The position numbers were made by a program, and so were the translations under genes. The notes beneath the pieces are model-generated. The model was not told the origin of the DNA and did no database searches. It saw only the letters and a list, made by a program, of their open reading frames with translations. A stretch of DNA of 64,000 nt from the human T2T-CHM13v2.0 reference genome, Homo sapiens. Location of the stretch: NCBI RefSeq assembly GCF_009914755.1, contig NC_060927.1; one strand, 5' to 3'. This document shows, one piece after another, positions 1-64,000 of this stretch (positions are counted from its first letter, which is position 1; every line of letters starts with the position of its first letter).

Positions 1-402
1 AGACCTAGTGGTTATCTCCTTTGTTCCCTGAACATCGCTGTTATCCTGTTCTTTTTTCAAGATGCCCAGATTTCATATTGCTTAAACAATTTGTACAGTT
101 AATGCAATCATCACAGGATCCTGAGGTGACATACATCCTCCTCATCTTATGAAGATGACAGGATTAAGAGATTAAAGTAAAGACAGGCAGAGGAAATCAT
201 AAGAGTATTGATTGGGGAAGTGATAAATGTCCATGAAATCTTCACAATTTATGTTCAGAGATTGCAGTAAAGACAGGCATAAGAAATCATAAAAGTATTA
301 ATTTGGGGAACTAATAAATGTCCATGAAATCTTCACAATTTATGTTCTTCTGCCATGACTTCAGCCAGTCCCTCTGTTCAGGGTCCCTGACTTCCCACAA
401 CA
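1..402 (-). mobile_element. MER11-family LTR (HERVK11/HML-8), 5' part, cut by the window edge
   Basis: Reverse complement begins TGTTGTGGGAAGTCAGGGACCC...GCAGAAGAACATAAATTGTGAAGATTTCATGGACATTTAT. It contains the typical ~89-bp internal tandem repeat (about 177-255 and 266-345). Confidence 0.9.
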
Positions 403-448
403 ATTGGATTTATAAGGACATAATCCCATCATAAGTCAAGGAGCATCT
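403..448. mobile_element. Terminal fragment of a Tigger4/MER46-like DNA transposon
   Basis: ccatcataagtcaaggagcatctg resembles the Tigger4 end ccatcgtaagtcgaggagcatctg. Confidence 0.55.
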
Positions 449-1594
449 GAACATAAATAGGGTTTACTAGGGTTGCTTTTAACTCATTCTAATGGTCTAT
501 GACTCTAAATTATTTCTTAAAGGAGGTTCATACAAAACTGAGACCCTTGCCACAGTATGTTTTAGAGCAATCAAGACCACAGAAGAAAAAAAAAAGTTGC
601 TATTTTCCCATAAACTGCATTTTTAGTGAAAGTCAGTTTTCTAGAAATTTCTACTTTCATTTGAGAGTTTACTATACTGGGAACCCTGGTCTGAAAGGCA
701 TAATGCCTGTCATTTAGTCCTTCTACCCAAGAGCCTTTTATTATTGGTAAATTCTATTTCATTCCTATTCATGATGTACTATAACACCAAGAGCATTGTC
801 CTGAATGTTTACTTTGTGTTTTATGTGTGAGCTCATCTCACTTTGTAAAGCAATCAAGTCATTATTGGGCCAACTCTCTGAAGTTGAGTAGTTTTCTAGA
901 ATTAAAGGAATGGTAGGGTTTCCTGTGGTACCATATTGAAAATCTGTCTCATATTTCTGTTCCACTTTAGCTCCCAAGCTTTCCTTCATTGAAGGGAGTG
1001 AGATTGAATTGGGGATACCAGGAACCTGGTTTTGTTTTGGATGATTTTTAGTAAGTTATTTCTATTGAAGAAACTTCTTCAATAAGAAAACACAAACTAC
1101 ATAAGTGCCCATGATTTTCTAATTAAGCAAGTTCTGCTGTTACTGTGGGGTCACTGATGACTAACAATCTCATTCAGTCTCTGGGGCCCACAACTATTCT
1201 GATATTTCAACAACTAGAAGGAAAACCCGTAGCCTATGGACATGTGAATGCCAATTATTCTCTTGAACATGACCCAGAAAAACCTGCAGCACACCTGCCA
1301 ACTCTCACAAGCAGGTGCTAGCCTTGTGTCTGTGTCCCTGTAGGACACTGATCCTTTTTCTTACCATTTACAGGGATTCTCAAACTTTCAACATTTCTGT
1401 GTGATTGAATTGCAATGTTACAAAAAAAGGAAAAGAAAGGATATATAGGCCAAAACTTGATGTTTAAAAAGACTGGCTTCCCCCAAAAAAATAGAAATTA
1501 AAATGCTTTAGTTCTAATACTTTTTCAGAAAATAAAATCAATACGCATTTGATGTAAAAGTTACATTCTAACAAAAATAAAAACCTCTAAGTGA

Positions 1595-1712
1595 ATATAT
1601 GTATATATATATTCATATATGTATTCGTATATGTATACATGTATATATATATATGAATATATAAAATACATATTCATATATGTATATATGCACATATATA
1701 TGCATATATATA
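1595..1712. repeat. Degenerate (TA)n/(TATG)n microsatellite
   Basis: Alternating TA-rich tract. It explains the spurious Y/I-rich ORF 1561-1758. Confidence 0.9.
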
Positions 1713-4700
1713 TGCAAGAGTCTTCAATATGATAGAGGAGTAATTCTCTTTTGAACATTCACTCAAAACAACTCTAATTTAGGCTTTTCATCATGGATAA
1801 AAAGAGTTCCTGGAAATTTGTACAACTAATAAGTTGGTGCCTTAGACCTGATGTCTGTATCTTTATCAACATTTTTTGATAACTGGAAATTGTAGCTGTT
1901 CCATATTAAAATGGATTTAATATTCTATTTCAATTTTGTGGCAAGTGCCAAACTAGGAGAAACTGTTAACATTATGGGAAAGTTACGGGCTAAAGTTTCA
2001 TTCAGCTTCTTGTACCAGCTGACACCTGGCTGAACCCAAGGACACTGCTTCTTTTCCTGTCCTCTCATGAGACTGCTGTTTTTATCCCACAGCTTAAGTG
2101 ACTCTGTATGAGCAGAATGAGGTTGACACATGTCCTTCCAGATCCTCATTGCTATTTCCAGAACTTTTTCCTCTCTTCACTTCCAAAAACCTCAGCTCCT
2201 TTGAGATGCATGCTCAAAGCCTATGTCATCTGCTGTTCCCACATCCTACAGCCACCTCCTAACTCCTCAGACATCGTTCTTATTTCATTGTTTTCCTCTC
2301 AATTCTTGTCATTGTTCTTGGTTATTTCAACATGACTGAAAATCCGGTCAATGTCATAGACACACTGTCCCTTGCCTTACTTTCAATTATCTTTTCCTCT
2401 ACCACTTTACCTCCCTCAGCAACTTATTTTTGCTCATCTCCAAAATATCAGTGTCAACCTTCTCATTCTTTATGCACCCTCTCACTAATTCTTATTGAAA
2501 ATGACCACCTAAGATTGCTGGCCTAACCAGATTATAACACAAGAATGCCCTCAATAAGAAGGCATGTATTAGAGTCCTGGAAGTGAAGAAGAATGAAAGA
2601 TAGTAGTGGCAATCAGAAGTTATTTCAAAATAAAAAGAGAAAACCCTAAGAGGAAAAAACAAAGATGGCAAATGCTACTAAAAAAAAATCAGATTCCCTC
2701 TACTGACATGCCCTATTTATCAATAGCATTCGTATGTGTGAACCTTGGTCAAGAGTTTATTAGGAAGAGGAAGTGGAGCAAGATGACCAAATAGAAGCCT
2801 TCACCAATCATGCTCCCCCATAGAAACACCAAATTTGACAACTATCTACACAAAAAAAGCACCTTCATAAGAATCAAAAATCATGTGAACAAGTACAGTA
2901 CCTGGTTTTAACTTTATATTGCTGAAAGAGGTACTGAAAAGGATAGGAACGACAGTCTTGAATTGCTGATGCCACCCTTCTCCATCCCTCCAGCAGCAGC
3001 CGTGTGATGTGGAGAATCTATGTGCTTGGGGAAGGGAGAGTACAGTAATTGTGGGACCCTGCATTGAACTCAGTGCTGCCCTGTCACAACTATTAATAAA
3101 AGCAAAACCAGGCTAAACTCAGCTGACACCCATCCATGGTGGAAGTATTTAGACCAGCCCTAGCCAGAGGGGAATCACCCATCCCAGTGGTCAGAACTCA
3201 GAGTACCAGCAAGCCTCACCACTGTGGGCCACAGGGCTCTGGGGTCCTAAATAAACTTGAAAGGCAATCTAAGCCACAAGGACGAAAATTCCTATGCAAG
3301 TCTTTGTGCTGTGCTGGGCTCAGACCCAGTGGACTTGGAGGGCACATGACCTTCTGAGATACCAGCCAGATGGCTAATGGAGTGCTTGTGCCACCTCGCT
3401 CCTCCCAATACCAGGGAGTGCAATTTGCAGCAATAAAAAAAGCAACTCCTTACTTCTGCTCGAAGAGAGGAGAGAAAAGAGTAAAGTGGACTTTGCCTTG
3501 CATCTTGGATATAGGGCACTAGACAGAGTTGTGAGGCCCTCATTCCAGGCCCAAGTTCCTGGATTACACATGTAAACACACCCTAGGCCAAAAGGAAACA
3601 GATGTCTTAAAGGGAGGACCTAGTCCTTGCAGGATTCACCACCTGCTGACTAAAGAAACCTTGGATAACCAGCAGCAATACCCAGGTAGTATGCCATAGG
3701 CCTTGGATGAGACTGAGAAGACCTGACTTCATGTGAGAACCAGCACACTCCCAGCTATGGTTGCTGCAGGGAGAGACTCCTTCTGTTTGACAAAAGTGGA
3801 AGGAAAAGTAAATAGGACTTTGTTTTGTACCTTAAGTACCAGCTCAATCATAGAGCAACCACTGGGCTCTTGAGGTCCCCAAATCAAAGCCTAGGGTCTT
3901 GAATGCTATTTCTGGACTTGTCCTGGACCAGAGGAGCAGACTTCCTGAAGGGTGAGTCCCAGGCCAGGGAGCATTCACCACAAGCTGACTTAAGAGGTAT
4001 TGGGCCTGAAGATAACATCAGCTGTAGTCTGGCAGTACTCCCCATGGGCCTGTGGTGGTGGCGGCCATGGGTTGAGGCTCCTCTGCCTATGGAAAAGGAA
4101 GGGAATAGTGGAAAGGACTTTGTCCCATGGTTACAGTGCCAGCTTAGCCACAATATAATAGAACATCAGGAATATTTTTAAGGTTTTTGACTCCAGTTGC
4201 TGGTTCCCAGATGGCAGCTCTGAACCCACCTAGAGGCTGGGAAAACTTGCTGCCCTGAAGGGAAGTGCAAAAATCTGACTGGCTTTGCCACCTCCTGATT
4301 GTAGAGCCTTAGAGCCTTAACCAAACAAAGGTTACAGTCAGATAGTTGTTACACTGGGCCTTGGGCAAGACCAAATGATGTGCTGGCCTCAGGTCTGAAC
4401 CACTGAGGTCCCAGTTGTGGTGACCAAAGGAGTGCTTGGGTCCCCATGACCTCAGCTCCAGGCAGCTCAGCACAGAGAGAGAGAGACTCCATTTGTTTGA
4501 GAGAAAGTAGGGGAAGAGAACAAGAGTCTTTGCCCAGTAATTCATAGAATTTTTCTGTATCTTATTCAAGACCACCAAAGTGGTATCTCTACAACTTTGC
4601 AAGAACCACAGCATTACTGGGCTTCAAGTGTCCCTAAAGCAGAAACTGTTTAGATAAAACAACACGTAAGCCCATTCAAATATCTGAAAAGCCTTCCCAA

Positions 4701-5904
4701 GAAGGATGGGTACAAACAAGCCCAGACAGTGAAGACTACAATAAACACCTAACTCTTCAATGCCCACACACCAAAGAACATCTACTAGCACCAAGACCAC
4801 CCAGAAAAACATGACCTCACCAAATGAACTAAATAAGGCACCAGGACCAGTCCTGGAGAAACCGAGATATGTGACCTTTCAGACAGATTATTCAAACCAG
4901 CTGTTTTGAAGAATCAAAGAAATTCAAGATAATATAGAGAAGAAAATCAGAATTTTATCAGATAAATTTTTAAAATAGATTGAAATAATTAAAAGGAATC
5001 AAACAGAAATTCTGGTGTTGAAAAATGTGATTGACATACTGAAGAATGCATCAGAGTCTCTGAATAGCAGAATTGATCAAGCAGAAGAATTACTGAGCTT
5101 GAAAAAATGCTATTTGAAAATACAGTCAGAGGAAACAAAAGAAAAACAATAAAAAACAAAAAAGCATGCCTACAAGATCTAGAAAATAGCCTCAAAAGGG
5201 CATATCTAAGAGTTATTAGGCTGAAAGTGGAGGCAGAGAAAGATATAGGGGGTAGAAAATTTATTCAAAGGGATAATAAAAGAGAACTTCCTAAACCTAG
5301 AGAATGATATCAATATTTGAGTTCAAGAAGGTTATAGAATACCAAGCAGATTTAACCCAAAGAAGACTACCTCAAGGTATTTGATGATCAAACTCCCAAA
5401 TGTCAAAGATAAAAAAGGGATCTTAAAAGCACACAGAGAAATAAAACAAATAACATAAAATGGAGCTCTAATACATCTGGAAGCAGACTTTCAGTGGAAA
5501 TATTACAGGCCAAGAGAGAGTGGCATGACATATTTAAAGTGCTGAAGAAAAAAACTTTTACACTGGAATACTATATCCAGCAAAAATATCCTTCAAGCAT
5601 GAAGAAGAAATAAAAACTTTCCCAAACAAACAAAAGCTGAGGGATTTCATTAACACCAGACCTATCCTACACAAGAAGTGTTGAAGGAGTTCTTCAATCA
5701 GAAAGAAAAAGACATTAATGAGTAGTAAGAAATAATCTGAAGGCACAAAACTCACTGGTAATAGCAAGTACGCAGAAAACACAGAATATTATAACACTGT
5801 AACTGTGGCGTGTAAGCCACTCATTTTAAGCAGAAAGACTAAATGATGAACCAATGAAAAATAATGACTACAACAGCTTTTTAAGACAAAGAGAGTACAA
5901 TGAC

Positions 5905-6120
5905 TGGCTAGGCATGGTGGCTCATACCTGTATTCCCAGCACTTTGGTAGGCTGAGTCAGGTGGATCATGTGAGTCCAGAAGTTCAAGACTAGCCTGGGC
6001 AACATGGTGAAACCCTGTCCCTACCAAAAATACAAAAATTAGCCAGTCTTTTAACACAATCTCCAAATAAATAAATACATAAATAGATTAAAATTTTAAA
6101 GTAAAATTTAAAAAATTGGA
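5905..6120 (+). mobile_element. Short Alu-derived insertion: left monomer, linker, ~20-nt non-Alu segment and A-rich tail
   Basis: Alu left arm runs to tacaaaaattagcc, then agtcttttaacacaatctcc and (aaat)n. Flanked by the direct repeat agagtacaatga (about 5891-5902 and 6126-6137). Confidence 0.8.
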
Positions 6121-6389
6121 AACAAAGAGTACAATGAGATATAAATTAAAAAATAAAAATTTAAAAATTGGGGGATAAAGTGCAGAATTTTTACCAGTTA
6201 TCTTTTTGCTTGTTTATTTATACAATGAGTATTAAGTTGTCATTAATTTAAAATAATGGGTTATATGATAGTATTTGCAAGCCTCATGGTAACCTCAAAT
6301 TTTAAAACATACAATGAATCCATAAAAATAATAATAAAAAATTAAATCATAACACAAGAGAAAGTCACTTTCACTAAAAAGAAGACAGG

Positions 6390-6670
<281 letters not shown>

Positions 6671-9600
6671 AGACAGGAAGGGAAGAAATAAGGAAGAGAA
6701 GACCATAAAACAACCAGAAAACAAATAACAAAATGGTAGACGTCCTTACTTATCAATAATAACATTTAATATCAATGGACTAAACTCTCCAATCAATCAA
6801 AAGATATGGAGTGGCCAAATGGATTAAAATAATAAACAAAACCCAATGATTATTAAAAACACACTTCACTTATAAAGATACACACAGACTGAAAATAAAG
6901 GGATGGAATTGAAACCAAAAAAAAAAAAGAGCAGGAATAGCTATACTTATATCAGACAAAATACATTTCAAGATAAGAACTGTAAGAAGAGACAAAGAAG
7001 GTCGCTATATAATGATAAAGGAGTCAATCCAGCAAGAGGATATAACAATTTTAAATATATATCCCCTCAATACTGGGGCACTCAGGTATGTAAAGCAATA
7101 TTATCAGAGCTAAAGAGAGAGAGAGATCCCAATACAGTAGTAGCTGGAGACTTCAACACCCTACTTTAAGCATTAAACAGATCTTCCAGACAGTAAATCA
7201 AAAAAGAAACCTCAAACTTAATCTGCACTATAGACCAAATAGATCTAATAGCTAGCTACAGAACATTTCATTCAGCAGCTTCAGAATACACATTATTTTC
7301 TCAGCATGTGGATCATTCTCAAGGACAGACTATATATTAGGTCACAAAACAAGTTTTAAAGTATTAAAAAAAATACCAAGCATCTTCTCCAACCACAAAG
7401 AAATAAACCTAGAAACCAATAACAATATACATTTTGGAAACTATACACGTAATCAAAATTAAACAATACGCTCCTGAATGACCAGTAGGTCAATAAAGAA
7501 ATTAAGGAGAAAATGGAAAAGTTTATTGAAACAATGATAATGGAAACACAACATACCAACACCTATGGTATGCTGTGTTTGTGTATATTGAACCATCCTT
7601 GCATCCCAGGGATAAATTTATCCCAAGGATAAACACTCCCTTGCCAGTAATAAGAAGCAAATTTACAGCCATAAATACCTACATTAGAAAAGAAGGAAAA
7701 CTTCAAATAAACAACCTAACAATGCATCTTAAAGAACTAGAAAAGCAAGAGCAAGCCAAACACAAAATTGAAGAAAATAGAGAATAAAGATCAGAGCAGA
7801 AATAAATGAAATTGAAATGAAGAAAACAATACAAAAAATCGATGAAACAAAAAGTTGGTTTTTTGAAAAGTTAAACAAAATTGACAGACCTTTAGCCTGA
7901 CTAAGAAAAAAGGGAGAAGATACAAATAAAGAAAATCAGAGATGACAAAGGAGACATTACAACTGATACTTCAAAAATTCAAAGGATCATTAGTGGCTAC
8001 AATGAGCAACTATGTGCCAATAAATTGGAAAATCTAGAGGAAATGGACAAACTCCTAGAAACATACAACCTAACAAGATTGAACCAGGAAGAAATCAAAA
8101 ATCCGAACAGACCAATAACAAATAATGAGATTAAAGCTGTAACAAAAAGTCCTTGAGTACACAAAAGCCCAGGACCTGATGGCTTCACTGCTGAATTCTA
8201 TTAAACATTTAAAGAAGTACTAACACCAATCCTACTCAAACTATTCAGAAAAATATCGTGAGGAGGGAATACTTCCAAACTCATCCTACAAGGCCAGTGT
8301 TACCCTACCACCAAAACCAGACAAAGACCCATCAAAAAAAGAAAACCACATTCCAATATCCCTGATGAATGTTGGTGCAAAAATCCTCAACAAAATATTC
8401 ACAAACCAAATTCAACAATACATTTAAAAAACCATTCATCACAATCAAGTGAAATTTATCCCTGGGATGCAAGGATGGTTCAACATACACAAATCAATCA
8501 ATGTGATATATTATATCAACAGAATGAAAGACCAAAAAAAGATTATCTCAATTGATGCTGAGAAAACATTTGAAAATATTCAACATCCCTTCATGATAAA
8601 ACCCTCAAAACCTGAGTATAGAAGGAATATACCTCAACACAATAAAAGCTGCATATGACCTACTCACAGCTAGTATCATATTAAATGGGGAAAAAGCTGA
8701 AAGCCTTTCCTCTAAGATCTGGAGCATGACAAGGATTCCCATTTTCACCACTGTTATTCAATATAATACTTGAAGTCCTAGCTAGAGCAATCAGAAAAGA
8801 TAAAGATAAAAAGAGCATCCAAACTGGAAAAGAAGAAGTCAAATTATCCTTGTTTGCAGATGATATAATCCTATATTTCGGAAAACCTAAAGACTCCACA
8901 AAAAACTCTTAGAACGGATAAACAAATTCAGTCAAGTTGCAGGATACAAAATCAACATACAAAAATCAGCAGCATTTCTATATGCCAATAGTGAACAATC
9001 TGAAAAACAAATCAAAAAACTAATACCATTCACAATAGCCACAAACAATTAAATAGCTAGGAATTAATCAAAAGAGTGAAAGATCTCTATAATGAAAACT
9101 ACAAAACACTGACAAAAGAAAATGAAGAGGACACCAAAAATGGAAAAATATTCCATGATCATGGAATAGAAAAATCAATATTGTTAAAATGTCCATACTA
9201 CCCAAAACGATCTACAAATTCAATGAAATCCCTATCAAAATACTAATGACATTCTTCACAGAAATACAAAAATACAATTCTGAAATTTATATAGAACCAT
9301 AAAAGACTCAGGATAGCCAAAGCTATCCTAAGCAAAAAGAACAAAACTGGATGAATCACTTTACCTGACTTCAAAGTATACTGCAAAGATATAGTAACCA
9401 AAACAGCATGATACTGGCATAAAAATAGACACATAGACCAATGCAACGGAATAGAGAACCCAGAAACAAATCCACACACCTATAGTGAACTCATTTTTGA
9501 CAAAGGTGCCAAGAACATACACTGGGAAAAAGACAGTCTCTTCAATAAATGGTACTTGGAAAACTGGATATCCATATGCAGAAGAATGAAACTAGACCCC

Positions 9601-10964
9601 TATGTCTCACCATATACAAAAAATCAAATCAATATGGATTAAGGACTTAAATATAAAACCTCAAACTATGAAGCTACTTCACAAAAACATTGGGGAAAAT
9701 CTCCAGGACATTGGTCTGGGCAAAGATTTCTTGAGTAATACCCCATAAGCACAAGCAATCAAAGTAAAAATGGACACATGTGATCACAAGTCAAAAACTC
9801 CTGCACAGCAAAGGAAACAATCAATAAAATAAAGAGACAAACAATTTCTCCTATTCTTGGAGAAAATATTCACAAACTACACATCTGACAAGGGATTAAT
9901 AACCAGACTACTATAAGAAGCTCAAACAACTCTATAGGAAAATATCTGATAATCCAATTTAAACAATGGATAAAACATTTGAACAGACATTTCTCAAAAG
10001 AATACATACCAATGGCAAAGAGACACATGAAAAGGTGCTCAACATCATTGATCATCATGGAAATGCGAATCAAAACTACAATGAGATATCATTTCACTCC
10101 AGTTAAAATGGCTTATATCCAAAAGACTGGCGATAATAAATGCTGATGAGGACATGAAGGAAAGAGAACCCTAGTACACTGCTGGGAATGTACATTTAAT
10201 TATAACCACTATGAAGAACAGTTTGGAGGTTTCTCAAAAAACTAAAAATATGACGACCCAGCAATTCCCCTGCTAGGTATATACCCAAAAGAAAGGAAAT
10301 CAGTATATCGAAGAGATATCTGCACTCCCATGTTTGTTGCAGCTCTGTCCACAATAGCCAAGTTTTGGGAGCAACTTGAGTGTCCATCAATAGATGAATG
10401 GATAAAGAAAATGTGGTACATATACACAATGGACTACTATTTAGCCATTAAAAAGAATGAGATTCAGTCATTTGCAACAACATGGATGGAACTGGGGGTC
10501 ATTATGTTAAGTGAAATAAGCCAGACACAGAAAGACAAATATCACATGGTCTCATTTATTTGTGGGATCTAAAAATCAAAACAATTGCACTCATGGAGAT
10601 AGAGAGTAGAAGGGGAGTTATCAGATACTGGGAAGGGTAGTGAGGGGGGTGGTGGACAGATGGGGATGGTTAAAGGGTACAACAAAAAGAGTTAGAATTG
10701 ATGAGTAAGGTCCAGTATTTGATAGAACAGCAGCATAACTATAGTCATTATAATTTCATTGTACATTTTAAAATAACTAAGAATATAATTGGATTGTTTG
10801 TGACATAAGGATAAATGCTTAAGGGGATGGATATCCCATTTTCCATGATGTGATTATTACACATTGCATGCCTGTATCAAAACATCTCATGCACACCATA
10901 AATATGTACACTTACTATGTAACCATAAAAATAAAAATTTAAAAATAACAATATATTTTTAAAA

Positions 10965-11451
10965 GTTATACATAAACACATACATTAGCCTAGGCCTACA
11001 CAGCATCAGGATCATCAATGTCATTGTCTTCTACCCCTATTCTTATTTCACCCTGAAATAAGGTCTTCTGGGGCAATAACATGCATGGAGCCATCATTCC
11101 CTTGGATAACAATGCCTTCTTCTGGAATACTTCTGAAGGACCTACCTGAGGCTGTTTTACACTTTTTTGGTAAGTAGAAAAAGTATACTTAATAATAATG
11201 ATAAAATGTATAGTACAGTAAATATAGAAACCAGTAACATAGTCATTTATTATAATTATCAGTTATGTACTGTACATAATTGTATGTGCTATACCTTTAT
11301 ATGACTGCTAGCACAGTAGGTTTGTTTATACCAGCATCACCACAAACACATAAGTAATGTGTTGCTCTATGATGTTACAATGGCTACGATGTGGCTAGGC
11401 AATGAAAATTTTTCAGCTTCATTATAATCTCATGAGACCACCATCATATAT
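10965..11451. mobile_element. Tigger3/MER7-type DNA transposon fragment
   Basis: cattagcctaggcctacacag...ggataacaatgccttcttctggaatac...ccagcatcaccacaaacac matches recalled Tigger3 sequence. Confidence 0.75.
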
Positions 11452-11460
11452 TTGGTTAGA

Positions 11461-11523
11461 GAGAGAGAGAGGCAGAGAGAGAGAGATCCTGTTGGTTTGG
11501 TTTCTCTGGAGAACTTCTAATAT
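11461..11523 (+). mobile_element. (GA)n followed by the 3' end of an MLT2 (ERVL) LTR
   Basis: atcctgttggtttggtttctctggagaac resembles the MLT2 terminus atcctattggttctgtttctctggagaaccc. Confidence 0.55.
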
Positions 11524-12988
11524 ATTCTTCCTTTTTCAAGAAAGGCTTCTATCCTACATCATGTAGTCTTTTATCTCCCAACAACAGACAGCTTCCCACC
11601 TAAGTCTTATACAAGCAGCTTCTGTTTCTCTCCCAGTTGTCTTTAGATCTATTTCATCTCACCTATTTCACATAACAGCATTTGAAGTCAACATCATTAG
11701 ATTATAGATAATGAAGCTGAGGCTCAGAAAAGATCAGTAACTTCCCCAGGCTTCTACAATTAGTTATACTGCCAGATGTGAATCCGTAATAATGAAGTGT
11801 CAGACACATACTCTTTCTAATTACTGTCGAACTATTCATTTTTGTAAGTATGCAATGTGTGGCACAATGCCTGACACCTATTAGACACTTTATATGTGTA
11901 CCTTTTGGCTTTCAATTACAATAAAAATTGTACTGTTAATTCCTTCACTGGAAGATGTCATTCTAAAAACTTGTCTTTATAGTCTATTGGGCTTCTCAAG
12001 CTGCTGAATGAGTCTGAAAATTACCCTCAGGTAAATTCTATACTTTCCACTAGTGATCACATGCTGATTGCTGTCACACAATTTTCTGATTTTTTTTCAT
12101 TATAAATAAACCAAGTGTTGAGGTCCAGGACTTGGTAATAACTATTCTACTTATTCACCTCCGAAGAAATGGAAATCCCTATGGTACGTCAGAAACTTCA
12201 GAAATGTTTTGAAAGTTAAACAAATAGATCGTTCATTCATATATTGACCCTTGTTCTAAGTTGTTTAATGAATTTGGACTTTGAATATATGCTCGTTTTC
12301 TTCCCTTAATGACGCAAACTCTTCTAGGATTTAGATTTAGTGGGGAAATATGTTCCCAATCTGGAAAGTTTTGCATGTTTATGGATATGTATTTAATAAA
12401 GATATAATTCATAATTAGTTTTCCGTGAAAGGATCCAACTTAAGTTTTAAGCCCACTTTAATAAGGGGGTTTCCTTTTGAAAATAATTGTTTGCAATGGA
12501 AAATTTTTAAAAACAAAAATTCCCACAGGTAAATGAAAGGGTGTTTTTAGTGTTTCTAAGTCAAATGGAGCTTCACCTTCTTTCTCTCAATTTTAATTGT
12601 GAAACCATGTTTCATGCCTATGATTCTTTGAATTGTGCATTTCCACCTGGTTTTAAGTTAAGCACTCAAGAGAAGCTCCAAGAGGAGTTCTTAACTATCT
12701 GAAGAACAATGAAGCTGCCGGAGCCTATAGATATTATTTGTGTGGTACAAATCATTAATGGTTCATTATGACAAATACCTTCTGTGTGAGAAGCTAAGCT
12801 CTGTGGCTATAGAGAAGTAGATGGTCCACTTGCTCAGTGAATGTGCAATCTAGCTAGAGAGATAGATTATGTTTCTAAACGATAACTTTAAAAATTGTTA
12901 TATGAACGGTATAAAACAAGTATGTCAAACATAGGGCCACTCCTACCATTGATATCTATGGGAGACATTCCCAATCAATCATACTTTT

Positions 12989-13295
12989 TGTCTTAGTTAG
13001 GACTGCTGTATCAGAAATACCATAGACTGGGCAGCTTAAACAACAGACATTTATTTCTCATAGTTCTGGAGGCTGGGAAGTCCAAGATCAAAGTGCCAGC
13101 AGATCCAGTGTCTCGGAAGGGTCATTTCCTGGCTTGTAAACAGGCTCTCCCCTGTCTCTTTTTATAAGAGCTCTAATCCCTTATGATCTAATTACCCGCC
13201 CCCACCCCCAAAAGCCCACTTCCTAACATCATCACATTGGGGATTAGGCTTCAACATACGAATTTGAGGTGGTCACAACCATTTAGTTTATACCA
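12989..13295 (-). mobile_element. MaLR LTR (MLT1A-like)
   Basis: tgtcttagt...accatagactgggcagcttaaacaacagacatttatttctcatagttctggaggctgggaagtccaagatcaa...ggcttcaacatacgaattt. Confidence 0.85.
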
Positions 13296-14370
13296 CTTCC
13301 TTTTCCCAATGAGCCTGGATAGAGCCTGAGTTTAATATCTTCTCAACACAATATAGTTGGTAGCCACCAGGAGTCAGAGTATGCATATGCAATGACATCT
13401 ATTTGCCATTCATGTACAAGTAACGCTTTAGGAGTTCAAAAGACAGTAAAGTCATGTAAGAATGGGACAGTACAGTTAAAAAAGACTTTTTAAGGACAGT
13501 GGGACATGATCTTGAAACACGAATGAAATGTAGCTTAGTAGACAGAAAGCTGAAAGCATTCAAGCAGAGGGAATGGTGTGAACAAAGGTATGCCAGTGAG
13601 TATCGGTTGAGTGGATATGGGATGGTGAAGAGACCTTGCAAATAAGAAGTTTTCCAACCTATTGCCTAACTCAATAATTGCTTTCCTATATCAAAAAGAA
13701 GATACAATAAATAGTAGTTTCTGATTCTACTCTTTTCCCCCTCCTTGAAGGATTTTAAGGCCCACTTTGTAAAACTCAGAACGACATATTCAGAAGGAAA
13801 ACTGACTTAAAAACCTTTATGGGCAACATTATCAGAAACCACAAACTTCAAAGAATATATGTCAGACTAAATCATTTACTCAAAGTATATTGGACATGAA
13901 GTAACTCAACAGTTAGAGCCTCTAATCTGCAACAAGAGTGGATGTTTGGTGAGGTTACACAGGAATTGTCGTGGTGCCCTGATTCATCCCCAAAAGGGAT
14001 TTGTTTTCAGCTCAGACACTGATCAGAATCATTTCAGGAAAAAGGCAGGGTATAATGAAGAGCAAAATAACAGAGTTGCAGCACACAGATGCAGGCCCTA
14101 GGCAGACAGCAAAAGACCTCAAAACAAAGAAGCATTTCCACAACATTAAATATTTAGGACTTAGCACTTAAAAATATTTAAAATAAGCTTCAAACAAGTA
14201 TGTAAGGAGAGACTGAGACTCAGCATTCTGAAATGAAAATCCCACTTTCCTTGCATGCCAGCAAAAAATAAAAATAGTGTGAGACAAGAGTAGCAATTTA
14301 CTCACAGCAAAACACAGACAAATGGAAGAAAAGAAAGTGCAGACTGGATGACAAGAGAGAATAAGCCCTT

Positions 14371-14422
14371 GGGGAAAATCTATCTGGTCAAGGGGGAAAA
14401 TCTATCTAGTCAAGGGGGAAAA
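14371..14422. repeat. Short tandem duplication, 22-bp unit, about 2.4 copies
   Basis: ggggaaaatctatct(g/a)gtcaag repeated. Confidence 0.85.
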
Positions 14423-14689
14423 GGTCAGAAATTAGTACACGGACCCATTACATGGTATCCATAGTTGTTGGATTACTTATGTTTGAGTCAAATTTCTTGA
14501 AAAGTCTATACGGTTGTTACTTTATAAGTGGGTTCAGTTGTTCTCAAATAGCCTTTTTAGTGTCTCCAAAATCTATTAAATAACTCCTTCAAATACAATT
14601 AGGGATAGCTGTTGGAAATAAAATAGATCTTGCTTAGCTATCAAATTCAAGATTCTGTGCTGAGAGTAGACCAGACTGATATCAGCAGC

Positions 14690-15085
14690 CTATTTTAGGT
14701 CAACATCTCTAGACGCAGAGCCTGAGACAAGAATCAAGTACATGTGGTTTGCTGGGAAAGCACTCTTATGAGAAACCTGTGAAGGAAGGATGGTAGGAAG
14801 AGCAAGAGGAAGATGCTGAGCAAGAATGTGGTCTCAGGCATAGTCTGGTCTAGCCCTGATATATAGAGGGGCCTGGAGAGAAATCCACACCTCAGAGGCA
14901 TCCCTTCTGAAGGAAAAGAAGCTTATACCCCATAACTTTGCAGGCCAGATAGTTTCCCTCATTCCAGGGTAACTTTCCAGAAAAGATGGGTGTCTGTGAA
15001 ACATGAGCAGCTGACGTTCACAGAAGCTGAGAAGATGGGTGCACAACACAGGGGAACTGGGGGAGGCACTAAAGTGTCTACTACG
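14690..15085. mobile_element. Old MaLR LTR (MLT1I/J-like)
   Basis: gcagagcctgagacaagaatcaagtacatgtggttt...ggggaggcactaaagtgtctactac pattern. Confidence 0.5.
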
Positions 15086-17716
15086 CAGTCTCTTTGCAGA
15101 GTATTGTCTTACTTGGCCTAATTTTTGTCTAGCAAAACTGTATAAGAACCAATGCTAGAAAAATCTTATTCCAGCACCTCCAGACCCTTGCAAGGCTCTT
15201 TGGGAATAGCTCCTCTACATGGAACTAACCTCCAAATCCTAATTTCAGAAATGCCGTCTAAAAAAGAAACAACAGCAGCAATGTAACATTATAAACAAAC
15301 GCTGTCAGATCTGGGTTTGACATGCTAGAGGATCACATAGGACCTATCACTGAACGCTGGGGACAAGAGAAAATGAACCAAAAGAAAAATGGGACATGAA
15401 AAAAAAAGACCTTGGAAATTTCATAATGATGCAGGCTAGCCTTCTGATGTTATCAGAAAGATCACATGTTCCAGAGTCAGACATATCCAATTGCATTCTC
15501 AGGCCTGGGAATTTACTGGTACATTCAGATTCACAATCTCCTCATTGGTTAAAATGGAATAGTAATATGCATCTTTCCTATTTGTTGGAGGAGAAAATGT
15601 TTGAAGAGTCACTTATGCAGTGTTTGGCTCATTGTGTGCACAGCTCAATAAATAGTATGTTATTGCAGTGGCATATATTTCTAAGAATTAATCTATGCCG
15701 CCTACTTGCAGCCACTGAACTTCATTCCCCAAGTCCAAACAACTGGATTGGGCCTACGCACTACAGAACTTCCCCCAAAAAAACTATAAATACTCACATG
15801 TTAGCCAAAAAATCCATGCACCAGAGCACAGGTCAGAAAAGTGGGGTTGCATTCTTATAGAGGGCAACATTCTCTTCCCAAAAGACAATTTTAAAAGACA
15901 CACAGCATTGGGGAAAGGAGGAGGAAGAAAACTTTTGGAATAGAGAGGATAAAATGGAGAATTTGTAAACCACAGCAAGCTATTGCTTGCATTACCAGCA
16001 AAGAAGAGCTTTGAGTAAACCAAGATGGTGCTAAGTTGTTATCCTTCCCATTGCCTTCTGATGAGGACCACAAATTACCTACAGCCAATCCATTACTCTT
16101 TGTCATCTGTGTGGAGTAATACTTGTCAGATCTTGGAAATTCTGTCCAGCCTCCATCCAAACAATTCTATGTGGACTACCACAATCTGATAGCCTGGGTT
16201 CCTTATAAGTCTTTTTCACCCCTGTCCCCATCATGGATGATAGGGATGAATATTGGGGACCATGGTGACATGAGTGGAAGGTATGAAATACACTCCCCCC
16301 ACATGTTCTTCTGTCTTGCCTATGATCAGCCCGTTTGAATTCTACATTTACACAAGACTCCAAGAAACACTAGATGCTGTTTAGGACTGCACAAGTCCAC
16401 CACCTAGAGGGAACTCAGCCAATGTGCCCACTCTACTCTGCCCACAGAGTTGTTTGGGAGACGAGCAGTGGGATGTAACAATTTATACTTGAATTTTTCT
16501 TTATTTGTGTAGAATGTGGTGTCCCCTTCCCTTTCTCCTTCTCCTTTCACCCCAGCTCCAATTAGAAAATTTTATTGTACAAAATTCCACTCCAGAGGAA
16601 TCTATTTCAAATTTAGGAAGCCATTGGTGCGTAAAGAACACTTATTCTAAGAGGGCAGGACAGAGTGTGCCATGTAATCAAAGGCAATTAAAGACATTCA
16701 TGCAATTGTGAATATACATCCTCTGCATATACAATTGTTCAAAAAGCCTACATACTGTGGCACTGGATGGTTTTCAAAAGACATTTAAGGCACAATAAGC
16801 ATTTATTTGGGGCTTGGGAACATGACTTTTGTTTGTGTTCTTATGCATGTTTGGCAAATACAATGCAAGCTCTGCTTTCAGAACATTTGGCCCTAAATAA
16901 AAAGAAATGTGTCAGCAAATCCACCAAGGAGTACAGTAAACCCAAAACTTCTTCTGTTGGATCCAGAGAGAGACCGAGGTAAATTTTGTTTGTTTTCTAG
17001 CTAAAAGCAACATCTGGATGCAATTGCTAGGAGTTCTGGCTGCTTTGGCCACATCTAGCCAAGAAGCAGAAAAATCCTACCAAAGGTCCAGTATTCACTG
17101 CAACATTTGTAGCACACCCAAAGCACAGGTTCAAGGCAAATGTTTATGTGAGCTGACTGATCAATGACATCAAACGTTTACCATCTGCTCCAGTACATGC
17201 AAGATACCACCTACATGCCTATTGGATTTATTGGAGGTACAGGGTAGCGGGAGTGGGCGAAAGGAGGTGTTCCTATCACCTTTATCTAGTAAATAAGAAA
17301 CAAATCAAGACTTTACAGTCCATCCACTAGGCTTAAATACCAACTTTGTCACTCACTTGCTCTATGACTAGGCAAGTTATATATTATCAGCCTCATTGTC
17401 CTCATTGCTAAAATAGAAATAATGACAGTACCTGCCTCATGAAGTTCTTGAAGACTGTTGACAAATGTAAAGTGGCCACACAGAGTAATCTCTCAATGAA
17501 TGTAGGCTAAAAGTATTAAGTTATTATATTCTCTCTTGTGGCTTCTCTTGCACCTCTGTGCAGAAAATTCTCCACTGGGGGAAAAATACGCCACTTTGAT
17601 CTACCACCCTCACAATTTACCACAACTCCATTTCCTTAAGTGCCAAGTTATTTTAAAGTCTCCATGCGTTGTCCTGCCCTTACTCCCATTAACTCACACC
17701 TCCTGCTCCCTCCCCT

Positions 17717-18150
17717 GTAATGAATAATGACGATCACTCATCAACAACCTTTGCCACATGACATTGAGTGCTCCCAAGTTGGCAGGATACACTTCTTTAC
17801 TCTACTTGCAGTCCTCCTGGGCCCCTCCCCTCATGTTGGCCACATGACTGCTGTGGGACAGTGGAATGTGGACAAACATGAGATTTGCCACATGTGAGCA
17901 GAAACTTTAAATGTGCTTATTCAGCCAGATTAGCCTCTTGCATTTTTGCCTTTTTCTACAAGAGCAGTATGAAAAATAGGGGCTACTCCTTTAGCCTGAG
18001 TCCTGGGATGAGAAGATGCCTGGAAGCCAGGAAAGGTCTCCACAATCACAGCCAATTTGTGGATTTCATGTAATGTCAGAAAGAAATAAGTGTTTAGTTT
18101 TATTCTGTTGATAATTGAGTTGTTTGTTACTGCAGCAAAAGATGACTAAT
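17717..18150 (+). mobile_element. Old MaLR LTR (MLT1H/J-like)
   Basis: Ends with the MaLR terminus gttgtttgttactgcagcaaaagatgactaata. Confidence 0.55.
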
Positions 18151-19569
18151 ATCTAGCACCTGTTTTCCTGCCAATCTAAAAGTTTATCACTATAATGATC
18201 AATAAGGGATGATCTGCCAAGGACCATCTCCCTTCTTCACAGAACTCCCCCCTTCTCCTCCCTCTCTCACATACATGATTCCCACGGGTATTGCCATATT
18301 TGAAACTGTCAGCTTCCCTGACCACCAACTACTGGCTCATAGGTGGATATCTAACCCAGTCTGCCATGGGGAAAAATAGCATGAAATGATCATACACAGA
18401 GTAGCAGGCGTGAAAGGGAGGATCCAAGGGAACTGGAGCCACTGGTTAAGGTTGTTCTATGTCTATAGCTGAACGTTTATGCCCAGGACAGAGTTCCCAG
18501 CTAAGAGGGGAAGGGCCAGGATGACCACAAGTGGACAGAAAGGCAAGAGGTCCTCTGTTCAGACAGGAGGGGCTTCCCACAAGTCATATGGTGGCTGGGG
18601 GGCAGCAGCTTGAAGGGACAAATCCAGGCCGAACAGGTCAGTGTTAAAGTGGTTTAAAGTAAGTTCAGACACGGGCTAGACCAAAAACTTGAGGCACTAT
18701 CCAAATTCCTCCATGTTGTGAAGTTATGTCTAAAGGAAGAATAAATACAAGGGCTGTAGCAAAGCTGATCAAACAATGGCACTGGGAAGAGGATTACCAG
18801 GCGGACCTGAGCCACTAGAGGAGAGATTACATCATCAGTGTTCTGACAAGTCATCCCAGGAGAGTGAGTAAGAGACTTTTTCAACCCAAAGGGCACCTTG
18901 TTAAAGCCAGCCTGGGGCCAGCCCTCCATTTGTTTCCAGTGTAGCAAGCCTGATCACAACTAGAATTGCTGGGCCCCAACCCCAGACCCCCCAACTCTGA
19001 TATTTCACAAGAAGAGATTCCAGAACAAACACAGGATTGTTCTGGGCTTTAAAGGTAAAATGGCCTTTCACTCCACACCCCAATTATGTTTTTTCAGTTG
19101 TGGCGAAAAAGAGAACTCTGTACCAATGAGAAAAGTATTCACAAACACACCGTATTTCTCCTTTTACAAAGAAAGAGGCTAATGCAAGCAAGGCACCCAC
19201 CTAATACTTATCCTTCCAGGGTATAAGTTCGGAAATCTGTGGGTTGTTGGGTTGGGAAATGGAAAAATCATGATAGGGAACTGACTGGGGAGTTATCCTA
19301 TTGGCTCAGTCTCTGTTGACTCTTGTGAGGCTGAGGTATGTCCCATAACAGTCACAACTTCCCCAGATCTCCCTCTTCAGGCCTCTGAAGACCTTGGACT
19401 TACTTGGACTTACACAGGACAAGGCTAAATTTGGCACAGAAAATGGCCTTGTGGGAGAGAGGGCCAGTGCAGCTGACCTGCCGCTGAAGAACCAGGTAAA
19501 TCAAGAGAATGATGAGCACAGCCAGGCAGGATTACAAATTACGAAGTGTGGCAATAAAATAATAATCAC

Positions 19570-19740
19570 CAACACCTCCCGAGTGATGAGTAAGTGCTAG
19601 GCAGTGATCTAAACATACACACAGAATACTTATTTGAACCCTCATTATCAGCTCTCTGAGAGAGATGCTATTAGAAGTTCCATTTTACAGTTGACAAAAC
19701 TGAAGAATGACAAAGTTTAATTAATTTCCCCAAGATTTAT
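19570..19740 (-). mobile_element. MIR SINE fragment (other MIR fragments near 11.7, 17.4, 27.6, 39.3 and 57.7 kb)
   Basis: MIR core-like ccattttacagttgacaaaactgaag...ttaatttccccaag. Confidence 0.6.
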
Positions 19741-20569
19741 CCTAAAGATGTTCTTAAGGACATATGTAAAGACCTAGCAACAGGAATGTTTATTATAGCC
19801 ACTGTTTTTAACACTGGTAAGATTTTAATAGTCACAATGCAGGCAAATATTCAACACTATGGAATGAATTAAATAAATTACATCTAAACAATAATTAAAA
19901 ATAATCTACTGGGTGTATGGTTTTGAAATAAAAATCTATCATAGATTATTCAGTGAAAAATCAGGACACAAAATAAAGTATAATCTCATATTTTGGTAAT
20001 TATAAATATATATGTTTTTTAAATTTCTGAAAGAATTTGCATCAAAGTGTTAATGGTGATCTGCAAACGTAAGGTTGTAGGTTCTTTTTGACTACCCTTT
20101 TATTTATGTAAATTAGAAAATAAAAATGAATTGCTTTTCCATAAAAGAATAGCTATATTATTTTGTAAATAATAAAGTAGATGTAGGATTATCTACATAT
20201 TGATATCATGTTTCTGGAGGGCTCTTAATTCCATGTACATAAAAGCAAGTGGAATTAGTGTAACCCAGCATTTCCCAAAAGCGTATTGCTAAGAAAAAGG
20301 GTGTTTCATGGTCAAATAAATTGGGACATTCTGCATGCTCCTCTTGAAGATTCACAATGCATAAATTCTGTTTAAAAAGAAAAAACAGTTTAATGGGTTT
20401 AACCCAGCATTTCCCAATCTTATTTAAATGAAACTCCTTTATTTATACTTACAAAGTATAAATAAATACTGATTTATAGTTCAAGAAATGCTCACACATT
20501 TTGGAAACCATAGTTTTATTCATCACTAATTCTTCTATCAAGCATACAACCCTTATACAGCAATGTATT

Positions 20570-20987
20570 ACATATATATATAAAAACTCTAATAGAACAT
20601 TATATATATAATGCTCTCTATATATAATTATAGATATATATAAGTTATATATTATACAATTAATATGTATAATTATAGTTAATTTTTATATAAATATACA
20701 ATCCTTATAGAGCATTTATATATACATACACACATATGTATACATATATACATATATACACACATATGTATACATATATACATATATACATATATACACA
20801 CATATGTATACATATATACATATATACACACATATGTATACATATATACATATATACACACATATGTATACATATATACATATATACACACATATGTATA
20901 CATATATACATATATACACATGTATACATATATACATATATACACACATATGTATACATATATACATATATACACATATATATGTAT
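20570..20987. repeat. AT-rich low-complexity tract plus a 30-bp minisatellite (TATATACACACATATGTATACATATATACA)n
   Basis: Four exact tandem copies at 20791-20910 plus variant units on both sides. Source of five overlapping spurious ORFs. Confidence 0.95.
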
Positions 20988-21108
20988 AAAATGGGATTTG
21001 GAAATTTCACAGATTTTGAATCTTTCTTGCTCCAGTATTCACTGACTGTGTGACCCCTAAGCAACCTCCTTTTTAAAACGGAGCTCCCACTAAATACATT
21101 TCAAGCTC

Positions 21109-21460
21109 TGTAATAGAGTGTGACTCCATTTTTGATGTTTGACTACTGACTTTTTGTTAAGCGTCACCCACTCCTCCTTTTGCCCCACATATGGTCAGGC
21201 TGGTAAGAAAGCACCTGCATGCAACTCCTCCTATAGAATTGGCAGAAAATTTACCCCAGTCCCACCTGCTAGCCACTATAATGGCCCAATCCACTCTTAC
21301 TTTTCTTAAGCCAGCCCAGACCTGCTTGTGCCTTTCAAGTTTCCTCTAGGAGTCCCCCATTTCTCTCAAGTGTTCTTGGTATTCCGTGTCATCAGCCTCA
21401 ATATTCAAACCAAATTCCAGGTGAGAATTTATTCTGATTCTTCAAGGTGAACACAAAACA
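21109..21460 (+). mobile_element. Probable ERV1-class solo LTR fragment
   Basis: Starts tgtaatagagtgtgactccatttttgatg, a typical ERV1-LTR opening. Family not determined. Confidence 0.4.
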
Positions 21461-24400
21461 GCCTCCTTATGAGAACCAAGTTAATTGTTTTTGCCTCATA
21501 ATAGGTGCTCAATAAATGTTTGTTATTTTCTTTCTCTAAAATTGTACTATCCTAGAAGACTAGCTGCTAATTGGGCACAGGAAATGCAATAAATACCTCT
21601 GACTGCTGCTGTTAGAAGAATGCTAATTTCAGAGTTTGTTTTCTAGTTGAGCCGCTAAAAGATTTTTTTAAAATATTAAGCATAAAATAAGTTTTTGAAA
21701 TTACCCTTTTGCTGCAACTAACAACAGGGACTTCTGAAAACATAAGCCATTCTTATCCAAGTAAAAGCTAACTTCTCAGCCTAAAGTTTAAAATTTCAAA
21801 ATTTTCCAAACATTACAACAACAATCAGGAATGTTTTCGAGCTAATGATGATGTTATTAATGGAGTAGGAAAGTGACATGTGAGTGGAGATCACATGACC
21901 TCAATTCTGTAATAAGAAAGAGGAGTCCCAGAAAGTTTCTCTAAGCATCATGCCACCCACTGGTCAGTCTAGAATACGAATTGAACACCTGAATACAGAG
22001 CAGTAAGACATATTAAATTGTTAGGTGGCGCTAAAATTTAGGTACCACATTGACCTACTCAATTCTCATTGGTGTGACAGCAAGCAAGAAAAAAAGAAGA
22101 GAAACTTGCTGATTATACCACTGCAGATAAGTCCTCCAATGTTTTTGTTCTGATTAAGCAAGAACTTTGACATTCCTTCCTAGTCTTGATGGACTACTTG
22201 CAGCTATGCACTATAAATTGCTTATATAATCTGTATAAGCAGATTTATTTTGATAGACTGTAGAGAATTCTGTGGTACACTGTCAAGATCTCCCCTGTAG
22301 AACCAAGGTACATTCCCCACTCCCAACCCAACTGTCAGGAGTGTTGGCTGTTGACAGCTCATTTATGTCCCTTGAGAGGAACTGCCCTCAGCCACAGGGA
22401 ATGACCACTCCCAAAGTTGTGCCAAAGTTCTTCCTTCCAAGAGAACCACCAGAAAACCTCCAGCACTCAAATTACCATCTCAGAGTCCATTCCAGACAGT
22501 GACATTTTAAAAAACTAAATAAAAGAAGCAAATGCACATAAGGCAAGTTAGAAAAAACAAGACTCATGCTTATTTATTATTCTCAAGTTCTTAGAAAAAT
22601 CAAACTTTAGAAATTAATGTTTTTCTTTCTTTTTAGCAAGATAGAGCCTAGTTTCAAAATCTCATGAGGGGAAACATCACAAAATGATTACAGAACTGCA
22701 TCAGGACCTATTTTCTTAAGCAGTCTTTAGTTTTCCCACAATTGAAGCTTTAGGTGACCTTATTAGGGTTCACTCTACTTTCTATATTTGTCATATCTAT
22801 GGATTTCCAGAATCTTTTGAACACCCATCCTGTACTTTGGTAATTCTTCAGACTGTGAGACCCACCTGTGCAAGATAGAAACCAGAGAACTTGCTTCCCC
22901 CACCTCCCTTACAATCAGGGCACAAGGAGGCAAAACAGACACAGATTTCAATGAAGAAAACAAGACAAGAAAAGATGCAGCACTGAATCCATCTTATTGA
23001 AAAGGGAGAGAGAGCTTGGAAGAGAAAAAGTAAGCTTTCAGAATCCAGAATGCTGGGGGATTTCGAAGCCATGTAGGTCACTGTGCTCAGTGAAAACTAT
23101 GGGGCGTGTGCCCATCATCACAGAAATTGTGCCTGAAGGAGTCCTAGAAAATACCATTTTGGTTTTTCTTCCTATTTATCCCCCAAGCCTGATTCTCTGA
23201 GCATTCAATAACTTTCTTTTCTCTAAACTAGCTTAAAGCATGAGCCATACATTGTTCAAGAGTAGAAGTTGTTTGGACACAATATAAAGTCTTTTAAATC
23301 CTTATCACAACTGCTCTACCCTTCAGTCGAAAAACATGATGCTGCCTGTTCTCACAGGATGAATGACGAATTCTGGAAATAAGGCAGGTTAATTTTTTTC
23401 CTGCTATTCCAACATCAACTAGATGGCTGTTCACTTTATTCCAGCAAGCTTATGTTCAATTTTATATGTGGCTCAGTGAATTTGACTTACTCTAGCAAAT
23501 CTATATTATCTAAATGGCTAATTTAATGATACACCTAAATGAATAAGAGTAGCCTTTAACAGAAACCTATTATAGAATCTTTTTCAGATTCCTTGAATCT
23601 TTGGAAAATCCTTTCTTGGATTCTGTAATATATCATCTCCTCATTTTCTTCCTACATTATTGGCTCCTTCTCTGCTTCTTTGTACACCCTTCCTCTTCTA
23701 CCCCAAATCTAAATGTTGGCATTCCTCAGGACCAGATCTTTACTTCTCTCTTTATACCCTCCCCTGATAAACTCAAGTCTTGTTGTTTCTAGTAGGACCT
23801 ACATATAGGTGACAACTACATTTACATCTCCAGCTTTGAACTCTTGTGAGCTTTAAACTTTAGATGGCACTAGAAGATTATCTAAGAGATATCAGGAATT
23901 TAACGTGTCCAAAATGGAATGTTCTAACGGCAAAACAGTCCACTAGATTACCCCCACCAAATACCTAGGAGCCATCTTTCATTCATCTTTTCCTCTATTA
24001 CCTACATGATTCAGAAGCATAGCAAACACTTGGAAGAAGCTGATAAAAAATGTAAAAAAAAAAATTTATATAAGTCTGATTTGTGCTTTAAAATATAAGA
24101 ATGTATCAACTCTGTTTTAAAAGTGCAAAATCAACTTGAAAATTAATAGGCTAAAATATGGGCTGGAATTAAAAGCTAACTGGAAAAATGAAGAAGCCAT
24201 TGTTTCATGTGAGAAAATAGGCCAAGGAACCAAAAACACAAAGTCAGAGTTGATTTCTGTTTTGATGTTCATAAAGAACAGGATCAAATCTATCGACAGT
24301 GTAATATTAAAATATGATTAAACAGTACTAATAGTCTGACTTATAATACCAAATTAGAGTGTCAAAAATCAGGAAATGGTATGATAAATGAGATAAATAT

Positions 24401-24649
24401 AAGCAATTTTAATTCCAAGAATAACTTAGGAAAGACATAATCATTGAACTGATCTCAAATTTTAAAGAAAAAATAGAGATTAATGTGTCTTAGAAAAGAT
24501 GAACTACAAAAGCAAAACTGAAAGCATGACATATTATTAACAAGTGATGGGGGAAATTAAAAGTAAAGAAAGTATGTAGATGAACAAGCAGATAAGAAAG
24601 CTGTTAAAAGACTAAATACTTTGATTAGAACAAAAATGGCCTGAGCTAT

Positions 24650-26080
24650 CTTCTTCAACAAAAGTGCCAAAAACATGCACTGGGGCAAGGACAGTCTCTT
24701 CAGTCAATGGTGCTGGGAAAGCTGTATATCCATAAGCAGAAGAATGAAACTAGACCCCTATCTCTTGCCATATACAAAAATGAAAGAAAAATTGATTAAA
24801 GACTTAAATCTAAGACGTCAAACTATGAATCTACAAAAAGAAAACATTGGGGAAACTCTCCAGGACGTTGGTCTAGGCAAAGATCTATTGAGTAATACCC
24901 AACAAGCATAGGCAACCAAAGCAAAAATGGACATGTGGCATCATATCAAGTTAAAAAGTGTCTGCTCAGCAAAATCAACAAACGGAAGAGACAACCCACA
25001 GAATGGAAGAAAATATTTGCAAACTACCCATCTGATAAGGGATTAATAATCAGAATATATAAGGAGCTCAAACAAATCAATGGGAAAAAAAGAATCATCT
25101 GACTTTAAAATGAGGACAAAATTTGAGTAGACATTTCTCAAAAGAAGACATACAAATGGCAAACAAGCATATAAAAAGGTGTGCAACATCATTGATCATC
25201 AGCGAAGTGCAGATTAAAACTACAATGAGATATGATCTTATCCCAATTAAAATGACTGACTTTCATCCAGCAATAACAAATGCTGGCAAGGATGTAGAGA
25301 AAAGAGAATCTTCATACACCGTTGGTGGGAGTGTAAATTAGTACACCACTATGAAGAACAGTTTGGAGGTTGCTCAAAATATTAAAAATGGAACTACCAT
25401 ATGACCCAGCACTCTCACTACTGGGTATACACCCAAAAGAAAGGAAATCAGTAATTCAAAGAGCTATCTGCACTCTTCATGTTTATTGTAGCACTGTTTA
25501 CGATAGCTAAGATTTTGAAGCAACCTAAGTGTCTGCCAACAGATGAATGGATAAAGAAAATCTGGTACATATACACAATGGAATACTATTCAGCCATAAA
25601 AAAGAATGAGATCCTGACATTGCAACAACATAGATGGAACTGGAGAAATAAGCCAGGCACAGAAAGACAAACTTCTCATGTTCTCACTTACTTGTGGGAG
25701 CTAGAAATTAAAACAATTGAACTCATGGAAATAGAGAGTAGAAGTATGGTAACCAGACACTGGGAAGGGTAGTTGAGGTGGGGGGAATAGAAATGGTTAA
25801 TGGGTACAAAAATACAGTTAGATAGAATGAGTAAGATCTAGAGTTTGATAGTACAACAGGGTGACTGTAGTCGACAATAATTTATTGTACATTTTAAAGT
25901 AAGAGAGTATAAGTGGAATGTTTGTAACATAAAGAAAGAATAAGTACTTGAGGTGATGACAACCCATTTACCCTGATGGGATTATTATCATTGTATGCCT
26001 ATATCAAAATATTTTATGTTCCACATAAATATATAGACCTACTAGGTACCTATAAAAATAAATAATAATTTTGAAAAATA
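24650..26080 (+). mobile_element. 5'-truncated L1MA (L1MA3/4-like): ORF2 C-terminus plus 3' UTR
   Basis: WGKDSLF..WCWE and MEYYSAIKKNE peptides, L1MA 3' UTR and A-rich tail. Embedded in older L1M-like sequence. Confidence 0.9.
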
Positions 26081-26978
26081 AATTGCTGTGTTAAATTCCC
26101 CTATCAAAGGGGAAAAATTCTCGGATTGTTTTAGAAAGTAAACCCAACTATGTCCTACATATAAGGAAGAACACCTGAAACAAAATGGCACAAAGAGACT
26201 AAAAGTTAAACTATTGACAAAACAATAATAATAAAGAAAAATGTTGGTAATATAAACATCTAATTGAACAGAATTAAAGGCATGAAAGCGTCATTTTATG
26301 AAGCAGTCTCTATAATTAAAATTAAACCAAATTGGGAAACTTTATCTGTTAATAGCCTCAAAGTTTACAAAACAAAACTTCTGTTATTGCTGTAGCTGGT
26401 TTTGTGGCAATCAGGGTGCTGTACCCACCCACTCTCACAACTCCCACATCCCTCCGAATCTTTATTTCTATACCTAATTGCACCTGCAACTCCAAGAAAA
26501 CAACCCTAGAGGAAAAGAGGGGGAAACTGACAGTCTGCAGAGAAAGGGTCCCCAAAAAGGAAGCCCTGTATGCTCTAATAGCAGTAGATAATGCAGACTA
26601 AAGATTGTTATGAACCCCATTTGTTTAAGAAAAAAAAAGACAGTGGAAGTTAAAAAAAAATATTCCATGATTCCATGTTTCCCCTGCCAAGGGACCCAGA
26701 ATGAACCAGGCTGAGAATTATTCACATTCATCCACCTTCAAAGAAAATTCCAGCAGAACCTGCATGGACTTAGAACAGGACCAACGGCATCAGTTCCCAC
26801 CCCAACAAGTGGCAAAGATCATATTCAGAAAGGGCTTTCCTTATTCCAGCAGCAAAAAGGAAAAAAAGAGGGGGGGTGCACTATAAAAAATAACCCTATA
26901 GATCTACATGAGAAGCCTAAGTGAATGCTATGAAAAAAAAACACCATGATATCCTTTTAAAAGGAAAAGAAAAAAAGC

Positions 26979-27135
26979 ATATATATGTATATGAATGTGT
27001 GTGTATACTTTGTGTGTGTGTTTACATATACATACTTTATTTGTTTCAGAATATATATTTATAATATATGTTTATATGTGTACATACATATGTATATCCT
27101 CTGTGTGTGAGTGCGTATGTGTATGTGTATTTATA
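26979..27135. repeat. (TA)/(TG) low-complexity tract
   Basis: Mixed dinucleotide repeats. Confidence 0.8.
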
Positions 27136-30100
27136 TCTTGAAACAAATAAAGCCCTCACCTCATTCTGCCAACACTGAAGTGTATCACCTGGCATTCCAT
27201 AGATTCTGTGGATTGAACTGAATTAAAGACAGCCCTGGAGCTGAAACTCAGCTTCCCAGCTCTTGAGCACAGGGCAGCAGGTGGGATGATTTGAAGATCA
27301 TGATGCAGTCGCCTCCGATTTACCCTTGCTTATAAGAGCTTATATCAGAAGCCGGGTGAGCCTCTGGAATTACATACAAGAGTGAGTGTCCATTGGGAAC
27401 AGGAAACAAGATTGGGAATGGGAGATGAAGGGACAATAAATAAAATAATACAAGAGAGACTGTGCAGTAAATAAGGATAACCATGTACTACAAACTGAGG
27501 AATGGGGATGATCATTCCCATTCTCCATACCTAGGTAGAAAAAATATTCTTCACTGAAAGCCAGGATATTATCTCTTTTAATCCTTACAAGACTGAGAAA
27601 TACATTATCCTCATTTTATTAGGGAGCAGAAAAGGTGAACTCAAGATAGGTACTTGTGTAAGTTCACTCCATTGACAAATAGGGATGAAAACCCATCCCT
27701 ATTGGCTCCACAGCCTGTGTTTCCACCATAATACAACTTTCTTTTCTGAAGTTTATGCTGCATGTGGTTTTCTATTGATGTGCAATATTATGGTTATGTT
27801 GTAGTAAAGCGCTCTTCCCATGGGCCACATACATTTCATTTTTTCTCTGAATCTTACTTGAGTTTTCTTCATTCTAGAGGCAGACTGCAAACATGTGGCT
27901 TTTGAAGCTGGAAAGAGGCTACTTTTGGTGGTGTCTATGTAAACATATAGAAAAAATATATAACTAACATTCATATCCTTCAAAAAGAATATCTGGATAA
28001 TTCAAGTGACTGTAATAAAACTTTCACATTCTACCACCATTTTGATACATAAAAAGAGCTGCAAAAACTCCAATCACAGAGTCTTTGTCAAATATCCTTA
28101 CTATGTCTACAACTCACCAGCGTTCTTTAAAAAAAAAAAAAAGACATTTGAAAAGTCTCCAGGTAAGCCACAATGAACGAGCCCCACTCCTTCTTCATAA
28201 ATCACTCTATTGTGTAGTGATGCACCATCAAGACAGGCCACATTTATCTCCCCAAAGCAAGCCTGGCAAGAATGTGTTCAGAAAATATTGGTCATGTTAT
28301 CTTTACAAAGGTTAAGAGAAGGATTTGCTTATCTATAATGATTTATGGAACTGACAAGTGGGTGTACAAATGTGGCCAGGAAATGCACAAGAGTAGACAG
28401 AATGGCTTAGAACAAAATTACAGTGTCAGGGCACAAAGCAGATAGCTCCATCCTATAATGGGACAAGAGATCTGGGATTCATAAATCACGTTTGTCAAGA
28501 ATAAATAAAAAGAGAACCAGATGAGGCCAGTAGCCCTTGTTGTTTTCTATCTCTCTCATAATTTGTTGAACTGCCCTGCCAAGCTTCTGTCAGAGATAAG
28601 AGCCTCTATTGCTTCCTTGCTATCTCCAGATTAGGTCTAAACACCAATAAATAAGACACACTGGCTTCTGTTTGTGTGTCCTGTCCAGATTGGACTTTCC
28701 TTGTGACTGTTAAATGCTTTTCTGTGACTTGACAATTTAAGCAGTGAACAGGTGTATCTGTGCAAGACCCCGTGTCAAACCCATCCAATGAATAAATCCT
28801 CAGTGGCTACAACAGGAATGCCTGAATTCTAGTTCTAGTTCTGCCAATATCTATCTGAGTGACTTTGGACAAGTTTCTTGTTTTCATTTCTTCCGTTTTG
28901 CAACACCATTTAAAAAAGAAACATCATCCATCAGGTAGAAAAGCTGAGATAATAATACAGTCAGGCCAAGAAAAACTAAATGAAGTAATTCTCATGCCCT
29001 AGCCCCATGGCTATTTCATTACCAAGTATGTTGGAGGGTTTGGAGGATGAGGGGGGAGGACAAGTGGCAAATATTTATTAAATAGACTTAAAGACAAGTC
29101 TCATATATTTAGATGAAGAAATGGAATAGATGTGTGCTCAATTTGTCAGCCTTTTAATTCTGAAATTACATAATTGACCTTAGAAAGGATAGCTAACCAT
29201 CTGCTGATTTAATTGACATTTTAACACCAACTGAACTGTTCTGGAATAAAAATACCTTCTGACTTCCTGGTTTTTGCAAAACATTCTCTTGAGTTTTACT
29301 CTGACCCTAACAAAATTCAAAGACAAACAAAGTTCAATACAACTCCCACTCCTGCCCCTTCTGCTATTTTAAGCTCTAACTGTACCATGGGTAGCAATTG
29401 ATATAAGCACCTTGCCAGAAAACCTTTATTTTAATTCCCTAGAGAAGACAGCTAACCTCCAGGTGTTCCATTCAACGGATACTGTGCATGCTGTCATGAG
29501 CATACGCTTGTTTTTATAAATTTTGAAGTCTGAGCTTAGAACAAATATTGTTTCAAGACCATTTGCAGATTAAAATACGGAAGGTGTCACTGCTCAGGTG
29601 CTTGTCCCCTGCATCCTCTCCCAGCCTGCTCCCTGAATGGTCTGTGTACCTACAAGGAGGCAGAGTGAGTGCCTCAATCAATCCTCACCCTCATGCTTTA
29701 CCCTTGTACTCAACCGCAGCTCTATCTGTTCTGGCTCCTGACTTGCTGGCTTCATTTCCCATGTTCAGATTAGTACCCACTCTTTATACCTGACTGAGCC
29801 ACTCCAATTTGGAGTTTGTCGCTGTTTCTGCACAAAAATTGTACCTGCTCTGAAGATCTGTCTAATTTTCAATGAGTCCACCCAGTCAAGTTCTGGCCCT
29901 ATTATCCTAAACTACATGGCCCTCCCAGAGCTACTAGGAGGGAAGATGTGGCAGATCATCTGTATGGGGCTGCAGCATCCATACTCAGCCATCTCAGAGT
30001 GTGGACACAGAGCCCTCCACTTTCTCAGTTCCTTAAGCAGAAAACACAAGAGAGTAAGAGTCAAAAGAGTTGCAAAAGAAGGCTGATCTTCCCAGGACAG

Positions 30101-30139
30101 GGAAAATCCAACAGATATGGGAGTCCAGGATTTTTTCAA

Positions 30140-30820
30140 ATGTTCTTTTTGTTGAACTATAGCATATGTATAGAAGAGTTCAAAATTACACACGTACAGG
30201 TTGATGGCTCATCACAGAAAAACACACCCATCTATCAACCACCCAGATTCAGAAATACAACATTACCAGCATTCCAGAAATCCCCCTCAAGTGCCCCCAA
30301 TTAGCAGCCTTTCCTCCTCCTCGAAAGAAACCTGACTTCTGTCCCCAGGCATTAGTTTGTCTATGTTTGAATTCTATATAAATAAAATTACACAGAACAT
30401 ATTATTTTGGGTCACATTTCTCTAGCTCAACATTGTGAGACTTTTCCATATTGTCACATGTATCTCATTCATTTTTATTTCTGTATAGTATTCCATTTAA
30501 TGAATGAATTAATAAATGAGTATTCCATAATTTATTTATTCATTCTAATGCCGATGGATTTTTGGTGTATTTGGAGTTTGGAACTACTATGAACAAAAAT
30601 GCTACAAATATTATTGTACTGACTTTTAGCACATATATGTATACAGTTCTGTTGGGTAGATACCTAGAGTTGAATTTCTGTCACAGACTTCATTGGATGC
30701 TGCCAAAGAGTTTTCCAAAGTGTTTATATCAATTTACATACCAATTTACTATCAGCAGTGTTTGGAGTTCCAGAAGCCCTGCCTTATCACCCATACTTTA
30801 TATTGTCAGTCTTTAACTCT
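30140..30820 (-). mobile_element. Old L1 (L1MC/ME-like) 3' fragment
   Basis: gtatagtattccatt...gtagatacctagagttgaattt...ttttccaaagtgttt is the antisense L1 3' pattern. Confidence 0.7.
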
Positions 30821-31039
30821 TCCGATGTGTGGATGACAGTACTATCCTAGACCCAGGCAAAACAATAAGCTACTCTACGCCATAGGCTTTGGAAGGCCCT
30901 GGTCTGACCCTCCTACTGTACCACCCCACAAAATTCTTCTGGGCCAAAGACAAATGGAGCCAAAGAGGACTGACTGACAGAATTAACAAGATAGGCCTGA
31001 CTGTGACAGATCTAACTCTATACTCTGAAGATAGAGAAT

Positions 31040-32430
31040 ATATTTAATAAAAATTATAAAAACTTTGTAAACATTTTTATTACAAAAATAGCTTTACCAA
31101 AAAAAAGAAATAAAAAAGGGTAAATAAACAAAGAAAGTGAAAAAATTTAAAGGATAACACTAGACTTCATTGCTTAACTCTATGAAACGATGAATGAAAT
31201 ATGTATTTTCCTAAGAGAGTATAATTTATAAAAACTGGTGTCAGGAAATGAAAAAATTCTATATAGACTGATTTTCAAAGAAAATTTTGGAAAAAAATAA
31301 ACAACTAATTTACCAGCTCTGAAAAGAGTCCTAAGTCCAGGCCATTTACAGAGATTGTTTCAAAATATGAAAAAGATAAAAAACAAAAGAGAAAGAAATA
31401 ATATATTCACATTTTTTTTAAATTATGTGATTATAATATTAATAGCAAAATTTGATACAGATCATAAAGATGGCCCAAAACAGAGAAACTTAGCTGGCTT
31501 TACTTATGTGTATCAGTATAAAAATTGTTATTAAAATATTAGGAAAGACAATCTAGCAGCACAAGGAACAATACATACTGACTATGTAGGTTTTTTCAAG
31601 GACGGTTCAGTATTAGGATCTGTTAGTATATTCTACCATATTTGTATAAGTAAAGAGAAAAAACATACGATTCTCTCTGTAGACAATGAAATGGCATTTG
31701 ACAAAATTTGGCAACCATTCTTGATATGCATAAATGAATAAATAACAAAAATATTCCATACAAATGTCTAAATGTATACTACTCTAACATGATTAAAGAT
31801 GTTCTTTTCAACCCACATGCCAGCCTCAAGCTTATAGAGAAACACCAAGTCAGAATGACGTGAGGACATTTACTATAACCACTAGCACATTACATCATAC
31901 TCTAGGTCCTGCCCCGTGTGATCAAACAACAAAAGATACTGCAGGATTAAAATTGGAAAGAATGATGTAACACTTTCACTGTGTACAAATCATTTTATTG
32001 TATACCTGGAGTATCTTCTGCCTTAAATTGACTGAAAAACTATGACAATGAATTTTACTAAGTTAGCAAGGAACAATTTAAAATATAGAAATCAATGGCT
32101 TTCAGGTACATAAATACTCAACAGTTAGAAGATATAATGAAAGACATTACTCCATTTACATGAGAAATAATATAAAATAGCTACTCATAGTCTTAGCAAG
32201 CAATATTCTATAACTACAATAAGAAAATCTTCAAATTCTAGTAACTAACCCAAAAGAAAATTTGAAAAAATTGAAAGGCATACCATTTTACTGTATGGGA
32301 AGATTCAACATCATAATGATGTCAAATCTCTCTGAATTAATTTGTAAATTTAACAGTATTTTTATAAAAATATCAATAGGTAGTTTTAGAAGTATATATG
32401 CTTATTTTAATTTTTATATAGAAAAAAGAC
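31040..32430 (+). mobile_element. Very old L1M ORF2 fragment
   Basis: Degenerate ORF2 motifs (ggcatttgacaaaattt, GRFNIIMMS). Confidence 0.7.
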
Positions 32431-34029
32431 ATACAAGCAAACAAAATCCACTGCACATCAAAAAGTTAATTCATCCTGATCAACTAAAGTAGGCTTTATT
32501 CCTGGGATGCAAGTTTGGTTCAACATATGCAAATCAATAATTCACCACATAAACAAAATTAAAAACAAAAATCATATGATCATCTCAATTGACACAGAAA
32601 AAGCATTTGATAAAATCTAACATTCCTTCATGATAATAACTCACAACAAACTAGGCATCAAAGGAACATACCTCAAAATAATAAAAGCCATCTATGACAA
32701 ACCCATAGCCAACATCATACTGAATGGGTAAAAGTTGCAAGCATTCCCCCTAAGAACTGGAACAAAACAAAGATGCACACATGGATGAAATTGGAAATCA
32801 TCATTCTCAGTAAACTATCGCAAGAACAAAAAACCAAACACCGCATATTCTCACTCATAGGTGGGAATTGAACAATGAGAACACATGGACACAGGAAAGG
32901 GAACATCACACTCTGGGGACTGTTGTGGGGTGGGGAGAGGGGGAAGGGATAGCTTTAGGAGATATACCTAATGCTAAATGATGAGTTAATGGGTGCAGCA
33001 CACCAGCATAGCACATGTATACATATGTAACTAACCTGCACATTGTGCACATGTACCCTAAAACTTAAAGTATAATAATAATAAAATTAAAAAAAACAAA
33101 GATGCACACTTTTATCATTCCTGTTCAACACAGCATTGGGAGTCCTAGCCAGAGTAATCAGGCAAGAGAAAGAAACAAAAGGCATCCAAATAGGAAAAAA
33201 GGAAGTTGAATTATCTCTCTTCACTGATAATATGACTCCACACCTAGAAAACCCTTAAGACTCTGTCAAAAGGCTCTTAGATCTGATAAACAACTTTAGT
33301 AAACTTTAAACAACTTTAGTAAAGTTTCAGGATACAAAATCAATGTACAAAATCAGTGGCATCTTTATATACCATGTTATATCTTTATAACATTGAAGCT
33401 GATAGCCAAATCAAGAACATAATTATATTTACAATAGCCACAAAAAACTAAAATACCTGGGATTTTAGTTTTTACCAAAAAGGTAAAAGATCTCTACAGG
33501 AAGAACTACAAAACACTGCTGAAAGAAATTAGAGACAACACAAACAAATAGAAAAACATTCCATTCTCAGATATTGGAAGAATCAATATTGTTAAAATGT
33601 CCATATTTCCAAAAGATATTTACAAATCCAACACTATTCCTATCAAACTGCCAACATCATTTTTCACATAATTAGAAAACACTATTCAAAAATTTATATG
33701 AAGATCCCCCAAAAATAAAGCAGTCCTAAGCAAAAAGAACAAATCTAGAGGCATCACATTACCCAACTTCAAACTATACCACAAGCCTACAGCAACCAAA
33801 ACAGCATGGTACTGGTACAAAACTACACACATAGACCAACGGAACAGAATAGAGAACCCAGAAATAAAGCTACATACCTACAACCAACTGATCTTTGGCA
33901 AAGTTGACAAAAATCAGCAATGGGGAAAGGACTTCCGATACAATAAATGGTGCTGTTATAACTGGCTAACCATATGCAGAAGAATGAAACTGGACCCCAG
34001 AGCTTTACAATACACAAAAATTAACTGGA
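32431..34029 (+). mobile_element. L1PB/old-L1PA ORF2 fragment, interrupted by a young L1 and cut off at its 3' end
   Basis: RT and C-terminal ORF2 sequence (tttattcctgggatgcaag; aaacagcatggtactggtac). Ends abruptly at aaaattaactgga. Confidence 0.85.
32781..33092 (+). mobile_element. 5'-truncated young L1 (L1PA3-like, ~310 bp)
   Basis: L1PA 3' UTR plus tail, flanked by a perfect 17-bp TSD AAAACAAAGATGCACAC (32764-32780 and 33093-33109). Confidence 0.93.
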
Positions 34030-34737
34030 TAGAATGGCGATCATTAAAAAGTGAGGAAACAACAGGTGCTGGAGAGGATGTGGAGAAATAGGAAGACTTT
34101 TACACTGTTGGTGGGACTGTAAACTAGTTCAACCATTGTGGAAGTCTGTGTGGCAATTCCTCAGGGATCTAGAACTAGAAATACCATTTGACCCAGCCAT
34201 CCCATTACTGAGTATATACCCAAAGGATTATAAATCATGCTGCTATAAAGACACATGCACACGTATGTTTACTGCGGCACTATTCACAATAGCAAAGACT
34301 TGGAACCAACCCAAATGTCCAACAGTGATAGACTGGATTAAGAGAATGTGGCACATATACACCATGGAATACTATGCAGCCATAAAAAATGATGAGTTCA
34401 TGTCCTTTGTAGGGATACGGATGAAGCTGGAAACCATCATTCTCAGCAAACTATCACAAGGACAAAAAACCAAACACTGCATGTTCTCACTCATAGGTGG
34501 GAATTGAACAATGAAAACACATGGACACAGGAAGGGAAACATCACACACCGGGGACTGTTGTGGGGTGGGGGGAGGGGGGAGGGATAGCCTTAGGAGATA
34601 TACCTAATGCTAAATGACAAGTTAATGGGTGCAGCACACCAACATGGCACATGTATACATACATAACATACCTGCACATTGTGCACATGTACCCTAAAAC
34701 TTAAAGTATAATAATAATAAAATTTTTTAAAAAAAAA
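34030..34737 (+). mobile_element. 5'-truncated L1PA4-like element
   Basis: ORF2 C-terminal peptide (ORF 34136-34507), L1PA 3' UTR and A tail. No TSD found. Confidence 0.9.
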
Positions 34738-36109
34738 GATTATAGGGACCCTGCCCTCGCCCCACCAGCAGCTTGTAACATCAACCACTTTCCTCCTCAT
34801 CCCTTTTGTCTGGAGCAAAGTGATGTCTTTTTACACCTCCCAGTGAGGATGTGCTCAGAATCAATCATGCACACTCAGGAACAGAGGGCTGCAGGAAGGA
34901 GAGGAGCCTCTACAGAGAAACCCACCCCCTTATAACTTATGTATCAGCCTTTTAGAGAGAAGTGGGTAGTCTATGAGAAGAGCCCTACATGTGAGAGCCA
35001 GCAGGGACCTCAGACAACATCTAAGTCCAGTTCTGCCTTTAACAATAAAGAAGCCACTGATGCCATGTGGCTAACATTTAACTAATGTGACATGACTTGC
35101 CTACTGACAAGCCTGGAACTAGAACCCAGGCCTCAGGTTCTTTTCATAAATTTTGGAGGAAGAGAGAGGAGATGCTTCAATCTAGAGGTCTCAACAGTCA
35201 TTAGAGCCTGTTGGGTGACCTTGGCTAAGACAGGAATAAGGTTTAACAAAGAAATATTGTAAGTGTTATTCCAAAGGGGACAAGGAAAGAAAGGAAAAAG
35301 TAGAGACTCAAAGTGGAATTAACAAAGAGAGAGAGCAGGTATTGTAACCAAGGCCCAACTTATTTTCCCTAATTCTGGGAAACTGATTCCACACCTACAT
35401 ACACCTTAAGACATTTCTAGAAATATTCTCAATATTTAGACCAATGAATTTCAAAAGCAGAAATTGAAAAGGATTATATTTTTACTAGGTTCGCCTTCCC
35501 CTCCCAGTCTTTTTTTTCCCAATGTACTTTTTTGGGAAAGATTTCTTTTTAGTATTTTATGCCAGTTTCAAGAGTGGCATAAGGAAGTACATATATACAA
35601 TCACTTCCTGAGTTTCAGTTTGGATTTATTATTATACTCTCTTCAGGGGAATAAGACTTAAGAGTTCTCTTTAAGGATTTTACTGAATTACAATAATTGA
35701 CCAAAATAAAGTTTTCATATTGTAGTGCTAGACCAATTAGTGGACTGTGAAATCAATGTGGGGAAATATAAATATAAACTGCAAGTTTTATTTTACAAGT
35801 TAAAAGGAAAATACTAAGTTTCATTATGTGTGATAAAAGGAGAAATTGTTTTCTGCATGCTTCATTTAAATGTATTAATTATTTCTTACTTTATCTTGTA
35901 TTCAAAAGAGTTTGAGCAAAAGTGCTTCAAGTAGAGAGGTCTAATTCATCCATTTTCTCTTGGGATTTTTTCTCATTTTTTTTTAACCACGTTATACAAA
36001 TGGTATTATGGAGATGGGAACACAAATCTCATCAATGACTGATGGATTAGCCTTTTCTAAGAAGTAGTCACACATCTGGGGCACTTCCACGTTGATAGCC
36101 TGAGATCAT

Positions 36110-36300
36110 AGTAGACCAAAAGTCCTTGTCATCTTTAGCTGCATATTAGAATCACATGGGAGCTTTTGAAAGCTAGTGACACCCAAACCATGCTGCAGAC
36201 CAGTTAAGTGAGAATCTCAAGCTGTGAGTTCAAGGATTTTATGTTAAATGAAATCTCACCAGGTGCTTATTGCATGGCAGCACGATTTAGAGATACCAAA
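36110..36300. mobile_element. MER5A-like hAT fragment (another near 61480-61630)
   Basis: gctgcatattagaatcacatgggagctttt pattern. Confidence 0.6.
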
Positions 36301-36930
36301 TGCACCAAACCAATTCCCCATCATTTTCTTTCCATTCTCCATTTCTCTCAAAATTGGCTTCACTCCCAGCAGCTCTATGGATTTTATTCTTCCTTCTAAT
36401 GATTTCAGTTAAATTACTGTCTTGTCAACTGGGCTAGTCCAAGGCACAGATTGTCCTCTATTATTGTCTATCATCCTGGGTATTCATAAAGCTGGGCCCT
36501 AGACTCACTTTCCCAAAGTTAGATCATAAAATGCTCTTTTATGTTCTCTGGCCTCAAAATTCACCTGAGTTGAATTTAAATCAGAAATTTTTAAAGAGAG
36601 ATTAGGATGCACCTCATGATCTGTGCAGTTCTGAAGTACTGCCCTCTGCATCTACTTTTGGACTGATTTCCCCTTAGGGTGCCATAAATGTCCTCCAGTT
36701 TATGTCAGGTCAAATGAGTCCATGAGGTGCAGACACTGAGTCCCTGAAAACTCCATCCACCTTGGCACTAGGCTGCACATCTGACTAAAGGGTGAAGACA
36801 AATGTGACTCCAGGCCAGTAGGGAATGCCCACCTGTCACCCAGGTTCTAATTTAATTTCTAATTGGACTTCCTTGTGCTCAGTTTTAACACTTCTCATTC
36901 ACTTGTATAAGGTGAGGATTAAGGGTTGAT

Positions 36931-36936
36931 TTTATT
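36931..36936 (-). terminator. Candidate poly(A) signal of the NBPF pseudogene
   Basis: AATAAA on the minus strand about 420 nt downstream of the stop codon. Usage not demonstrable from sequence. Confidence 0.3.
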
Positions 36937-37358
36937 GGGTTGCTCAGAATCAGACCCAAGAGGAAAGTCTACATGTAAATGATGTATTAAGGCAATGCTC
37001 CCTCTAGAAAGAGGTAATGGAGTTTGGGGAAGGAAAAGCAAATACGCCAAAAAAAAAGAAATTTGTGATTTCAGGGAAAGAACTGCTGTTCAGGAGTTTA
37101 AAATATGCTCTTTGGGTCAGGAGAGTGGAGCCAGTCTCTCCTGTTGCCAGGAGAGGGACTATCAGGACAACAGTAGGAACAGAGTAGAGCTCAGAGAGCA
37201 AACAGGAGATGAGGATGGGAGGGCTTGGCAGGGTGGCAGCCCATGGGACACAGAAGTAAGACCAAAAAAATGTATTGGGAGAATGAGCTGTCATCATAGA
37301 CAGAAATAAATAAGGAATTAGTGCATCTAAGAGCCATTGATGTGATTACCTCTGTACC

Positions 37359-37561
37359 TTAAGCTTGAAGGCAAGGAAATCTGCATGCCAGTCTGAACTT
37401 GCTCAACAGCAGTTTTCTTTTGATAATCTGTTTCAGAACACTTGAGGCATGAATGTGGCCAATGACTTGACACTCATGCATGTTGTCAGCTGGACCTTCA
37501 AGATCATCATCCTCCAGTTGGGGAGGGTTCTTCATTCTAAGGGAAGGCTCCAAACCCAGCT
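37359..37561 (-). pseudogene. NBPF last coding exon (open; ends ...RFPCLQA*)
   Basis: Acceptor ttttcag|AGCTG. Peptide ELGLEPSLRMKNPPQLEDDDLEG... TAA at 37359-37361. Confidence 0.88.
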
Positions 37562-39491
37562 CTGAAAATAAAACCACAGCTATCAGGATCCACTATTATC
37601 CATGATCTTACTGTAACTTACTCTTTTACCCAAGAGTAATATCAAAGAAAGTGGCTTTAGATGTAAAAGTCCAAGAGGTGAGGTGAAGCCAGTAGGGACA
37701 CTTTGATTTTTTATTTGTTGATTTTTCTTACATTAATGATAAGATTATTGGAAGACAAAAGTGCCCCCAACTGATAAAAATATTCAAGAAAAATTAAATT
37801 AGTGAACACAAATAGCTCCCAAGAGTATAAGGCAAAGGCAAGGAAATTATACTGGATATAGGCCGTGCTTTTTTAAAGGGGGGATTATAAAAATCAAGCA
37901 AAATCAAAACTGAAGGAACATCTCATGAAAGAAAAGAACTAGGGAAGACTAAACCTGGTGAATTTATAAAACTTGCAAAAATATATATTTCATATATATA
38001 CACTCCATATAATATACAAACCAAATATATATAATGTATATGACAAATGATGTAAGTGTACATACCAATATATATTAATCTAATTGAATAATTACATAAT
38101 TATGTTCAATATCTTAGGAGATATTGAACATAACATTATAATCATTATCCTGCTCTGTTGAAGTTGGAAAAACCAATTAGAAACATAAGAAGAATGAGAT
38201 AGAAGGTGTGCTGAAAAACAAATGACCTGTTAGACAGCAAGAAGAAATCACCAGGTGAAGGAGAATAAAACAGAAAGCATTCATTCTATCTTCTTGCCTA
38301 GAGCTTGGTTCATGCTCAGGACTCTGGAAAAAAGTGAGCAGGAGAAACAGTGTCTGAAGCAGTAAGGTTAGTTCCGGTTGGAGCTGTTGGAATATATGGA
38401 GAAGTAAAAGAGAGACAGGAAGAAAGAAAAGAGGATTAAATACTACAAGTTATCATAGCACATGTCAGGAACTATGCACCCCTGACACTCACTGAGCACT
38501 TTCCATGAAACCTCTCCTTGGAGCCAGACTGGTACTCATCACTTCACATGACCCTCACCGGCTCCTGAGAACATGCATCTCCTGATGTCTCAGATGGGGG
38601 CATCACCTGACAGAGGAGCATCAGGCAGCCCCAGAGGCTCCAGAAGGAGAGAGTGAGAGGGACAGAGAGTGAGGATGCACATGACCCAGAATGATGAAAA
38701 TCTGAGCAGAAGTGGATCCTCGTGAGAAGAAAACAGAGGACATAGCTGTGGAGATGGTGAATTAAATGGAGTATCATGAAAGAAACTGATTTGCACTCTT
38801 TACATATGAAAGTTACCCTTTATTTCAAAGAGAGTGTAAAAACAGAAAAAAAAATAAGCTGGATATGTCAGGAGACTGACTTGTGGGACCAGAATTTCTA
38901 TTTTTATTAAATGTGGCTAATACATTGTTATTGAAAGTGCCTAATGGGGGGAAATTAGCTTAATAAGGGATGGTGAAGGAGAGGGAGGAAATTGGCAAAT
39001 GAGACTTACTGAGAAAGCAAAGGAAGAGGGGTCCCTTAAAAGCAGAGATGTTAAAAATCGTTCTACCTCAGATGAAAAAACACATGTGAAGTCACATTCT
39101 AAGTGTTAATTTGCCAGAAAGATAAAAGAATTAGATAACATCTATTCATAGGTTTATGAGCAATTCTTATTGAACACAGCACTCTGGAAATTCTCATAAT
39201 TAATTCTCTCAACAATGATTACAGGTAGATATAATTTCTGAGGAAACGAGATATAAATACCAAAAAGACAAATAACTTGGCCAAGGTGAACAACTGTAAG
39301 TGGCAAATCCAGGACCTGAGAGCAGATTTGTTCATAAATCCCAGGTCCTTACTCACTTCACTACATTAGAGCAATGTGGATTTCAAGTTGATCCTCAGTG
39401 AGCATGCAGAGGCCCCCTTGTCTCCTCCACCCACAACACCATGACAGCCAGCACCTGGATTAGAGTTTCCTATTCCCCTTTCCTTCCCTAC

Positions 39492-39728
39492 CTTGGAAGG
39501 GCCATTGGTTCCCAGAATCAGATTTGGCTGTGAAGGTCCGGGTGGTGGAGGAAATGCACCACCTGACTATGCCATAGCCATAATCAAACCGTTGATCCAG
39601 CTGCAATTGCATACAACTGAGCACCAGGGTACTTGGCTCCAGCTGTGCATGTGAAGATTGCACCTCTGACAGGCGGTGGCTCAAGTCTCCACTCCAAGAC
39701 CCTTGGGGACAGACCTCCTGCATGGGAA
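39492..39728 (-). pseudogene. NBPF penultimate exon (237 bp, open)
   Basis: cctttcag|TTCCC ... TTCCAAG|gtaggg. Peptide MQEVCPQGSWSGDLSH...SGNQWPFQ, homologous to the NBPF4/6 C-terminal region. Confidence 0.88.
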
Positions 39729-42255
39729 CTGAAAGGAGAAGGGGGTTCAGTAGGAACAATTTCAGTTTCCCCTTTGCTAAGCATTCCCAAAATGCCCATC
39801 TCTGATGTCCCTGCCTCTCCATAAAACCACCCAGTACACCAGGCCACAAAGACAGACATGTAAACGAAGACGATGTCACCTTTCATGTCTGTGACTGGAG
39901 ATGCTGAGACCACAGGTGCCCAGGCTAGAGTATCCATTTACTGAAAAACCCCCACTTGACCCCTGAGGGCTTGCATTGTCTAACAAGGTCATGCCTATTA
40001 TTCATTATTATTTATCTTTTTCCTGTGTCCTACAGTGAAAGTTCTAGAGAGCCTCCAGAACACAGGAGAGGAAGAGTTGTTTATCTAAACACATAGGAGA
40101 ATAAGAACAGGGGAAGATTTAGAGCCTCAAGGCTTTGGGAAGGAGTGGTGAAAAAGGGAGTTGGAATATTATAGACCAAATACTAAGTGAGGTGAACTTT
40201 TCAGGGTCCTAGGGCATTTTGAATTTCCTGTTGCCTATAATAGTTTTATCACCTCCCCACACATATACATTCTATTGTCATACAGTGGTTATTAGCAGCC
40301 TTAAGCAATGTAGTAGAGGAATCAGTCTCTTTATGAAAATTTAGGTGCCAGAAGTGCTACAGATCAGAATTTGTTGTCCTTTATGGAGGTAACACAAGGC
40401 TCAATCTTCATATTACCCACTCCTCCAGTGGGGTCTGGGCTGCATTCCCTAATAAAAATTATTTATATTTCCATAGGGAGAAAAACACACATTCTCAGAA
40501 GGTGACCTAATGAGAGACTTCGAATGGCCTCCACCAATCCAAGGTCAGCTCAGGAAGGGGACGGAGCCTTCAGGACCTGCTCCACATTGCTGTGGAGCTC
40601 CTCCCTCTCCTCCCTCTACACATCCTCATTCTCACCAAGATTTCCTTAAGTTTTTCGTAAAATGTCTTTCACGTATCTACTCTACTTCACCTTCCTGAGA
40701 GCAGTTATATCAGACTCTCATCACTCATGCCTGGCTTCATACAGTCTCCCTAACTGCCTTCTCTGATTCTGCCATCTCTGTACTGGCAGTTGTCTCACCA
40801 GTTTTATCACCCTGTTCTTATCACATTCCCACTCACTTCTGAAAACTTTCTCTCCACTGCCCACTACATGACTCTCACCCCCCACCCTGCCTTTGTGCTC
40901 CTTCTAACTTCTGGCTGATATTCTCATCCAATACCCCTTCCTACCACTCCCTCATACAAATTATCTGCTGGAGTCAGGATGGCCCCTCACTGGCCCCAGC
41001 CCTGCACTGGGTGCCTTCCAGCCTCTGGTCTTTGTCCACAAGCCCTACTCTCGGCTTGGTGTGACCTCCATAGTTACTCAGGACACAGTTTACTAATCAT
41101 CACCCATCAGTCACTGAGGACATCAGTAAGATTTAATGATAGTTTATATTGGGCTGACAGGGAAAACATCTTGAAACAGCAAATCTGGTTGGTAAAGACT
41201 GTTCAAACGCAGGTCTCCCCATTCTTGTCCTCTGCATTTGGACAAAAATCAAGCTCTAGGAATGTTATTAATCATCACTACTTAATTTCATCATGTCATT
41301 TTATCACTATTTTTCAGACTACTGAGTCTTATTAAACTTATACTTTGAATATTCCTAGAATTTGCACAAGAAAAGATAAAATATTTTCTCAAACTTCTGA
41401 AGTACTGTACATTTTATTAGTTGGGCAGGTAGGGAAAAGCCCCCAATAAAAGATCAAGTTATAATTTAGGTTGTCTTCTCACTGATTCTACCAATGTTTT
41501 CCCTGCCGAGAGAGGATGCGGCAGAGCTGACCTCCTGTGTCACTGCTGCTGGGGTCAAGGCTGTGCCCTATACACACTATTCACACATAGTGTGTGAACC
41601 CACACACAGGATACATCCTTGTACAGTCTGCATGGTGCATTCATTCATCCCAATCATCTGAAAAGAAGCATTTGGCCTCTCTAGCCCATGTTTCATGATG
41701 CCCTGGCAGGGCCGTCCCACACTGCACACATCACACTTCTGAGACATGTGTCTGAGCATTTCCCTTCCTCCTCAGAGGAGCCCCATCTTGGCTGCGGTGT
41801 TTCTGAGGCAGAGCCCCACAGCTTTACCAGAACAGCCCAATTCAGAGCAGAACCTCTGAGGACAGGGGGTGGAGGACAGCAGGACCTTTCTGCTCCTGAC
41901 TTTCCAGGGAGAGCCTACTGGAGCTGGATTTCCCCGTGGAGGGACTGGAGGAGGTGCTGGCTCTGGGGACAGACAAAGTGCACAAGGTTTTCTTTTTGTT
42001 TGTTTTAATTATACTTTAAGTTATAGGGTACATGTGAACAACGTGCAGGTTTGTTACATATGTATACATGTGCCATGTTGGTGTGCTGCACCAATTAACT
42101 GGTCATTTACATTAGGTATATCTCCTAATGCTATCCGTCCCCCCTCTCCCCACCCCACGACCGACCCCAGTGTGTGATATTCCTCTTCCTGTGACCAGGT
42201 GTTCTCATTGTTCAATTCCCACCTATGAGTGAGAACATGCAGTGTTTGGTTTTTT

Positions 42256-43100
42256 TTTTTGTTTGTTTGGTTTTTTTTTAGTGCCATATTGTCTTTATTG
42301 TGGTGGTCTGGAATCCAACCTGCGATGTCTCCCAGGTTATGCCTGTAATGGAATGATCATCCTCAGAAACTGAGTCAAAGATTGGGAAGGCTACCTCTGA
42401 TCATTTCTCGATGCAGTAAGTGAAGGTGATTCAAGATGAAGCTAGGAATTAAATTCCTCTTTCTTCTTATCCTGCACTTTCAGCTTCTTCTCCATGCAAA
42501 GCTGTCTTTAGGGGCCCAGTGCATAGAAGGCCACATAAGAGAGTTCACACAGGCCCCGGCACTGGATGAGGGTTCTCAGGTCAAGACAGGCAACAGATGC
42601 GGATAAGTCCATATTGGGGCAGGTGGATGGACGACCACTAAAGAGGGGTGAGTCAGTACCAAATGGCTGGGAATGAGTGGTTCACAGTGGGTCTCATTCC
42701 CTCCATGCGTCCTTTGCACACCATCGTGGGCTCCATGAGAACGCAAAGGAGCCTTTTGCACTCCCCAGGTCCGTCCTCCGTCCTTCCCTTGCTGTTGTCA
42801 TGGTGTCCTCTTTTTTTTTCTTTATTTTTATTATTATACTTTAAGTTTTAGGGTACATGTGCACATTGTGCAGGTTAGTTACATATGTATACATGTGCCA
42901 TGCTGGTGCGCTGCACCCATTAACTCGTCATCTAGCATTAGGTATACCTCCCAATGCTATCCCTCCCCCCTCCCCCCACCTCACAACAGTCCCCAGAGTG
43001 TGATGTTCCCCTTCCTGTGTCCATGTGATCTCACTGTTCAATTCCCACCTATGAGTGAGAATATGTGGTGTTTGGTTTTTTGTTCTTGCGATAGTTTACT
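42256..43100 (-). mobile_element. 5'-truncated L1PA2-like element (42810-43100) with a ~530-bp 3' transduction (42280-42809) and second poly(A)
   Basis: 17-bp TSD GCAGTGTTTGGTTTTTT at 42239-42255 and 43101-43117. Two A tails. AATAAA at 42294-42299. L1PA2-type diagnostics (gagatcacatgg, gctagatgac, cagcgcaccagc). Confidence 0.9.
42280..42345 (-). mobile_element. Tigger1 terminal fragment inside the transduced segment
   Basis: Minus strand TA|CAGGCATAACCTGGGAGACATCGCAGGTTGGATTCCAGACCACCACAATAAAG matches the recalled Tigger1 terminus. Confidence 0.75.
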
Positions 43101-44427
43101 GCAGTGTTTGGTTTTTTGTCCCTGCAATAGTTTGCTGAGAATGATAGTTTCAAGCTTCATCCATGTCCCTACAAAGGACATGAACTCATCATTTTTTATG
43201 GCTGCATAGTATTCCATGGTGTATATGTGCCACATTCTCTTAATCCAGTCTATCATTGATGGACATTTGGGTTGGTTCCAAGTCTTTGCTATTGTGAATA
43301 GTGCTGCAATAAACATAAGTGTGCATGTGTCTTTATAGCAGCATGATTTATAATCCTTTGGGTATACACCCAGTAATGGGATGGCTGGGTCAAATGGTAT
43401 TTCTAGTTCTAGATCCTTGAGGAATTGCCACACTATCTTCCACAATGGTTGAACCAGTTTACAGTCCCACCAACAGTGTAAAAGTCTTCCTATTTCTCCA
43501 CATCCTCTCCAGCACCTGTTGTTTCCTCACTTTTTAATGATTGCCATTCTAACTGGTGTGAGATGGTATCTCATTGTGGTTTTGATTTGCATTTCTCTGA
43601 TGGCCAGTGATGATGAGCATTTTTTCATGTGTCTGTTGGCTGCATAAATGTCTTCTTTTGAGAAGTATCTGTTCATATCCTTGGCCCACTTTTTGATGGG
43701 GTTGTTTTTTTCTTGTAAATTTGTTTGATTTCATTGTAGATTCTGGATATTAGCCCTTTGTCAGATGAGTAGATTGCAAAAATTTTCTCCCATTCTGTAG
43801 TTTGCCTGTTCACTCTGATGGTAGTTTCTTTTGCTGTGCAGAAGCTCTTTAGTTTAATTAGATCCCATTTGTCAATTTTGGCTTCTGTTGCCATTGCTTT
43901 TGGTGTTTTAGACATGAAGTCCTTACCCATGCCTATGTCCTGAATGGTATTGCCTAGGTTTTCTACTAGGGTTTTTATGGTTTTAGGTCTAACATTTAAG
44001 TCTTTAATCCATCTTGAAATAATTTTTGTATAAGGTGTAAGGAAGGGATCCAGTTTCAGCTTTCTACACATGGCTAGCCAGTTTTCCCAGCACCATTTAT
44101 TAAATAGGGAATCCTTTCCCCATTTCTTGTTTTTGTCAGGTTTGTCAAAGATCAGATGTTTGTAGATGTGTGGCATTTCTGAGGGCTCTGTTCTTTTCCA
44201 TTGGTCTACATCTCTGTTTTGGTACCAGTACCATGCTGTTTTGGTTACTATAGCATTGTAGTATTGTTTGAAGTCAGGTAGCATGATGCCTCCAGCTTTG
44301 TTCTTTTGGCTTAGTATTGTCTTGGCAATGCGGGCTCTTTTTTGGTTCCATATGAACTTTAGTTTTTTCCAATTCTGTGAAGAAAGTCATTGGTAGCTTG
44401 AAGGGGATGGCACGAATCTATAAATTA

Positions 44428-46421
<1,994 letters not shown>

Positions 46422-47927
46422 TCAGGGCTACAGGAGCTCTTTGTACCAGACTGGATGCTTTTCTGTTTAACTTGAAATTATTTCAAAATGATTTGAAATA
46501 ATTTTGAAATCAGGAAAAGGAAAAAGGGTGAGCACCCATCCAAGCTCAGCCCCTGAAAGAAGCCACTGCAGAGAAGTAGATGGAGACCGCGCTGTGAGAC
46601 CAATACTAGTCAGGCCATCACCTATGAGGCAAGTTAGGGATCTTGCTGAGCCTCAACACAGCCTTCAGCTCTAACATGGTGATGCCACCACCTACTTGGG
46701 AGTGTCCCTTGAGCACTGAATGGGCCAGAGACAAGCATAGACAGAGCTCACTTGGCAAGGGGCATGGCACACAACAGAGACAAGGTAAATGCGTATTTTC
46801 TCTGTATCATGAATCCCTGTGATCCTGAGAAAAGCCTTTGCTTCTTTGAACCTCAAGGAGAAACGGAAAACAGGAAACAGAATGATCCTAGCACAAAAGA
46901 CACTTACCCACGAAAACACAATCCAGGACCAATATGTTAATTGCTAATTTCATTAGAACATAGTGAGATATATTGGAGAGCATGACAGAGTTACTTGCTC
47001 CTACCGCAAGATGATTTGATGGGTAAAATGCTCAAAAATCCACATGCAACTCTCAGAACTCAAAAATATCGAATGAGTGAGAAGAAATGAAAATTGGATT
47101 TTTTCTCCACACAACCTGTGAAGCTGCTGCCCCATAGGGTGCCCACTCAACAGGAAGGATCTTCTGGAGATCATGGGGATGGGAACCACATGGTTCCAAC
47201 CACATGATGGGCTTTGCTCATCAGTTAGGCCAGCACCTCATCAGGGACACTCATTGGTGATGGTTTACGTGACACTATGACACTGAGACCAGATACATGA
47301 TTGAAATTATAAACCCACACATGGAAAAAAATCACTGGTGCTCCACAGAGAATGAAAGCCGTGGCCATGCAGGCAGGATGGGACACTAGCCTGCTTCAGC
47401 TGGAGGGAAGTCACCTCAGAAGAAGTTAAGAATCTGGCCTGGGACATAGGAATCATGAAAACAGACCTCCAAAATAATTGGGCAAAACTGCCAGCACAAC
47501 TGGATGACCAGAGAATAGTGGAGGGTACTGTCCAGGAAATGCAATTAGCAACATACTTTCATCAAAGAGAGATGTCTTATCTTAAAGAAGGAGGTCTTTC
47601 ATACAAATGTCTTCAGCTGAGCTACAGGTGGCTGAACATTTGCAATTGCCCCTCACCATTCCCCCTCTCAGGCCTATCTTGATACCCACATCCCACTCTT
47701 GTGAGAAAGTGCCTGGTGACAACGGAGTCACCTAGGACAAGAGAAGAGGAAAGTTCCACCCATTGGATGTCTGTGTTTAAAACTGGATCCAAGAGCCAGA
47801 CTCAAGACAATCTAAGTACAAGGATGTCATGTCTTAGCCTGCACAAATTGCAGGAAACAAAAAAATAAACAGGCTGCCTGGAAGGGAGACAAGTAGAGCT
47901 TTATGACCTTTGGGATGAAGTACTCAC

Positions 47928-48104
47928 AGACTACATCCATAGCAAAGCAGGTGAGCTGTTCCTCCAATAAGCACAAGGTGCTACTTACTGTAAGCCTGGT
48001 GGCAGTCACATAGGTCATATTCAATTGAAGGAGTCAAGTAACTTTCATCCAGTGCGTCCTCTGAGACATCGAGTTCTTCCATCTCCAGCAGCTGCCTGCT
48101 GGGC
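47928..48104 (-). pseudogene. NBPF Olduvai long exon (CON3-like), frameshifted
   Basis: ccaccag|GCCC...GTAGTCT|gtgagt. 177 bp = 173 plus a 4-bp duplication at 47982-47989. Peptide SEDALDESYLTPS...LEEQLTCFAMDV. Confidence 0.85.
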
Positions 48105-48740
48105 CTGGTGGATGAAGAAGACTGAAGATAAACACCAGAGGGAAGCAAAACCACAGTGCTCAGCTGGCTCTAAAGGGAGGCCTACAGGAGGGGCCAGAGG
48201 AAGGAAAGGGCAGGCCTCTCAGGGAGATAGAACAATCCTTCCCCATATGGGGCAGAAGAGAGAGAGCAGCAGGTGCTCGGTGCACTGAGCAGACAATGAG
48301 CTAAGGATGAAGGAGATGGAACGATCCCTGTACAAAACAGCCATGACACACAGTGCATGCAGAAGGACATCATGGTGCATTGAGCACTTTTGCATAAATT
48401 GTATTCATAGCAGCATGCAGTGGCCAAATGAACATGGGCTCTTGAGTCTTCCTAGACTCTTAGAGATATTGTATCCCCCACATCTCTTTTTCTCAATATT
48501 GTAGCAAGATATGAATTTTTTCATTCACTTTCATGCTATCAAATACTTGCACATATGGTAATGCCAAAGCACAGACATCAGATGTGCATTAAACAAAAAT
48601 TATTCAAAACAACTCATGTCTATGATTCCTGGGCACATTGATGACATCTCTAAGCCCCACTCTGGGGCTCAGGGTGCAAGGATTATGAGGTCTACCTGAG
48701 ACATCATTTGGATGTTTATCACATTCACAGTGGAGTACTC

Positions 48741-48913
48741 CTCCCCCATCAAGAGCCAAGCAAACTTGCTGTTTCTCAAATGAGTACAAGGTGCTTCTGT
48801 AAGACAGATGGGAGTCAGACAGGTCAGCAGGAATCAAAGGAGTCAAACAACATTCATCCCGTGGCTCTCAGGGGACTTCATGCTCTGCCACCTGTGGCAC
48901 CTCCCAGCTGAGA
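48741..48913 (-). pseudogene. NBPF Olduvai long exon with a stop codon and lost donor
   Basis: 173 bp. LSWEVPQVAEHEVP*EPRDECCLTP...STLYSFEKQQVCLALD. TGA at 48868-48870. Followed by gagtac instead of gtgagtac. Confidence 0.85.
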
Positions 48914-49386
48914 CTGGAGGGGTAGGAAGGTCTAAGGTTGATTCAAGGGGGTCAGGGACCAGAGTCCTAGATGGATTTGACAGAAGGCATAAGGCAACGG
49001 TTGCAGAAAGCAAAAGGGCTGACCTAATAAAAGGTACAAATTATTCTCTTCTTGGTGGGACAGAGTGTGGCTGCCGTGAGATAGTGAGAGAAAGAGAAAG
49101 ATAGAGAGATAGAGATGGCTCATGTTCAGCGAATTGCCCAGATTAGAAGTTCATGAGAAAAAAGAAGCAACATATTTTGACATAATATGGAGTTGGGGTT
49201 TTACTCAATTTTCTTCTCTTGTGGTCAAATACTTGCCAACATGCTGACACCTAACAGGTATCTCACCCTGGATTTAACCACACAGAAGAGGACAAGTGAT
49301 ATCAAAAAATCCATGAGTTTGGTGAGTTCACTTGGGTCAACTGATTGTAGGTTACTATGCTTGAGAGGGATTAAGCAATGGAAACC

Positions 49387-49573
49387 AGGCTAAGCAGGAG
49401 GATCACTTGAGCCAGGAAGGTCAAAGCTGCAGTGAACCATGATAGTAGCACTGTACTCCACCTGGATGACTGAGTGAAACCCTGTCAGGAAAGAAAGAAA
49501 AGAAAGGAAGGAGAAAAGAAAAGAAAAGAAAAGGAAGAAGGAAGGAAGGAGAAAGAAAGAAAGAGAGAGAGAG
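49387..49573 (+). mobile_element. AluJ/FRAM right-arm fragment with a GA-rich tail
   Basis: ggaggatcacttgagcc...gctgcagtgaaccatgat followed by (GAAA/GGAA)n. Confidence 0.85.
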
Positions 49574-49641
49574 ATTGAAATGCATATGAGTACCACAAGA
49601 AAAAAGAGATTGAAATGTATATGAGTACCACAAGAAAAAAG
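49571..49641. repeat. Tandem duplication, ~35-bp unit
   Basis: gagattgaaatg(c/t)atatgagtaccacaagaaaaaa twice. Confidence 0.9.
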
Positions 49642-49773
49642 AAAACATTGTTCAAAAGAATAACTTGTAGTTAACTGAATGGATAAAATAGTCCTATTCA
49701 TAAACTCCTATTTTTCCCTGATGTCATCCTAGAGATGTCACTATTGAACAACCAGCTCAAAAATCAGAGTTAC

Positions 49774-49825
49774 CTGGGGGACACTGGCTGTTTCCCGTCC
49801 TCTTCCTCATTATCATTTTGATTTT
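49774..49825 (-). pseudogene. NBPF Olduvai short exon (52 bp, intact)
   Basis: ttgcag|AAAATC...CCCCCAG|gtaact. Peptide ENQNDNEEEDGKQPVSP. Confidence 0.88.
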
Positions 49826-50865
49826 CTGCAAATAAATTCAGAAGAGAGGATCACATTAAGCAAATCATACTCCACACATGACCAAATTAGTGTCCAATCA
49901 TAACACAAGGGCATTAACATTCTCAGCATAAGAATATGGTATTCTTAGAGAAAAGGTCTAGGATGCCCTAGGTTAAGTCTTGGAAGAAGTAGATGAACCT
50001 GCTTTCCAGGCCCATGGGGCAGAATCTTCCTCTTCTGGTACATCATAATTGCATATTCTCTGGGCTGTGTCTGTTAAGCAGTTAAACAAAACATTTCCCC
50101 AAGATCTTCAGGAACTGGATTAACTACTTTCTAGAAGTGTTGCTACAATATTGACTTGTCTCTGTGGATGTCATGGTTGTTGAATGTTTAGAGGAATTTA
50201 TACACAAGACTGAAATGAAGGATAAATTCTAAAAATCCTCGCATAATAAAAAATATTCTACAGTGTTACACAGAAAAATTGGCCATTAGTAGGGTGGAGA
50301 ACTCAGGCCTCAGCTTGCTTTACGGGAACTTATAAGCAAGGCAAAGATAGAAGTGTTTATGTTCAGGTTTTGAGGTGAATGCTAAGCTAAGATTAGCCAA
50401 TTTAAAGATAAGCCAACTTAAAGGAGAATGGAGACTGCAGCTGAGAGCAATAAAACCAAGGTAATGACGTCCCCAAATCTAAAGGCAAGGCTGCCAATGA
50501 CCTTTGACAGGCATACTCCAAGGACATTGTTCAGGGACACAAATTACATCACTGCAGGAGACAAAAGACATTGGATCCAAGATAGGAGGTCTGACAGATG
50601 CCTCCTGTATACCTCCTGTACACAGGTGGGTATGAGTTTATCACACCTACTTGAGGTCCAATAACCTGATACTGGGGCCAGAGAGACTAAGGCATGACAT
50701 GGGCTGAGGAGGAGAGGGAAGCCCCCTGACCCACCTGATATCTGTGTTTAATATTTAATCCTACACTTCCTGATTCAAACCAACATGTATCTATAGGCCC
50801 TGTCCTCAGAGTTGAACTTTCTTAGCCTAGGCAGAGGTACAAAGGACAAAGAATATAGAGGCTAC

Positions 50866-51080
50866 ATGGGAGAATGTTTAGCACTTCCTCCTCCCCTTCA
50901 TAATGTGAAGATTCACTGCCTACATCCAGAGCAGAGTCGACTTTCTCTTCCTCAGGTGTGATTTTGGCACACCTCTGAGGCTGGTGGGAATCCGAAGAGT
51001 CATGGCAAATTGAGCAAGTGGCAGAATATTCCTCCAGTGAGTTCTAAGGGACTTCCTTTTCTTCAGCCTCCTGTACCTCC
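50866..51080 (-). pseudogene. NBPF Olduvai long exon (CON1-like) with lost acceptor and a stop codon
   Basis: EVQEAEEKEVP*NSLEEYSATCS... TAG at 51044-51046. The acceptor reads catcgg rather than catcag. Donor gtagcc is retained. Confidence 0.85.
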
Positions 51081-51920
51081 ACCGATGAGCCAGGTGGGAT
51101 AGAGATAACAGAGATGACAGAAGATTAAACCTGTTTTGACAGGAGGCATAAGTGAGTGGTCCCAAAAAGCAAAGGGGTGGTTCCCTTGAAGAGGGAACAG
51201 GCAATCCTCCTCTCTGCAACAGAGTGTGGCTGCCACAGGGGCCTGAGAAGAAGAGAGCAGCTGGAGCTCATTGCACTGGGCAGGTAGGATCTGAGGAGGG
51301 AGGAGACTCAGCTATCCCTGTATGGTGTAGATGTAACACACAGCACATGAAGAACCCTAACAGCTGCTACACCATGTGGCTCAGTTGGGTTGAATGTAAC
51401 ATACTATGGCCAAGAAAATACATGCTGAGCCATTGTAGACTCCAGAAATGGTGTGACTTCTAGGCCTTCTTCTTCTAATATTGTGATTTGAAAAGCGAGT
51501 ACTTTTGGTCTAGGTACTTTTCTTGGTACTTAACTTTGCCAGTTACTTCCTAATTCCTGTCCTTGTTAACTCTTTGCTGTTTATCTTAACTAATAAGAAC
51601 CTAATGACAACTATGTAGGAAGCAGATACGAAACTCCTCCTGGTTTTCACTACAGAAGAGAACGGGTCTCATCTGTGTGTGCAGGAAATCCCTAAGGCTG
51701 GTAAGTTCTCCTCAGGTCATGCTTCCAAGTACCACAAAGAAAACAGACAACCATGTCAACAGGGCTATTTCACTGTTGAGTGAGTGCACTAAATCAATAC
51801 AATCTGCAATTTTTTCCTTGCATCTAGAATCCATGACAACCTACACCTCTCTTGTCTTCTTTCTGAGGCCTTTTCCATATTTTACCTACCCATTACCAGC
51901 TCCTGATTATTCATTGTTAC

Positions 51921-51993
51921 CTGGAGGCAAGTGGTCCTTGGACTTTTTCAACTTTCTCATCTTTAGCATCTTCATTTCCAACTTCATCATTTT
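51921..51993 (-). pseudogene. NBPF acidic short exon (73 bp, intact)
   Basis: ttgcag|AAAATGATG...CTCCAG|gtaac. Peptide ENDEVGNEDAKDEKVEKVQ. Confidence 0.88.
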
Positions 51994-53032
51994 CTGCAAA
52001 CAAATGCAGTAGTGTCCATTCAGATATTTCCCACTTCACCCACTGCAAACACAGTCAGATATATGAGCACTGAGACATGAACATCTATGTACAAGTCAGT
52101 GTTGCACTGAAAGCCCTCGTGTTTCATCTTTAGCTCTCACGTTTTTTGCCCTGGCAATGTGGTTCTAATCTGGAGAACCACCATCATGACATGGGAACAA
52201 ATTAAAAAGGCCTTTTTCCCCTCATATCACTGGAGCCTTGTCCATCTTCTCTCTGGACTTCAGCAGCTGTCTTCCCCTTCTGGCCGCAGATCTGATTCCC
52301 AGGCACAGACTCCACATCCCCTCACAGCTCTCACTAAAACCTATTTCTTTCTCTTAGGAAATGACAAACAACCCTGTCACCCACCACTCCATACATCAGG
52401 GGACTTCAAAGACCCTTCAAGTAGCTTCTGCTGTGTTGTCCCGGAAAATTCTCTCTATGAAGAGTGTTCCAGTCTTAACAACTTTCCTAACACCACATGC
52501 TACCACATCAACTACCTTATCTAACATCACACAGTGAGGGTCTTTGCCTTATTCTGAAATTCATTCATGTGTGTTCCCACATTTGAATGCTGTATCTACC
52601 ATGCAGGAGATAATTTGTCCCCATTTCCAGTTAGACACAGACATTCAGGAAGGATAAATCACTGGCCCACAGTTACTAAGACATTGCTGCGAATAGAGCC
52701 TGGGAACTTCCATTCTTAGTCCAGGGCTCGCTCCACTCTTACAAGCTGCTTCCTGTCATATCCTCCTTCCTGTCCTTTAAAACTGGATGGATGATGCTTC
52801 TTGCTCCAAAGGCCAGTTCCATCAAGGAGGAAGGAGGATTTTGCCATACTGTGACCTCCAACCCATGGGTTTCTCATCTCTCTTCCTACACAGGAAGTCC
52901 TGGTCATGTCATGGTACTAATGCCTAGTGGAAAGAAAGACCACCAATAAAATTGTCATTATGCAGGTGTGGAGGTCTGGAGTCTTCTCATAAGCCTAGGA
53001 TTTTGCATCATCAGGGCCTGTGACTGCCTTAC

Positions 53033-53254
53033 CTGGGCTGAGCTTGCGGACAAGGCACTCTGCCAGCCTGCGCCCCTCGCCCCTCAGCCAGCTGCTCTCG
53101 GAGGTCCTGCCCCTGGTGGTTGTCAGGGTCATCATCAGTGAGAAGGGCCTTCAGATGCTGATTGAGTAAGAGGGAGGCATCTCTCCCTTCCCATAACTTC
53201 TTCCTTAACTGGGTCAGCTCTCACACCTGAGAGTGAACTAGGGCTTTGTATCAC
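53033..53254 (-). pseudogene. NBPF coiled-coil exon 3 with two stops and a frameshift
   Basis: [25 protein letters not shown]...[15 protein letters not shown] at 53251-53253 and 53221-53223. 7-bp duplication at 53072-53085. Splice sites intact. Confidence 0.9.
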
Positions 53255-53410
53255 CTAAGGTAGGATAGTAGAGAAAATATAAGAGTGGAGAGGGATCAGT
53301 GATCAGTTCTAAGAATTGCAACAGAGATTTATGTGAGAATATCCTCAAGAAGCCCTCCAAGCAGAATTTTAGCACAGTTTTGGGGAAATGGCTCTGACAA
53401 ACAGAAAAAG

Positions 53411-53749
<339 letters not shown>

Positions 53750-54042
53750 TAAGATTCCTCAACATTCAACTTTTTCCTGTGTAAAGAAAACTAGATTTCT
53801 TCCCAAATTTGTTTCAGAAAATTGTCCCTTTAGTTCCTCATTACATGGACATTTCCATGTAAAAATAGCACACATAGCACAATATGCAGTGACTGGACAC
53901 AAAGCCACACATAGAAATGTGGCCAAGTACAGCTGAGGTTATTCAGAGAGATGAAAGAATGAAAGAATGACAGGGTCAAGATAATAACATTCAAATGAAT
54001 GAAAGAATGAGAAGCCAGTAAGTCAGGAGGTGATTCTAACTA

Positions 54043-54575
54043 AGGATAAAGAAAATATGGTACTTATTTACAATGGAGTGCTATGCAGCCATAAAAAAGA
54101 ATAAGAGCCTGTTATTTGCAGCAACATGGATGAAACTGGAGGTCATTATGCAAAGTGAAATTAGCCAGGCAAAGAAAGACAAACATCGCATGGTGTCACT
54201 TATTTGTGGGATCTAAAAATCAAAACAATTGAACTCATGGTGATAGAGAGTAGAGGGATAGTCACCCGAGGCGGGGAAGCATAGTGGGAGCTGAGGTTAT
54301 GGGGGTGGTTAATGTGTACAAAAAAAATAGAATGAATGAGACCTAGTATTTGATAGCACAACAGTGTGATGATAGCTAATAATATAATTGTACATTTAAA
54401 AATAACTAAGAGTATAATCAATTGTAACATAAACAACAAATTCTTGAGGGGATAGACACTCCATTTTATGCGATGTCATTATTATCCATTGTATGCCTAT
54501 ACCAAAATATCTCAGGCACTCCATAAATATGTACTCCTACTATGTACCCACAAACATTAAAATAAAACATTTAGA
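54043..54575 (+). mobile_element. L1MA 3' end fragment
   Basis: Same 3' UTR type as 10400-10945 (tttgtgggatctaaaaatcaaaacaattg). Confidence 0.88.
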
Positions 54576-54895
54576 AAGAGAAAATGTAGTGGTGATTGCA
54601 CAATATTTTGAATGTACTAAATGCTGCTGAGTTGTTCACTTTCCTTTGGTTAATTTTGTGTTTTACAAATTTTGCCTCGATAATTACTTGTTCCGAGTAA
54701 CAACTGTAGCCCATAATTTACTAGCATTGTTGTTCTGTAATTGTTTTATAAATGTTTGCACGACATGTGCCTGCTACGTAAATTCCTGCTCTTCTCCTGG
54801 CCCAGGTTAGCTCTTATTTCTCCAGCTGAGCTGCCCCGCTTCCGAGACTCACACACCTTTCACCTGCCTGCCCCACCACACAGAGCCTCCCTCAC

Positions 54896-54998
54896 CTGAG
54901 CTCCTCAGCTTGTGTCGACTTCTCTGCCAGCTTCTCCTCCTTGAACTGCATCTTCTCCCCCAGCTGAGATTCTGTGATGCCTTTGTGCTCCTCACACT
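54896..54998 (-). pseudogene. NBPF coiled-coil exon 2 (103 bp, intact)
   Basis: ttcttag|AGTGTG...CTCAG|gtgag. Peptide CEEHKGITESQLGEKMQFKEEKLAEKSTQAEELR. Confidence 0.9.
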
Positions 54999-55743
54999 CT
55001 AAGAAAAGACACACCTGTCTCGGTGGGAGGTTGGACATGCTGCTGCGGTCGTTGCCTACAGGGGAGTGAGAGGTGACAGCGTGCTGGCAGTCCTCACAGC
55101 CCTCGCTCGCTCTCTGCGCCTCCTCTGCCTGGGCTCCCACTTTGAGGGCACTTGAGGAGCCCTTCAGCCCACCGCTGCACTGTGGGAGCCCCTTTCTGGG
55201 CTGGCCAAGGCCGGAGCCGGCTCCCTCAGCTTGCAGGGAGGTGTGGAGGGAGAGGCGCGAGCGGGAACCGGGTCTGTGCGCGGCGCTTGCGGGCCAGCTG
55301 GAGTTCCGGGTGGGCGTGGGCTTGGCGGGCCCCGCACTCGGAGCGGCCGGCCGGCCCTGCCGACCCCGGGCAATGAGGGGCTTAGCATCCCGGCCAGCGG
55401 CTGCGGAGGGTGTACTGGGTCCCCCAGCAGTGCTAGCCCACCAGCGCTGAGCTCGATTTCTCGCCGGGCCTTAGCTGCCTTCCCGCGGGGCAGGGCTCGG
55501 GACCTGCAGCCCGCCATGCCTGAGCCTCCCACCCCCTCCTTGGGCTCCTGTGCGGCCCAAGCCTCCCCGATGAGCGCCGCCCCCTGCTCCAGGGCGCCCG
55601 GTCCCATCGACCACCCAAGGGCTGAGGAGTGCGGGCGCAGGGCGCGGGACTGGCAGGCAGCTCCATCTGCAGCCCTGGTGCGGGATCCACTGGGTGAAGC
55701 CAGGTGGGCTCCTGAGTCTGGTGGGGGCCTGGAGAACCTTTAT

Positions 55744-56007
55744 GGCGGCGCGTCTGGAGTTGTTCGTTCCTCCCGGTGGGTTCGTGGTCTCGCTGGCCTC
55801 AGGATTAAAGCTGCAGACCTTCGCGGTGAGTGTTACAGCTCACAAAGGCAGTGTGGACCCAAAGAGTGAGCAGCAGCAAGATTTATTGCAAAGAGTGAAA
55901 GAACAAAGCTTCCACAGTGTGGAAGGGGACCCGAGTGGGTTGCCACTGCTAGCTCAGGCAGCCTGCTTTTATTCTCTTATCTGGCCCCACCCACATCCTG
56001 CTGATTG
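55744..56007 (-). promoter_or_regulatory. Inverted copy of the LTR12C core promoter/R/U5 segment
   Basis: Reverse complement of 56450-56712 with ~12 differences. Carries a GT box (55984-55992), GATA site (55977-55982), AATAAAA TATA-like box (55967-55973) and poly(A) signal (55882-55887) on the minus strand. Confidence 0.85.
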
Positions 56008-56495
56008 TCCACACTCTGTATCTAGCTAATCTGGTGGGGATGTGGAGAACCTTTGTGTCTAGCTCAAGGTTTGTAAACATACCAATCAGCACCCTGTGAC
56101 TAGCTCAGGGTTTGTGAATGCACCAATCGACACTCTGTATCTAGCTACTCTGGTGGGGCCTTGGAGAACCTTTATGTCTAGTTCAAGGATTGTAAATACA
56201 CCAATCGGCACTCTGTATCTAGCTCAAGGTTTGTAAACACACCAATCAGCACCCTGTGTCTAGCTCAGGGTTTGTGAATGCACCAATCGACACTCTGTAT
56301 CTAGCTACTCTGGTGGGGACTTGTAGAACCTTTGTGTCCACACTCTGTATCTAGCTAATCTGGTGGGGACGTGGAGAACCTTTGTGTCTAGCTCAGGGAT
56401 TGTAAACACACCAATCAGCACCCTGTCAAAACAGACCACTCGGCTCTACCAATCAGCAGGATGCGGCTAGGGCCAGATAAGAGAATAAAGCAGGC
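56008..56495 (+). promoter_or_regulatory. LTR12C U3 enhancer repeats and native core promoter
   Basis: Seven CCAAT (NF-Y) boxes near 56082, 56123, 56201, 56242, 56283, 56411 and 56449, in tandem ~40-bp subunits with GATA motifs. AGATAAGAGAATAAAG at about 56475-56490. Confidence 0.85.
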
Positions 56496-58422
56496 TGCCC
56501 GAGCTAGCAGTGGCAACCCACTCGGGTCCCCTTCCACACTGTGGAAGCTTTGTTCTTTCACTCTTTGCAATAAATCTTGCTGCTGCTCACTCTTTGGGTC
56601 CACACTGCCTTTGTGAGCTGTAACACTCACCACGAAGGTTTGCAGCTTCACTCCTGAAGCCAGCGACACCACGAACCCACCGGGAGGAACGAACAACTCC
56701 AGACGTGCCGCCTTAAGAGCTGTAACACTCACCGCGAAGGTCTGCAGCTTCACTCCTGAGCCGGCGAGACCGCGAACCCCACCAGAAGGAAGAAACTCCG
56801 AACACATCCGAACATCAGAAGGAACAAACTCCAGATGCGCCACCTTAAGAGCTGTAACACTCACCGCGAGGGTCCGAGGCTTCATTCTTGAAGTCAGTGA
56901 GACCAAGAACCCACCAATTCCGGACACAGGAGGAGTCAGGGTCCACCCCAAGGACACAAGGATCCCCAGTACCAAGCTCTCGGTGGCACTTGATGCTGTC
57001 ACTTACGGGTACCACAGTTTCTGGCAGGAGCAGCCTCCTCTTTAGGCTCCTTTAAAGCAGGTGCTCTGTGCTACCATCACTTCTCCCAGTGCAGCTGGCA
57101 CAGAGCTTTGCCTATTGGGCCTCCATATCTTTACCAACCTCCCAAATACAAGGCCGCTGATACTCCCCAATTTGTGAATGAGGAAAGAGAAACTCAAAGG
57201 CACATGAAATAACTAGAAAACATGACTCAATTGGAATGAGGCAGAGTCAGAATTCACATCCACTAAGGTGTGACTCAAAATCATGGGCCACTTTACCAAG
57301 CCTTGCAGCCTCCTGTAAAACACTAGGCTGGAACATAAAGCAGTGATTTCCTGTACAGTCAGGAAGGCCTCTAGAACTATGGGACTGGTGGTTCCCTTGT
57401 ATTGGGAATTTCAAGCACAAATACCACAGAGATTTTTAAAATCATATCTGGACACAAGTAAAATATGAGGCATAAGACCATAAGGCCCTGAAAAAAATAT
57501 GCCCAAATGCTAATAAAGTTTGTGTTAAATTAGAAATAGTAGCACAAATAACTAATAAATAGTTTTTACTCTGTGCCAAGGACTCTTCCAGGAGATTTAC
57601 AAGAACAAGTTCCGGTAATTCATTGCAGCAATTTACAGAGGTAGGAATTATTATAGGACCCTATTAACAGATAAGGAAACTGAGACAAAGAGAAGACAAA
57701 CAACTTGGATTGGAGCCCAGGAGACTAGCCCAGGGTCCCTCCTCTCCACACTGCACTGTTACCTCAGCAGAGTCTTGGGCACTCCCTTTCTTCCTCTTTA
57801 GGAATAAGAGCCTGTGCTCCAGGAAGCAGGACTTCCCTCTCATCAGGGTCGTCCCTGCTCCTGATGCTGTCACGTATGGATACCACAGGTTCTATTCAGA
57901 GCATACTCCTCATTAAGCTCCTGGAAAGCAGGGACTGTGAACTATCACCATCTTTCCCCCAGTGCGGACAGCACGGGGCTTTGCCTATTGGGCCTCAATA
58001 GACGCTTAAATTGAATAAAAGTTCATTAGTTCCAGACATTTACACCAACAGGCTAAACGTTATTTGCCTGCAGGATTTTATATGGTACAGAGAGGATCCT
58101 GGTAAAAATGGTTTAGGCTGTTACTGAGAAAAACAGGAAGTTTTGTGTCTGCATCAGGCATCAATAATTGGGATTTTAACTCTAACCCCACCCTACACTT
58201 CACTGCAAATGCGGAAACGTTGCTAAACACTTTGTGTCCAGTTTTTCAGTCCTCAGCAAAATGAGATTAAAATATCTACTTCTACCTTTCTGGGAGTAAG
58301 GGAAGGATGAAATTTATTTTGATGTAGAGAAGAGAGGAATCGGGTCTAAAGAGTGTTTAGTTTCTGAGAGAGAAGACAGTGATCACTCATCACTTTGGTG
58401 ATAGTGAACCTGCAGAACTTAC

Positions 58423-58845
<423 letters not shown>

Positions 58846-58941
58846 CTGGGGAGAAGAAACCCAACCCAAGATGGGTTAAAAACTAGTGAAATCAAACAGA
58901 TTTGACCAAGACTGAGGGATGACTATAACTGGAATTCTTAC

Positions 58942-59100
58942 CTTACTGTTCAGAAAAACTTGATCAGCACCCCACAACACCTGAAAGTCCTTAACCACAA
59001 AAACAAAGTTTAAGGAGCCAGAGCTTGGAGCAGAAGGCACTGCCTGTAGCTTAGACTCTGAAGGGAGTGAGGGAAGTAGTGCCCAGTGGGTCAGGTAACG
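58942..59100 (-). other. Probable NBPF 5' UTR exon (5' boundary uncertain)
   Basis: Strong donor CAGTAAG|gtaaga 96 nt upstream of the first coding exon acceptor. Confidence 0.5.
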
Positions 59101-60253
59101 GTCTGCCGTCGCTATTACAGAATTAGAAGGTGGGGATGTCATGGCATCTTGGAGCCCCTGCCTTCTACTTGCCTAGGCCATGCTGAAACACAAGGCCTCC
59201 TGATCTCCCCTGAGGGTCACCACCGATGGGGACCACTCCCTCAGCTGTCATTCTGGGTATTTGTGTACCCTTGTGACAGTACCGCAGACCTATCTCTTTC
59301 CCAATAAATCTAAGCATATTTCTCATTGTTCATCCTTTATGTGTATAAAATCATCATGGCAGAAATAATTTCCCAACAGGTTTTATTTTCAATTGTTGTG
59401 ATGAAGTTGTCCCCCTTCTCTTTAAGTAAAAACAGATCTGAAGGCTTTTCTACAAGTGAAAGATGTGGAAGTTTTAGACTGCCATGATGTGCTTTTCTGG
59501 GTCTTCTGCAGTTTTTTCTGTGTCTTCTAAAAAGTGTAGGACTAAAAGCAGAATATAATACTATGTGAGTGAATAATTCATTTTCAAAATGTTTTCTTTA
59601 TTGTCTCAATATTCTTCTTGCGGCATCCCATTGTTATGTTGATTTCTTTTCACTTACTGGGGCAGTATGTTGGCTTTTCACTACACTTACAACCAGTTTG
59701 ACATCCTTATTGCTGAAGCTCTTCCACTATCTGTAGGCTGATTTGTATTTTAATGTCTCTAAATACTCCATTTCATACATCTCAGTTATGGATGTCATTC
59801 TAGATTCACAATTGCTGTTTTCAAGATTTCAAGTGATCAAAATCATTTACGCATACCTCCTGAAAATATGCAGAGACCACCTATCTTGGGAAATCTTATA
59901 AAACTGAGGCTATTTTGTTGTTTTCATTTAGTTCCCCTATATATTAAACATAACAGGGCCCATGAGCAGTTTTTATGGAATATTGCTTGTTAGATGTTTT
60001 TTTGAGTTGGCCTAATACCATTGATCTGTGATTGTCTTCCACTAAAAGAACATGGTGAGATCAGTCATGGTCAGTGGTGGTTGGTGATCTGCTGGGTACA
60101 TGTGTAATACCCTAGAGGAAGGTGCAGGTCATAATCCATTGTGGTTTTTATAGCACAATGTATGTTTTATGGAGTTTTTACTCTGTTCTGTTTACAAAGA
60201 TTAAATTGAAGCTATGGTTTAGGGTTTTACACCTGAACTTAAAATTTTTCTGA

Positions 60254-60557
<304 letters not shown>

Positions 60558-62069
60558 ACTTAAAGTTTTTCTGATTTCTACATTGCAACTAAATTCTCCT
60601 GTAAATAGAAAAATACTTTTTATTACTTATAAGAACAAATAATTGGTTTGAGTTTTAAAGATGAAGCACTAACTTTTGTTTTCATCGTGCACTTGTCCCT
60701 ATTTGTGCTGCTCACTGTCTCTCAGCATGTCCTGGTCTTTCTCCTTGCACTTACCCTCCTCCTGCTGAACAATCTCCATGCACTGTCCAACACCACCAGC
60801 AATTCCAGCTCTCCCTTGGCCTCCCCAAAATGGGTGCAGGTGTCAGGATGTCAAACACATCCTAAATGCAAAAGCGACCCATGCTCTAGAGCAGGCAGCT
60901 GTGATCCCACCTGCCTGAAGTTGGAGATAATGTCCTAGTACAGGAAGGAATTACTTCTCTTTTACTAAGGGGTCTTTTCTTCATGTCTGAATGCCTCTGT
61001 TCTAGTGAGCACAACTGTCCGAAATATGAATGCACTTGCTAACTTTCTAGTTTCTTCTTAGGCAGCTAGATTATTTATAAGTCCTCTTTACTTACGTATC
61101 TCTACTGAAGTTTGAATTCTTAGCCGAACGATTCCTTTTCTTGTAAGGTGAGAGGCTTGGAGAAGACCGGTCTTGTCACTGTGCAGAAAAGGTAAAAAAA
61201 ATTCTATTCAAAGCAAGTTTGAATTTGAAACTAGGGCTTTCACTGTTTCCAACGTGGAAGGTCAGTGTCTCAAGCACATGTCTCCAAGGGCTTGTGTCTC
61301 TGCTGTACTCCAGATAAAGCTAAAATGGGGCCGAAGGATCCAGGTCTCTTAGAGTCCCCCAGTTTCTCTGGGCTTTAGAGGCTGCAATGAACATATCCTG
61401 TTGTTCTGCTCTGGCTTACTTTTGTATTGTGGCTTTGGGATGATGTGATGCAGCTTAGTGGTTCCTACCCCCAAGCTGATCAGAGTAAGAAACAACACCT
61501 GGGAAAGTTAGTGCAAATACAAGTCCATCAACCCCATTGCAGTGATTCTGATTCAGTGGCCTTACCTGGTGCCTGGAATGCATTTGTCAATGTTACTCAG
61601 ATGTGCAGGCAGTTTGGGCACCCACTGATATCATCAATCTTACAGTTTGTGAGATGATTTTTCTTACATATTATCACTTGTGATCTTCACAATCGACTTG
61701 TGAGGAAAGCTTTACTTTGCCCTGTTTTGTTGATGAAGTAACCAAGGCACAGACTCTGTAACCTGTCCAAGTTCTCCTCACTGTAAGTACTGCAGCCAGA
61801 TCTCAGGTAGTCCCCTCTCCCCCACACCCTTTTCCACATTTTCCAATTCAATTGTGTCAGTTCTTTCTGAGTAGGTGTTTCTCTCACCTATACCTTATTT
61901 CTGCAAAAACAAAAACAAAAAAAAAAAAACGCTTTTTTTAATCTAATGTATTTCCTCACAACAGGCTGTCAGCATCATATTCTGGCCACTGACTGTGAAA
62001 GCGAGATGCAATTTTTCCATGAAAATACTGGGCAGAGAAACGTGGAAGGACAACTTGCGTTATTATGTT

Positions 62070-63200
62070 GTTATTATTATTACTAAAGTATAATTCATAT
62101 ATCATAAAAGTCACCATTTTTAGGCATACCATTCAGTGTCTGTTACTATATTTAAAAGGTTTTGCAATCATCACCACTACCTAATTCCAGAACATTTTTG
62201 TAACGTTAAAAAGAATGCCCGTACTTATTGGTAGTCATTCTCCATTCTCCACTTCTTGCAATCCATAACTTTATAGCAACCACTAATCTACTTTCTCTAT
62301 ATATAAATTTAATTGCTCTGGAAATTTCACATATATGGAATAATACATTATATGGCCTTTTGCATCTGGCTTCTTTCACTTAGCATAATGTTCTCAAGGT
62401 TCATCCTTGATGTGGCATGTGTCAGTACTTCCATCCTTTTCATGGCCAAATAATATTCCATTTTTTATGGACCATATACCACATTTTTTATCTATTCATC
62501 AAGTGATCATTGTTTGGGATGTTTCCCCTTTCTAACTATTATGAATAATGCTCCTTTGAATATTTTTACATGTTTTTGAGTGAACATCTGTTTTCAATTC
62601 TCTTGGTTATATACCTAGGCATGTAATTGCTGCATCCTATACAACTTTATATTGAACTTTTTGAGGAACTAATGAACTGTATTCCAAGCTCAGTGGCCAC
62701 ACCATATTATATTCCTGCTAGCAATTACAGGAATTCCATTTTCTCCACAATCTCCCCAGTGTGTGTTGTCTTTTTTTGTTTGTTTTAGTCATACTAGTGT
62801 GTATGAAGTGGTATCTTATTTTGGTTTAGCTTTACATTTTCCTACTGACAAATAACATTAAACATCTTTGCATGTGCTTATTGGCCATTTATATGTATCC
62901 TTTAGAGAAATGTCTATTCAAACCCCTTTTCCCAATGTTAAATTGAGTTATTTGGTTTTTTTGTTGCTCAGTTATAAGAATTCTTTGTATGTTCTGGATA
63001 CAGGACCCTTGTCAGATATATGATTTGCAAATATTTCTCCCATTATGTGTATTATCTTTTCACTTCCTTGATAATGTCCCTTGAAGTATAAAATTTTTTA
63101 ATCTTAATAAAGTTGAATTTATCTACTTGGGGTTGTTTGTGTATATCTAAGAAATCAGTGTCTAATCCAAAGTCATAAAGATTTATACCTGGGTTTTCTT
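62070..63200 (-). mobile_element. L1MB-like 3' fragment
   Basis: Antisense L1 3' end: ctttcacttagcataatgttctcaaggttcatc...ttagagaaatgtctattcaa. Confidence 0.85.
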
Positions 63201-63805
63201 TAAAATATCAGTTTTTGAATGAGAACTTTCCTGGGTTTTAGTGAAAGGTGGACATTATTTAATTATGCCTTGGGTCCATTGTCTGATGTTTCTTCTGATT
63301 GATATTCCTATGCCCACCACCCCCTCTCTGGAGCATCCAATGTCCTGCAACAGAGCTCTGGGGAATGGTACCCTTTCACTGACTTTGATTCAGGTGAGTG
63401 GCCTGGTCATGTAGTTCAGCCCGGCCTTCAACCAAACCAGTTTGACATATTCCTCCATACCTTTAGAGCTGAACAGTTGAGTGCGTCTCTGAGGAATGCT
63501 TGGAAACCCATGTTTTTCTAAGGCTAGAGTGGACTTCCTCAGTCAGTGCTAGACAAAGGGGACTGGAGGGGTTGGATCTAGTCAAGACTTTCATCTCTGG
63601 TGTTAGATAGAGATTACAGCTGCTTCAGGGTTTGAGGAAGGTTGCTCAGTAAAACTAGGTCCTCTCTAACTCTTTTTAGTGTATTGTGACTTTTTTCTAG
63701 AAATAATGGAAGAATATTTATTTTTGAACATTTTTCTGTTTTTCTTCCATTGCTTGTCTACATTTTTAAGTGGGTAAAAGAGAACTCAGAGTAAATATAT
63801 TCTTA

Positions 63806-63949
63806 CGCTTATTATTTTTTTCCTTTTTCTGGAGAACGGGGTCTCGCTATATTGCCCAGGCAGGTCTCGAACTCCTGGGCTCAAGCTATCCTCCCACCTC
63901 TTGCCTCCCTGAGAGCTGGGATTACAGGCGTGAGCCACCGTGCCCGGCC
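63806..63949 (-). pseudogene. BC200 (BCYRN1) retrocopy
   Basis: BC200-diagnostic CCCAGCTCTCAGGGAGG, GGATAGCTTGAGCCC, GAGACCTGCCTGGGCAATATAGCGAGACCCCGTTCTCCAGAAAAAGG, then AATAAGCG. 11-bp TSD ATATATTCTTA at 63795-63805 and 63950-63960. Confidence 0.92.
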
Positions 63950-64000
63950 ATATATTCTTAACTAATTATGGCTCATGTACACTGTCATGTGATCATATTT

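What the first reader, a model, noticed from the sequence alone, without database searches (positions are those of the whole stretch)
42239..43117. L1 3'-transduction nested inside another L1's 3' end, terminated by a Tigger1-derived poly(A) signal
Seen on the minus strand: TSD, ~290-bp L1PA2-like 3' end, A tail, ~530 bp of non-L1 DNA, AATAAA (42294-42299), 14 nt, second A tail, TSD (17 bp, perfect). The host L1PA5 3' UTR resumes exactly after the TSD. The AATAAA lies in a Tigger1 terminus that is cut off at the cleavage site. Known: 3' transduction by read-through of the weak L1 poly(A) signal. Inference: the 530 bp barcodes a source L1PA2 elsewhere in the genome. It also adds a previously used poly(A) site, in sense orientation, to an NBPF intron. 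The young L1 landed at nearly the homologous position of the older L1, which makes the event easy to mis-annotate as one element.
Basis: partly seen in the sequence, partly recalled or inferred. Interest (0 to 1): 0.7.

Follow-up and report, generated by a model that had tools for sequence, protein, structure and literature searches.

The report
Orphaned L1 transduction, source element lost
A young jumping gene (L1) sits inside an older one on chromosome 3 and carries about 530 bases copied from chromosome 11, where no L1 stands today; it is likely the fossil offspring of an L1 that was later lost, which is a known kind of event with no sign of function.

Summary
The structure is real. On the minus strand lie a 16-18 nt target-site duplication (TSD), about 270 nt of a young L1 3' end, an A tail, a 531-nt non-L1 tag, AATAAA plus 14 nt, a second tail and the TSD again. 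The older host L1 resumes in exact register. The tag has one other copy in the genome, chr11:125,344,728-125,345,259 (14 substitutions in 532 nt). There it runs on into a Tigger-type transposon, so chr11 is the donor. No L1 lies within 29 kb upstream or 10 kb downstream of the donor, and the junction resembles an L1 endonuclease site. Best reading (about 0.8): a 'parentless' 3' transduction from an L1 that once sat at this site, probably in a PKNOX2 intron, and is absent from this genome. Divergence suggests an age before the human-chimpanzee split. Rival (about 0.1): template switching from an intronic RNA, with no L1 ever at chr11. No siblings were found. A role for the poly(A) site in pseudogene NBPF21P is unsupported, and the 'homologous position' is probably coincidence. 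Known kind, low interest; ape assemblies would decide it.

The parts
43100..43117 (-). 5' copy of the target-site duplication (16-18 nt; last 2 nt shared with the young L1)
42833..43099 (-). 5'-truncated young L1 3' end (L1PA2-like, label recalled); GAG at the diagnostic trinucleotide; 6-8 differences in 277 nt to 29 nearest copies
42811..42832 (-). first A-rich tail, that of the inferred source L1; its last AA is shared with the donor
42280..42810 (-). transduced tag, copy of chr11:125,344,730-125,345,256 (+); 14 substitutions in 532 aligned nt and one 4-nt indel
42280..42345 (-). terminal 66 nt of a Tigger-type DNA transposon, read antisense, cut at the cleavage site; preceded by TA
42294..42299 (-). 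AATAAA, the first such hexamer after the junction in the donor (tag offset 510); cleavage 14-17 nt downstream
42256..42279 (-). second A-rich tail
42238..42255 (-). 3' copy of the target-site duplication
43118..46354 (-). older host L1, 5' part (ORF2 region with RVT_1 match; L1PA5-like, label recalled)
41993..42237 (-). older host L1, 3' end and tail, resuming in register after the insert

Best explanation
The insert is a young L1 3' end joined to 531 nt copied from chr11, flanked by a target-site duplication inside an older L1, and it likely arose as one 3' transduction from a source L1 that once stood at the chr11 site and has since been lost from this lineage. Steps. (1) Inferred: a full-length L1PA2-age element inserted at chr11:125,344,728 on the + strand, probably in a 5' intron of PKNOX2. 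(2) Inferred from the anatomy: its transcript read through the L1 end and was cleaved 14-17 nt after the first downstream AATAAA, which lies in the antisense end of a Tigger-type transposon. (3) Shown by TSD, tails and register: the RNA was reverse-transcribed into an A-run of the older L1 on chr3, stopped about 270 nt into the L1 and was joined by a 2-nt microhomology. (4) Inferred: the chr3 copy was kept while the source allele was never fixed, by drift or by selection against a full-length, same-sense intronic L1. Age is likely before the human-chimpanzee split.
For: Single donor, 97% identical. Donor continuous on both sides, so copying ran chr11 to chr3. The tag begins directly after an L1 end and A tail and stops after the first AATAAA in the donor. 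The donor junction reads GT|AAGAGG; T|AA plus two purines occurs at 16 of 1972 local positions, and it resembles the TSD starts of 8 related copies (14 of 29 had their 5' end in view, 10 gave a candidate, 2 of these probably chance). L1 part and tag look the same age: 6 differences in 277 nt from the majority of 29 relatives, 3 of them uncommon, against about 1.3% per lineage for the tag. Parentless transductions are described and common in dogs: 17 of 18 (PMC7980453, passages) and 24 of 27 (PMC13141329, passages).
Against: The source L1 itself was not seen: no L1 match in 39.5 kb round the donor and no sibling. The endonuclease-like junction is modest evidence: 16 of 81 local A-run starts look as good, so it favours this over a template switch that uses AA only about fivefold at most. 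I could not show that the donor site is an unbroken ancestral sequence: an old repeat reaches the junction from the left, but its extension across it was not significant (37 of 300 random controls and 12 of 300 shuffles as good). No ape or population genomes could be read.
Confidence: 0.8

Rival explanations
1. Reverse-order chimera. No L1 ever stood at chr11. L1 machinery began on an intronic RNA of the chr11 gene polyadenylated at the transposon AATAAA, then switched (or the RNAs were ligated) to the poly(A) tail of an L1 RNA.
For: The donor has no L1. It lies on the same strand as, and about 69 kb upstream of, Meis_PKNOX_N exons, so host transcription could supply the RNA. The junction has a 2-nt AA microhomology. 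Template switching and RNA ligation are described for L1 chimeras (PMC11838501, passages).
Against: In the passages seen, chimeras carry L1 at the 3' end and the foreign RNA at the 5' end, the opposite order. The junction has the T before the A-run that endonuclease cutting predicts and switching does not. A lost parent is an ordinary outcome.
Confidence: 0.1
2. Same transduction, but the source L1 became fixed and was later removed, by recombination between its TSDs or by a deletion ending at the tag.
For: Cannot be told from a never-fixed allele in one genome; continuity of the donor site across the junction was inconclusive.
Against: No L1 remnant at the junction or in 39.5 kb; the 2 kb upstream is single-copy. 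Exact removal of a 6-kb L1 is rare (recalled).
Confidence: 0.07
3. Two separate insertions: an L1-less retrocopy of the tag first, then a young L1 landing exactly at its 5' edge.
For: The donor lacks an L1, and the tag's start resembles an endonuclease site.
Against: A second insertion should duplicate the tag's first bases upstream of the young L1; only the host TSD is there. Both parts have similar ages.
Confidence: 0.02

Closest known systems
L1 3' transduction (catalogued in CHM13 by Hoyt et al., 10.1101/2021.07.12.451456, passages; polymorphic cases in PMC9311842, passages)
   Same: TSD, L1 3' end, tail, unique flank, downstream poly(A) signal, second tail; interchromosomal donor; tag length within the reported 7-997 nt.
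   Different: No source element beside the donor; nested in an older same-strand L1; likely fixed and old. Whether Hoyt's lower-confidence table (S13) lists it could not be seen.
'Parentless' L1 3' transductions in dogs (PMC7980453; PMC13141329; passages)
   Same: The tag maps to a site with no adjacent L1, read as a source that is not fixed.
   Different: The dog cases are young and still segregating; this one is 2.6% diverged, so its parent is more likely extinct in humans than segregating.
L1 chimeras formed by template switching or RNA ligation (PMC11838501, passages)
   Same: One TSD pair around L1 and non-L1 sequence in the same orientation.
   Different: Those have L1 at the 3' end and the foreign RNA 5'; here the order is reversed and the L1 keeps its own tail.
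Retro-DNAs, DNA-transposon pieces moved by L1 machinery (PMC11195612, passages)
   Same: A Tigger fragment ends in a poly(A) signal, tail and long TSD.
   Different: Only 66 nt of transposon ride at the end of a longer tag behind an L1; that study filtered out transductions.

Membership tests
L1 3' transduction | One TSD pair enclosing L1 and tag | tested here: met
   18-nt duplication; host in register in 9 of 10 relatives
L1 3' transduction | L1 3' end and A tail directly before the tag, second tail after it | tested here: met
L1 3' transduction | Poly(A) signal 10-30 nt before the second tail | tested here: met
   AATAAA 14-17 nt before the cut; first hexamer in the donor after the junction
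L1 3' transduction | Tag has a donor copy elsewhere that continues beyond the cut and lacks the tail | tested here: met
   chr11 donor
L1 3' transduction | Source L1 immediately upstream of the donor in this genome | tested here: not met
   No L1 match in 29 kb upstream or 10 kb downstream. It is therefore filed under the parentless class, not as a parent-verified event.
Parentless L1 3' transduction | Donor lacks an adjacent L1 | tested here: met
Parentless L1 3' transduction | Donor junction is an empty endonuclease site | tested here: inconclusive
   GT|AAGAGG fits, but 16 of 81 A-run starts do as well; continuity across the junction not shown
Parentless L1 3' transduction | Source allele found in another individual or species | not testable with these tools
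   No ape or population genomes are held
L1PA2 subfamily (young element) | Match to the subfamily consensus and its diagnostic positions | tested here: inconclusive
   GAG, not ACA/ACG, at the recalled diagnostic site excludes L1HS; 97-98% to nearest copies. L1PA2 versus L1PA3 rests on recall.
Tigger-type (pogo/CENP-B) DNA transposon as source of the signal | DDE_1 and CENP-B N-terminal transposase remnants, TA at the terminus | tested here: met
   the name Tigger1 is recalled
U6-type L1 chimera (template switch) | Foreign RNA 5', L1 3' | tested here: not met
   Order is reversed (description)

The most novel reading that the evidence does not exclude
No L1 ever stood at chr11. The insert is a reverse-order chimera in which L1 reverse transcriptase started on a prematurely polyadenylated PKNOX2 intron RNA and jumped onto an L1 RNA's poly(A) tail. 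Some 'parentless transductions' would then be false barcodes, pointing to source elements that never existed.
Probability: 0.1. Interest if true: 0.6.

Novelty: new member of a known kind. Interest (0 to 1): 0.25.

Why it matters
As read here it is a fossil record of an L1 that was active in an ape ancestor and is gone from this human genome. It names the exact base to check in complete ape assemblies, a small test of how often active L1 alleles were purged or sorted between lineages. It is also an annotation trap: pipelines that need a parent beside the donor will miss it, and repeat annotation may merge the two L1s. It would matter more if the rival held, because transduction tags are widely used to count source elements. 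Nothing here suggests an effect on NBPF21P or on health.

Tried and rejected
Sibling search: none; only the self and chr11 matches; the search skips common words, so very short siblings could be missed. Paralog empty-site test: the best NBPF paralog (chr1:147.70 Mb, about 70-73%) lacks even the host L1; three other paralogous regions matched only the upstream flank and were not inspected, so paralogs cannot date the inner insert. Old repeat spanning the donor junction: no significant result. Homology-driven joining: rejected as main cause, since the join uses 2 nt and passes the 18-nt homology by about 20 nt, and the second 36-nt unit is of the young type, not a duplication of the host; same-strand A-run targets are abundant in the host (27 sense versus 5 antisense T|A-rich motifs in 3237 nt). 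Copying from chr3 to chr11: rejected, the donor is continuous and has no tail. A distant L1 spliced to the tag: rejected, the junction is in the A tail and no L1 lies in 29 kb upstream. Ten literature searches showed no listing that describes this locus. Szak 2003, Pickeral 2000 and the journal version of Hoyt 2022 were not held, and Hoyt's supplementary tables could not be seen and may list it.

Full report
Observation. The minus strand shows, in order: host L1, an 18-nt stretch at 43117-43100, a young L1 3' end (43099 to about 42833), an A tail (42832-42811), 531 nt of non-L1 sequence (42810-42280) with AATAAA at 42299-42294 and 14 nt after it, a second tail (42279-42256), the same 18 nt (42255-42238), and the rest of the host. 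The last two bases of the duplication also start the young L1, so the TSD is 16-18 nt. The motif is ordinary L1 sequence and recurs in two other L1s of the window, so I tested register instead: host sequence left and right of the insert overlaps by exactly 18 nt in 9 of 10 related copies; the tenth was uninformative.

Donor. The tag has one other copy, chr11:125,344,728-125,345,259 on the + strand (2 of 2 candidates once the transposon end was left out). The other 38 matches cover only the last 50-70 nt. The copies differ by 14 substitutions in 532 nt and one 4-nt indel. At chr11 the sequence continues without a tail into a Tigger-type transposon with DDE_1 and CENP-B_N remnants on the opposite strand, so chr11 is the origin. 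The AATAAA used is the first after the junction; a second one 17 nt later is where cleavage fell. Meis_PKNOX_N exons lie about 69 and 82 kb downstream on the same strand; the name PKNOX2 and the intronic position are recalled, not read from an annotation.

The missing parent. No part of the L1 3' 3.5 kb matches anywhere in 39.5 kb round the donor, 29 kb of it upstream, and the 2 kb upstream is single-copy. The junction reads GT|AAGAGG. T|AA plus two purines occurs at 16 of 1972 local positions, but at 16 of 81 A-run starts. It resembles the TSD starts of 8 related young copies (14 of 29 had a visible 5' end, 10 gave candidates, 2 of them probably chance). This fits an empty insertion site but is modest evidence. 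An old repeat reaches the junction from the left; its continuation across it was not significant (37 of 300 random and 12 of 300 shuffled controls as good).

Age. Tag divergence is 2.6% (95% interval 1.4-4.4%). With recalled genome-wide figures of 1.2%, 1.6% and 3.1% for chimpanzee, gorilla and orangutan, the chance of 14 or more changes is 0.006, 0.05 and 0.76; counting two adjacent pairs as single events gives 0.03, 0.15 and 0.90. Reverse-transcription errors and older divergence between the two chr11 haplotypes would inflate the figure. The young L1 has GAG at the recalled diagnostic site, differs from its 29 nearest fetched copies at 6-8 of 277 positions, and from their majority at 6, of which 3 are shared by 6 or fewer. 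These copies were chosen for similarity, so this is a rough check, but both parts look the same age. The host's 3' end is 92-93% identical to its nearest copies. The event likely predates the human-chimpanzee split.

Mechanism. Shown: one TPRT-type insertion (TSD, tails, 5' truncation, 2-nt microhomology), a chr11 origin for the tag, and cleavage after a transposon-derived AATAAA. Inferred: a source L1 at the chr11 site, read-through of its own signal, and later loss of that allele. I put this at 0.8. Such parentless events are in print for dogs: 17 of 18 (PMC7980453, passages) and only 3 of 27 near an L1 (PMC13141329, passages). Rivals: a reverse-order template switch from an intronic RNA (0.1; described chimeras have the opposite order, PMC11838501, passages); fixation and later exact removal of the source (0.07); two separate insertions (0.02; no second TSD).

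The young L1's 5' end lies 36 nt upstream, in L1 coordinates, of the point where the host was cut. Of 29 related copies that reach this point, 1 ends within 40 nt further and 2 within 80 nt, and A-run targets are common on the host's sense strand (27 versus 5). The join ignored the 18-nt homology. I treat it as probable coincidence; stalling near homology is not excluded. The insert is sense to NBPF21P, an annotated pseudogene of the family's ancestral group (PMC13028154, passages), and lies downstream of all three Olduvai-like exons found at about 51.0, 48.8 and 48.1 kb. No function is indicated. The best chr1 paralog lacks even the host L1.

Comparison and novelty. It works like, and meets the structural tests of, an L1 3' transduction; the parent-beside-donor test is not met, so it belongs to the parentless class. 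Transductions in CHM13 were catalogued (10.1101/2021.07.12.451456, passages: 183 highest-confidence L1 3' events); its tables were not visible and may list this one. PMC9311842, PMC11195612 and PMC3024322 were seen as passages. Ten searches gave no listing for this locus. Verdict: real, a new member of a known kind, interest 0.25.

Noticed in passing
window 46403-46390 and 41992-41979 (-): The host L1 has its own 14-nt TSD with one mismatch at a CpG. About 20-35 nt that do not look like L1 sit between the 5' TSD and the start of L1 homology (about 46389-46355); origin unknown.
   Followed up: partly
window 42279-42256 (-): The second tail is interrupted by a short stretch that resembles the start of the TSD; possibly slippage or tail decay.
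   Followed up: no
window 32808-33084 and 34444-34720 (+): Two further L1 3' ends lie 1.6 kb apart on the + strand, 94% and 91% identical to the young insert; their arrangement was not examined.
   Followed up: no
L012:200-3200 (chr11:125,345,200-125,348,200): The donor transposon appears near full length, with its transposase frame interrupted by what look like an Alu and an LTR-type insert (translations; labels recalled).
   Followed up: partly
L014 (chr1:147,698,594-147,702,575): An NBPF paralog keeps the empty site of the host L1: both flanks align about 30 nt apart, so the host inserted after the chr3 copy arose.
   Followed up: partly
L028 (chr6:4,197,757-4,198,032, -): This young L1 shares two minority variants with the insert in its first 70 nt; it may belong to the same sub-lineage.
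   Followed up: no
L042 (chr10:127,527,598): Another young L1 is truncated only about 11 nt from the same point as the insert.
   Followed up: no

What the first reader, a model, noticed from the sequence alone, without database searches (positions are those of the whole stretch)
55744..56712. LTR12C rebuilt into a divergent promoter: an inverted copy of its core promoter points into the NBPF exons
Seen: 55744-56007 is the reverse complement of 56450-56712 (~12 differences in 264 bp). It is inserted cleanly at ...cctttatg^tccacac... in U3, with 1-2 nt microhomology at the junctions. The seven-CCAAT enhancer array therefore sits between two back-to-back core promoters. The inverted copy keeps GGGTGGGGC, AGATAA and AATAAAA, while the native copy has a mutated GT box (gcggctaggg) and one A fewer. 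The inverted copy lacks the proximal CCAAT. Both copies share gagctagcag and tttgtgagc, which I recall as non-consensus, implying a local origin. Known: LTR12C elements are NF-Y/GATA-driven promoters active in testis and erythroid cells and after HDAC/DNMT inhibition. Inference: the LTR lies antisense to NBPF, but the inverted module could start NBPF-sense transcripts at about 55945, ~950 bp upstream of the intact exon-2 acceptor. That would bypass the dead exon 1.
Basis: partly seen in the sequence, partly recalled or inferred. Interest (0 to 1): 0.85.

Follow-up and report, generated by a model that had tools for sequence, protein, structure and literature searches.

The report
Solo retroviral LTR with inverted self-copy
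A leftover retroviral control element inside a dead NBPF gene copy carries a flipped second copy of its own promoter; the structure is real, old and unique in this genome, but nothing seen here shows that it does anything.

Summary
Window 55740-56007 is the reverse complement of 56450-56716, with 255 of 268 columns identical. It lies inside a solo HERV9-type LTR on the + strand (55067-56928, TG..CA ends, 4-nt target duplication GGAG). All 5 chr1 NBPF paralogue loci examined lack this LTR.

Both junctions of the inverted piece occur once in the whole assembly, even with 3 mismatches allowed. None of 37 other LTR12 loci has such a piece.

The arms share two rare variants, 0 of 29 and 3 of 29 in other copies. 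The pair occurs together at only two other, more distant places. The origin is therefore local.

The end branches of the arms (0.036, 0.026) equal the family median of 0.034, so the event is about as old as the LTR itself.

The geometry and 1-2 nt junction overlaps fit one fold-back template switch of a nascent strand.

The promoter reading is untested. The inverted copy keeps the GT box and the TATA-like motif that the native copy lost. However, both copies carry a change in the start-site palindrome, and the inverted one lacks the proximal CCAAT. No published table searched lists this locus.

Most likely this is a neutral fossil. Interest is modest.

The parts
55063..55066 (.). Left copy of the 4-nt target-site duplication GGAG
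   Evidence: Sequence. The paralogue loci read straight through ...CAGGGCAGGAGCCAGG..., with no LTR.
55067..56928 (+). Solo HERV9-type LTR (LTR12C-like), 1862 nt including the insert, TG...CA ends
   Evidence: 55067-55744 and 56051-56928 align at 91-95% to other genomic LTR12 copies. 3604 first-look candidates for the 301-nt promoter piece, of which 40 were scored at 91-95%.
55067..55744 (+). GC-rich 5' extension of U3, ending in the first G-rich/CCTTTATG repeat piece; left edge of the insert
   Evidence: The review PMC11853044 section 5 describes a ~600-nt 5' extension in LTR12C/D/E.
55740..56007 (-). Inverted copy of 56450-56716 (last ~55 nt of U3, R, first part of U5). The insert proper is 55745-56007, with 1-2 nt ambiguous at each junction
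   Evidence: Junctions unique in the genome.
55942..55992 (-). Core-promoter motifs of the inverted copy: GT box 55984-55992, GATA-like 55976-55982, TATA-like AATAAAAGC 55965-55973, start-site motif (changed form GCTAGCAGTGGC) 55942-55953
   Evidence: Frequencies in 29 other copies: 24, 26 and 26 for the first three motifs; 3 for the changed start motif and 18 for the intact one.
56008..56449 (+). U3 enhancer array of ~41-nt repeats with six CCAAT boxes (a seventh at 56449-56453), five TCTGTATCTAGCT and three GTGGGGA motifs
   Evidence: (families D1-D4, D6). Motif names from PMC11853044 section 5.
56450..56716 (+). Native donor segment: proximal CCAAT, changed GT box 56463-56473, GATA-like 56475-56481, shortened TATA-like 56484-56491, start-site motif (changed form) 56503-56514, poly(A) signal region 56567-56576, first U5 repeat
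56593..56891 (+). Three U5 repeat units (56593-56657, 56695-56759, 56827-56891)
   Evidence: family D5. U5 'B elements' described in PMC11853044 section 5.
56929..56932 (.). Right copy of the target-site duplication GGAG
54895..54998 (-). Start of the NBPF coiled-coil exon next to the LTR (acceptor AG at 55000-54999). The frame is open over this stretch
   Evidence: ORF 54892..55470 -. Paralogue loci align across it.
58586..58882 (-). Remnant of the NBPF ATG exon: I in place of the M seen in paralogues, then a T-run (Alu)
   Evidence: 10 of 11 paralogue loci have M there; L028 gave no match.

Best explanation
What it is: a solo HERV9 LTR of the LTR12C type. It entered the intron between the ATG exon and the first coiled-coil exon of the chr3 NBPF copy, in antisense orientation, after that copy had separated from the chr1 paralogues. 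It carries one private rearrangement. A 264-268-nt stretch of its own 3' U3-R-5' U5 (56450-56716) is present a second time, inverted, at the 5' edge of the enhancer repeat array (55740-56007).

How it arose (inferred): a DNA strand was being synthesised leftwards through U3. It left its template at 56008 and folded back on itself. It primed on 1-2 nt of overlap and copied itself from 56450 to 56716. It then returned to the template at 55744, again on 1-2 nt of overlap. This single fold-back template switch gives exactly the observed order and orientation. It keeps the donor and makes no target duplication.

The polymerase may have been cellular, acting after integration (my estimate about 50%). 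Or it may have been reverse transcriptase during minus-strand synthesis in the cycle that made this provirus (about 40%). The sequence cannot tell these apart.

The event is about as old as the LTR.

What it does (inferred): most likely nothing that is selected. It leaves two core-promoter copies back to back around seven CCAAT boxes. Any read-through RNA would form a 268-bp near-perfect hairpin. Both promoter copies are impaired at the start-site palindrome, and no activity is documented.
For: Structure.

LTR limits, target duplication and empty site in 5 of 5 paralogue loci; flank homologies.

Uniqueness:
- Left junction: 1 hit as a 14-mer and 1 hit as a 26-mer with up to 3 mismatches.
- Right junction: 1 hit as a 28-mer with up to 3 mismatches.
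- 0 of 37 other LTR12 loci have an inverted self-match of 60 nt or more touching the LTR. 30 had none at all; 7 had pairs lying only in the flanks.

Local origin:
- The arms share T at 56505 (3 of 29 others) and G at 56613 (0 of 29).
- Genome-wide, the G-form 24-mer has 22 places against 522 for the A form.
- Both variants together occur at 4 places: the two arms and two loci that are only 79-92% like the arms.
- The arms are sisters in the ML tree.

Age: end branches are 0.036 and 0.026 against a median of 0.034 for 39 rows. There are 8 native-only and 5 inverted-only changes.

Not an assembly artefact: the arms differ at 13 positions, and each difference is a state that is either private or the common one in other copies.

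Junction overlaps were read directly. On the left, G, or TTA-G with one mismatch. On the right, TG.

No function shown:
- Start-site motif changed in both copies.
- No Rfam family.
- No row in the supplements searched.
- NBPF21p is listed with promoter 'None' in PMC3429928 Table 2.
Against: By overall identity the arms are not closer to each other than to the best other copies. They are 95.1% identical to each other. Over the 29 other copies the range is 92.0-94.8% to the native arm and 92.4-95.1% to the inverted arm.

Support for the arms being sisters is weak: UFboot 76, SH-aLRT 0, 78% of 200 bootstrap trees. The case for local origin therefore rests on two shared rare sites and on the improbability of the alternative.

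The 29 comparison copies are the best-scoring of only 40 scored out of 3604 candidates. The sample is thus biased towards copies that resemble the native arm.

Neutrality is an inference from absence of evidence. I could see no expression data, no ape orthologues and no population data.

The inverted copy has no change in its GT box, GATA-like or TATA-like motifs, whereas the native copy has 4 of its 8 private changes within 23 nt there. That pattern would also fit a shift of promoter use to the inverted copy. My post-hoc binomial estimate for the clustering is about 0.003. For the inverted copy being spared it is about 0.4, which is not significant.
Confidence: 0.72

Rival explanations
1. One reading: the rearrangement made a working divergent promoter. 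Its inverted core, fed by the shared NF-Y/GATA repeat array, starts NBPF-sense transcripts near 55945 that reach the exon at 54998 and bypass the broken ATG exon.
For: Two core copies flank seven CCAAT boxes.

The inverted copy keeps the GT box, GATA-like and TATA-like motifs that 24, 26 and 26 of 29 other copies have, while the native copy lost two of them.

NBPF21p has no recognised NBPF promoter (PMC3429928 Table 2), and its ATG exon is broken.

The review PMC11853044 reports that some LTR12 repeats drive bidirectional transcription. It also reports that an ERV9 LTR serves as promoter of IRGM after an Alu disrupted that gene (passages).
Against: The start-site palindrome is changed in both copies. 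The inverted copy lacks the proximal CCAAT and the distal part of the -70..+6 minimal promoter. Its nearest CCAAT is about 135 nt upstream and reversed.

Only one donor-like site turned up between start and acceptor, 17 nt before the acceptor, in a crude scan.

The review states that drug-induced LTR12C transcription was mainly unidirectional.

No row for the locus in the three supplements searched. No paper among the 8 that name NBPF21P mentions an LTR in the passages I read.
Confidence: 0.15
2. The inverted repeat matters as RNA or DNA structure rather than as a promoter. Any transcript crossing 55740-56716 on either strand, such as NBPF21P pre-mRNA, folds into a 268-bp, 95% paired hairpin with a 442-nt loop. 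That is far better paired than typical inverted Alu pairs and could be a substrate for ADAR editing or dsRNA sensors. As DNA it is a potential cruciform or fragile point.
For: Fold: -672 kcal/mol, z -41, with the arms paired over their whole length in both the MFE and the centroid structure. The LTR lies inside the annotated span of NBPF21P (hub table).
Against: Transcripts from either core promoter start inside an arm and run outwards. They would carry only one arm, and both would be R-U5 sense, so only read-through RNA forms the hairpin.

No evidence that the intron is transcribed. No Rfam family. The locus has survived for about the age of the LTR without visible deletion of an arm.
Confidence: 0.1
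3. The inverted piece is not a local copy. It is the remnant of a second, independent HERV9 integration in the opposite orientation, later trimmed on both sides, or DNA captured from another LTR12 copy.
For: By overall identity the inverted arm is as close to the best unrelated copy (L037, 95.1%) as to the native arm (95.1%). Tree support for the arms as sisters is weak.
Against: The piece contains neither LTR end and has no target duplication.

Two deletions would have to restore an adjacency (CCTTTATG/TCCACAC) that exists natively in this LTR type.

The arms share two rare variants, found together at only two other, more distant places in the genome.
Confidence: 0.03
4. Assembly artefact (a chimeric or fold-back read built into the assembly).
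For: None found. Palindromic artefacts are known from some library types (recalled, not from a call).
Against: Artefactual fold-backs are exact copies. Here the arms differ at 13 of 268 positions, and each arm carries its own private changes. The spacer is 442 nt of ordinary U3 repeats.
Confidence: 0.02

Closest known systems
LTR12C / ERV9 solo LTRs (NF-Y/GATA-bound U3 repeat enhancer, TATA-like box, start site in GCCAGCAGTGGC), as reviewed in PMC11853044
   Same: TG..CA ends, 4-nt target duplication, ~680-nt GC-rich 5' part, ~41-nt U3 repeats with CCAAT, TCTGTATCTAGCT and GTGGGGA motifs, R with poly(A) signal, repeated U5 units. 91-95% identity to many genomic copies.
   Different: It carries an inverted second copy of its own core promoter-R-U5 at the other end of the repeat array. 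This was not seen in 37 other loci, and the junctions are unique in the genome. Both start-site motifs carry the T form, which 3 of 29 other copies have.
Template-switch / fold-back inverted duplications (intra-strand template switching, FoSTeS/MMBIR-type events; names recalled, no paper read here)
   Same: An inverted copy of nearby sequence is inserted a few hundred bases from its donor, and the donor is kept. There are 1-2 nt overlaps at both junctions and no target duplication.
   Different: At 264-268 nt it is long for the short template-switch mutations described in comparative genomics, and tiny next to the kilobase-to-megabase events of genomic disorders (recalled). It sits inside a retroviral LTR, so reverse transcriptase is an equally plausible polymerase.
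Bidirectional LTR promoters (the review PMC11853044 cites a bidirectional ERV promoter driving two human genes and states that some LTR12 repeats promote bidirectional transcription)
   Same: An LTR from which transcription could leave in both directions.
   Different: In the cited cases one ordinary LTR fires both ways. Here the second direction would come from a duplicated, inverted core. No transcription from this locus has been shown.
IRGM: a gene broken by an Alu and driven by an ERV9 LTR (PMC11853044, passage)
   Same: A primate gene whose 5' part was damaged by an Alu, with an ERV9 LTR nearby that could supply a start.
   Different: In IRGM the LTR lies upstream in sense orientation, and its promoter use is documented. 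Here the LTR is antisense and intronic, only the inverted fragment points the right way, and NBPF21P is annotated as a pseudogene.

Membership tests
LTR12C-type ERV9 solo LTR | Retroviral LTR ends (TG...CA) flanked by a short target-site duplication, with an empty site in related sequence | tested here: met
   TG at 55067, CA at 56927-56928, GGAG on both sides. 5 of 5 paralogue loci are uninterrupted.
LTR12C-type ERV9 solo LTR | U3 with tandem ~41-nt repeats carrying CCAAT, GATA-type and G-rich motifs; U5 with repeated units; ~600-nt 5' extension (PMC11853044 section 5) | tested here: met
   Repeat families D1-D6. Seven CCAAT, five TCTGTATCTAGCT and three GTGGGGA motifs. The 5' part aligns to other copies at 91-93%.
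LTR12C-type ERV9 solo LTR | Start-site motif GCCAGCAGTGGC with AATAAAA about 30 nt upstream | tested here: not met
   Both copies read GCTAGCAGTGGC. AATAAAA is kept only in the inverted copy; the native one is an A short. This is decay of a member, not evidence against descent: 11 of 29 other copies also lack the exact start motif.
LTR12C-type ERV9 solo LTR | Assignment to subfamily C rather than another LTR12 subfamily by a curated repeat library (Dfam/RepeatMasker) | not testable with these tools
No repeat library is on hand. High similarity to thousands of genomic copies is shown.
Fold-back template-switch inverted duplication | Inverted copy of nearby sequence with the donor retained | tested here: met
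   Donor 442 nt away.
Fold-back template-switch inverted duplication | Short microhomology at both junctions and no target-site duplication | tested here: met
   G (or TTA-G with one mismatch) on the left and TG on the right. No duplicated target bases.
Fold-back template-switch inverted duplication | The copy derives from the neighbouring sequence, not from a paralogous repeat elsewhere | tested here: met
   Two shared rare variants, whose joint occurrence elsewhere is at 2 distant loci only. The arms are sisters in the tree with weak support.
Bidirectional / divergent LTR promoter | Capped transcription starts on both strands | not testable with these tools
   No expression data are available. 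Supplements of three papers list no row for the locus.
Bidirectional / divergent LTR promoter | Complete minimal promoter (-70 to +6) in each direction | tested here: not met
   The inverted copy ends about 53-57 nt upstream of the start motif and lacks the proximal CCAAT. The palindrome is changed in both copies.
Inverted-repeat dsRNA source (as inverted Alu pairs) | Long intramolecular duplex in a transcript | tested here: inconclusive
   The duplex forms in silico. Whether any RNA spans both arms is unknown.

The most novel reading that the evidence does not exclude
A single fold-back copying event turned a one-way retroviral LTR into a hard-wired two-way promoter. The shared NF-Y/GATA repeat array would feed a native core that has since decayed and an inverted core that kept its GT box and TATA-like motif. 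The inverted core would give NBPF21P, which has lost its own promoter and ATG exon, a germline or derepression-specific start. The same repeat would make read-through RNA a near-perfect 268-bp hairpin.
Probability: 0.1. Interest if true: 0.55.

Novelty: new variant of a known kind. Interest (0 to 1): 0.3.

Why it matters
If the inverted core is active, this would be a clear natural example of promoter direction being rewired by a small structural mutation inside a retroviral LTR rather than by a new insertion. It would also give a pseudogene a new start, in the way reported for IRGM.

As it stands, the locus is a well-resolved, datable example of a long fold-back template switch with intact junctions. 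That is of some use to people who study how such rearrangements arise, by cellular replication or by reverse transcriptase. It is also a reminder that an opposite-strand LTR fragment in a repeat annotation can be a self-copy rather than a second insertion.

It touches no long-standing open question.

Tried and rejected

2. I replaced it with a 28-mer.

3. Overall identity does not show local origin. The arms are 95.1% alike, and the best other copy is 94.8-95.1%. I turned to shared rare sites and a tree.

4. The tree gives only weak support for the arms as sisters.

5. Rfam scan of 54000-58000: no family.

6. Published per-locus tables. I looked for rows by number prefixes derived from the hg19 span of NBPF21p in PMC3429928 and a recalled hg19-hg38 offset. 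I found none in:
- PMC11317136, 1 file;
- PMC10593957, 10 of 12 files, with files 7 and 8 not searched;
- PMC7641743, 1 file.
The number hits returned were other chromosomes or decimals. Stored files may be cut, and the offset is approximate, so this is a weak negative.

7. Literature searches:
- 'LTR12C' with 'inverted duplication': 0 papers.
- 'LTR12' with 'NBPF': 4 papers. I read the one passage in PMC6920530, which concerns another gene family. The other three I saw only as listings.
- 'NBPF21P': 8 papers. I read passages of two, and neither mentions an LTR.

8. Second independent integration and assembly artefact: considered and rejected (see rivals).

9. Origin as plain minus-strand strong-stop DNA: rejected. 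The piece includes about 55 nt of U3 and stops about 210 nt short of the U5 end.

10. I did not check whether the NBPF21P reading frame downstream of 54895 is intact, and I ran no Pfam scan of the exons.
Full report
**1. The observation**

Window 55740-56007 is the reverse complement of 56450-56716. The repeat finder reports it as two adjoining arm pairs (230 nt at 96% and 40 nt at 93%) split by a one-base indel. A local alignment joins them: 255 identical of 268 columns, with 12 substitutions and one indel.

As RNA, 55730-56725 folds with the arms paired end to end. The energy is -672 kcal/mol, against -329 +/- 8 for 20 shuffles (z -41). Chance is not an issue.

- The inverted copy keeps the GT box (55984-55992), the GATA-like site (55976-55982) and AATAAAAGC (55965-55973).
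- The native copy has a changed GT box (56463-56473) and is one A short in the TATA-like motif (56484-56491).
- The inverted copy begins at CAAT and so lacks the proximal CCAAT.
- Seven CCAAT boxes lie between 56082 and 56453.

**2. What surrounds it**

The repeat lies in a solo retroviral LTR on the + strand, 55067-56928. It has TG...CA ends and GGAG on both sides (55063-55066 and 56929-56932).

The flanks are NBPF sequence. They match dozens of chr1 loci at 67-80%. In all 5 paralogue loci that I aligned, the two flanks are contiguous with one copy of the target. The LTR therefore entered this chr3 copy alone.

Its parts match the published description of LTR12-type LTRs (review PMC11853044, section 5, read):
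- a GC-rich 5' extension (55067-55744);
- ~41-nt U3 repeats with CCAAT, TCTGTATCTAGCT and GTGGGGA motifs (56008-56449);
- a core promoter, R with a poly(A) signal, and repeated U5 units.

The 301-nt promoter piece has 3604 first-look candidates in the genome. The 40 that were scored are 91-95% identical. No repeat library was available to confirm it.

The LTR is antisense to NBPF21P. Upstream on the - strand, at 58586-58882, is the remnant of the ATG exon. It reads I where 10 of 11 paralogue loci read M (L028 gave no match), and it then runs into a T-run (Alu). Downstream, an exon with an AG acceptor starts at 54998. O'Bleness et al. (PMC3429928, Table 2, passage) list NBPF21p as a pseudogene with promoter 'None'.

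**3. Is the inverted piece a standard feature, a second element, or a local copy?**

Not standard. The left junction occurs once in the 3.1-Gb assembly, both as a 14-mer and as a 26-mer with up to 3 mismatches. The right junction occurs once as a 28-mer with up to 3 mismatches.

Of 37 other LTR12 loci, 30 have no inverted self-match of 60 nt or more. The 7 that do have it only in their flanks.

Local origin is not shown by identity. The arms are 95.1% alike. The 29 other copies are 92.0-94.8% like the native arm and 92.4-95.1% like the inverted arm. That sample is biased, since it comes from the best 40 of 3604 candidates.

Local origin is shown by shared rare states:
- T at 56505, found in 3 of 29 other copies, and G at 56613, found in 0 of 29.
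- Genome-wide, the G-form 24-mer has 22 places against 522 for the A form.
- The two variants occur together at four places only: the two arms, and two loci that are 79-92% like the arms.

In an ML tree of 39 rows the arms are sisters, but weakly so: UFboot 76, SH-aLRT 0, 78% of 200 bootstrap trees.

A second integration trimmed on both sides would need two deletions that recreate a native adjacency, and would have to share both rare variants by chance. I rate it at about 3%.

An assembly artefact is excluded by the 13 differences, each arm having its own private changes (8 native, 5 inverted).

**4. Age**

The end branches of the arms (0.036 and 0.026) equal the median end branch of the family sample (0.034). 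The branch they share is too short to be resolved. So the duplication is about as old as the LTR itself.

The review places the main LTR12 expansion between the split of lesser from great apes and the split of gorillas, ending about 6 million years ago.

Three of the 12 substitutions are CpG transitions (read).

One caveat applies. If the donor was the sister LTR of a still complete provirus, the divergence dates the integration and not the rearrangement.

**5. How it arose (inferred)**

Without the insert, the sequence reads CCTTTATG/TCCACAC. This adjacency occurs natively at 56335/56336 in this LTR, and at the same place in 1 of 27 other copies (L059). The other 26 continue with a CCAAT-bearing repeat. 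The event was therefore either a clean insertion or an insertion with loss of the first repeat or repeats.

The junctions share 1-2 nt with the donor (G on the left, TG on the right). There is no target duplication, and the donor is intact.

One fold-back template switch explains every feature. A strand growing leftwards through U3 leaves the template at 56008 and pairs with its own earlier part. It copies that part from 56450 to 56716 and returns to the template at 55744.

The same geometry holds for a cellular polymerase at a fork or repair site, and for reverse transcriptase during minus-strand synthesis, when the nascent DNA is single-stranded. I put these at about 50% and 40%.

Plain strong-stop DNA is excluded. 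The piece contains about 55 nt of U3 and stops about 210 nt short of the U5 end.

**6. What it does**

Nothing available here measures transcription.

For the divergent-promoter idea:
- The architecture is right: two cores back to back around the array.
- The inverted core is better preserved. It has no change in the GT box, GATA-like or TATA-like motifs, whereas the native core has 4 of its 8 private changes within 23 nt there.
- The gene lacks a promoter of its own.
- There are precedents in the review: some LTR12 repeats fire both ways, and IRGM is driven by an ERV9 LTR after Alu damage.

Against it:
- The shared T at 56505 lies in the start-site motif. Its palindrome is reported as essential for start-site use. 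Both copies carry the changed form, while 18 of 29 other copies have the intact one.
- The inverted copy stops about 53-57 nt upstream of that motif, short of the reported -70..+6 minimal promoter, and it lost the proximal CCAAT. Its nearest CCAAT is about 135 nt away and reversed.
- A crude scan found only one donor-like site before the acceptor, 17 nt from it.
- Drug-induced LTR12C transcription is described as mainly one-way.
- Three papers' supplementary tables have no row for the locus, which is a weak negative.

My estimates: about 15% that the inverted core gives detectable NBPF-sense starts in some permissive state, and about 10% for the fuller novel reading.

A separate consequence is the hairpin in any read-through RNA. 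Transcripts from either core would carry only one arm, so read-through transcription is needed, and none is shown.

**7. Comparison and novelty**

It is a member of the LTR12 family by structure and similarity, with decayed promoter motifs. The rearrangement belongs to the known class of template-switch inverted duplications.

I found no description of this locus or of such an LTR12 structure:
- 'LTR12C' with 'inverted duplication': 0 papers.
- 'LTR12' with 'NBPF': 4 papers, of which I read one passage, on an unrelated family.
- 'NBPF21P': 8 papers, with passages of two read.

I file it as a new variant of a known kind.

**8. Verdict**

The structural interpretation is supported. The functional interpretation is untested and somewhat weakened. 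Interest is 0.3. Orthologous ape sequence and stranded 5'-end data would settle the two open points.

Noticed in passing
window 58586-58882 (-) and 58417-58650: The NBPF21P ATG exon reads ...NVS-I-AESVSP... where 10 of 11 paralogue loci read ...NVS-M-VVSA.... After about 50 further codons it runs into a long T-run, the tail of an antisense Alu, so its 3' end and donor are displaced.
   Followed up: partly
window 54892-55470 (-): One reading frame is open for 192 codons from inside the antisense LTR 5' part, across the LTR edge and the intron end, into the coiled-coil exon. It has an in-frame ATG (...MSNLPP...) about 20 codons before the exon. It may well be chance in GC-rich sequence.
   Followed up: no
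window 56464-56486: Four of the eight changes private to the native arm lie within 23 nt: three within 6 nt of the GT box, plus the lost A of the TATA-like motif. The three GT-box changes may be one complex mutation. The clustering is post hoc, at roughly p 0.003 by my binomial estimate.
   Followed up: partly
window 54300-54575: About 275 nt just left of the NBPF-homologous flank match unrelated loci on many chromosomes at ~80% and have no match in the NBPF paralogues. This is probably an Alu-sized repeat private to this copy.
   Followed up: no
L059 (G000:C6:142803184-142806485): It is the only one of 27 other LTR12 copies in which the 5' part is followed directly by TCCACA...TCTGTATCTAGC, as in this LTR without its insert. 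It is not otherwise close, at 92.5-93.3% to the arms.
   Followed up: partly
window 55798-55841 vs 56717-56760: The U5 repeat in the inverted arm matches the second native U5 repeat (95%) slightly better than its true counterpart, the first one. The first native repeat has since taken a CpG transition and a C-to-T change. This shows the inverted arm keeps older states there.
   Followed up: yes
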